Below, piece by piece: positions 1-42,465 of a stretch of 42,465 bases of DNA. A program made the translations under genes and the position numbers. The notes below the pieces were generated by a model. That model had not been told where the DNA came from. It did no database searches and saw only the letters and a program-made list of their open reading frames with translations. The stretch covers positions 1 through 42,465 of the forward strand of contig CAZPJY010000016.1 in assembly GCA_964587045.1 (NCBI GenBank), in the 5' to 3' direction. How positions within the stretch are numbered: the first letter of the stretch is position 1; each line of letters opens with the position of its first letter. This stretch comes from an uncultured Methanosarcinales archaeon (GTDB lineage: Archaea; Nanobdellota; Nanobdellia; Woesearchaeales; CAZPJY01).

Positions 1-29
1 ACATCCCTTCTCACCAGATTTCCTTTGCG

Positions 30-2927
30 TCATGTTTGGATGGCCTGCGCGCTGTCCTGCACGAGGATCTCGTTGTCGCCAGGCCAGGCCTCGAACCCGC
101 TGCCAGTGTCCCTGTACCAGGTGACGTTTGCCATGGGCGTGTCCTCGGCATCGGGCTCGTACACCGCGACAGCGCATGAGATGCTGTTGGCGATGTTGGG
201 GGATGCCGGCGTGACGTTCACCGTCACAAGCTGCGGAGCATGGTCGACGGTAAAATTCGGGGATTGGTCGTAAGCGCTGTAGTCTTCGGAGTCAAAGGCC
301 TGTACTCTCAGGCTGTATGTCAGGCTTTTAGGGAAGAGGGTTGCGTTCCAGTACCAACCTGTGTAGTCTGCCTCGAGCCCAGCCACCTGCAGTCTGCCCT
401 CTGACGCGCTGACATTCACGATGAGCGTGCAGTTCTCCCACTCCCCGGACCCGCACGCGCCGAGACCAGCTATCAGGCTCGCTGTTAGGTTGGCTTCATC
501 GCAGCCCCGCAGCCATGTCTTATTCCACACAAGCGTCCCGTTAACCCTGACCTCCGGCTGCTCAGGGTACTGGAAGTTCATCTCCCTGAAGGCTATGTCG
601 TCGTCGAGCGTGGTGTCGTTCTGGCTCTTCCACGCGACCTCGAAAGCCCCGTCTATGAGGCCCACTTGGGGTCTGGTCTGGTTGCGCGTCTCGTTGATGA
701 GAAGTATCTCCTGCTGCCATGAGCCGTTGTACTCCCTGACATATATTTTCTCGTCGCCCGACAACACTTCCATCCAAGCGACCAGGAGGTTGCCGGATTC
801 GACGTCTATGTCCGGGTACTGCTGGGTCTCTCCCGTGCTGTCGTTGGATATCTCGCTTATGCTGCTCCAGCCTGACCCGTTGAACTCCCTTAGCATAATG
901 TCATAGTCCGTTGCGCCTTGCCTCTCGGACCATACGATGTAGGCATTCTCGCCCTCGGCGGCGATTGACGGGTAGTACTGGTCTTCGGTTCCGGAATCAG
1001 AGCTTATCTCAGCTTCAGGCTCCCATGCTGTCCCGTTGTACCTCCTCATGACGATGTCGTAGTCTCCGTCTCCCCTGTCCATCCAGACCGCGTAGATGTA
1101 AGGGTAAGCGGCCGCGATCTTCGGATATTCCTGGTCCTCGACGCCTGAGTCGGATGAGAGGACCTCCTCATCCTGCCAAGCACCGGATACGCGCCTCCTG
1201 AAGTAGATGTCATAGTCGCCGTCCTGGGCGTCCTGCCATATGACGTAAACCTCATCCCCGGCGGCGGCCACATCAGGGTTGACCTGGAACTCGCCGGCCG
1301 TATCGTTGCTCACCTCGAAGACAGGGTTCCATCCTGTCCCGTTGTGCTCTGTGAAGTAGATGTCGCTCTCCGCCCCGACCTCATGCCAGACCACGAAGGC
1401 CGTGGTGGAGTTGGCCCCGATGGACCCTCCCTGCTGGTTCAGTCCTCCGCTGACCGTGTCAATCGCGCTCCATGATGCGCCGTCATAGCTCCTGTACTTC
1501 AGGGTGGGCAGGCCGGCCCTGTCCTCCCACAGGACGTGGAAGGTGGTGCCGCCCGAAGCGGCCTTCGGGTTGATCTGCTGGTTCACCTGATCCTCGGACA
1601 GGTCGAGCTCTTCACCCCAGTACCTGTCGGTCGAGTTGGGAAGGCCCTGCAGCGAGAGCGAAGCAGAGGTCAGGTTGGATGCTGCCGGCAGGTCTACGGA
1701 AAGCGAGAAGGACTCCGTGCCGCCGAGCAGCCTCTCATAGGTCTGTAGGGACCCGTTGAATTCCGTGACCCGGCCAACGCCATCGGCCAGCGTCTGCCAT
1801 GATGCTCCTGTCGTATAGTTTATCCTGTAGGTGAGGGGGTCGCCGTCCCCGTCTGACGGGGTGGACCACCTGACTGTCAGGTTGGATGTCACCAACTCCC
1901 CTCCCGCAGGCGATGTGATGTTGGGGGTGGATGGGATGTGGTTCGAGATAGAGACGGTGTCGGATGCGACCTGCGGGTAGTAGTTCTGTGAAGAGCAGCT
2001 CACATTATAACCTTGCGCCCCGGAAGATGCGAAATCCTGCGTCGCCTCATACGCTGTGCCGTTGTAGGCCATTGGCGTCTGGGCGCAGCAAGTGATTAGG
2101 TAGCAGCTGGCTTGTATGGCCGTCGCGTTCTGCGAATCAGAGTAGTTGGCATAGAAATGTGCTGTCTCCCCCTTGTACACGGTAAGCGAACCTCCCTTAA
2201 GGTCGGTCGAGTCCCATACCTCCAGCGTCGAGTTGGGCGAAAGGGTGAACTGCCAGGTGGCGGAGCTGCCTGTCTCATTGAAGTCGTTTCGGCAGGCGAC
2301 GTTCCACGAGTGGTTGCCAAGGCCTATCGAAGCGTTCGGCGTGATTGCAGCCCCGGTCCCGTTGATCACGACGACCTGCCCCGCTGGGGTGCCGTCGACG
2401 TACAGGTCGCAGTCCTGTACTGTGTCGTTGGAGTCATAGAGCGTGAAGTTGAACCGTTCCTCGTATGAAACGCTCCCGTTGCCGGGCCAAGTGAGGTTTA
2501 TCGACCCGAGCCAGGGGTCCAGATCAACTGGCCATCCGTCAACTATAAGCGAGAAGTTCCACTTGGTGGCTGTGGCGGCTGCCGGCATGCTGATGTCCAC
2601 CCTGAAGCTCTCGGTTATCCCGTATCCGAACTGGAAGTTGGTCAGGTTTTCCAGCATCTGCCATGCGGAGCCGTTTCGCCATGATATGTTGTATGCGATC
2701 TGCACGGGGGACGTATCCTTGTTTTGGAAGGTCACGTTGTGTGGCAAGGATGATACAGTCGAGTTCCATACCGTGACGTCGATGTAGGAAGAGCAGCTCG
2801 GGTTGCACCAGTAGTTGTCCGCATCGCTTATGACCGTAACGTTGTTTTCCTCATAGTAGGTGGCGTTGGTGGTGGCGAGCACCATCACGAGGAGTACCAG
2901 AAGTCCGAGCAGGGTCGCCTTACGCAT
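30..2927 (-). CDS. Secreted/cell-surface glycoprotein (965 aa): signal peptide, Ig/FN3-like domains and a 7-bladed beta-propeller
   Basis: N-terminus MRK plus hydrophobic stretch; many N-x-S/T sequons; seven ~50-aa repeats of type W..E.(L/I)S.D....Q..P.IAA....Y.VW.D..DGDYDI..R...G.W; GGAGGTG upstream; start overlaps the stop of the upstream gene. Confidence 0.85.
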   Translation of the reverse strand: MRKATLLGLLVLLVMVLATTNATYYEENNVTVISDADNYWCNPSCSSYIDVTVWNSTVSSLPHNVTFQNKDTSPVQIAYNISWRNGSAWQMLENLTNFQFGYGITESFRVDISMPAAATATKWNFSLIVDGWPVDLDPWLGSINLTWPGNGSVSYEERFNFTLYDSNDTVQDCDLYVDGTPAGQVVVINGTGAAITPNASIGLGNHSWNVACRNDFNETGSSATWQFTLSPNSTLEVWDSTDLKGGSLTVYKGETAHFYANYSDSQNATAIQASCYLITCCAQTPMAYNGTAYEATQDFASSGAQGYNVSCSSQNYYPQVASDTVSISNHIPSTPNITSPAGGELVTSNLTVRWSTPSDGDGDPLTYRINYTTGASWQTLADGVGRVTEFNGSLQTYERLLGGTESFSLSVDLPAASNLTSASLSLQGLPNSTDRYWGEELDLSEDQVNQQINPKAASGGTTFHVLWEDRAGLPTLKYRSYDGASWSAIDTVSGGLNQQGGSIGANSTTAFVVWHEVGAESDIYFTEHNGTGWNPVFEVSNDTAGEFQVNPDVAAAGDEVYVIWQDAQDGDYDIYFRRRVSGAWQDEEVLSSDSGVEDQEYPKIAAAYPYIYAVWMDRGDGDYDIVMRRYNGTAWEPEAEISSDSGTEDQYYPSIAAEGENAYIVWSERQGATDYDIMLREFNGSGWSSISEISNDSTGETQQYPDIDVESGNLLVAWMEVLSGDEKIYVREYNGSWQQEILLINETRNQTRPQVGLIDGAFEVAWKSQNDTTLDDDIAFREMNFQYPEQPEVRVNGTLVWNKTWLRGCDEANLTASLIAGLGACGSGEWENCTLIVNVSASEGRLQVAGLEADYTGWYWNATLFPKSLTYSLRVQAFDSEDYSAYDQSPNFTVDHAPQLVTVNVTPASPNIANSISCAVAVYEPDAEDTPMANVTWYRDTGSGFEAWPGDNEILVQDSAQAIQT

Positions 2928-3240
2928 GGTCCACCTCCAGATACCACCTTTTAGTCTTGCTCTCGAACCTGAACCTGGCGGTCAGCTGCCTGTCAGGATC
3001 CAGGCCAACCATCATCTCGCGCGGTATTGTGGTCTCGTAGCTGGTGCCGCGCCTGTATACGGACCTTGATATGATATTTCGGCCTTCCCTCCTGCGTTGG
3101 GAGAAGTCGAGGTAGAATCTGCCTTCGAACGAGAAAACCACATGGAGATTGGAGGGGTCGTGCCCGAAGAGCAAGGGCTTTGGTATTGTGACCTCAAAGC
3201 TGGATGCTCTCCTGTAGACCTTCCTCGTCAGCTCCCTCAT
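2920..3240 (-). CDS. Small protein with two AbrB/MazE-like swapped-hairpin motifs, putative DNA-binding regulator
   Basis: Internal duplication RKVYRRASSFEVTIPK / RSVYRRGTSYETTIPR resembling the AbrB N-terminal signature; AT-rich promoter region upstream. Confidence 0.6.
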   Translation of the reverse strand: MRELTRKVYRRASSFEVTIPKPLLFGHDPSNLHVVFSFEGRFYLDFSQRRREGRNIISRSVYRRGTSYETTIPREMMVGLDPDRQLTARFRFESKTKRWYLEVDHA

Positions 3241-3243
3241 GCT

Positions 3244-3322
3244 ACCACTATACTTATAAAAATACTCATATAAATTATTTTAAATATATTTAAAAATATC
3301 TTTAGAAATATACTTATATAAA
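3244..3322. promoter_or_regulatory. AT-rich promoter region with repeated TATACTTATA
   Basis: TATACTTATA at 3249-3258 and 3309-3318, variant ATACTCATAT at 3262-3271; several TATA-like hexamers. Confidence 0.5.
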
Positions 3323-3384
3323 TGTTTTGGATTGGGAGCGCAGTTCCACAAGGGATATATAGCGGGCTTCTTTCCCATAAAGGT

Positions 3385-3543
3385 ATGACACTCGACAAGA
3401 TAGTCAATCCAATGGGAAGCTACACACCCGTAAAAGCTAAGATCAAGGCGAAGTACAAGTTGAAGAGTTATGGCAAGTATTATAGGAGCTATGGCAAGGA
3501 TCCCTATTCCACAGTCACGCTCTTGGCCAGGTTCCGCGGCTGA
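3385..3543 (+). CDS. Small basic K/Y-rich hypothetical protein (52 aa)
   Basis: ATG at 3385 about 25 nt after a TATATA box; genome-like codon use (AAG, TAC); SYGK repeated twice; 3' end overlaps the glmS end by 40 bp. Confidence 0.45.
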   Translation: MTLDKIVNPMGSYTPVKAKIKAKYKLKSYGKYYRSYGKDPYSTVTLLARFRG

Positions 3544-5312
3544 TCGACGTCGCAGCCCCTTTCTACAGCGATGTAATACGCGAGCAGCTGGAGCGGTATC
3601 ACGTTTAGGACCGGCGAGAGCAATGCGTCTATGGAAGGCACCCTTATGGCGTCGTCAGCCAGAGCCGCTGCAGCATCGTCATCAGTGACTGCCAGTATCC
3701 TGCCCTTCCTTGCCCTGACCTCCTCCATGTTGGACAGCACTTTCTCATAAGCCCCGTTCCTGCACGCGATGAAGACGACAGGCATGTGCTCGTCAATCAG
3801 CGCGATGGGTCCGTGCTTCATTTCTGCCGCGGGGTACCCCTCAGCGTGTAAGTATGATATCTCCTTGAGTTTCAAGGCCCCCTCAAGCGCGACTGGGAAA
3901 TTCATCCCCCGGCCCAGGTAGATGAAGTTCCTGTTCTTGGCATATTCAGAGGCCAAGGCCTTGATCGTATCCGCATACCCGAGCGCCTCGGAAATCTTTT
4001 TTGGGAGGCCTGCGAGCTCACCTGCAAGACGCGAGAACTCTGACCTGGAAAGGGTCTTCCTCTCAAGTCCAAGCCTCAATGCCAGAAGGAAAAGGCAGGT
4101 CACCTGCCCTGTGAAGGCCTTAGTGCTCGCGACACCGATCTCTGGGCCTGCATGTATGTAGATGCCGCCGTCGACCTCCCTTGCAATGGTGCTGCCGACC
4201 ACATTGGATATCCCCAGCACCTTGGACCCCCTCCTCCTGGCCTCACGCAGTGCCGCGAGTGTGTCAGCTGTCTCTCCTGACTGTGATATGACAATTACGA
4301 GGTCGCCTTTCGAAATGACCGGGTCCCTGTAGCGGAACTCCGAAGCGTAGTCGACCTCCACCGGGACGCGGCTTAGTTTCTCGATAAGGTATTTCCCCAC
4401 CAGTGCCGCATGCCATGACGTACCGCATGCGATGAGCAGTATCCTGGACACTCTCCTAATCTCCGCTGTCTCCATGTTCAGGCCGCCAAACTTAACCCCC
4501 TTTGAAGGGTCGATTCTCCCCCTGAAGGCGTTGCGTACGGTCTCGGGCTGCTCGAAAATCTCCTTTTCCATGAAGTGGGCGTACCCTTGCTTCTCAATGC
4601 GTTCGAGGTCCCATGTTATCCTCTCCTCTCCCACATCAAGCCTGCGGCCCTTGAGGTTCAGTATCTGGTGGCCGTCATCGGTGAGGACCGCCATCATGCC
4701 GTCCTCCAGCGCGATGAACCTCTTGGTATGCTCGGCGATGGCTGACGGGTCGGATGCTATGAACCTTCCGTCCTTGCGGATGCCGATGATCAGAGGTGAA
4801 CCGTTCCTTGCTGCGACAATCTTTCGTTCACCCTTGTGCAGGACAGCTATCCCGAAGGTCCCCTGCACCTTTGACAAGGCCTCTGCTACGGCCCTGGTCA
4901 AGTCGCCGCGATAGAACTCCTCAATCAGGTGGACGAGCACCTCAGAATCGGTCTTGGAGGAGAACTTGTGGCCCTTCAGGATCTTCTTGAGGCTCTCATA
5001 GTTCTCGATTATGCCGTTGTGCACGAGGAATATCTCGCCCTTGCAGTCGGCGTGTGGGTGGGCGTTTGCTACGGACGGCTCGCCGTGCGTTGCCCATCGC
5101 GTGTGCGCGATTCCGGCTGTCCCGCGGAGACTTTTCGGGACCTTTGCTTTCAGCACTGATATCTTACCAAGCGCCCTGTAGAGCCGGACCCGGTCACCAT
5201 TGAGGACTGCGATGCCGGCAGAGTCGTAGCCGCGATACTCCAGGCGCTCAAGCCCTCTCAGGAGTATGGGGGCTGCTCGCTTTACGCCAATGTAGCCAAA
5301 TATTCCGCACAT
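3504..5312 (-). CDS. glmS: Glutamine--fructose-6-phosphate aminotransferase
   Basis: MCGIFG N-terminus (start moved to 5312 so that Cys is N-terminal), RGYDSAG, HTRWATHG, SQSGETADT, VASTKAFT, C-terminal PRNLAKSVTVE. Confidence 0.98.
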   Translation of the reverse strand: MCGIFGYIGVKRAAPILLRGLERLEYRGYDSAGIAVLNGDRVRLYRALGKISVLKAKVPKSLRGTAGIAHTRWATHGEPSVANAHPHADCKGEIFLVHNGIIENYESLKKILKGHKFSSKTDSEVLVHLIEEFYRGDLTRAVAEALSKVQGTFGIAVLHKGERKIVAARNGSPLIIGIRKDGRFIASDPSAIAEHTKRFIALEDGMMAVLTDDGHQILNLKGRRLDVGEERITWDLERIEKQGYAHFMEKEIFEQPETVRNAFRGRIDPSKGVKFGGLNMETAEIRRVSRILLIACGTSWHAALVGKYLIEKLSRVPVEVDYASEFRYRDPVISKGDLVIVISQSGETADTLAALREARRRGSKVLGISNVVGSTIAREVDGGIYIHAGPEIGVASTKAFTGQVTCLFLLALRLGLERKTLSRSEFSRLAGELAGLPKKISEALGYADTIKALASEYAKNRNFIYLGRGMNFPVALEGALKLKEISYLHAEGYPAAEMKHGPIALIDEHMPVVFIACRNGAYEKVLSNMEEVRARKGRILAVTDDDAAAALADDAIRVPSIDALLSPVLNVIPLQLLAYYIAVERGCDVDQPRNLAKSVTVE

Positions 5313-5400
5313 CGGTGATTTCTGTTTGTATTCACACATATAAGACTTGTTAAACTACTTTTCAGAAAGTTTCTTAAAGTGAAATGCACATTTTCATATC

Positions 5401-6357
5401 ATGAAAAATGTGGGTTCAGTCATGACTGTCCTCAGGTATGCCTTCCCGCCCGACCACAACGTCCTTGAGGCCATCAAGATGGTGATAAGCGAGGAGACCT
5501 ACGGATGCGCAATCATCATTGACGAGGGCAAGCCTGTAGGGATAGTGACTGAGAGGGATTACATCAGGAAGGTGATCGCAAAGGACCTGAACCCGCACCA
5601 GCTGAAGTTCTCGGACATCATGACTTCCCCGGTCATAACAGTTCCAAAAAACATGGGCGTCATCGCAGCAGGGAAGGTCATGAAGGAAAAAGGTGTCAAG
5701 AGGCTGCCGGTCGTGGAGGGTGATCGGCCCGTCGGCGTGGTGACCAGCAATGAGATAGCACACGCCATGGTAGAGGACATAGACGAGCTCTCCAACCTCA
5801 TGAGGGAATCTGTCATCGACCTTGAGGAGTACAGGAAGATCTCCCAAGAGTATGTGGCCTTTGAAGGCTTCGACTCGGAGCTGTTGGGGCAGCACATCCA
5901 GCTCGACGACAACTGCAGCATCCTAAACCCTGTGTCGGACATAATGACCAGCAAGGTGCACACAGTAAGGAAGAGCACGGACGCAGTCGATATAGCGAAG
6001 AGGATAGACCAAGACAGGGTGGACTGCGCAGTGGTCACGGAAAAAGGCGTTCCTATAGGGACTGTCAGCGAGCGCACCCTGCTGAGGAGGGTCATCATCG
6101 ACAACCACAACCCGCTCAAGCTCACCGCCAAGGACATAATGCTGTCCCCAGTGATAACCGCCAAGCCCGAGACTCCCATAGTCACCGCCTCAAGGATTAT
6201 GAGGAAGTTCGGCCACGGCAGGCTGGTGATAACCGAAAACGGAAAGATGGTTGGGTTGGTGACCGAAGTAAACATCCTGGAGACTATGTTCGAGCTGGCC
6301 AAAGACCTGCATTGGCGCATAATCGGAAGATGGCATGACGGTGATTTCAGACAATGA
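5401..6357 (+). CDS. CBS-domain protein with four CBS motifs (two Bateman modules), paralog 1
   Basis: Repeated GIVTERD / DIM.SPVIT / RLPVV..G..VGVVT motifs. Confidence 0.9.
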   Translation: MKNVGSVMTVLRYAFPPDHNVLEAIKMVISEETYGCAIIIDEGKPVGIVTERDYIRKVIAKDLNPHQLKFSDIMTSPVITVPKNMGVIAAGKVMKEKGVKRLPVVEGDRPVGVVTSNEIAHAMVEDIDELSNLMRESVIDLEEYRKISQEYVAFEGFDSELLGQHIQLDDNCSILNPVSDIMTSKVHTVRKSTDAVDIAKRIDQDRVDCAVVTEKGVPIGTVSERTLLRRVIIDNHNPLKLTAKDIMLSPVITAKPETPIVTASRIMRKFGHGRLVITENGKMVGLVTEVNILETMFELAKDLHWRIIGRWHDGDFRQ

Positions 6358-7310
6358 AGAAAGTCAGCGAGATCATGAGCGTTTTGAAGCATTCCTTCAG
6401 CCCCGATGAGCCTGCTAGCCAGGGGATCAAAGTTGTCTTGGGAGGGGACGCTAACAGATGTGTGATAATCCATGACGCAAATCTGACACCGATCGGCATC
6501 ATAACCGAGAAGGACTACTTCACGAAGGTCATCGTCAAGGATAAGGACCTCTCCTCTCTTACCCTCAACGACATAATGAACTCCCCCATAATCACGGTCA
6601 GCCCGGACCTGAGCGTCATCCAGGCCGGAAAAATCATGAAGGAGAAGCGTATCAAGAGGCTTCCAGTAAAAGAGGACAGCGAGATCAAAGGAGTCGTCAC
6701 GAGCAATATGATCGCTCACGCGATCGTGGAATCGCTTGACATGATGTCATCCCTGCTTCGCGAGACCTCGATAGACATAGATAGCTATAACGAGATATCG
6801 CATGAGTACGTGAACTTTGAGGGGTACGACTCAGACCTCCTGGGCGAGAACCTGAAGATAGACGACATGTACAGGATAGCGAACAATGTGTCTGAAATAA
6901 TGTCAAGCGAAGTGCTGGCGGTCCACCAGGATGAGAGTATTATCACAGCGTCCAAGATGATGGCAGAGAAGGCAGTGAGCTCGATAATAGTGTCAGACGG
7001 AGAGTCCGCAGTCGGGCTAATCACAGAACGTGTCGTCCTAAATTCAATCTTCATCGAAAACAAGGACCCGACATCCCGCTGCTCGGATATAATGATATCA
7101 CCAGTGGTCACCATAGCTCCAGAAGCGACTATAATAGAGGCCTCTGCCTTGATGAAGGAGAAGGGGATCGGACGCCTCCTGGTCGCAGATGGCGGAAACG
7201 TCAAGGGCATAGTGACGGATACAGACATCCTGACCGCGATGTTCGAACTCGCAAAAGACCTGCACTACAGAATTCTCGGCCGGTGGCAGGACAGCGACAT
7301 CAGGACTTGA
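6354..7310 (+). CDS. CBS-domain protein with four CBS motifs, paralog 2
   Basis: Same 318-aa length and motifs as the upstream gene; ATGA overlap. Confidence 0.9.
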   Translation: MKKVSEIMSVLKHSFSPDEPASQGIKVVLGGDANRCVIIHDANLTPIGIITEKDYFTKVIVKDKDLSSLTLNDIMNSPIITVSPDLSVIQAGKIMKEKRIKRLPVKEDSEIKGVVTSNMIAHAIVESLDMMSSLLRETSIDIDSYNEISHEYVNFEGYDSDLLGENLKIDDMYRIANNVSEIMSSEVLAVHQDESIITASKMMAEKAVSSIIVSDGESAVGLITERVVLNSIFIENKDPTSRCSDIMISPVVTIAPEATIIEASALMKEKGIGRLLVADGGNVKGIVTDTDILTAMFELAKDLHYRILGRWQDSDIRT

Positions 7311-7779
7311 GCCTTCTGATTATCTTATCGAAGTCAACATCCTCATCTGTCCGCACCAGCATCACCTTATGGCCTGCATCTTCCGCCTCCGTCCTGCAGA
7401 CCTCCATCGTCTCTGCCTCGAGGTTCTCCTGCACTTTGGAAGGGGGGTATTGACGTGCCTCTAGGCGCCGCTTAAGCTCCGCAAGGCCGCATGTAGTGAT
7501 GACGCACAATCCCACCTTCTCCGCCGGTAGGTTGTGGCTTAGGTGGGAATCGATGACGCAGTCAGATCCAGAGAAGTCTCTCACCAGCCCGGCAGAGAGC
7601 CTCTTCTCATCTACGATGTCGCACATCCTCTCCTCATCATAACCCTCGGAGAGCCCTTTCTCCTTTATGAATCTATTGACATCCACATACTTGTAGCCGA
7701 GCCTCTTTGCGAGCTCCTTGGCAAGACGGGTCTTGCCTGTCCCAGGGGTCCCTGACACCGCGATTAGAACCATCTTCAT
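7300..7779 (-). CDS. Adenylate kinase, AK6/Fap7 (archaeal/eukaryotic) family
   Basis: GTPGTGKT P-loop, VIDSHLSH, L..RL..R.Y...KV.EN.EAE. Confidence 0.9.
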   Translation of the reverse strand: MKMVLIAVSGTPGTGKTRLAKELAKRLGYKYVDVNRFIKEKGLSEGYDEERMCDIVDEKRLSAGLVRDFSGSDCVIDSHLSHNLPAEKVGLCVITTCGLAELKRRLEARQYPPSKVQENLEAETMEVCRTEAEDAGHKVMLVRTDEDVDFDKIIRRLKS

Positions 7780-8021
7780 ATGAGCGTCGAGATTTCATCC
7801 AGCTCCTTGCTCAGAGTTGCCAGGTCCTCGACTACCTCTCCCTGTATCGCCACAGCATCATTTGTATCTGTCACTATGGGAGCGCGGGGCTCCTCGTTCA
7901 CGTTGAATTCCATGGACTTCCTCTTCTCAATCTCCTGCTGCAGGGCGAATATTCCGACCACCAGGAGAACTACCACTCCCAAGATGAATATAGTTTCCCC
8001 TCCTGTGATTCCTCTCTTCAT
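7776..8021 (-). CDS. Small membrane protein with a class III (pilin-like) signal peptide
   Basis: MKRG|ITGGE followed by a hydrophobic helix (Glu at +5); ATGA overlaps with both neighbours. Confidence 0.6.
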   Translation of the reverse strand: MKRGITGGETIFILGVVVLLVVGIFALQQEIEKRKSMEFNVNEEPRAPIVTDTNDAVAIQGEVVEDLATLSKELDEISTLI

Positions 8022-11000
8022 ACCAGTCCCTCGATTATTTCGCTTATGGTCTGGGACAATGACTGCCTTATCTCTTCCATGGTCTTGCTGAGGCTGTCCC
8101 TTAGCTCTTCCTCCTGCTCCATCTTAACAGCGACTTCAGCCTCGGTAATCAAATCGATCAAGTCGCTGAAGTCGTCCCGCGCAGACGCCCACACCCCGGC
8201 CTTGTCGCCCATCCCTTGCAGGGTATAATAGGAGGCGAGCGCTTCGGACTTCTGCCTCAGGGTCATCACCTTTACCTTGATGTCCTCGAGTTTCATTATC
8301 AGGGCGAGTCTCTTCATGTCGGTCATCGGCTCGTCCTCAAGCAGGCAGTAGGGCGGAACAGGGCACCCTCCCACCAAGTCGTTGGTGACCCACATCCCGC
8401 CGCCGCGGATGCAGCTTTCCCTGGCGGTTTCGTCGTTCTCAATTTGCGGGCATTCATTTGGCACTGCGCAGTCTGAAGGGCAGGTCTCGTGCTCTCCCTC
8501 ATCACAAGTCCCGTCCCCGCAGTCGTCCATGTCCGGGGGGAAAAGTCGCAGGTAGGACAGCAGGACCTTCCTTATGTTCGTGTCGTAGAATCCACCAACG
8601 CCCTGAACGCGCGTCCTTATCTGCTCAAGCCGGGTTAGGGAGTCCGATGCGATCACGCTCGCAGTGGGTGCTGCGGCCGTCTCCAGGCTGAGTAGCACCA
8701 CGTGTACTCCAGATATCCACGTGGCTTTGCCGTTTACAAGCAAGACTGAATAGCCTCCGAGCTCAATCCTTTGGGGGTACACACCTCTCATCTGCCCTGA
8801 GAAGACAATCTCAGCGTCAGCCCTCGTCTGGAACTCGATGACCCTTGCCTTCAGCCTGGACCCGTCCTGGTATTCGGCCTCACACACATCGACCTTGAAC
8901 GATTCCAGGATATCATCGTACGAGGATGACTTGATGAAGCTGAAAGCCCCTATATCATCCAGCACCAGCGTGTCCTTGCATGCGCAGTCCCTGACGCAGG
9001 TGTCCTCCTCCCCTGATGCGCACAGGCCGTCGCCGCAGACAGACCGGCCGCACTTGCCCTCATGATCGACCGTAACGCCTGCGCATGCCGCGAGGCACCG
9101 GTTTGCGTAGGTATTGCCCCCGGCGCATACTGGCTGGTATACGGCATCGCACATACATCCCGTCTCTGCACATCTGCCGTCTACGCATTCTGTGCCGATT
9201 GGGCAGAGTATGGCACTTTTGGCCTTGCACGCGCCGTTGAAGCAGTAGTACTCATCCAGAGCAAGAGGGGTCTGGCAGAAATCCGCATAAGTTGAGGTGC
9301 CGTCGATGCAGCTGCCCCTGACCGAAAAGTTTAGGCCGCCATCTGAATCTGCGCATGTATCAACATCGGACTGAAGGCATCGCCCTTCAACACATGAGCC
9401 TGGGCAGGGATATGAAACGTGCGAATGGGACGAGCCCTGGCATACCTGTTCGATGAGCAGGTTACCCTCGCAATAATCTTGATAGCTACCAAACTCGGTG
9501 TCGGCAGTGCCCTTTATCCCGTACGCGAGCCCCCCATCTGAATCTGAGCATCTCGAATCCAAAGAACAGGTCTGTACCTCATGCGTATGGTCAGTGAAGT
9601 AGGACCACACCTTCCTCTTCGAACCGTCCTCGAAGACCTGCCAGTCTTCATCATCGACCCTGGGGGTGTACCACCTTGACCATTCGCCGTTGAACCACTT
9701 GACCCTGTACCTGACAATCTCAGGGTGGGGCGATGTCGTGTCCCATTGCGGGTCGGGAGACCTAGTCTGAGTTGTCAGATCGCAGCCTCCCACTTCCTCT
9801 TCAGGGACTTCGACTGTCTCTAGCTGCGTTGGAGAGAGTCTGAAGTCGTCGAGGTATCCCCCAAAACCCTTCCATCCCGCATAGTTGTTGCCTATTCTGA
9901 AAGTTGTGCAGGCATTCAGGGTGAGCCTGGCATCGCCAGCCGAGACTCCATCGACGAACATCTCGATGCTGTCAGCAGACCACACAAGATTTATTTGGTG
10001 CCAGCCTGAGATTTCCTTGTAGGATATGAGAGTGTCCAGTTTTGAGTTGAGCACGATTCCGTTGAGGTACTCGAGGGACAGGGAAGCGTCATCAGTGGTG
10101 AATATAATCCCATTGCCTTCTGGTTTCACCCATATGGAAATCCCGCCTTCTGAGGGGTTGAAGACCAAAGAGCACTGGTATTCGAGCGCATCATTTGTGA
10201 AATCTCCTATCGACATGCCGCTCCTTGAGTCCTCGGAGTATGCCCCGCCTGTCTTCATGGGGCCCATGCCCAGCTCGCTTACAGGGCTTCCGTCGAAATC
10301 AAGGTAAAGCTCCTCATAATTGAGGGTGGACTGCAGGCACCTCCCATTCTCACAACCCTCGGCGCAAATGGTGAAGTTTTCCCACCTGCATGAGGAGGTC
10401 CGGTAGGCTGAGGTTAAGTGTGAGAGGCACTGCCATCCCTCGTCGCAGGTCTGCTCTGCGCCTGTGCACTCGCCGTTGCTGCATCCATGCTCGCATATGA
10501 CCGTCTCCGATGTCGGGACTCCGCCGGAGCAGAAATGCTCTATTAGGGTTGTCTCGGAATAGCCTGCACACTGGTCGGTTCCCTGGGTGCCGTCACTGCT
10601 GACCGTGCCCCTGACAAAAGGGACCTTACCTCCATCTGTATCCGTGCAGCTGCCAGGCTCGTCGACGCACGCGCCGGCGTCGCAGAATGCCGGGCATTCG
10701 TACCTCTCGGTCTTGGCCAAGCCTCCAGAGCAGTAATGCTCCTCGATCATGAAGACGCCCTTGTCGACGAAGTATGTACAAGTGTCCTGGTACCTGTCGC
10801 TGCCGAAGGTCACCACGCCCGGGACCGAGTAGGATTTGCCGCCGTCAGAGTCGGAGCATGTCGGGGTCGGGACGCACGCGCCTGCTGAGCAGCCGAACTC
10901 GCAATCTATTTCCCGTGGCTGGCATGCCTTGAACCCGGATGTTATCTCTTCGCACCCGTACTCGTAGAGCGTTCGGGCAGCGGCCGACCCTACAGCGCAT

Positions 11001-11413
11001 TCAGAGGCGCAGCAGTCCTCAAAGGAGTGGTTGCCAGATGCGTCCGAGAATACACACAGTCCCCTTATCTCGGCGTCGCCGCCATCAGTGTCAAGGCACG
11101 TGTAGCCGACCGTCAGGGGGTACTCGTTGCAGGCTCCGTCATCGCATCCGAACTTGCACTGGACCTGGAGTACGCCCAGGGTGTGGCCGTCGCAGTAGTA
11201 TTCCTTCAGGACGCCATCGGACGCGCAGTAGTCCGATATTCGGCTTGTGCCGAGCTCCACAGTCCCCATGATGTACCTGTCTTGGCCACCGTCGGTGTCT
11301 ATGCATGTCGGCAGGTCGATCGCATCAGCTCCGGTGATAGCGTCGAAGAAGGCCGAAGCTGGAACGCAGAGCAAAATCAGCACTGCAACATATAGCCCTC
11401 CCCGTGTCCCCAT
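8018..11413 (-). CDS. Secreted Cys-rich multidomain surface protein (1131 aa): six CxD(T/S)DGG repeats, LamG-like, Kazal-like, CGDGxC repeats, C-terminal helical region
   Basis: Signal peptide ending PASA; LamG-like GISIWVKP..WHQINLVW..MFVDG..FRIG..GYLDDFRL; Kazal-like CDAVYQPVC..TYANRCLAAC; two CGDGxC..E..C..DC. Confidence 0.88.
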   Translation of the reverse strand: MGTRGGLYVAVLILLCVPASAFFDAITGADAIDLPTCIDTDGGQDRYIMGTVELGTSRISDYCASDGVLKEYYCDGHTLGVLQVQCKFGCDDGACNEYPLTVGYTCLDTDGGDAEIRGLCVFSDASGNHSFEDCCASECAVGSAAARTLYEYGCEEITSGFKACQPREIDCEFGCSAGACVPTPTCSDSDGGKSYSVPGVVTFGSDRYQDTCTYFVDKGVFMIEEHYCSGGLAKTERYECPAFCDAGACVDEPGSCTDTDGGKVPFVRGTVSSDGTQGTDQCAGYSETTLIEHFCSGGVPTSETVICEHGCSNGECTGAEQTCDEGWQCLSHLTSAYRTSSCRWENFTICAEGCENGRCLQSTLNYEELYLDFDGSPVSELGMGPMKTGGAYSEDSRSGMSIGDFTNDALEYQCSLVFNPSEGGISIWVKPEGNGIIFTTDDASLSLEYLNGIVLNSKLDTLISYKEISGWHQINLVWSADSIEMFVDGVSAGDARLTLNACTTFRIGNNYAGWKGFGGYLDDFRLSPTQLETVEVPEEEVGGCDLTTQTRSPDPQWDTTSPHPEIVRYRVKWFNGEWSRWYTPRVDDEDWQVFEDGSKRKVWSYFTDHTHEVQTCSLDSRCSDSDGGLAYGIKGTADTEFGSYQDYCEGNLLIEQVCQGSSHSHVSYPCPGSCVEGRCLQSDVDTCADSDGGLNFSVRGSCIDGTSTYADFCQTPLALDEYYCFNGACKAKSAILCPIGTECVDGRCAETGCMCDAVYQPVCAGGNTYANRCLAACAGVTVDHEGKCGRSVCGDGLCASGEEDTCVRDCACKDTLVLDDIGAFSFIKSSSYDDILESFKVDVCEAEYQDGSRLKARVIEFQTRADAEIVFSGQMRGVYPQRIELGGYSVLLVNGKATWISGVHVVLLSLETAAAPTASVIASDSLTRLEQIRTRVQGVGGFYDTNIRKVLLSYLRLFPPDMDDCGDGTCDEGEHETCPSDCAVPNECPQIENDETARESCIRGGGMWVTNDLVGGCPVPPYCLLEDEPMTDMKRLALIMKLEDIKVKVMTLRQKSEALASYYTLQGMGDKAGVWASARDDFSDLIDLITEAEVAVKMEQEEELRDSLSKTMEEIRQSLSQTISEIIEGLV

Positions 11414-11434
11414 GCAAGAAAATAGGCTCGGAGG

Positions 11435-13531
11435 CTATTTAAACTTTTTCCTCATGGGAATTGGGAGCCTAAGTGGCTTTTTCTCCCTGGCCCTATCAAG
11501 GAGCCTGACCAGTCCGCCCTTGGTCTTCTTGCGCGCAGCCCTAGCTGCGAGGCGCTTGTTGCTGATCATCTGGTAGAACCAGCTCTTGTACTCCTGATGG
11601 TAATCCTTAATGAACTCTTCGAGGACCTGGATGTGTATTGACCTTATCGCGTCTGCAATCGCGCCGGGGTTGTCACGGTATTTCTTGTCGTACGTGGTGA
11701 AGAATTTCGAAACGTCAGTTATCTTCTCCCTGCGCCTCTCGATCTGTCTTATCTCAAGCCCCCGGACGAACCTCAAGGAGTACTTCTTGAAGTAGTTGCG
11801 CTTGGTGGCCTTGTCAAGGCCCCACACCAAAAGGAATATGATCGCGCTGTAAACCAGTATGATCGCTAGCGTCCCGACGACGTCGAATATGCCAGATCCG
11901 AAGAGCATGGTCTTCCTGAGTACGTCGGATCCTAGGACGAAGGGGTTGAATCTGGCAATCCCCCTTACGGCCGTGGGCATGCTCTCTAAGGGCAGTATGA
12001 AATCTGAGACCAGGAGCATTACGCTCCCTACCGATAAAGCGCCGAGGATGGACGATTGGCCTGATGAGAAGAGGTATCCGACCGCAAGTCCAATCACGAT
12101 GAACAGTATGGATACGAAGATTAATACGACGAAGCTGAGCGCGACGTTGGTCATCAGGGCATTGAATATGAGTAGGCCTGCCGCAACAAGTATGCCTACC
12201 TGGACTATTGTGAGCAGGAGGGTGGTCAGGAAGTTTCCGAGGATGAAAGTGATGTCTGGGCAGGGTGTCGTGAAGTTTCTGAAGTGCGCCCTGGAATCCT
12301 TCTCCCTTACCACTATAGTAGCCGAAAGCAGCATAGCCACGAACATGACAACCATGACGAGCAGGAAGGGGAATATGTAGTTGAGCCTGCTCCTTTCCAT
12401 AACCACTGGTTCAATCTTGGTGACTATCGGCCGAGTTATGGTGGATGATGATGTTATGGCCAATCCTTTGATCATGAAATCCGAGTCTCGAAGCACGTCT
12501 CGCACATCTGTGATGTTGTCGGAAATCTCCTTCAGGGAGTCGCCGACAGTTGCGACGCCGGTCTTGAGGTCCTCCCTCGCATTTGATATCTCTGAGAAAC
12601 GGTTCGCCGTCTCGATGAGCGCAGCCTCGGAGTTGGCTATCGCGGTGAACGAGTCGTCCACCAGATCGACGATGGCCTCCCTTTCGGTCGAGATGCTCCG
12701 GTTCTTGTCCTGGGCGTAGTCGCTGGTCTCGTTGAACATGTCGAGGACATCATCGAGGCTGTGGGTGGAAGCGTTGCTGTCCTTCAGCGATTCGTAGGCT
12801 CTCTCGACGTCATGGTAGTATTCGTCTACATTGAAAGTCACCACGTTTGCTAGGAGCGCTGCATGTTCCCTCATGGCTTCCGATGCGTCGTCGATGTCTT
12901 CAAGCGACTCCTTAACGTCACCGACAGCGAAATCATGGGTGTTGAATGAGAGGTCCATCTGCCTGAAATCGTCGTCGAGTCCGAGTGCTTCGTCCCTTGC
13001 CGCATACTGCTCTTCGTTCAGCCGCCCCAGCCGGTTGTTCTGTTCTATAATGCTGCTGTCCACCTCGTCCATGACATCGAGTATCTCGTCAGTTATACCC
13101 TCGCTTATCTCATCGGAACGGATCGCAAGCTTTTCGGAGACCGAGTCCCTAACCGCATATACCAGGTTGAAGTTGGAGTTGTCCACATATATGACCACTT
13201 CATTAGTCTCATTGTTGGAGAGCGCCATGTCGGGCGGGAATGATATGCACATGTGCGCCCCGCCGTCCTTGATGAGCTGGATGCACTCTTCCAGCGTCCC
13301 TGTGGGGATGATAGTAAAGCCGCTTTCACCCAGAACCGTCACGAAGGAGTTGCTGAGCGTCGAGTAGGAATCAGAATGGACAGCCACGAGGACGTCATAC
13401 TCCGAGATGTTGCTGAAGGCTAGGCCCACCAGTATTATTATCAGCAGCGGACCCAGTATCATCACGAGAAGCGAACTCTTGCTCCTTATGAGCACCTTCA
13501 GGTTCTTCTCGATAATCTTCAGCAGCTTCAT
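11435..13531 (-). CDS. ABC-2 type permease with large extracellular coiled-coil domain (YhgE/Pip-like architecture)
   Basis: One N-terminal TM, ~340-aa acidic helical ectodomain, about five C-terminal TMs, VREK..R and LPLESMP..NP motifs; coupled to the ATPase gene. Confidence 0.88.
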   Translation of the reverse strand: MKLLKIIEKNLKVLIRSKSSLLVMILGPLLIIILVGLAFSNISEYDVLVAVHSDSYSTLSNSFVTVLGESGFTIIPTGTLEECIQLIKDGGAHMCISFPPDMALSNNETNEVVIYVDNSNFNLVYAVRDSVSEKLAIRSDEISEGITDEILDVMDEVDSSIIEQNNRLGRLNEEQYAARDEALGLDDDFRQMDLSFNTHDFAVGDVKESLEDIDDASEAMREHAALLANVVTFNVDEYYHDVERAYESLKDSNASTHSLDDVLDMFNETSDYAQDKNRSISTEREAIVDLVDDSFTAIANSEAALIETANRFSEISNAREDLKTGVATVGDSLKEISDNITDVRDVLRDSDFMIKGLAITSSSTITRPIVTKIEPVVMERSRLNYIFPFLLVMVVMFVAMLLSATIVVREKDSRAHFRNFTTPCPDITFILGNFLTTLLLTIVQVGILVAAGLLIFNALMTNVALSFVVLIFVSILFIVIGLAVGYLFSSGQSSILGALSVGSVMLLVSDFILPLESMPTAVRGIARFNPFVLGSDVLRKTMLFGSGIFDVVGTLAIILVYSAIIFLLVWGLDKATKRNYFKKYSLRFVRGLEIRQIERRREKITDVSKFFTTYDKKYRDNPGAIADAIRSIHIQVLEEFIKDYHQEYKSWFYQMISNKRLAARAARKKTKGGLVRLLDRAREKKPLRLPIPMRKKFK

Positions 13532-14493
13532 TTTTTCTCAAGGAAGTCGAAGACCTCCTCAAGGGAGGGCTTGCGTATCTTGATGTCAATAAGCGAATCT
13601 CCGGACAACTCGATCGCGTGCAGCACCTTGTGAATCACCTTCTCGGGGTGCAGCGTTGATATGACCAGCTCGGTCCCGCGATCCTCGAGGCTGATTATCG
13701 CCTTGTCCTTGAGCTTGGCCATCAGGGACTTGTAGTTGCCAGCCATGGTCTCGATGTGTATCTCTTCCGTGCTGGACAGGTTCTCTTTGATCTGGCCTGG
13801 TGACCCCACCATGACTATCCTTCCTTCGTCGAGTATCCCTATCCTCGTGCAGAAGGATTCCAGCTCTGACAGGTGGTGGGATGAAAGTATGATTGTGGTG
13901 CCTCTCTTGTTTATGGAGACGAGCAGCTTCCATATCTGCTTGGCCAGCACGGGATCCAGGTCCGCTGTAGGCTCGTCGAGAATAAGCACAGGAGGATTGT
14001 GTACGAGCGCGCAGGCTATATCCAGCCTGCGTTGCATACCTCCAGACAGCTTGGCTGATTGGAGGTCCTTGACTTCGTAAAGCTCCATGAACCTCAGGAG
14101 AACGCGTATGTTGCTTTCGGCCGACTCTTTGGTCATGTTGTAGAGCGCGGCGAAGTACTTGAGGTTCTCGAGAACTGTCAGCTCGGGGTAGAAGCTCGGG
14201 GTCTGGGCCGCAAAACCGAAGGTCTTCTTGACATCGATTAGCTTTCTGTACACGCTCACCATCCTATCAGGCCCTTGGAGCTTGAGCAGGCGATTAAGGA
14301 TTATCCTCGTATCACCCTTCTCGGGATGCAGGAAACCGACCATGGAGTTGAGGAGAGTTGTCTTGCCCGAGCCAGACACCCCTATTATCCCGAAGATCTC
14401 CCCCTCATGGATATCAAGGGAGATGTCGTTTAGGACCACTACGCGTCCAAAACTCTTGAGAAGCCCTGCTACCTGGAGTATTGTCGCCGGCAT
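13528..14493 (-). CDS. ABC transporter ATP-binding protein (DrrA/NatA-like exporter type)
   Basis: GVSGSGKT, LSGGMQRR, LILDEPT, SSH. Confidence 0.96.
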   Translation of the reverse strand: MPATILQVAGLLKSFGRVVVLNDISLDIHEGEIFGIIGVSGSGKTTLLNSMVGFLHPEKGDTRIILNRLLKLQGPDRMVSVYRKLIDVKKTFGFAAQTPSFYPELTVLENLKYFAALYNMTKESAESNIRVLLRFMELYEVKDLQSAKLSGGMQRRLDIACALVHNPPVLILDEPTADLDPVLAKQIWKLLVSINKRGTTIILSSHHLSELESFCTRIGILDEGRIVMVGSPGQIKENLSSTEEIHIETMAGNYKSLMAKLKDKAIISLEDRGTELVISTLHPEKVIHKVLHAIELSGDSLIDIKIRKPSLEEVFDFLEKK

Positions 14494-14521
14494 GACGGAA
14501 TAAACGGAGCCCGTGTATTTA

Positions 14522-15160
14522 TTACTTTCGCCGCTTCATGCGGATGAATTCGACCAGCAAATAGACTGCCACAGCGAACGCCGCGCCTATCAGGAACCAC
14601 ATCGCAACGGTCGCCCAAGGGTAGGGCTGCGCAGCCGCATTGATTGCCTGCGGCACCGCTTCCGCAACCATCTGCGAGGCAGGTGCAGCCAGCATCTCGG
14701 ACTCTTCGGCCATGAGACGCGGCGCAGCTTTCGCAGCTGCGTCCATCGCAAGGGAAGGCTGGTTGATAAGGCCCAGCATCCTGATAATTCCAGCTCCTGC
14801 GACCGACACGATGCCGACAGGCAGAATTTTCTTGAGCTTGTCCTTGAAGCTCTCAATCTTGGCGTCCTTAGGGGCTATGATGATGAACTTGTTGGCGAGC
14901 GAGTAGTGGTTCACCTCTTTTCCCTTCTCGCTGTAATGGAACTCGTCGACCCTGATCAGGTTGAACTTCATCAGCGCCTTGAGGTTGTAGTGCACAGTTG
15001 AAAGGGGCACATTGAGGCGTTTTGAAAGCTCAGTCTCAGTGGCCTTGCCCTTTGAGAGCTCGTCGAGTATGTTCCTGCACGTGTCGTTGTTCACAACCTG
15101 CGCAAGCTGCTTGGCCTGCTCGTCCTTGAGCGACACCAGGAGGAATGATTCGTCTGCCAT
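14522..15160 (-). CDS. ArsR-like winged-HTH regulator with C-terminal hydrophobic (membrane) segments
   Basis: ATETELSKRLNVPLSTVHYNLKAL, YSEKG wing; two hydrophobic segments flanking an Ala-rich linker. Confidence 0.85.
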   Translation of the reverse strand: MADESFLLVSLKDEQAKQLAQVVNNDTCRNILDELSKGKATETELSKRLNVPLSTVHYNLKALMKFNLIRVDEFHYSEKGKEVNHYSLANKFIIIAPKDAKIESFKDKLKKILPVGIVSVAGAGIIRMLGLINQPSLAMDAAAKAAPRLMAEESEMLAAPASQMVAEAVPQAINAAAQPYPWATVAMWFLIGAAFAVAVYLLVEFIRMKRRK

Positions 15161-15261
15161 GATCCTTGGGTGCCTGCTCTCTTATATATAGGTATTGATA
15201 CCTTTAAATCGGCTCGCAGCTTCACAAATATTAAATATTAACCAGCTAAGCTATTGTAAAG

Positions 15262-15657
15262 ATGGAGTTCCACGTGCAAACCTCATCAAGTTTGGAGCTG
15301 AAGGACATAACACACCAAGTCAAGCGTCTTGTGAAGGAATCAGGGGTAAAGGAAGGGCAGGTCCTAATCTACGTGCCGCATGCCACGGCCGCGATTACCA
15401 TCAACGAGAACGCTGACCCTAACATCAGGACTGACATCATCGAGGCCCTGGGGAGCATGGTCAAGGATTCTGGCTGGCGTCATGACAGGATAGACAACAA
15501 CGGCTCCGCCCACATCAGGGCAAGCGTCATAGGGCCATCTGAGACCGTTCCCCTGGTCGACGGAGAGATGCAGCTCGGGACCTGGCAGGACATCTTCCTG
15601 GTGGAGCTTGACGGCCCCAGGGACAGAAGGGTCGTGGTGAGTGTGGTGGGAAGATGA
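15262..15657 (+). CDS. yjbQ: YjbQ/UPF0047 family protein
   Basis: PHATAAITINEN.DP, H...D.N..AH, LGTWQ.IF..ELDGPR. Confidence 0.93.
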   Translation: MEFHVQTSSSLELKDITHQVKRLVKESGVKEGQVLIYVPHATAAITINENADPNIRTDIIEALGSMVKDSGWRHDRIDNNGSAHIRASVIGPSETVPLVDGEMQLGTWQDIFLVELDGPRDRRVVVSVVGR

Positions 15658-15908
15658 TTGTTGACGCCATAGGGTATCTCGGGGCAACAATCGTAGCACT
15701 ATACCTGCTCATGCACCTGGTGCAGCCGGTGTTCGTCAAGAAGAAGCTGAAGCCCAGGCTCGCTGACATGATTGTGTGGATGAGCTCGCTGACGCTGCTG
15801 CTTATCTATGCGGTAGCGAAAGAGGCCTATCCTTTCGTAATCTTCTTCGCGGTAGTTGTCTCATGGGGAACGCTCGGCTTCTTCGATTATTTCAAGAGGC
15901 TGCCTTGA
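15654..15908 (+). CDS. Small 3-TM membrane protein, loosely SemiSWEET/PQ-loop-like
   Basis: Three hydrophobic helices, IGYLGA start, LLIYA..YPF; ATGA overlap with yjbQ; canonical PQ absent. Confidence 0.6.
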   Translation: MIVDAIGYLGATIVALYLLMHLVQPVFVKKKLKPRLADMIVWMSSLTLLLIYAVAKEAYPFVIFFAVVVSWGTLGFFDYFKRLP

Positions 15909-15995
15909 GGATTAGCATCAGCCCTGCATTTTAGATAATTATCTTCACTATTGAAAATCAACAATATTTATAAACCCAAGAGTCCTCCCCCACCA

Positions 15996-16301
15996 TGTAG
16001 GGAGGCGCCTGACCGACGGTGCGTACGCGCTGAGGAAAGTCCGCCCACTTAAATTGGCCACTCGTGAAAGCGAGGCTGGGACAACCGGCGGCAACCACTC
16101 AGAAACGGTACCGCCTGCCGCGAGGATGACGATGGCGAACCGAGCCGGTGACGGCAGGGAGCTAACCCTCCGACGTTGCGGCAGGAGAGGATGAAACGGT
16201 GAGCCCTGGCCAGTGCAAGTCTTAGAGACGCTTAGTTGAATGTCAGGAAAGCCCGTCCGATTACGGGGGCTCAACAGAAGGCGGCTTACAGCTTCCCTAC
16301 A
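15996..16301 (+). ncRNA. rnpB: Archaeal RNase P RNA
   Basis: GAGGAAAGTCCGCC (16032-16045) and AACAGAAGGCGGCTTAC (16273-16289) form P4; P1 TGTAGGGAGGC/GCTTCCCTACA; P2 CCTGAC/GTCAGG; CAGAAAC, TGAAAC, GTGCAAG and GCTTAGTTGAATG conserved regions; TTTATAAA box at 15967-15974; T-run after the 3' end. Confidence 0.96.
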
Positions 16302-16827
16302 CTTTTTCTATTCCTAGTCTCTCTTCGATGGATAAAAGGCTTTTCTCGATGAATGAGCGGTAATGCAAGCTGACGTCCCTCTTATTGAAATTCTTTACCT
16401 GGTTAAGGAAAGCAGGGTACTCTCTCTTATTGATGAACCTCTCGATGGTTAGGGAGTCTGAAAATACAAAATAAAATTTAGCGAGGTAAAAAACAAAGGA
16501 TTTCTCAGCTACCTGTTTCGCATGGAATCCCTCATGGTCGATGAGGGTGGAAATTAAATCATCAATTTTCAGATGGTCAAAACCTGAAAACGCACTGGGA
16601 AAAACATCAATCCTACTTTTCTTGTTTCGTGAGAATTGCTTAAAAGGCCTCACCAGTGTGTGTGCAATTCTAGGATCCAGTCTCCATCTAAGTTTGTAAT
16701 GGGGGGAATCATTACTAATATAATTCAAACTCTTGATATATGTTCCCTCAAGATTGATACTGTTCAGTAACTCCTGCCTGAAGGTCGGATTATCCTTTGC
16801 CTGCTGGAGGTATTGATCAAGTTCCAT
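16297..16827 (-). CDS. AT-rich hypothetical protein with HExxH zinc-metallopeptidase-like motif
   Basis: LIDHEGFHAKQ plus downstream E..A (REYPAF); visibly lower GC than flanking genes. Confidence 0.7.
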   Translation of the reverse strand: MELDQYLQQAKDNPTFRQELLNSINLEGTYIKSLNYISNDSPHYKLRWRLDPRIAHTLVRPFKQFSRNKKSRIDVFPSAFSGFDHLKIDDLISTLIDHEGFHAKQVAEKSFVFYLAKFYFVFSDSLTIERFINKREYPAFLNQVKNFNKRDVSLHYRSFIEKSLLSIEERLGIEKV

Positions 16828-16900
16828 ATGGCATAGATGCTAAACTAATATAAAAATATTACGAATTTATTGCTACTTTATAGTAGTAAAATAATAGAAA

Positions 16901-17134
16901 TTAAAGCTTGGGCAGGTTCTTTGTGTACTTGGGCTCGAACTTGTGGCTTATCACAAACTCGTGGTTGTAAGGCATGATCTCGAGCACCCTGTGCTCGATG
17001 TCTCCCATCACATCCTCGCCCACACGGCCGTAGTAGTAGACAGCGACGTACTTGTCATATACATCGATGGCCTGAACTTTGTCATAAGCATTGATTATGT
17101 TCATGACCTGTTTTTGTATGAGCTTCTTATCCAT
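16901..17134 (-). CDS. Hypothetical protein (77 aa, MDKKLIQ...)
   Basis: ATG at 17134 preceded by GGAGGT, 5 nt after the stop of the IucA-like gene; the longer ORF-track start overlaps that gene. Confidence 0.75.
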   Translation of the reverse strand: MDKKLIQKQVMNIINAYDKVQAIDVYDKYVAVYYYGRVGEDVMGDIEHRVLEIMPYNHEFVISHKFEPKYTKNLPKL

Positions 17135-17139
17135 TGTAC

Positions 17140-18309
17140 CTACCTCCATCTGGGCCGTTCGTTTATCAGCACGACCTTGGTCTCGTTGTCCTTGAACCTG
17201 CCCTTTGCCATCCTGTAATGGCCCCTCGGGAATTTGGATTGGTCCATGATACGATCGAAAGCATCCCGCACAGCTGTCTGTGTCCATTTCTTCCCGTACC
17301 CATAGGCTCCCTCAAGGATCCCGGCGAAATGGTCGAACACGTACTCTCCGACATACTGATCATAAACCAGGCTGTATGAGACCTCAGGATCGCATTCCTT
17401 GCCCATGATGTGCTTGTCGAAACGTTTGCCAATCCTGGGTTCGACGTACATGCTCTGGAAATCGCGGTGCACCATCCTTTTGATGTTGAAACTCTTGTCC
17501 ATCTCAACCAGCACGTTCTGTCCATGAGGCTCGAGGAGTAGCCCTTTCTCTATGAAGTAGCCCATGTTGGTAAGGAGTGGAGTGACTATCTCGTTTACGA
17601 AATAGTCAATCGGTTTTCGTCTGTGCAGCTTTACAAGCTGCTCAAAGAGTGTGGGGTCATCAGGGTTCTTGAAGTCCTTTCCGTAAAGGGAAAACAAGGG
17701 GGCCATTATCCGATTATCTCCAAGCGGAAAAGGCTTTGCTTCCCGAACGAGCATTCCAATATCATCATAGGTCAGGCCGACCGACTCTGGTAGGAATGCG
17801 AAACTCTCCGGCGCGCGACCGTTTGCAACCTCCCGGTGCAGCACATCACTAATCCTTATGCTGTGTTCCACCGAATCCCTGCGCAGCCTCCTGATGAACT
17901 TCGAGAGCCTAATATTGAGATGCAGCTTCAGATAGTATCCTGGAAAATCAGCAGGCATCACAGTCCTGGCTGATGCAGTCGGGAAGGCCTCAATGTACCC
18001 CTCCGGTTTCTTTCCAATTATCTTACTGACCTCATCCTCCATCTGAGGGTGGGCATAGAACCTAGCGAGATATCGGCCTGGAACTCTTTTAATACGCAGG
18101 GCCGAGATTGCCTTGTTTGACGCTATCCCAAAACGAAGCTCCACGTCAGGGTTCTGGGAATCCAAAATGTAGTAAGGCACCTTTATCCGCTCATCACCAA
18201 GAACAGGGTCATATCTACAATCAATCTCGTTGAATCGCTTCTTGAAGGTATTAACCCACCTCTCACAGCAAATCAGGCTTCTTTGGTAGACGAGGTCTTC
18301 TAATTTCAT
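17140..18309 (-). CDS. IucA/IucC (NRPS-independent siderophore synthetase-like) family protein, short form (389 aa)
   Basis: HPQ, PTASARTV, YLKLHL.I..S...R, LLEPHGQNVLV and RDFQ motifs; start placed at MKLEDL because the upstream extension is AT-rich promoter sequence. Confidence 0.8.
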   Translation of the reverse strand: MKLEDLVYQRSLICCERWVNTFKKRFNEIDCRYDPVLGDERIKVPYYILDSQNPDVELRFGIASNKAISALRIKRVPGRYLARFYAHPQMEDEVSKIIGKKPEGYIEAFPTASARTVMPADFPGYYLKLHLNIRLSKFIRRLRRDSVEHSIRISDVLHREVANGRAPESFAFLPESVGLTYDDIGMLVREAKPFPLGDNRIMAPLFSLYGKDFKNPDDPTLFEQLVKLHRRKPIDYFVNEIVTPLLTNMGYFIEKGLLLEPHGQNVLVEMDKSFNIKRMVHRDFQSMYVEPRIGKRFDKHIMGKECDPEVSYSLVYDQYVGEYVFDHFAGILEGAYGYGKKWTQTAVRDAFDRIMDQSKFPRGHYRMAKGRFKDNETKVVLINERPRWR

Positions 18310-18404
18310 GAGTTGGTAAAAGTATACCCAAAATATTATATATTTGATAAAAAAATACAATTTATTCGTAAAATATTTAAATATATTAAGAAAAAGATTA
18401 TATT

Positions 18405-19412
18405 ATGCGTTTCACACCCCAGATACAGCCCTCCTCACGGGTGAAATTGGACGTCAAGGACCGCAAGATCCTTTCAATTCTGGCCAGAAACGCACGTATG
18501 CCAGCCGCAGCCATCGCCCGTGAGGTAGGCTTATCCAAGGATACCGTGAATTACCGGATCAAGGCCTACGAAAAGAAGGGGCTCATCCAGGGGTACAGGG
18601 CAGTCATCAATATAGAGCGTTTCGGCCTCTCCAACTACCATCTCTTCCTCACCCTGTCCAAGCCCCTACCTGATGAGGGTAAGACGCTCGCGCAGAAACT
18701 GGCGACCTTGAGCTACATCAGGACAGTCATTCAGTACACCGGCGCCTTCGACTTCGAACTGGCAGTGGTGGCAGCCGACGTGATGGAGCTGGAAGTCATC
18801 ATCGCAGAGGTGGGAAAGGTATGCGGAAAGCTCTTGGAGAGAGTTGAGGTCCTCGCCGTGACAGAAGAGATGCGTACAGGCCCATTCCCTGACGATTTCC
18901 TCAAGGCAGGCGAACCTGAAGCCATCAGTCCCAAGAAGATCACCGAATACTCCCTCGACGGAAAGGATTTCGCAATCCTGAGGCACCTCGCGGGCAACGC
19001 CAGAAAGACCCTTCTCGCGATAGCCGGCGAGACCGGCTACTCGATCGACATGGTTAGGTACAGGATAGAGCGCATGCAGAAGGGAGGATACCTGCGCGCC
19101 TTCGTACCTGCTCTGAACTACCAGATGATGGGCTACAACATTTACTGCATCCTGATCACGATACGAGGGCTTGATGAGTTCGCCAAGCTAAGGGAAGCCT
19201 TCAGGAGCGATCCCCATACCATGTGGGCAGTGAGGTGCGTTGGCAGCTTCCACGCGATAGCCTACGTGGCCGCATCTGATGTGTCCTGCATCCACGAGAC
19301 CGCTTCTAGGCTAGCTCAGGCCTTCCCTGATAGGATAATCAGGCATGAGATGCTAATCGCCAAAGAGCAGTTCAGCTATATCTATCTCCCGGACAGGCTC
19401 TTCAACCATTAA
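18405..19412 (+). CDS. Tandem (two-unit) Lrp/AsnC-family transcriptional regulator
   Basis: Two copies of LD.KD..IL..LA.NAR.....IA...G.S...V.YRI, each followed by a RAM-like domain; divergent from the IucA-like gene. Confidence 0.92.
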   Translation: MRFTPQIQPSSRVKLDVKDRKILSILARNARMPAAAIAREVGLSKDTVNYRIKAYEKKGLIQGYRAVINIERFGLSNYHLFLTLSKPLPDEGKTLAQKLATLSYIRTVIQYTGAFDFELAVVAADVMELEVIIAEVGKVCGKLLERVEVLAVTEEMRTGPFPDDFLKAGEPEAISPKKITEYSLDGKDFAILRHLAGNARKTLLAIAGETGYSIDMVRYRIERMQKGGYLRAFVPALNYQMMGYNIYCILITIRGLDEFAKLREAFRSDPHTMWAVRCVGSFHAIAYVAASDVSCIHETASRLAQAFPDRIIRHEMLIAKEQFSYIYLPDRLFNH

Positions 19413-19444
19413 GTATTTAAATGAATCTGGCTTCCCCTAAACGC

Positions 19445-19621
19445 ATGGCACGCCAGAACAAGATACAGATGCCCCAGGGCATGGGAGGCCTCGTCAGGTA
19501 TTTCGACGAGTACCGGAGCAAGATTGAGTTCAAGCCCGGCCACGTCATAATCCTCGCAATACTGATAATGATTGTAGTACTCATTCTTCACGCATATGGT
19601 AACATTTGGTTGGGGTTGTAA
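19445..19621 (+). CDS. secG: Preprotein translocase subunit Sec61beta
   Basis: GGLVRYFDE..SKI...P.HV followed by one TM; TTTAAA box upstream. Confidence 0.9.
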   Translation: MARQNKIQMPQGMGGLVRYFDEYRSKIEFKPGHVIILAILIMIVVLILHAYGNIWLGL

Positions 19622-19624
19622 ACG

Positions 19625-19969
19625 ATGCTTCCGGGCAACATCAATCCGAGGCAGATGCGCCAGGCAATGAAGCGCATGGGCATCCAGCAGCAGGACATAG
19701 ACGCTGAAGAGGTCATCATCAGGCTCGCGGACCGGGATATAGTGATCAGTAATCCCCAGGTGGCCAAGGTCAACATGATGGGGCAGGAGACCTATCAGGT
19801 GGTCGGGACCGCTCAGGAGAGGCCCAAGGACTCGACACCCGACATCTCGGATGACGACGTCAAGACCGTGATGGAACAGGCCGAAGTCACGGAGGACGAA
19901 GCCAGGAAGGCCATAGCTGATGCGAAAGGCGACCTGGCAGAGGCTATCTTGGGATTAAAGAAAGATTAA
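19625..19969 (+). CDS. nac: Archaeal nascent polypeptide-associated complex protein
   Basis: NPRQM...MKRMGI, AEEVII, P.V....MGQ.TYQV.G, C-terminal UBA-like GDLAEAI. Confidence 0.95.
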   Translation: MLPGNINPRQMRQAMKRMGIQQQDIDAEEVIIRLADRDIVISNPQVAKVNMMGQETYQVVGTAQERPKDSTPDISDDDVKTVMEQAEVTEDEARKAIADAKGDLAEAILGLKKD

Positions 19970-19996
19970 TATAATATCTTCCCCTCCTTACCCTCG

Positions 19997-20482
19997 ATGG
20001 AAAAGTTCCAGGAAGCCATCCAGAAGGCCAAGCGGAACGTCAAGATTGCGGATCACATGATCACGATGACATACCCGCTCGTGAACGATCCGAAGCTGCT
20101 CCTCGCTGTCATGGAAAACACCTTCCTTGCGTTGACCCAATCGGTAGGGGCGCTTCTCCACTACGAGCGCTTATTCAAACGCGTGCCGCCGTTCCATGAT
20201 ACTTACGAGGCCAAATACGCGCTTTTCCGCGAGAAAGCCGCCGCCAGGTACGGCATCGACAAGAAGTACCTGACGCTCATGAGCGACATCAAGTCGATAA
20301 TAGTGGAGCACAAGAACAGCCCGATCGAGTTCGCCCGTAAGGACGTGTTCGTGATTTGCTCCGACAACTACCGAATCAAATCGATATCGGTGGAGGATAT
20401 GAAGCGCTACATAGCTCAGACCAAGGAGTTCGTGGCGCTCATTGATGGAATAGTGAGCAAGGATGATAGACTATTTAGATGA
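19997..20482 (+). CDS. Hypothetical helical protein (161 aa), HEPN-like pattern
   Basis: Genome-like codon use; aligns by eye with the next gene. Confidence 0.75.
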   Translation: MEKFQEAIQKAKRNVKIADHMITMTYPLVNDPKLLLAVMENTFLALTQSVGALLHYERLFKRVPPFHDTYEAKYALFREKAAARYGIDKKYLTLMSDIKSIIVEHKNSPIEFARKDVFVICSDNYRIKSISVEDMKRYIAQTKEFVALIDGIVSKDDRLFR

Positions 20483-20948
20483 GCTTGGGGAAAAGAGCGC
20501 AATCGATCAGGGGTTCGAGGAGCTCAAGAGGGTGGATCACCTCATCTTCGTGAGCCTCAAGTACACGCGCACCGTCGATGTCATAAAGAGCGTCTTAGAC
20601 CGGATGATACTCGCCTTCGACTCTGCCATAGCCGCACTTCTCAACCAAAAGAAGCAGGAGGATCCTGAACTGGATATCCCGACCACGCCGATAAAGCGCG
20701 GCGAGTTGGTGAAGAGCATGTACACCCAACAAATCATCCAGGATGGCATGGAGCTGTACTTACTCCTCCGGAAGATCGCAAGAGCTGAATACCAGCGCGA
20801 GAGCGAGTACCGCAGGCACGTCACCATGAAGGTCATAATCGAAGGTGAGGAAATCAATGTCGATATCGACAAGACTGTAGAGCTCTACGAGCAGATCAAG
20901 GAATTCATGAGTTTCGTTTCCAAGATGCTGAAGGGAGGAGGAGAATGA
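20463..20948 (+). CDS. Hypothetical helical protein (161 aa), apparent distant paralog of the upstream gene
   Basis: Overlaps both neighbours; DH(M/L)I, ALL and KEF motifs shared with the upstream ORF. Confidence 0.75.
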   Translation: MIDYLDELGEKSAIDQGFEELKRVDHLIFVSLKYTRTVDVIKSVLDRMILAFDSAIAALLNQKKQEDPELDIPTTPIKRGELVKSMYTQQIIQDGMELYLLLRKIARAEYQRESEYRRHVTMKVIIEGEEINVDIDKTVELYEQIKEFMSFVSKMLKGGGE

Positions 20949-21727
20949 CCCGCTTCGTTTCTATCGCCTCTTCGAAAGGCGGCTCGGGCAAGACCACCGC
21001 AGCCCTCAATCTCGGGGTCGCCCTGGTCAACATGGGCAAGCAGGTCGTGGTAATCGACACCAACCTCCACGCACCGCATATCGGCGTCCACCTGGGATCT
21101 GTCACGCCCCCATCGACCTTGAACCAGGTCCTAAAGGGCGAGAAGCAGCTGGGCAAAGCCACCTTCAGACACCCTTCCGGTCTTGCGGTAGTGCCGGCAA
21201 GCATATCATACATCGATGCACGTGAAGCTGACGCCTCCAGGCTGAAGGACACCATCCGCAGCCTTGAGGGTCATGCCGAGATAGTCCTTATCGATACGTC
21301 CGCGGGCCTGGGCGACGTCGCACGCGCCGCCATCGGATCTGCAGACGAGACCATCATCGTCACCACGCCGGAGCTACCGGCGATCGCAGACGCGCTGCGC
21401 ACCATCAAGCTGGCCCAGGAGAACGGAGTAACCGTCCTCGGGGTCATCCTCAACCGGGTGAAGGGTGATAGCCTGGAGGTCGCGAAGGAAAACGTCGAGC
21501 AGCTCCTCGACAAGCCGGTAATAGCTGTGATACCTGAGGACAACCATGTAAGGAAGTCCCTTCGCATGAGGCATCCGGTGGTGTACACCCACCCTAACTC
21601 GCCGGCATCCACCGGGTTCAAGCAGCTCGCCGCACACCTCCTGGGAAAGAGCTACATCGCCACGCTTGAGAGGAGAGAGAAGAGTAGCATGTTCCATTAT
21701 ATGCTCAAGCGACTGGGTTTAAGATGA
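20945..21727 (+). CDS. minD: MinD-family ATPase
   Basis: Deviant Walker A KGGSGKTT, IDTSAGLG, VTTPE, GVILNRV, IPED..V; basic amphipathic C-terminus (MLKRLGLR). Confidence 0.9.
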   Translation: MTRFVSIASSKGGSGKTTAALNLGVALVNMGKQVVVIDTNLHAPHIGVHLGSVTPPSTLNQVLKGEKQLGKATFRHPSGLAVVPASISYIDAREADASRLKDTIRSLEGHAEIVLIDTSAGLGDVARAAIGSADETIIVTTPELPAIADALRTIKLAQENGVTVLGVILNRVKGDSLEVAKENVEQLLDKPVIAVIPEDNHVRKSLRMRHPVVYTHPNSPASTGFKQLAAHLLGKSYIATLERREKSSMFHYMLKRLGLR

Positions 21728-22239
21728 CACTTGAATCAAGGCTGAGGGAAAAGGGCTGGTCGGATGAAGAGATAGAACGTACCCTTTCTATCCTCAAGAG
21801 GGCCGAGGTTAACAAGCCCAAGCAGATGATGTTCCTCGACAAGGTGGTCTTCTGGTTCGGGCTCTTCCTCGCGATGCTGGGGAATTTCTTCGTCGCCGTC
21901 GCCTTGATACCTATATTCCTCGCAGTGGGGAGCCCCCAGCTCTACGCAGTGCTCGCAGTGGTCGGGCTGGCCTTCGGCTCCCTTTTCGAGATACTCCTCA
22001 GGGACATCCACCGCTTAAGCGAGCACGACCAGATCATGTCGGGCGTCTTCATGGCAGCCATCGCGATAATATCGATCTACATCATGGTGAGGATTGCAAT
22101 GCACATCGAAGGTGCGCTGGGCCTCGACACCATGCTGCTGCATCCTGTGCCTGTAAGCGCTGTCTACTTAGTATCATTCATGGCTCCATATGTGATATTC
22201 AAGCTGTTAGAACGCAGGGTGAAGAGACATCATCAATGA
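21724..22239 (+). CDS. Hypothetical membrane protein (about 4 TM)
   Basis: N-terminal L.EKGWS.EEI motif, four hydrophobic segments; ATGA overlap with minD. Confidence 0.8.
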   Translation: MTLESRLREKGWSDEEIERTLSILKRAEVNKPKQMMFLDKVVFWFGLFLAMLGNFFVAVALIPIFLAVGSPQLYAVLAVVGLAFGSLFEILLRDIHRLSEHDQIMSGVFMAAIAIISIYIMVRIAMHIEGALGLDTMLLHPVPVSAVYLVSFMAPYVIFKLLERRVKRHHQ

Positions 22240-22255
22240 CTGGATAATCCGATAC

Positions 22256-22657
22256 GTGAAACACAGAGACCTGGTCGCAAGGAAGATTGTTTCGGTAGAG
22301 GAAGAAGAGGGCGGAGTCCTCGTCACCTACAAGGACAAGAAGGTCCTCTTCGTCCCTGCCCTAACTCTTGACGACCCATCAGCCCTCACAGCAGGCAAGG
22401 AAGCCAAGACTATCGTGACCCTTAACAACGAAGGAAACGTAGCGTTTCTCCTCAAGCACTGGAAAGAAGCCTCTTCCCAGCCAAACCTCACCATCATGTT
22501 CATCAACCCCTTCTCCTCCGGCGACACCAAGTGGGTCATATGCCCCCATATCCACAGCAAGATTGCCGACCCTTCATCCCTGAAGCTAGGCCTCGAAAGC
22601 ATGTCGGAGCTGGTTGACCCTATCGATGAGAAGACTTTCCTATCGAAAAATTTTTAA
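22256..22657 (+). CDS. Hypothetical protein
   Basis: Open 133-aa frame with genome-like codon use (F.NP.S..KW.I.P..H..I); GTG start uncertain. Confidence 0.7.
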   Translation: MKHRDLVARKIVSVEEEEGGVLVTYKDKKVLFVPALTLDDPSALTAGKEAKTIVTLNNEGNVAFLLKHWKEASSQPNLTIMFINPFSSGDTKWVICPHIHSKIADPSSLKLGLESMSELVDPIDEKTFLSKNF

Positions 22658-22682
22658 AATTCACATCACCGGGAATCTCAAA

Positions 22683-22791
22683 GGCTGCGGGAGTACAGCA
22701 TATTGCATAACAACGAGTCCAAAAAAACAAAAAGACGCGTCATGCGTCGCTACCACTCGTGCCTTATCAATATGTACAATCCCCGCAGCCA
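22683..22791 (+). ncRNA. Candidate structured RNA (rod-like hairpin) or 5' leader upstream of queH
   Basis: Nested complementary segments GGCTGCGGG/CCCGCAGCC, CATATTG/CAATATG, ATAA/TTAT, ACGAGT/ACTCGT, GACGCG/TGCGTC; TTTTTAAAA box at 22651-22659; T-rich run after the 3' end. Confidence 0.6.
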
Positions 22792-22803
22792 CTTTTCTTC
22801 AAG

Positions 22804-23343
22804 ATGAGACTGCTACTCCACGTCTGCTGCGGACCCTGCTCGACCCAGGTCATCGAGGAGCTGAAGAAGACGCATGACCTGACCTTGTACTTCTACGACC
22901 CCAACATTCAGCCCAGAGAAGAGTACGAACGCAGGCTCGAAGCAGCGATGAAGGTCGCTGAGGTCAAGGGAATCCCCCTGATCATAGGAAGCTATGATGA
23001 GCCGGAATGGAGAGAAGCGGTGAAAGGGCTTGAGGACGAGCCGGAGAATGGGAAGCGTTGCCACGTATGCTACGAGTTCAGGCTCATGGAAGCTGCTAGG
23101 ATGTGCAGAGAGCTACACTGTGATGCATTCACGACGACGCTCACCATCAGCCCGTACAAGGACGCTGCTGTCATTAACAGGATTGGCGAGAAGGCAGCAC
23201 AGGCCTTTGGGGTGGGTTTTCTCGCATCCAACTTCAAAAAGAAGGACGGCTTCCTCAAGAGCACCAAAATGTCCGCGGAGCTGGGAATATACAGGCAGCA
23301 CTACTGCGGGTGCCAAAGCAGCATCGCATCCCCAAAGGAGTAG
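22804..23343 (+). CDS. queH: Epoxyqueuosine reductase QueH
   Basis: LLLHVCCGPC, PNIQP.EEY..R, PE.G.RC..CY..RL, FTTTL..SP.K, YRQ.YCGC; start set at ATG 22804. Confidence 0.95.
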   Translation: MRLLLHVCCGPCSTQVIEELKKTHDLTLYFYDPNIQPREEYERRLEAAMKVAEVKGIPLIIGSYDEPEWREAVKGLEDEPENGKRCHVCYEFRLMEAARMCRELHCDAFTTTLTISPYKDAAVINRIGEKAAQAFGVGFLASNFKKKDGFLKSTKMSAELGIYRQHYCGCQSSIASPKE

Positions 23344-24293
23344 AACCTGTACCCCATCCTCACTGCCTCTGCGTAGGCGCGCATGACATTACCCTTCCCG
23401 GCGAAGGCCGACACCATCAGGAGCAGGCTGCTCTTCGGCAGGTGGAAGTTGGTTATCATAGCGTCGGCCGGCGTCCTGTACCTGTGGCCCGGATAGATGA
23501 ATATCGATGTCTCTGCGCTTTTCGGTCTCAAGCCGCCCTTCCACTCGCAGGACTCGAGAGCCCGCATGGTAGTGGTCCCGCACACGAACAGCCTGCCTTT
23601 CCTGCCGTTGATGGCCTCTGCAGTTTCTGGGCTGACTGAGAACCTCTCCGGGTGCATGCTGTGCTGCGTGTAGTCCTCCTTTCGGATGGGGAGGAAGGTC
23701 GAAAAGCTCACATGAAGGGTTACGTTTGTTATGGTAACACCTTTCCTGGCTATCCTCCGCAGCAGGTTGGGCGTGAAGTGCAGTCCAGCTGTTGGGGCAG
23801 CCAGGCTTCCACTGTCCCTTGCGAACACGGTCTGGTAGCTGCTCTGGTTCCTGAGGCGCTTTGTGACATACCACGGGGTGGGCATCTCCCCGGCGTCCGT
23901 CATGTCCTTTTCATTGCCGAACCTTACGAAGTACCGGTCATCAACCTTGTCCGTGACCTCACACCTGGACCCATTGAACAACAGCTCGTTGCCCGGCTTG
24001 ACCCTGCCTCCCCTGATCCTCGCCTCGTACACATCGCCATCGCGCGCGGTGAGAATCATGTCGACCCTGGCTCCTGTCGACTTCCTGCCCCGGAACCTGG
24101 CCCTGAGGACCTTTGTGCTGTTTAGGACCAGGACGTCACCATTCCTCAGCCTTTCGGCAATCTGGTAGAACCGGCAATGGGCAATCCTCTCCCCTTTCAC
24201 CTCCATGAGCCGGGAAAAGCTTCTCGGCGTCACTGGGGTCTGCGCTATGAGCTCCTTGGGGAGGTCATAATCGTATTGTGATAGCCTATGCAT
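23301..24293 (-). CDS. queA: S-adenosylmethionine:tRNA ribosyltransferase-isomerase
   Basis: YDLP.ELIAQ.P, YQTVFA, GS.AAPTAGLHFT, TLHV, GTT..RALES, TNFHLPKSSLL, YRFYSFGDAM. Confidence 0.97.
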   Translation of the reverse strand: MHRLSQYDYDLPKELIAQTPVTPRSFSRLMEVKGERIAHCRFYQIAERLRNGDVLVLNSTKVLRARFRGRKSTGARVDMILTARDGDVYEARIRGGRVKPGNELLFNGSRCEVTDKVDDRYFVRFGNEKDMTDAGEMPTPWYVTKRLRNQSSYQTVFARDSGSLAAPTAGLHFTPNLLRRIARKGVTITNVTLHVSFSTFLPIRKEDYTQHSMHPERFSVSPETAEAINGRKGRLFVCGTTTMRALESCEWKGGLRPKSAETSIFIYPGHRYRTPADAMITNFHLPKSSLLLMVSAFAGKGNVMRAYAEAVRMGYRFYSFGDAMLLWHPQ

Positions 24294-24367
24294 AAATGCT
24301 AGGTTGCTGAGCCCAAATATATTTGTTGGGAAAAAGGCTTAAATAAAAGGTCGGAATTGCCTGGCTG

Positions 24368-26065
24368 ATGAAACAGCCTAAAGTTGCATATTTCTCCCTC
24401 GAGATAGGGGTCGAATCCGACATTCCCACCTATTCAGGAGGCTTAGGCGTGCTTGCTGGTGACACTCTCAAGTCCGCTGCCGACATGGGCCTGCCGGTAG
24501 TGGGCATCTCACTCCTATATAATAGGGGGTACATGCGGCAGTACATCAAGGATGCAACGCAGTACGAGGCGTACGACGCCTGGATACCCAAGACAACCGG
24601 GCTGCACCAAAAGGATGTCAGCGTCGAGTTCTTGGTGCAGGGCAGGAAGGTCAAGGCCATGGTCTGGCAGTACAACATCGTTGGAAGGAAGGGACACATC
24701 GTGCCGGTCTACTTCCTTGACACCAACATCCACGGGAATCCGAGGCCTGACGGAAGGATAACCTGGGCTCTCTATGGTGGCGACTCAGACTATGACAGGA
24801 TTGTCCAGGAGCTGCTCCTAGGTGTCGGAGGCCTCAGGGTGCTGCGAAGGCTGGGCTACGATAAGATAACCACATACCACATGAACGAGGGGCACGCAGC
24901 TTTCCTGGCGTTAGAACGCATGAAGGAGGAGGGAGGAAACCTCGAGAAGGTCATCGAGGGGAATGCCTTCACGACCCACACCCCTGTACCCGCAGGCCAC
25001 GATCAGTTCGACTACAACGATGTGAGGAACGCCCTGGCTCCGGAGCTGTGGGACCAGCTGATGAGCATCAAAGGGCAAAAGGACATAGGTTGGGACAAGC
25101 TCAACATGACAAAATTGGCCCTGGAGACTTCCCGAACCACGAACGCGGTCGCCAAGAAGCATGCTGTGGTCAGCCGGGCCATGTTCCCAGGCCACGAGAT
25201 CCTCGCGATTACAAACGGGGTGCATCCTTTCACCTGGACATCCCCCCAGTTCACCAGGCTGTACGACGATTACTGGCAGGGAAAGGGCAAGACCTGGCGC
25301 GATGACATGAGTCTGCTTAAGGAAACCAAGCTCTTGATAGCCGACGTCCGGCGGGCCCACCACTCTGCCAAAGAGACTCTTCTGGACTATCTCAACACTA
25401 GGTACAGCATCAATGGTCTCGACAAGGACATCTTCACCATCGGGTTCGCCAGGCGTTTTGCGACATACAAGCGCGCCAACCTTATACTCTACAATCTCAA
25501 GAAGCTGAAAGAGATAGCCGGGGAGAACCGCCCCCTCCAGATCCTGTTCGCAGGCAAGGCCCACCCCCGGGACGGTGGCGGAAAGGACATTATAAGGGAG
25601 ATCCTGACCAAGGGAGACCTTCTCAGGGGGAGCAATGTGAGGGTGGAGTTCATCGAGAACCACAACATGGAGGTAGGGGCGCTGCTGACTTCCGGAGTCG
25701 ACCTCTGGCTTAACAATCCCCAGCGGCCTAAGGAGGCCTCGGGGACAAGCGGTATGAAAGCCGCCCTCAACGGAGTCCCGAACCTCTCGGTGCTCGACGG
25801 CTGGTGGTGGGAAGCGTGGGAGGAAGATGACAGCGTCGGCTGGGCCATAGGGCCGAAACCCGCTGCCGAAGACACCTCGGACGGCGACTTCCGCCAGGAC
25901 AACCACGCGCTATACAATGTGCTAAACGACCTGATAGTCCCGATGTGGTATGATGACAACAACTCATTCTTACAGGTTGGCCTCAACGGCATCAACCGCC
26001 TGGCCTCCTACTTCAACACGCACCGCATGGACAAGGAATACTGGGAGAAGGTCTGGAAGAGGTAA
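24368..26065 (+). CDS. glgP: Alpha-glucan (glycogen/maltodextrin) phosphorylase, copy 1
   Basis: [48 protein letters not shown] motif [14 protein letters not shown]. Confidence 0.95.
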   Translation: MKQPKVAYFSLEIGVESDIPTYSGGLGVLAGDTLKSAADMGLPVVGISLLYNRGYMRQYIKDATQYEAYDAWIPKTTGLHQKDVSVEFLVQGRKVKAMVWQYNIVGRKGHIVPVYFLDTNIHGNPRPDGRITWALYGGDSDYDRIVQELLLGVGGLRVLRRLGYDKITTYHMNEGHAAFLALERMKEEGGNLEKVIEGNAFTTHTPVPAGHDQFDYNDVRNALAPELWDQLMSIKGQKDIGWDKLNMTKLALETSRTTNAVAKKHAVVSRAMFPGHEILAITNGVHPFTWTSPQFTRLYDDYWQGKGKTWRDDMSLLKETKLLIADVRRAHHSAKETLLDYLNTRYSINGLDKDIFTIGFARRFATYKRANLILYNLKKLKEIAGENRPLQILFAGKAHPRDGGGKDIIREILTKGDLLRGSNVRVEFIENHNMEVGALLTSGVDLWLNNPQRPKEASGTSGMKAALNGVPNLSVLDGWWWEAWEEDDSVGWAIGPKPAAEDTSDGDFRQDNHALYNVLNDLIVPMWYDDNNSFLQVGLNGINRLASYFNTHRMDKEYWEKVWKR

Positions 26066-26097
26066 GAATTTTATACTAGTAGGCTCCCTGCCTTGAT

Positions 26098-26859
26098 ATG
26101 TTCACAAACGCTATAAACCCGGTGATAGTCCAGCTGGGACCAGTCCAGATAAAATGGTACGGCCTGGTATATGTCATCGGTTTCGCTCTCGCTTATTACC
26201 TCCTTTGGCGCGCGGCCAAGGAGAAGCGGGTCAAGAACCTGACGACCAAAAACCTTGATGAGCTGCTCCTCTACCTGATAATAGGTGTAGTGGTCGGCTC
26301 CAGGCTCCTTCTCTTCCTGGTCGGCCATCCGATGCAGTTCCTGGAGGATCCTTTAGAAGTATTCAGGATATGGCACGGCGGGATGTCCTTCCATGGGGGG
26401 CTGGTCGGCATAGTCTTCTTCGGGTGGCTATTCTGCCGCAAGTACAAGGTGAGGTTCTACGCCCTGGCAGACCTCCTCGCAGCGCCTGCTGCCTTCATGC
26501 TGTTCGTTGGAAGGATTGCCAACTTCATAAACGGAGAACTGGTTGGGACTGTGACCAACGTCCCATGGTGCGTGCAGTACGGGCATGTGCAGGGGTGCAG
26601 GCATCCCTCCCAGCTCTATGAAGCCGGCAAGAACCTGGTGATATTCTTCTCCCTGCTGGGCTTTCAGAGATTGAAGGGACTCAAGGAGGGAACGATCTTC
26701 TGGTCATTCGTGCTCATGTACGGGACTTTGAGGTTCTTCGTCACCTTCTTCCGCGACGATCCCCGCCTAATCCTGGGATTGTCTGGAGGACAGGTTCTGA
26801 GCCTAGCGATGGCTCTCATAGCAGGGTATGTCCTATTCACCAATTACAGGAGGAAATGA
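26098..26859 (+). CDS. lgt: Prolipoprotein diacylglyceryl transferase (bacterial type)
   Basis: [32 protein letters not shown] and YG..RF....R motifs; multi-TM. Confidence 0.95.
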
Positions 26860-28538
26860 TCATGGAAAGATTCCACAAACCAAGAGACGAGCGGATTGTC
26901 GCCTACTTCTCCATGGAGATCGGCGTCGACGAGCGCATACCGACCTATTCTGGGGGGTTGGGCGTCCTGGCGGGGGACACGATAAAGTCGGCCGCTGACC
27001 TCAACGTTCCCATGGTAGCTGTGACTCTACTGAACGAGAAGGGCTACTTCTACCAAAAGCTCGACGATGACGGCACGCAAGCCGAGAAGCCTGTCGAATG
27101 GAGCGTGGACGACTTCCTGAACCTGCTGGAGCCCACGGTCGAGCTGCAGATTGAGGGCCGCAAGGTGCAGCTCAGGGTTTGGGAGCTCAGGATCAAGGGC
27201 ATCAAGGGGTATGAGGTGCCCATATACTACCTCGATTCAAATGTGGAGAGCAATTCGGAGTACGATCGCACCCTTACCAATCATCTCTACGGCGGAGATT
27301 CCAGGTACCGGCTGCATCAGGAGATGGTGTTAGGCATAGGGGGTGTAAGGATGCTGGCGAAGCTCGGCCATGATATCCATAAGTTTCATATGAATGAAGG
27401 CCATTCGGCCCTGCTGTCCCTCGAGTTGTTCAGCAAGTTCAAGGATTTGGGGGAGGTTAGGAAGAGGTGTGTGTTCACTACGCACACCCCTGTTCCCGCA
27501 GGGCATGACCAGTTCGAAAAGAATCTGGTGGAGAAGAGCTTGGGAACTTTCTTTACAGATGATATGAGGAAGTTCGCCTACCATGAGGGAAAGCTGAACA
27601 TGACCTGCTTAGCGCTCAGCACGAGCATGTACGTCAACGGGGTCGCAAAAAAGCACGGCGAGGTATCGAGGAGCATGTTCCCAGGCTACCCCATAGACTC
27701 CATCACCAACGGCGTCTACTCAAGGGATTGGACCTCTCCCCACTTCAAGCGCCTTTTCAACGAGTACGTGCCCGGATGGGTGCAGGATCCGTTCACCTTG
27801 CGCTACGCCCTGGCCATACCGGACACCAAGATATGGGAGGCGCATATGCAGGCCAAGAAGCAGCTCATTGACTTCGTCAATTCGAGGACCAACTCAGGGA
27901 TGGACTACGACCACTTCACCATCGGCTTCGCGAGGCGGGCGACAGGCTACAAGAGGGCTGACCTGCTGTTCTACGATATCGAAAAGCTGAAGAAGATTGC
28001 TGAGAAAAACGGACCCATCCAGGTCATCTTCGGCGGAAAGGCCCACCCAAGCGACGGTTCAGGCAAGGATATCATCAAGAAGATTTTCTCCAGGATGCAC
28101 GAGCTGAAGAACACGAAGATCTCCATAGCATATGTGGAGAACTACAACATCGGCGTCGCCAAGCTGCTGGTCGCAGGCGTGGACCTGTGGCTGAACACTC
28201 CGATGCGCCCACGCGAGGCATCGGGCACGAGCGGCATGAAGGCATGCCACAATGGAGTCCCGAACCTCTCGGTGCTCGACGGCTGGTGGTGCGAGGGCCA
28301 TATCGAGAACGTGACCGGCTGGTCGATAGGTCCCAAGGGTGACAGCTCAGAGAACGATTCAGGTGAGGACGCGCTGGACCTGTACTACAAGCTTGAGCTG
28401 ATACTCCCTTTGTTCTATACCAAGCGGGATGAGTGGATTGATGTGATGAAGCAGTCTATAGCCTTCAACGCGTCCTTCTTTAACACCCACAGGATGGTGC
28501 ACCAGTATGTGCTGAACGCCTACTTCCATCAGTTGTAA
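26856..28538 (+). CDS. glgP: Alpha-glucan phosphorylase, copy 2
   Basis: Same motif set as copy 1, [18 protein letters not shown] overlap with lgt. Confidence 0.95.
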
Positions 28539-29734
28539 ACTGATGACTGCGCAACAGGCTGGTCTGCCTCTGCTGGTGTTAGGCGCATCATCTCCAGGTA
28601 CTTGTCTCGTGTCTCCCAGAACAGCCTGGCCTGGTCAGCGATGAGCCTCTCAGCCTGTATGTCTTTCATCGTCCCGGCCTGGTCTATGAAGGCGGCTATT
28701 CGCAAGAAGTAGACCAGCTTGAAGGCGTGTACAATGCTTGAGGATGGCTCCTTCATGTACTGTGCCATAAGTGTATAGACGAGGACTGCCCACTCCTCTT
28801 GGCTGATGTGGAAAGTCCCTTTGGGGAGTTCCTCGGAAACACGGGAGTAGAACTCGGTTGGTAGGTACTTCCTGAAGATGTCGTTGTTGTCGTTCCACAG
28901 CTCCTGGCACTTGTGGATAATGTCAGCCTTCTTGACCTCAAGGGGTTCGACCTCGCCTCCTGTCCTCATGGGGATTATGGGTATGTGCTGCACATCTGTC
29001 AGCGATGCTAGTCTCCCGTTGGCTTCCCTCACAGCCTTTAGGAGGGTGAGTATTACCTGCTCGAACATGAGGTTGAGCTTCGGTGCAGAAGGCTTGTGCA
29101 GCTTCAGTCCCAGGTCGACCTGGCAGATCTTTAGCCCGTGCAGTATGGCCTGTGTGGTCATGTAGATGTCGATGCCGTACTGGTAGGTCGACTTGACCCA
29201 CGGCTGCGCAAGGTACACTTCAGCGGCCTTCCTTGAGAATGCGAAATCTCCGCCTATCGGCTGGCGGATGTCCATCCCGAACATGCCGAAGACTATTGGA
29301 TAGCATATCATGTTGGTTATCGTGCCGTCGAACCTGTGCCTGAGGTATCTGGGCACGACTAGGTCGTATCCCTGCAGGACAGTGAGCGCAAAGCTCCTCA
29401 CCCATTCGGGAGTAATGCTTCGGAGGTCTGTGTCGACGACGATCGCGTACTTCGCGCCGGTGTCCTGTACGCGCTGGAAGATGTACCGCAGCGCTGTTCC
29501 TTTGCCGGACTTTATCTCAGCGGTGGTGCGGAACTCCTTTGCGCACTTGGTCTCTGTCGTCAGGAACGCATCTTTTGTGCCATCTGTCGACCCAGAATCC
29601 GAGTTGATTATCAGGACTTTTAGGCCTGGGAGGTACTTCTGCGCTCCGAGATCGACTTGGCGGGTTACGAAAGAAATCGAGTCTTCTTCATTGTAGCTGG
29701 GCAATCCTATGATGAGGTCTACGCTGCCAGTCAT
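28529..29734 (-). CDS. GT-A glycosyltransferase, glucosylglycerate/mannosylglycerate synthase-like
   Basis: [50 protein letters not shown] motifs typical of Ggs/Mgs. Confidence 0.8.
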
Positions 29735-29949
29735 TGAAGACACTGTATACCTGTATATGTTTTATGTTACCTCTCTTTATTATTCTTATTTGGATAATCT
29801 TATAAATATTTTTCTCTTTGGAGACGCAAGGATTCGAAATTCCGGGATTTGGAGGCTGTAAAAACATAGGATTTCATCTTACTTTCATTATAGCAGGCAA
29901 AAGTCCCAATGAGCAACTGTGCCATTCAATTCTGCTGAAATCCCAACAG

Positions 29950-30786
29950 TCACTTCTTGTGGTAATACGCCCAGTGGCCTGAGAAATCCTTCCTCGTGTA
30001 GCCGCCGGTGGAGGCATGCTGCAGCGGGTAGTTGGCGCTCTCCTTGTAAGGGCCGATGTAGAACTCACCGAGCGGCAGCCCTGTTCCAGCGCCGATGAGC
30101 CCTGGGGGGGTGCGGTCGAAGTTCTCCTTCCACCAGCGCTCCGAGTAGAACAGGGCGGTAAAGTCTGTTCCGACGCACTCGTCTGAGAACAAGTAGCCCT
30201 TCGGGGTCAGGTTGGGCCAGATGTAGCGAACGCACGTGTCGAGGCTAGCTTCCAGGTCGACATCTAGGAAAGCGAGGACTATGGGCTCGTTGAGCTTGGG
30301 CAGCGTGTCTTTGTACCACCCCTTGATGAATTTGCACCGCCTGATCGCTCCATATTTCCGGACGTTGGCCCTGACCTCTTCGAGCGTTCCCTCATAATCC
30401 CCTTCCTCATAGCCCTTGGCCTCGCGGTCGCCTTCCTCGCCTTTCGGCAGGCCCTCGAAGGAGTCGTAGACGAGTAGCTTGCGCTTCACTATGCTGCAAA
30501 CCAGCGATAGGTTAGCCGTCGATCCGCCCTTCCATGAGCCGCACTCGATGACCGCTCCCTTAAGAGACGGCGGCATCTCCAACAGCTTGAGGGCCATGGC
30601 GAGATGGGCCTTGTACGATGTGCCGGTTGGTATCGCCAACGAGTTGCGGAACATCTTAAAGCCCAGCACGGCCTTTTTCCAGCATCCCATCTTGTAGGAC
30701 GGGTGTATCTTCTTTGAGCTGAGTATGAAGAAGATGCTAGCAGGCATCGTCAGAACATACCACGCCCTCATCAAAAAACTTGCCAT
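29950..30786 (-). CDS. TylF/MycF/NovP-family O-methyltransferase
   Basis: ECGSWKGGS, YDSFEGLP, KGWYKDTLP, FLDVDL. Confidence 0.88.
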   Translation of the reverse strand: MASFLMRAWYVLTMPASIFFILSSKKIHPSYKMGCWKKAVLGFKMFRNSLAIPTGTSYKAHLAMALKLLEMPPSLKGAVIECGSWKGGSTANLSLVCSIVKRKLLVYDSFEGLPKGEEGDREAKGYEEGDYEGTLEEVRANVRKYGAIRRCKFIKGWYKDTLPKLNEPIVLAFLDVDLEASLDTCVRYIWPNLTPKGYLFSDECVGTDFTALFYSERWWKENFDRTPPGLIGAGTGLPLGEFYIGPYKESANYPLQHASTGGYTRKDFSGHWAYYHKK

Positions 30787-30831
30787 ACCCCGCCGAAGAC
30801 TGAATGATTCTTTAAATAGTTTGTGCCAGAA

Positions 30832-30903
30832 TACGGCTGCCGGGATTCGAACCCGGATACCGACCTTGGGAGGGTCGGATCATAACCATTAGATCACAGC
30901 CGT
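30832..30903 (-). tRNA. tRNA-Gly (CCC), intronless, CCA not encoded
   Basis: Reverse complement folds as ACGGCTG-TG-ATCT-AATGGTTA-TGAT-C-CGACC-CTCCCAA-GGTCG-GTAT-CCGGG-TTCGAAT-CCCGG-CAGCCGT-A; TTTTATAA box about 27 nt upstream. Confidence 0.95.
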
Positions 30904-30979
30904 TTCGAGTGTTGGGATTCACTTATGGATTATAAAACTTATCGATACATTTAAAATTACCACCTGATATGCGAGATGC

Positions 30980-31402
30980 ATGAAGGTCTACATCTGCTGC
31001 TCGAAGCACTTCTACAGCAGGATCCCACCTATCAAGGAGCTTCTTGAAAAGAACGGCCATGAGGTCACGCTTCCGGCCAGCTATGAGAACCCGTTCATGG
31101 AGGACCTGTTCAAGGAGAAGGGGCAAGAGATGCACGCCACGTGGAAGGCTGACAAGATCAGGCTCCTGCGCAGGCAGGTCACCAACAACGAAGTGGTGCT
31201 GATTCTCAACTACGACAAGGAAGGTGAGCCCAACTACATCGGCGGAGCGACTTTCCTCGAGGCATACGAAGCCTTCAGGCAGAAGAAGAAGCTGATCTTA
31301 ATGAATCCTATACCTCCAGGAGGCTTAGAAGATGAGCTCAGCTCCTTTTCCCCCACAATTCTCAATGGCGACCTCTCCGCACTAATCAGGGAGTTACAAT
31401 AA
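30980..31402 (+). CDS. Hypothetical protein, possible nucleoside 2-deoxyribosyltransferase-like fold
   Basis: MKVYICCS start, VLILN..K....YIGGATFLE...A pattern. Confidence 0.7.
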   Translation: MKVYICCSKHFYSRIPPIKELLEKNGHEVTLPASYENPFMEDLFKEKGQEMHATWKADKIRLLRRQVTNNEVVLILNYDKEGEPNYIGGATFLEAYEAFRQKKKLILMNPIPPGGLEDELSSFSPTILNGDLSALIRELQ

Positions 31403-31436
31403 AAGTTTATATAGTGTGCGTGCCTAAAGGTTTCTT

Positions 31437-32255
31437 ATGCCCTCAAAGACCCTTTTCAACCGGGAGAAGCTCAACGAGTCCATGATTGACATGGTCTACA
31501 AGATTGAGCGAAACATCAACACCCACCTCCGTGACATCATCGAGAACCTGATTGACGAAAAGGAGGGCAGCGGGATCTTCAGCACCATCCTCAAGATGGA
31601 CAACACCCTAGTCGAGATAATCACCCTTCTCGAGAAGAAGGAGGGCGCGGACGCCCAGATCAAGAGCGACCTTTTCAAGCTGCACAGGAGCATCTTCTTC
31701 CAGTGGAAGAACATAATATTCGACCAAAAGAAGAACAAGGAGTTCGTGACGCAGCTCATCAAGGGCATCATTCTCTCCAACCAGGACCTCCTGACCAAGG
31801 AGATGGAGGAAAAGGAGATCGACGACCATCTCGAGGTCAAGTTCAAGTCCCTCATCGAGAGCATCAGGAAGGTCATCCAGGACTTATGGCTCTTTGAGGT
31901 CGACACGCACAGCGAAAAGCCCAACAAGCGCCTGACCCTGACCATCAAGCGCGTCAAGGTTGAGCTTGACGAGGTTGAGTACCAGTTCGAGAAGGAGTAC
32001 ATGACGGTCAGGAACATGATGAAGATTGAGAGCAACCTGAAAAGCGAGGGGCAGAAGCTCCTGGTCTACCTCAAGAAGAACTTCGGCTCGCACCTGAGCG
32101 ACCAGGAGGTGAAGAAGGCTGTGAACAAGCTCCCGCCTGATAAGGTGAAGCAGATCTTCCTGACTATGGGCATCATAGTCAACCATATCGAGAAGCTCGA
32201 CAAGAGCCAGAACACGAGCCTTGCCAACAGGAAACTGGATTTCGACTCCTTCTAG
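31437..32255 (+). CDS. Hypothetical K/E/L-rich helical (coiled-coil-like) protein
   Basis: Strong C/G third-position bias; TTTATATA box upstream. Confidence 0.8.
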   Translation: MPSKTLFNREKLNESMIDMVYKIERNINTHLRDIIENLIDEKEGSGIFSTILKMDNTLVEIITLLEKKEGADAQIKSDLFKLHRSIFFQWKNIIFDQKKNKEFVTQLIKGIILSNQDLLTKEMEEKEIDDHLEVKFKSLIESIRKVIQDLWLFEVDTHSEKPNKRLTLTIKRVKVELDEVEYQFEKEYMTVRNMMKIESNLKSEGQKLLVYLKKNFGSHLSDQEVKKAVNKLPPDKVKQIFLTMGIIVNHIEKLDKSQNTSLANRKLDFDSF

Positions 32256-33139
32256 TAGCCGTGGTGCATGGTGAAGAGCTCCAGGAACCTCCTCTCGTCC
32301 TTTCTGAGCACTTTGACCAGATCATCATACTCTACTGACAGCTGGTACTGGAGGTGCTGCATGTTCTCGTGCTTGTGGATGTCCCTTCTCACCGTCACGA
32401 CCTCCTTTTCCAAGCACTTGATCAACGACAGTATCATCTTGTTCTCCTTGCCTATCACGGTTGCCCTGTTCTTGCGCACCGACTCCAGGAAGGTCTCCGG
32501 CGTTGTGCCTTCGGCCATCGTGACGACATTTCCGAGCTCTACTGTGAAATGCCCGTCGCTCCCACCGGTGACGGCCTTGCCGTGCTCGTAAGCCCACGTG
32601 ATCGCCTTTTCGTTGAGGTGCCTGAGATTGTAGCCGTTGATGACCTCGACCGTGTCGATCTTCCTCTCCATGTCAGGCTCAATCTCGAGCCTGCCCAGGC
32701 CTGCGGAGCCGGGTATGAACATGTGGGGCACGCCCACGACAGCGTTGTACTCGCGTCCCTTCTCAAGCAGCTCAAAAGCGGAAAGAGAGCTCCAGAACGG
32801 ATTCTGCATCAGCCCCTTCATCAGGACCTTCCTGTAGAAATGTTCCAGGTCCTGGAATTTGGAAAAGAAGGGCGTGATGTGTATGCCCTCATGCGAAGTC
32901 ACCTCGATGGATGGGATGAACAGCACGTTTTCGATCTTGGACATGAGCTTTGCACCGCGTATCTCGTTGTGGTCGCAGACAACGCAGCCGATGCCCTCCT
33001 TTCGCATCCTGGCAACGACGTTGCCTATCCTGGCGAGGCTGTCGAAGCTGGCTTCGGTATGGAAGTGCATGTCCACCATGCCCATGCCGTCCTTTTTCAT
33101 GAGCGATGGGACCGGCCTCTCGAAGAATATGTTGTCCAT
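32252..33139 (-). CDS. PHP-domain metal-dependent phosphoesterase
   Basis: DMHFHT, DHN, EV, PH, EVING and GGSDGH motifs. Confidence 0.9.
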   Translation of the reverse strand: MDNIFFERPVPSLMKKDGMGMVDMHFHTEASFDSLARIGNVVARMRKEGIGCVVCDHNEIRGAKLMSKIENVLFIPSIEVTSHEGIHITPFFSKFQDLEHFYRKVLMKGLMQNPFWSSLSAFELLEKGREYNAVVGVPHMFIPGSAGLGRLEIEPDMERKIDTVEVINGYNLRHLNEKAITWAYEHGKAVTGGSDGHFTVELGNVVTMAEGTTPETFLESVRKNRATVIGKENKMILSLIKCLEKEVVTVRRDIHKHENMQHLQYQLSVEYDDLVKVLRKDERRFLELFTMHHGY

Positions 33140-33177
33140 TCATGAAGAAATAAGTTAAAAGGTATAAAAACTTTTTT

Positions 33178-33447
33178 CTAATCCTCTTCCTCAGGATTGT
33201 ACGATGGGATAGCAGCCTTGCTTATGATCATGACATCTCCAATCGACTTGACCAGCTGGTGCGGGACAATGACACCCTTCGCGCTTCCCAGAACCTTGTT
33301 GAGGAACGAGCTCTTGGATGCCTTCACCCGCCATCCGAAAACCTTGTTGGAAGTCAGGATGGCCTCCTCGACATCTCCGAAATAGTCTCCCGTGTCTGTG
33401 AACACCTTCATGTCATAAGATTCGGTTATCCTCTTCATTTTCAGCAT
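33178..33447 (-). CDS. PRC-barrel protein (archaeal CdpB-like, cell-division associated)
   Basis: VFTDTG.Y.G.V and IVP...V.SIGDVMII pattern; GGAGGGG upstream. Confidence 0.85.
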   Translation of the reverse strand: MLKMKRITESYDMKVFTDTGDYFGDVEEAILTSNKVFGWRVKASKSSFLNKVLGSAKGVIVPHQLVKSIGDVMIISKAAIPSYNPEEED

Positions 33448-33550
33448 GATATTCCCCTCCTAGATGCTCAGATTGAACAAAAGGAAGTATTTAAAACTTA
33501 CCATTCATCAGGCACAATCGTTTTAAATCCCTTCTGATTCGCTGCCTGTC

Positions 33551-34246
33551 ATGGAACGTTTGAGGATAGTCGGCACCAGCCACATAGCGAAGGACTCCCT
33601 CAGAGAGGTCGAGAGGGAGATCGACAGCTTCAAGCCTGACATCGTGGCGGTCGAGCTCGACAGGAGGAGGTATGCGAGCCTGCTGGGCAAGCAGCAGAAG
33701 GCGTACCTGAACCTGTCGGCAGTGAGGCAAATCGGCTTCTTGGGGTTCTCGTTCGCCCTGATCGCGAGCCTCGTGCAGAGGAAGCTGGGCGATATCGTCG
33801 GAATGGACCCCGGAGCCGAGATGGAGTCTGCTATCCGTCTTGCGAAGAAGAGGAAGCTGCAGGTGGCGCTGATCGACCAGGATATCATGATAACCCTGAA
33901 CAGGCTGCGGATGACGGGCCAGGAGAAGAGGAACCTGGCAAGGGACATCTTCAACGGCCTCGTGCTCAGGAAGCCGGAGCTCGGCGTGAGCTTCGACCTC
34001 TCGAAGGTGCCGTCGGACGAAGTGATCAGGGTGCTTCTAGGCAAGCTGAGGGAGAGGTACCCTTCGCTCTATAGGGTGCTTGTGCATGAGCGCAACGTTG
34101 TGATGTCAAAGAACCTCTCCCGGATACTGGCAGAGCATCCTGACAAGAAGGTGCTGGCGGTGGTCGGTGCAGGCCATGAGGATGGCATGCGGCAGCTTCT
34201 GTATGGTTCCAACTCGTTCTCCTTTGGGCATACCATTACAGCTTAG
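33551..34246 (+). CDS. TraB/GumN (TIKI) family protein
   Basis: IVGTSHI, AVELD..R, PGAEM, IDQDI..TL.R, ERN..M, AVVGAGH. Confidence 0.92.
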   Translation: MERLRIVGTSHIAKDSLREVEREIDSFKPDIVAVELDRRRYASLLGKQQKAYLNLSAVRQIGFLGFSFALIASLVQRKLGDIVGMDPGAEMESAIRLAKKRKLQVALIDQDIMITLNRLRMTGQEKRNLARDIFNGLVLRKPELGVSFDLSKVPSDEVIRVLLGKLRERYPSLYRVLVHERNVVMSKNLSRILAEHPDKKVLAVVGAGHEDGMRQLLYGSNSFSFGHTITA

Positions 34247-34260
34247 TTCTTTTCTCTGAA

Positions 34261-34445
34261 TTTCGAAAATAGAAAGATTTATGTATAATAATACTTACAT
34301 AATAAAATATATTACTTACATAAGTTTGTCACTGAAAATTTTATCATTAAAAAACCTTACTTTTTGAAAAAAAAATCTTACTTTTGGCAATTATTCTCAA
34401 TAAAGAATAGAAAACTTTAAATAGTATTACTTACAAATTAAGACA
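34261..34445. promoter_or_regulatory. AT-rich intergenic region with five phased CTTAC-core direct repeats
   Basis: TACTTACA at 34292, 34313, 34428; CTTACTTTT at 34356, 34377; TTTAAATA box just before the last copy. Confidence 0.55.
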
Positions 34446-34457
34446 TGTTGGCTTAAC

Positions 34458-34982
34458 ATGTCTGTAGGTTTTCCTATAGTGGGGGATAAAAGTAGTACTT
34501 TTCATAATCAGATATCCCCTGAAGACCTCGAGCTTCTCAAATCACGAATCAAATCCCTAGAAGAAAAGGGCCTGTCTACCGACGAGATTCTCACATTATT
34601 CCTTTCCCCTGATACCACGTCGTTCCCCCCCACCATATTCTCAAGGAAGTTATCGCCCCTCGAAGCGGTCACCAAGTACCTGCACGAAGCCATTGACATG
34701 GACTTCAAGGCCATATCCTTCCAGATATCACGATCCCCACAGGCTCTCAAAAGGGCCTACAACAACGCATTGGACAAGCAACCCACACCGTTCAAACCAG
34801 AGCAGCACCGCCACATGGTGCCTATTTCTGCGCTGAAAGCCAACCTTTCAATACTCGAGGCAGTGGTTGCATATCTCATAGATAAGCACAGCCTGCGCTA
34901 CGCAGACGTGGCCCAACTTCTCAAGCGCGACGCGCGCACGGTATGGACAGTGTACCAGAGATCACAGGAGAAACTTAGATGA
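34458..34982 (+). CDS. Duplicated-HTH protein, putative regulator
   Basis: Two copies of P.......LS.LEAV..YL.......(F/Y)..(I/V)....R......Y; ATGA overlap with the giant downstream gene. Confidence 0.8.
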   Translation: MSVGFPIVGDKSSTFHNQISPEDLELLKSRIKSLEEKGLSTDEILTLFLSPDTTSFPPTIFSRKLSPLEAVTKYLHEAIDMDFKAISFQISRSPQALKRAYNNALDKQPTPFKPEQHRHMVPISALKANLSILEAVVAYLIDKHSLRYADVAQLLKRDARTVWTVYQRSQEKLR

Positions 34983-37900
34983 ACAGACGTACAGAGACAG
35001 AACTGAAGAGACTGCAGTCCTACGCGAAGCTCGCTGTGGAGTACAGGAGGCTTGTCCGTACCTGGCTCATGACCGAGCGCGCCAAGTCTTCTCCTGACCC
35101 ACTGCGCATCAGGAAGCTCGAGGGGCAGATAGACCACTACAACCAGCTCCTCCATGCGTATAACCAGAAGCAGGAGCTGCTAAGGTACCAGCTTGACGAC
35201 ACAGGCCACCCCTTCTACCGAACCGTAACTATTGCAGCCCTCATCATCACGCTGATGATGCTCGGTGTCCTGTACCAGCCAGGCTTCACTGGACTGCTCA
35301 TCGGCGAACGCGGACCAGTGGAGACATTGGATATAGGAAAGGCATTCAACGATTCCGCATCTATCGTCCTGAACCTGTCGCAGGAGCCGATATCCCTACG
35401 GCTCACCGGCGCCCTGATAGGGGACGGATACGCCGTGATAAGCATAGAAAATGGTAACGCATCCTTCGTAGTGGCCGACACTCGCGACATGAGGAGAAGC
35501 GGCGCCATGACAAGGATAACAGGGCTCGTGATAGGAGAGCGGCAGAATGTCACTTACAGGGAGAACGTGTCGTCGGATGAAATCAGGCTCTTAACCCCTG
35601 AGGACGTGTTAAGCCAACAAAACATTTCCCCAGGGATTTCTTCCGCCAAAGCGGCTGGGGGTCCGCTCGGACCCCCAGTTCTTCCAACTGAAGGGGATGT
35701 GCAAAACACTTCCCCATCAATCCCACTTGGCGGCCTTGCAGACGTGTTAAGCCAACAGAACACCAGCGAGGCCGCCAATTCTTCTCTTGTCGGGGACGCA
35801 GACGTGTTAAGCCAACAAAACACTACTTCTGCGTCCCCACTTACTGAAAACGCTTCTACTGGCGGCCTTGCAGACGTGTTAAGCCAACAGAACACCAGCG
35901 AGGCCGTCAATTCTTCTCTTGTCGGGGACGCAGACGTGTTAAGCCAACAGAACACCACTTCTGTGTCCCCCATTTCTTCCCGGATCAACGTCTCAAATGC
36001 CTCCAATGCCAACATCACGTTCTTGGAAGACCTCAGCGGCGTGTTAAGCCAACAAAACACATCCCCCGCTGAGGCTCCTTCCAACCTTTCCCAAGAGATC
36101 ACGAACGTGACACAGGCGGCCAACGAGACAATTCCTGACAACTTCACAATGCCCAAAGAGAACCTGACGACAGTACAAAACATCACCGAGCCGTCGGAGA
36201 ACGCGACAGTTGAGCTCAAGGAGAACGTTACCTTGGAAACCAATGAGACCTTCCCCCAGGAGAATGTGACTCCCGAGAATATTACGCAACCACAAGTTAA
36301 TGTGACTGAAGAGGAGGTCATATATCTGCCCAGCGTTCTTGAGTTCGAGGACTACTGCGGCGAGAGCTGCACCATCCAAGGAGTCGGCAGGAACCCCACC
36401 TTGCGCATCGAGGTCTTCAACGCGACCCTCGTGCTGGAAGGTGCGAGATACTCCTTCCGTCCGTCCAAACTGAGGTTCCAGGACCTCGCCGTCACCACCC
36501 GTGTTGCCGAACCCTCGCGCGAGCACGCCATGTGGTCAGAGACGGGAAAGACCACGGTCAATCCTACCACAGGTGTGCACGTCTACACCACCTCCCTCGG
36601 CCAGCGGAACGTTGACCTGGGTAATGGCAGCTTCGCGCCCTATGTCTGGGATGCGGACGCCTTGACGGCGAGGTTCGCCGACAGCGAGGTGCGCTTCGTG
36701 AACGACAGCCTCGAGCTCTGGCAGGGGGGTGAGCGCATCTCAACCATCCGCTTCGCGCTCGAGAGGCGAACGCTGGGTATCTGGCAGCGTGTTCCTACCA
36801 CCATCACGAACCCCTTTGTGGAACTCAGTGAGACCCGGGGCGCATTCTCCTATGACCTAGCAGCTGAAGATGCGAATCTCACGGTCACGGCGAACTTCGG
36901 CGCCTCCACCGTTATCGATTTCTCGTACGAGATAACAGCGGGTAGCGACGGCAACTACCGCATCGTCTGGGAGACCGACCTCGATGAGGAGCCGGAGCCC
37001 ATCCTCCAACAAATCCAAGGAGAGGAAGTGACCACGGGGCTCCGTTTCAACAGGAGCTTCATCGGCTGGCGGCCCGAAGAGGCCGCGGAGCGGTCGCATT
37101 CAAGGAGGGATGGCAAGGTCGAGCTGGATATGGGCCGCTTCAACCTCCAGAAGGGAGAGAACGCGAGGATAGCTCCGGACACGTGGGGCCCGACCAGCAT
37201 CGCCTCGACCGCCAACGACGGGAATATCCACCCTACGACCGGCGCATGGACCACGACCTTCGATCACCATTACCTCGGTGAGGATGTGTTCTTGCTCGAT
37301 GTTGTCGCATGGCGCTTCCAGAACGTCGACCTCACCGACGCCACGACTGTCCTCAGCGCGAATCTCACGCTCGTCGACTGCAATGATCATTTTGTCGCAG
37401 GCAATCAAGAAGCCAATTTCTATGGGGAAGACAGCCAGACGCCGTCTGACTACGCAGCCGGCTCACCAGGCGCGCGGCCGAAGACCACAGCTTATACACA
37501 CGTGATCGGCCAGGACCGCAGCGGTGCGAGCTACGACATCAACATGACCGACGTCATCCAAGAGCTCGTGGACTCTTATACCTACACCGGAACGCAGGCC
37601 ATCTCCATCATCGCCAACCTGACCGCCTACGGAAGCGGGGACTATTGGTGCTCCTCGACCGACTATTCTGACTCGCCGAGCGATGCGGGGAAGCTCACTG
37701 TCACCTACCTTTCCAACCCGGGATGGCTCAACGCGTCGCTCGTCAGCCACACCAGCGCCTCTGACGTGCACCGGAATGACATGTTCGCCTTCACGACACA
37801 GGTGAAGTGCATCGGCGGCCCGTGCGGTGACGTGCGGGCGATCCTGGACCCCTCGGTTGCGCTGAGCGCGACCGCAGGGAACGCAATCGTGAACGTGACG

Positions 37901-40900
37901 ATGGACGGCATCGCGGACGTAAAGTTCACCTTCGACGAGAGCATCGGCGGCCAGACGAACGCCTTCTACATCCCGTCGACCAGCAGCACCAACCGCCTCG
38001 GGGTGAGCAGGGGCCTCCACCCCGTGGGCGTGATTAATCCTGGATGCTCAGGCAACTGGTGCCTCATGCAGGAAGGCTCCGGAGGCACGACCACGATACT
38101 CGAGGACAGCAGCACCAGGGTCGTGCTGCGGCTTGTGTCCGACCTCGAGAACGGGGCAGGCGACACGATACAGCTGCTCTACATCTACCCCGACAGGGTG
38201 ATAAGCGTCGAGAACCTAACCTCAAATGCGGTCAACACCGGAAGGCTCGAGGGGGGATGGGGCATGGCCACAGGGAATCTCGCCGACAACGTGTACATCT
38301 TCGACGACGACACAGCGCCCGCCGGCCAGACGTTGGGCCCGACCTTCATGTACCTCCTGCCTGCAGGGGTGGATTATGATTTCGGAGCGAGCCTGCAGAG
38401 CGTCATCGCCGGCTACACGGATCTGGATTTCGCCATGTGGACTGAGAACGCACCATCAGAAATAGTGACTGACGGCCAGTACGGCGAGGTAGACGACGCG
38501 AATGACAAGGGCTTAATCCTGCCAGGGACCGCGTCCTCGGCGTTCACCAGCGGGGAGAACGACGCTGACGCGATCGCGACGCTCAGAATCACGGACGACG
38601 ACACCTCGGACGGGAGCGAAGCGCGGGCGTACGCCCGCGACTACTGGAATCCCGACACCCTGAGCTTCACCACGGGAAGCGCGTTCACTTCCGAATTGGG
38701 GGATCTCGACAGCGACGGCTTCAGCGAGTACGAGTCTGCCTATGTCATGAACGCGTCAGGGAACGTCGTCGACTTCAACATCTCAGGCGCGACCTACGGT
38801 AGGTATTGGCCCGCATTCAAGATCCACAGCTTCAACTCCTCTCAGGTCTACGTCCTCCTGCACAACACGACCGGGTCCTACCAGCTCGTCAAAGGGACGC
38901 AGTGGAACGCCGACTTCCAGAACGAGAGCGCTGCCTCAGAGACCCTCATCGCCCAGGTATGCCTTGATCTCCTCTCCGAGACCGAGCTCGAGGTTGGTGA
39001 CCTCAAAGGCGTGGTCCCCATGAATGCTGGGACCCCGTTCTACACCACGACGCAGAACCCTGCGAACGGAAGCGACTTCGCATGCCTGGCTGACATGCGG
39101 GATGGGAACGTATGCAACACCACGTGGCTCGTGAACGCAACCGGCCTTCTCAACTCGACCTGGGAGTTCTTCACCGTATACGAGTCCAACTCAGAGAACG
39201 TCACCGCGAACGAGACCGCGCATGTGAATCTCACTATAAGAGCAAGCCCAACGTGCACTGATTGCGCATCGTGCAACTCGATGATCCAGAGCGGAAGCTA
39301 CGATGAGATCCTGCTGGAGAACGATATCAGCAACAACGCAGGGACCTGCATTCAGTTCAACGGCGCGGATAATCTCGTTTTCGACTGCCAGGGCTTCACT
39401 ATAGACGGAACAGACACGCTTACCGGCATCAACATAAACAGCTCGAACGGCGGTTCGCAGAATGTCACCGTGCAGAACTGCATCCTCAACGACTTCGAGA
39501 TTGGGATTGACATCGACGGGTCATCATACAATACCTTCACGAACATAACCACCACGAGCCTGGGAGACATCGGAGTCAGGGTCGACTCTTCCCATAACAC
39601 CTTTAGGGACTTAAACTTGACCGCAGGCAATTACGGCTTCCAAAACGCATATTGTGAAAATCAGACAATCGAGAATTTTTTCATCGCCGGAGGCCTCACA
39701 GGTCTGGAGCTCTTGGGAGCATCCAATTCAAGAGCTACCAACGGCAGCATCGACACTTATGGTAGCGCTGGAATTTACATCGAAGATGACTCCGATAACA
39801 ACCTCTTTGAAAACATATCTATACATGGGGGAGGCCTTGCAATCCAGCTCCACACCACCTCCAACGGAAACAACTTCACCGGAATCAACACGACAGGGAC
39901 CGCGACAGCGCTTTACTTCTCAGCCGCGACATCTACGGGCAACCTCTTCTACGACAACTACTTCAACAGCACGACGCCGTTCGATTTCAGCACGGTAGGA
40001 ACCAACTACTTCAACACGACATTAAACTGCTCGAGGACAAACATTATCGGGGGCCCCTGCACCGGAGGCAACTTCTGGACCAACGGTTCTACTGCTGGAT
40101 ATTCGCTGACTTGTAATGATAATTTCGCACCATTCGGCATCTGCGATGACGACTACAACCTAACAACTGGCAACATCGACTGGCTTCCCCTCACTGAGTA
40201 TACTCCATCATTAGGTCCCCAGATCCAATCGGTAAACATAACTCCGACAACCGCCTACACCAACACCTCCCTCACTTGCACGGCGAACGTGACAGATCCT
40301 GACAACGCGACGCTTATGCTCAACCTGACATGGTACAGGAACGACGCCGTGGTGCAGGAATACTACAATTCGTCCTACCCTGAAGGGTCTTCTCTGACGA
40401 GCACCCTCAGATGGAACGCGACGTCTCACGATGACGAGATCATCTGCGGCGTCATCGCATATGACGGCATTGATACCGCAGGATGGCAGAACTCATCCAC
40501 CATCACGATCCAGAACCACACGACCACCCTGGACGCCCAGAACAGCACTGATTCGCCAGTAACCGATGAAGAGGTATGGTTCTACGCCAACTACAGTTCA
40601 GTATTCGGAGATCTCGGAAGGTTGCTATGGAAGACGGACAACCTTGGAGCCGATGCGTACGCCGTCGGATGGTTCGACTGCAACACGACCGGGAGAAAAA
40701 GCTGCCTCGCCGTCGGGACGCAGTACGCCTCGGACTACGACCTGCGTACCTTCTGGCCGGACGGCACCAACAACTGGAACACTACCACACATGGCTCCAG
40801 CTCGGAGATAGCCGTTGGCGATCTGAACGGCGATGGATATGATAACGAATTCGTCAACGGCATTGGAGTAACGGGGATGAGGTGGTGGAATTATTCTGGA

Positions 40901-42465
40901 ACACTTATAGACTACTACGACCCCAACAATGACCTGTTCAGAGCTATGGTCCTCTGCGACATCGATGGGGACAACCTTCCGGAGATGGTGGGCACCCAAA
41001 CGGGCTACCAGGTGCAGGCAGTCTCTTACAACGGTTCCCTCGCCTGGGTTTCCATGCTGTCCAACAACGGTGCAGAGATCCACTGTGCGGATGTCGATGG
41101 AGACAATATCAACGATGTGGTCATCCCAATATATAGGGATAACGTCACTGTGCTCTTCGGGCAGAATGGAAGCGTGATGTGGCAATCTCCCGATTACTAC
41201 ACAGGAGCTGCCGCTGTGATAGATCTCGATTGCGACGGCAAGAGGGATGAGGTGCTTATGAGCGACGACACGGGAACCGAAACAGTCATCGCCTACAACT
41301 CATCTTCAACGATTGAGGAGCTCTGGGCGGTTCCCATGGACTCTTCAGGCGCTGGACTGGATTTCGCGGTCGGCGATATCGACGGGGACGGGTGCGATGA
41401 CGATTTCGCTGTCGTCAACTGGGGAGGCTACCAGATAAGCGCTTTCTCAGCCAGCATTTCCGGAGCTGTGAGCCTCTGGAACTACACCACCACATATCCT
41501 CTGAACTATATCCAAATAGATGACGTCAACGATGACGGATACCCTGATTTCATCTCAGCAGGCTCCGGAAACGAGACCTTCATTGTCGACAGCTCAGGAA
41601 AAGAGCTCTTCACCTACAAAATATTTGATGAAGTGGGAGATTATTATAGTTATGGTGTCGGTAGGGCAATTGCTACAGGCGAGCCTTTCAATGACGGAAC
41701 CAAAGCGATTGCTGTCGCAAGCTATGACAACATCACCTACGTTTTGAGAGAGGTCTCATGCTCAATTGACTTCAGCGACGGCTCATCCTACAACATGACA
41801 TGGAATGAGACTTCAGGCCTTTGGGAGGCGAACAGGACTTTCTCAAGCACAGGCACATATTCCTACAACATATCATGCGAAAAAGGAGGTTACCAGTCCC
41901 AGACTTTAAATTCCGCCATCCAGCTCGGATCATTGCCTGCCATCCAAAGCGTAAATATAACCCCTACAGTGGCATATACAAACTCTTCCCTTTCTTGCGA
42001 GCTCAACGTAACTCATTCCGACGGCCTTGACACCAACGCTACCATCGTCTTCCAGGAGTACAACGGCTCCGGCTGGAACACAAAATTCACAGTAACTGAC
42101 TATGTTGTCACCCTGAACGCGCTCAATATCTCAACACTGGCCTGGAACTGGACCCATCATAATGACCTATGGCGCTGCGGAGTAAACGCCACAGACAACA
42201 ATTCAATAAGCAGCGGCTTTAGCTACTCATCAAACCTCACAATCCAGAACTACACCACAAGCCTGGAACTGCTGAACGGGACCGATACGCCCAGCGTCAA
42301 TATCTCAGCAAGGTATTATGCCAACTACAGCACACCTGGATTAGGCGAACTTGGCCAGTTGGTATGGATGACGGGCGATCTCGGCGATGATGCTTACACC
42401 GTGACATTCTTCGACTGCTATGAAACCGGCGAGCGGCAATGCCTTGCTGCCGGCACGTATTATCA
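34979..42465 (+). CDS. Giant membrane-anchored surface glycoprotein (>2490 aa, 3'-partial): N-terminal TM, sequon-rich linker, beta-helix (NosD/pectin-lyase-like), Ig-like domains, FG-GAP/VCBS-like propellers
   Basis: ATG 34979 (MNRRTETE...); frame read by hand at the start, middle and end without stops; absent from the ORF track because it is unterminated; TM at about aa 82-100 then PGFTG; FDCQGFTIDG/GGNFW beta-helix ~39250-40200; GDLNGDG, DIDGD, DVDGD, DVNDDG ~40800-41550; module repeats from ~41935. Confidence 0.9.
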   Translation, partial: MNRRTETELKRLQSYAKLAVEYRRLVRTWLMTERAKSSPDPLRIRKLEGQIDHYNQLLHAYNQKQELLRYQLDDTGHPFYRTVTIAALIITLMMLGVLYQPGFTGLLIGERGPVETLDIGKAFNDSASIVLNLSQEPISLRLTGALIGDGYAVISIENGNASFVVADTRDMRRSGAMTRITGLVIGERQNVTYRENVSSDEIRLLTPEDVLSQQNISPGISSAKAAGGPLGPPVLPTEGDVQNTSPSIPLGGLADVLSQQNTSEAANSSLVGDADVLSQQNTTSASPLTENASTGGLADVLSQQNTSEAVNSSLVGDADVLSQQNTTSVSPISSRINVSNASNANITFLEDLSGVLSQQNTSPAEAPSNLSQEITNVTQAANETIPDNFTMPKENLTTVQNITEPSENATVELKENVTLETNETFPQENVTPENITQPQVNVTEEEVIYLPSVLEFEDYCGESCTIQGVGRNPTLRIEVFNATLVLEGARYSFRPSKLRFQDLAVTTRVAEPSREHAMWSETGKTTVNPTTGVHVYTTSLGQRNVDLGNGSFAPYVWDADALTARFADSEVRFVNDSLELWQGGERISTIRFALERRTLGIWQRVPTTITNPFVELSETRGAFSYDLAAEDANLTVTANFGASTVIDFSYEITAGSDGNYRIVWETDLDEEPEPILQQIQGEEVTTGLRFNRSFIGWRPEEAAERSHSRRDGKVELDMGRFNLQKGENARIAPDTWGPTSIASTANDGNIHPTTGAWTTTFDHHYLGEDVFLLDVVAWRFQNVDLTDATTVLSANLTLVDCNDHFVAGNQEANFYGEDSQTPSDYAAGSPGARPKTTAYTHVIGQDRSGASYDINMTDVIQELVDSYTYTGTQAISIIANLTAYGSGDYWCSSTDYSDSPSDAGKLTVTYLSNPGWLNASLVSHTSASDVHRNDMFAFTTQVKCIGGPCGDVRAILDPSVALSATAGNAIVNVTMDGIADVKFTFDESIGGQTNAFYIPSTSSTNRLGVSRGLHPVGVINPGCSGNWCLMQEGSGGTTTILEDSSTRVVLRLVSDLENGAGDTIQLLYIYPDRVISVENLTSNAVNTGRLEGGWGMATGNLADNVYIFDDDTAPAGQTLGPTFMYLLPAGVDYDFGASLQSVIAGYTDLDFAMWTENAPSEIVTDGQYGEVDDANDKGLILPGTASSAFTSGENDADAIATLRITDDDTSDGSEARAYARDYWNPDTLSFTTGSAFTSELGDLDSDGFSEYESAYVMNASGNVVDFNISGATYGRYWPAFKIHSFNSSQVYVLLHNTTGSYQLVKGTQWNADFQNESAASETLIAQVCLDLLSETELEVGDLKGVVPMNAGTPFYTTTQNPANGSDFACLADMRDGNVCNTTWLVNATGLLNSTWEFFTVYESNSENVTANETAHVNLTIRASPTCTDCASCNSMIQSGSYDEILLENDISNNAGTCIQFNGADNLVFDCQGFTIDGTDTLTGININSSNGGSQNVTVQNCILNDFEIGIDIDGSSYNTFTNITTTSLGDIGVRVDSSHNTFRDLNLTAGNYGFQNAYCENQTIENFFIAGGLTGLELLGASNSRATNGSIDTYGSAGIYIEDDSDNNLFENISIHGGGLAIQLHTTSNGNNFTGINTTGTATALYFSAATSTGNLFYDNYFNSTTPFDFSTVGTNYFNTTLNCSRTNIIGGPCTGGNFWTNGSTAGYSLTCNDNFAPFGICDDDYNLTTGNIDWLPLTEYTPSLGPQIQSVNITPTTAYTNTSLTCTANVTDPDNATLMLNLTWYRNDAVVQEYYNSSYPEGSSLTSTLRWNATSHDDEIICGVIAYDGIDTAGWQNSSTITIQNHTTTLDAQNSTDSPVTDEEVWFYANYSSVFGDLGRLLWKTDNLGADAYAVGWFDCNTTGRKSCLAVGTQYASDYDLRTFWPDGTNNWNTTTHGSSSEIAVGDLNGDGYDNEFVNGIGVTGMRWWNYSGTLIDYYDPNNDLFRAMVLCDIDGDNLPEMVGTQTGYQVQAVSYNGSLAWVSMLSNNGAEIHCADVDGDNINDVVIPIYRDNVTVLFGQNGSVMWQSPDYYTGAAAVIDLDCDGKRDEVLMSDDTGTETVIAYNSSSTIEELWAVPMDSSGAGLDFAVGDIDGDGCDDDFAVVNWGGYQISAFSASISGAVSLWNYTTTYPLNYIQIDDVNDDGYPDFISAGSGNETFIVDSSGKELFTYKIFDEVGDYYSYGVGRAIATGEPFNDGTKAIAVASYDNITYVLREVSCSIDFSDGSSYNMTWNETSGLWEANRTFSSTGTYSYNISCEKGGYQSQTLNSAIQLGSLPAIQSVNITPTVAYTNSSLSCELNVTHSDGLDTNATIVFQEYNGSGWNTKFTVTDYVVTLNALNISTLAWNWTHHNDLWRCGVNATDNNSISSGFSYSSNLTIQNYTTSLELLNGTDTPSVNISARYYANYSTPGLGELGQLVWMTGDLGDDAYTVTFFDCYETGERQCLAAGTYY
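35603..36060 (+). repeat. Six in-frame ~22-nt direct repeats G(A/G)CGTGTTAAGCCAACA(A/G)AACA encoding DVLSQQN(T/I)
   Basis: Starts at 35603, 35741, 35801, 35873, 35933, 36038; periods 138/60/72/60/105; degenerate copy at 35696. Confidence 0.9.

Follow-up and report, generated by a model that had tools for sequence, protein, structure and literature searches.

Directly in front of queH, the stretch of archaeal DNA analyzed here (42,465 nucleotides, hereafter the window) carries what we regard as a gene for a small non-coding RNA. On balance, we favor the reading in which this RNA is a divergent orthologue within a family of Woesearchaeota RNAs, is cut by EndA at a motif of the bulge-helix-bulge (BHB) type, is circularized by RtcB, presents a protein-binding hairpin, and, in this genome, additionally forms the leader of queH. 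The sequence-based part of this reading comprises a promoter, a rod-shaped fold, the BHB, a family with covariation, and a conserved locus (Table 1).

Table 1. Features of the candidate small-RNA gene and its neighbors, with positions in the window.
Feature	Position	Strand	Remarks
Conserved hypothetical gene, 133 aa	22256..22657	+	Family RNA usually lies right behind its orthologues
BRE-TATA promoter	22645..22659	+	18.1 bits; overlaps the upstream gene's stop codon
Precursor RNA rod, about 109 nt	22683..22791	+	z -6.19; models R2 and R3 were built without it
Outer (exon) helix, 5' strand	22683..22691	+	Pairs with 22782-22790; A22692.C22781 mismatch beside the BHB
BHB, 5' half: GUAC of the central helix, then bulge AGC	22693..22699	+	Predicted cut 22698/22699
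Predicted excised, circularized RNA, 81 nt	22699..22779	+	79 nt upon a one-pair slip of the helix; 76-91 nt in the family
5' core strand (end of stem P2 into the A-rich single strand)	22715..22733	+	Weak match to the family consensus, 7.4 bits
Apical hairpin, 5 bp and 5-nt loop	22734..22748	+	Resembles the GCGC-UAU-GCGC variant with two bases swapped; lacks the C-U(R)U-G triloop
BHB, 3' half: GUAC of the central helix, then bulge AAU	22774..22780	+	Predicted cut 22779/22780
Short pyrimidine tract	22792..22799	+	Possible weak terminator, judged from the sequence
queH, epoxyqueuosine reductase	22804..23343	+	PF02677, E 4e-65; own promoter not found
queA, convergent with queH	23301..24293	-	PF02547, E 2e-107

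A sequence-only reading of the window had described a rod of nested stems with an A-rich strand opposite GCTACC and a TATA box of its own, and both parts of that description stood up, while the BHB at the base of the rod had been missed. Upon refolding, stems of 9, 2, 8, 4, 6, and 5 bp were nested between 22683 and 22790, with the A-rich unpaired strand opposite GCTACC. The fold of 22651-22806 reached a z of -6.19 on the plus strand, where it was matched by none of 200 shuffles, and a z of -3.64 on the minus strand. Among the 120 best-folding of the 705 non-coding rod candidates in the whole genome, the rod ranked fourth by z. The strongest non-coding fold of the genome (C31:20753-20852; z -7.7) has two hairpins in a closing stem and gave no match to model R3 (see below). 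The rod occurred only once in the 1.6-Mb genome, and thus the dispersed copies that would have marked a MITE were not seen. As had been anticipated, Rfam returned nothing at the gathering score (best local E 0.84); likeness to preQ1 riboswitches, 5S, SRP RNA, or tRNA was likewise absent in the Rfam and tRNA searches, with no cloverleaf detected in the rod and the 5S gene located elsewhere.

We scored promoters with a BRE-TATA matrix trained on 30 of the 41 tRNA genes of the genome. The site in front of the rod scored above all of the 30 tRNA sites (maximum, 17.9 bits), and its score was reached by one of the 306,424 non-coding positions of the genome. The gap between the TATA site and G22683 is 23 nt, which is within the range of the tRNA genes (23-30 nt) and bears out the tRNA-like spacing proposed earlier. 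The rod indeed ends 12 nt before queH, A22791 being followed at that distance by the start codon at 22804, with a tract of only four U residues behind the rod. In the interval that separates the rod from the start of queH, no site scored better than -1.6 as a promoter; in this genome the precursor is thus probably also the leader of queH, which is probably read through from the RNA promoter.

The genome of the window was the sole representative of its family in the set compared. A BLAST-type DNA search of 60 relatives returned short chance words only (best E, 0.007), and a metagenome scan with the upstream protein detected a single locus, which was identical over 401 nt and therefore offered no variation to use. 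As the direct DNA search yielded no relatives, we examined the region behind the orthologues of the upstream hypothetical gene, which was found in 299 of the 401 genomes of the order (the tally includes nine genomes flagged as unpublished). Several of 29 such loci contained rods, and three of them shared a small hairpin with compensatory changes. The pattern derived from these three rods matched 18 of the 401 genomes (4 for the reversed control); 13 of the matches were intergenic rods, and the remaining five, being coding or unstructured, were dropped. Model R1, built from the 13 rods, matched 23 of 150 genomes once each. Among the 16 new loci, nine were within 600 bp behind the same upstream gene and on its strand, four were on other contigs, one was 7.8 kb away on the opposite strand, and two were unplaceable. 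Model R2 was searched against the first 100 of the 107 stretches behind the upstream gene that remained from 150 listed places after the loci already in the analysis or flagged as unpublished had been left out. In these 100 loci, 19 members were found at E<0.01, all 19 on the strand of the gene and 16 within 150 nt of it. Finally, model R3 (48 sequences) was run against 149 genomes of the order and matched 27 at E<0.001, each of these being represented in its training set; weaker matches in G101 and G114 were inspected and not counted. Every carrier had one match per genome.

Beyond the order, R3 matched none of the 131 genomes from other families in a class-wide sample. A strict pattern detected 21 loci among named genomes; seven of them scored 48-70 bits with R3, and their depositor titles read Woesearchaeota or Nanobdellota (four) or uncultured Methanosarcinales (three). 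The other 14 were bacterial and scored at most 16.7 bits with R3. The same pattern found no match in viral contigs, and Rfam gave no match over the element in fifteen member loci. A promoter-like site of at least 6 bits was present in 33 of 46 upstream regions of the family, and in 25 of these it was positioned 15-34 nt before the model start. The promoter and the family together support the earlier suggestion of a stand-alone small RNA; the acceptor-like CCA end that had been ascribed to it was not conserved in the alignment of the relatives. Other strong rods (z -6 to -7) without a match to the family models were also noticed behind the same upstream gene (L035:1930-2105, L052:1925-1997, and L056). 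The processing route proposed below is already known, whereas a stand-alone conserved gene for rods of this architecture is undescribed in Rfam and the literature we searched. The main text of two 2026 preprints on prokaryotic non-coding elements contains no mention of Woesearchaeota, DPANN, or BHB, and their supplements might hold the family as an unnamed cluster.

The members of the family share an RNA structure. In a set of 15 seeds, selected for a distinct lower stem, 82.7% of the cells were paired and 22 of 25 pairs displayed two-sided changes, counts that are to be read with the relatedness of the members in mind and with alignments, being fitted to the model, that lean towards it. None of 500 shuffles was as good, and slid structures fell well below; the covariation that the sequence-only reading had proposed to look for was thus present. 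G-U (107) outnumbered A-C (26) in the paired columns, which argues for an RNA, and one transcribed from this strand. In the core, a stem rich in G is followed by a single strand rich in A and C, a 4-bp hairpin with a U(R)U triloop closed by C-G, and a second A-rich strand. C, U, and G of the triloop were invariant in those 42 of the 47 sequences that were anchorable on such a hairpin (by column count, C in 42/42 and U in 41/42), and 18 of the 42 bear the UAU variant. Inside the core, no covarying pairs were found beyond the hairpin. A typical rod spans about 100 nt. In G129 (L114:230-430), the core resides in a 58-nt intron of the T loop, the removal of which leaves a complete tRNA-Glu(CTC) as judged by ARAGORN. 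This tRNA also bears a 13-nt anticodon intron and was missed by both ARAGORN and Rfam until the T-loop intron was removed. If the tRNA is functional, the core must be cut out as RNA there.

We consider it likely that the window RNA is a divergent orthologue belonging to this family, as judged from model scores and genomic position. R2 and R3 were both built without the window, and each ranked the rod first in it: R2 gave 21.7 bits (E 0.001), whereas R3 gave 24.9 bits (E 0.0017) and 10.2 bits for its next match, the E-values being roughly calibrated and referring to 42 kb. For comparison, 25 control loci were taken from this genome, among them 15 rods, three other BHB-like sites, and three intron-containing tRNAs, and the highest of their scores was 12.9 bits. 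The rod occupies the usual locus of the family, namely behind the hypothetical gene, on the same strand, and with a TATA box of its own. In G133, the hypothetical gene, the RNA, queH, and convergent queA are in the same order as in the window, and the RNA there is a typical member. Moreover, five of the ten relatives with the closest upstream protein were carriers as compared with four of 34 others. On the other hand, R1, which models the core without the BHB, gave no match in the window at E up to 10; core profiles in nhmmer left the window out of 118 and 168 matches; and filtered genome-wide searches with R2 and R3 did not recover it. As the apical hairpin is passed over in the alignments to R2 and R3, the score derives from the stems, the 5' strand, and the BHB. 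The score of the 5' core strand was reached at 175 of 292,084 non-coding positions, most members scoring 12-27 bits. In the window, C and U of the triloop are swapped, the 3' A-rich strand is short, the pair probability in the triloop register is near 0, and eight of 12 hairpin bases are common with the GCGC-UAU-GCGC variant. As a 5-nt loop on a 5-bp stem takes the place of the triloop hairpin, we filed the RNA as a divergent, probable orthologue.

The central helix of the window BHB is formed by 22693-22696 and 22774-22777, and 3-nt bulges are at 22697-22699 and 22778-22780. One flanking helix (h, 6 bp) follows directly and the other (h', 9 bp) follows past a single A.C mismatch, so that the motif is slightly relaxed. 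No mirror-handed BHB was present in the window. EndA cuts after the second bulge base, from which the cuts in Table 1 were predicted. Among the four strict BHB sites in the non-coding DNA of the genome, that of the window is the most stable, and both EndA and RtcB are encoded in the genome. The BHB fold lies 3.2 kcal/mol above the minimum-energy fold, with pair probabilities of 0.01-0.03. The corresponding folds of 19 of 20 members lie 0-3.8 kcal/mol above the minimum (the last one, at 19.4, is spurious), and the single usable tRNA control lies 2.6 kcal/mol above it. A strict BHB was found in 20 of the 47 distinct members and a mirror-handed one in seven (12 and five, respectively, among the 29 members found before any BHB modeling); of the rest, 17 have half a BHB and ten have none, and cleavage is thus not universal in the family. 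That EndA cuts BHB motifs and RtcB circularizes the intron is established, as described in PMC7714728, PMC4731332, and PMC5829648. From the motif and the gene content, processing of the window element by EndA appears fairly likely, and the RNA is probably released as a small circle. As for other introns in this genome, an 80-nt intron with C-box-like words is present in tRNA-Trp (C44:7210-7364), and several tRNA introns at the canonical position look relaxed rather than strict, yet only one EndA frame, of 184 codons, was found.

The position of the rod had also led to the suggestion of a regulatory leader or riboswitch for an archaeal queuosine pathway, of which the regulatory part was not supported and the role as a leader of queH probably survives. 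A preQ1-type riboswitch or attenuator for queH would fit a rod that is so close to queH and probably co-transcribed with it, the que gene that comes directly after the RNA in five other members (L083, L084, L134, L215, and L101), and the queuosine pathway known in Woesearchaeota (PMC8204110). Nevertheless, we regard it as extremely improbable. The rod gave no Rfam match to preQ1 classes I-III, and the ORF caller placed the next gene at the 48 member loci convergent to the RNA in 32, on the same strand in 14, and nowhere in two (31 and 15 after correction of the miscalled orientation of queH in L101). The 35 downstream neighbors that were scanned belong to mutually unrelated families or to none, and the linkage to que genes that had been called for is confined to seven of the 48 loci, counting queH and queA in either orientation. 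QueH is present in eight of the 27 carriers and 25 of the 122 non-carriers (the latter including G120, flagged as unpublished), and in L046 (genome G038) no RNA separates queH from the upstream gene that it follows. Thus, the link between the RNA and the que genes is a shared neighborhood, as far as gene order and gene content tell. The copy in this window could instead be derived from the family, have lost the family function in this lineage, and serve as a spliceable 5' UTR intron by which the amount of queH mRNA is set, as in HVO_1309 of Haloferax, the BHB intron of which provides a precedent (PMC7714728). The loss of the invariant triloop, the shortened 3' strand, the failure of the core profiles to find the window, and a queH with neither a separate promoter nor more than four U residues in front of it all agree with such a copy. 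We consider it unlikely all the same, because nothing is missing from the promoter, the stems, or the near-canonical BHB, whose intron length is that of the family, longer apical loops also occur in the accepted members L115, L202, and L210, and splicing would leave the 9-bp outer helix before the start codon, so that no switch is apparent.

Two further explanations question the family itself or the place of the window in it. A BHB-bearing RNA unrelated to the family might have come to occupy the same intergenic slot by chance; the modest, roughly calibrated scores in 42 kb and the unrelated rods behind the same gene in L035, L052, and L056 leave some room for this. Nonetheless, the strand, the position, the promoter spacing, the GUAC/GUAC helix, the intron length, and the 5' core strand all match the family, as do two thirds of the hairpin bases when set against the GCGC-UAU-GCGC variant, and a chance occupant is quite improbable. 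Alternatively, the family could be a selfish or neutral mobile BHB intron or a MITE-like element, which spreads by EndA splicing and reverse insertion and has no function for the host. That the same core occurs both free-standing and in a tRNA intron, that its distribution is patchy (27 of 149 genomes), and that some members are away from the usual locus would be expected of such an element. We give this explanation little weight, since carriers, including this genome, have a single copy each, the locus is conserved across many families and is accompanied by a promoter and compensatory changes, and viral contigs contain no match.

For the reading we prefer, that of an EndA-processed family member, three steps can be envisaged. 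Transcription would start at about G22683. EndA would then cut both bulges and RtcB would join the ends, so that a stable, roughly 80-nt circle and a small hairpin of the exons result. The weakest step is the last one, in which the circle would act as a decoy or scaffold for a protein by presenting a short, capped hairpin flanked on either side by an A-rich single strand. In this genome, read-through would in addition make the precursor the 5' leader of queH, a role suggested by gene order and not by ligand sensing. Members without a BHB would remain rods with paired ends, which suggests that circularization serves stability. The A-rich strands vary and there are no box elements, which speaks against a base-pairing guide, and a search for antisense targets found six scattered 13-nt matches. 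C and D boxes together were seen in none of 49 members and the SRP helix-8 motif (GNRA loop and conserved symmetric loop) in none of the 49. An ACA is present in the window and some members and missing in L092, L100, L108, L109, and L113 by eye, and no K-turn or K-loop was seen by eye in the upper stem. As the shape of the capped hairpin is conserved and C/D boxes, the SRP motif, and a conserved ACA are lacking, binding of a protein is favored over guide pairing. A role of the circle as a protein decoy is accordingly no more than tentatively put forward. More doubtful is the general version, in which these Woesearchaeota genes have an EndA-excised circle as their sole product, the circle is a decoy in the manner of 6S or CsrB, and the module moves between a stand-alone gene and a tRNA intron.

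Three other roles or origins were considered and rejected. A role as a substitute for SRP RNA was rejected, since a normal SRP RNA is found in 55 of 60 relatives, and carriers of the family are among them. In this genome, neither Rfam models nor an HMM from ten relatives detected an SRP RNA; SRP54 (C2:53736-54035) keeps its RNA-binding M domain, and the SRP RNA is probably unassembled. The UGU loop, which we take to be the site motif of tRNA-guanine transglycosylase, does not mark the family as a substrate, since 18 of 42 members have UAU and the window lacks UGU. A kinship of the rod ends with tRNA-Gly was not supported by comparison with tRNAs. The tRNA-Gly(CCC) of the window, 8 kb from the hypothetical gene, has no intron, and in G042 (L053) an intron-containing tRNA-Gly was found directly behind the hypothetical gene and convergent to it.

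Several known systems resemble the proposed one in part. The intron of an archaeal tRNA-Trp that contains a box C/D guide RNA (PMC12558985) yields a functional, circularized small RNA from a BHB by EndA, and the core in G129 is likewise housed by a tRNA intron. Unlike that guide, the family lacks C and D boxes, and most copies are stand-alone genes with their own promoters and no tRNA. The permuted circular SRP RNA of Thermoproteus (PMC4731332) comes from a non-tRNA gene, and a BHB formed by its leader and trailer circularizes and stabilizes the RNA; the family differs in having no helix-8 motif, no permutation, and about 80 nt, and normal SRP RNAs coexist with it in the carriers G022, G029, G050, and G055. 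The 5' UTR BHB intron of Haloferax volcanii HVO_1309 (PMC7714728) precedes a gene as the rod probably leads the queH transcript, whereas the family is conserved independently of the downstream gene and mostly faces a convergent one. Circular non-coding RNAs without an assigned role in Sulfolobus (PMC3326292) are likewise small archaeal circles; those were observed in RNA data, whereas the family is known from sequence and likened to them by description, and the word 'bulge' is absent from the main text of that paper.

Bacterial 6S and CsrB are RNAs that act as protein decoys. As a rod with an open, A-rich center, the family RNA is 6S-like but much shorter, and the likeness is one of analogy. 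The constitutive decay element bound by Roquin is a short hairpin with a pyrimidine-purine-pyrimidine triloop, the shape of which is recognized by the protein. Its resemblance to the triloop hairpin of the family is again an analogy, with no Rfam match and no known archaeal partner protein. To our knowledge, hardly any non-coding RNAs other than the universal ones have been described in DPANN archaea, the genomes of which are reduced. An RNA that is conserved in single copy and with a promoter in about one fifth of the sampled genomes of this order points to an as yet undescribed function, and, if the proposal is true, the substrates of the tRNA splicing machinery extend to a purpose-built small circle. 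The copy in the T-loop intron of tRNA-Glu is a specific example in favor of exchange between free genes and the introns of tRNAs. If the decoy role is true, the family would be a class of archaeal regulatory RNA that is neither a modification guide nor a part of the ribosome, RNase P, or SRP. At the same time, one candidate for a first preQ1 riboswitch in archaea, attractive yet without support, is removed.

Some observations concern the neighboring genes. The upstream hypothetical protein has no Pfam match, and its nearest Atlas clusters are hypothetical proteins of Woesearchaeota. By these clusters, and by the queuosine pathway reported from that group (PMC8204110), the organism resembles a Woesearchaeote. 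Its structure was modeled confidently and gave weak restriction-endonuclease-like matches (Z up to 5.8). The idea that it is a subunit or partner of EndA gained no support, as no splicing endonuclease was among the 50 fold matches listed (best Z, 5.8). The frame of its gene is open for 11 codons before the first ATG, GTG, or TTG, directly after a stop codon (window 22220-22256), and these codons match the conserved N-terminus of the orthologues, suggestive of an unusual start codon or a frameshift. Elsewhere in the window, a gene of the IucA/IucC family (siderophore synthetase-like; 17140-18360, minus strand) is unexpected for a reduced archaeal genome, and a bacterial-type prolipoprotein diacylglyceryl transferase (Lgt) is encoded between two phosphorylase paralogues (24368-28538, plus strand).
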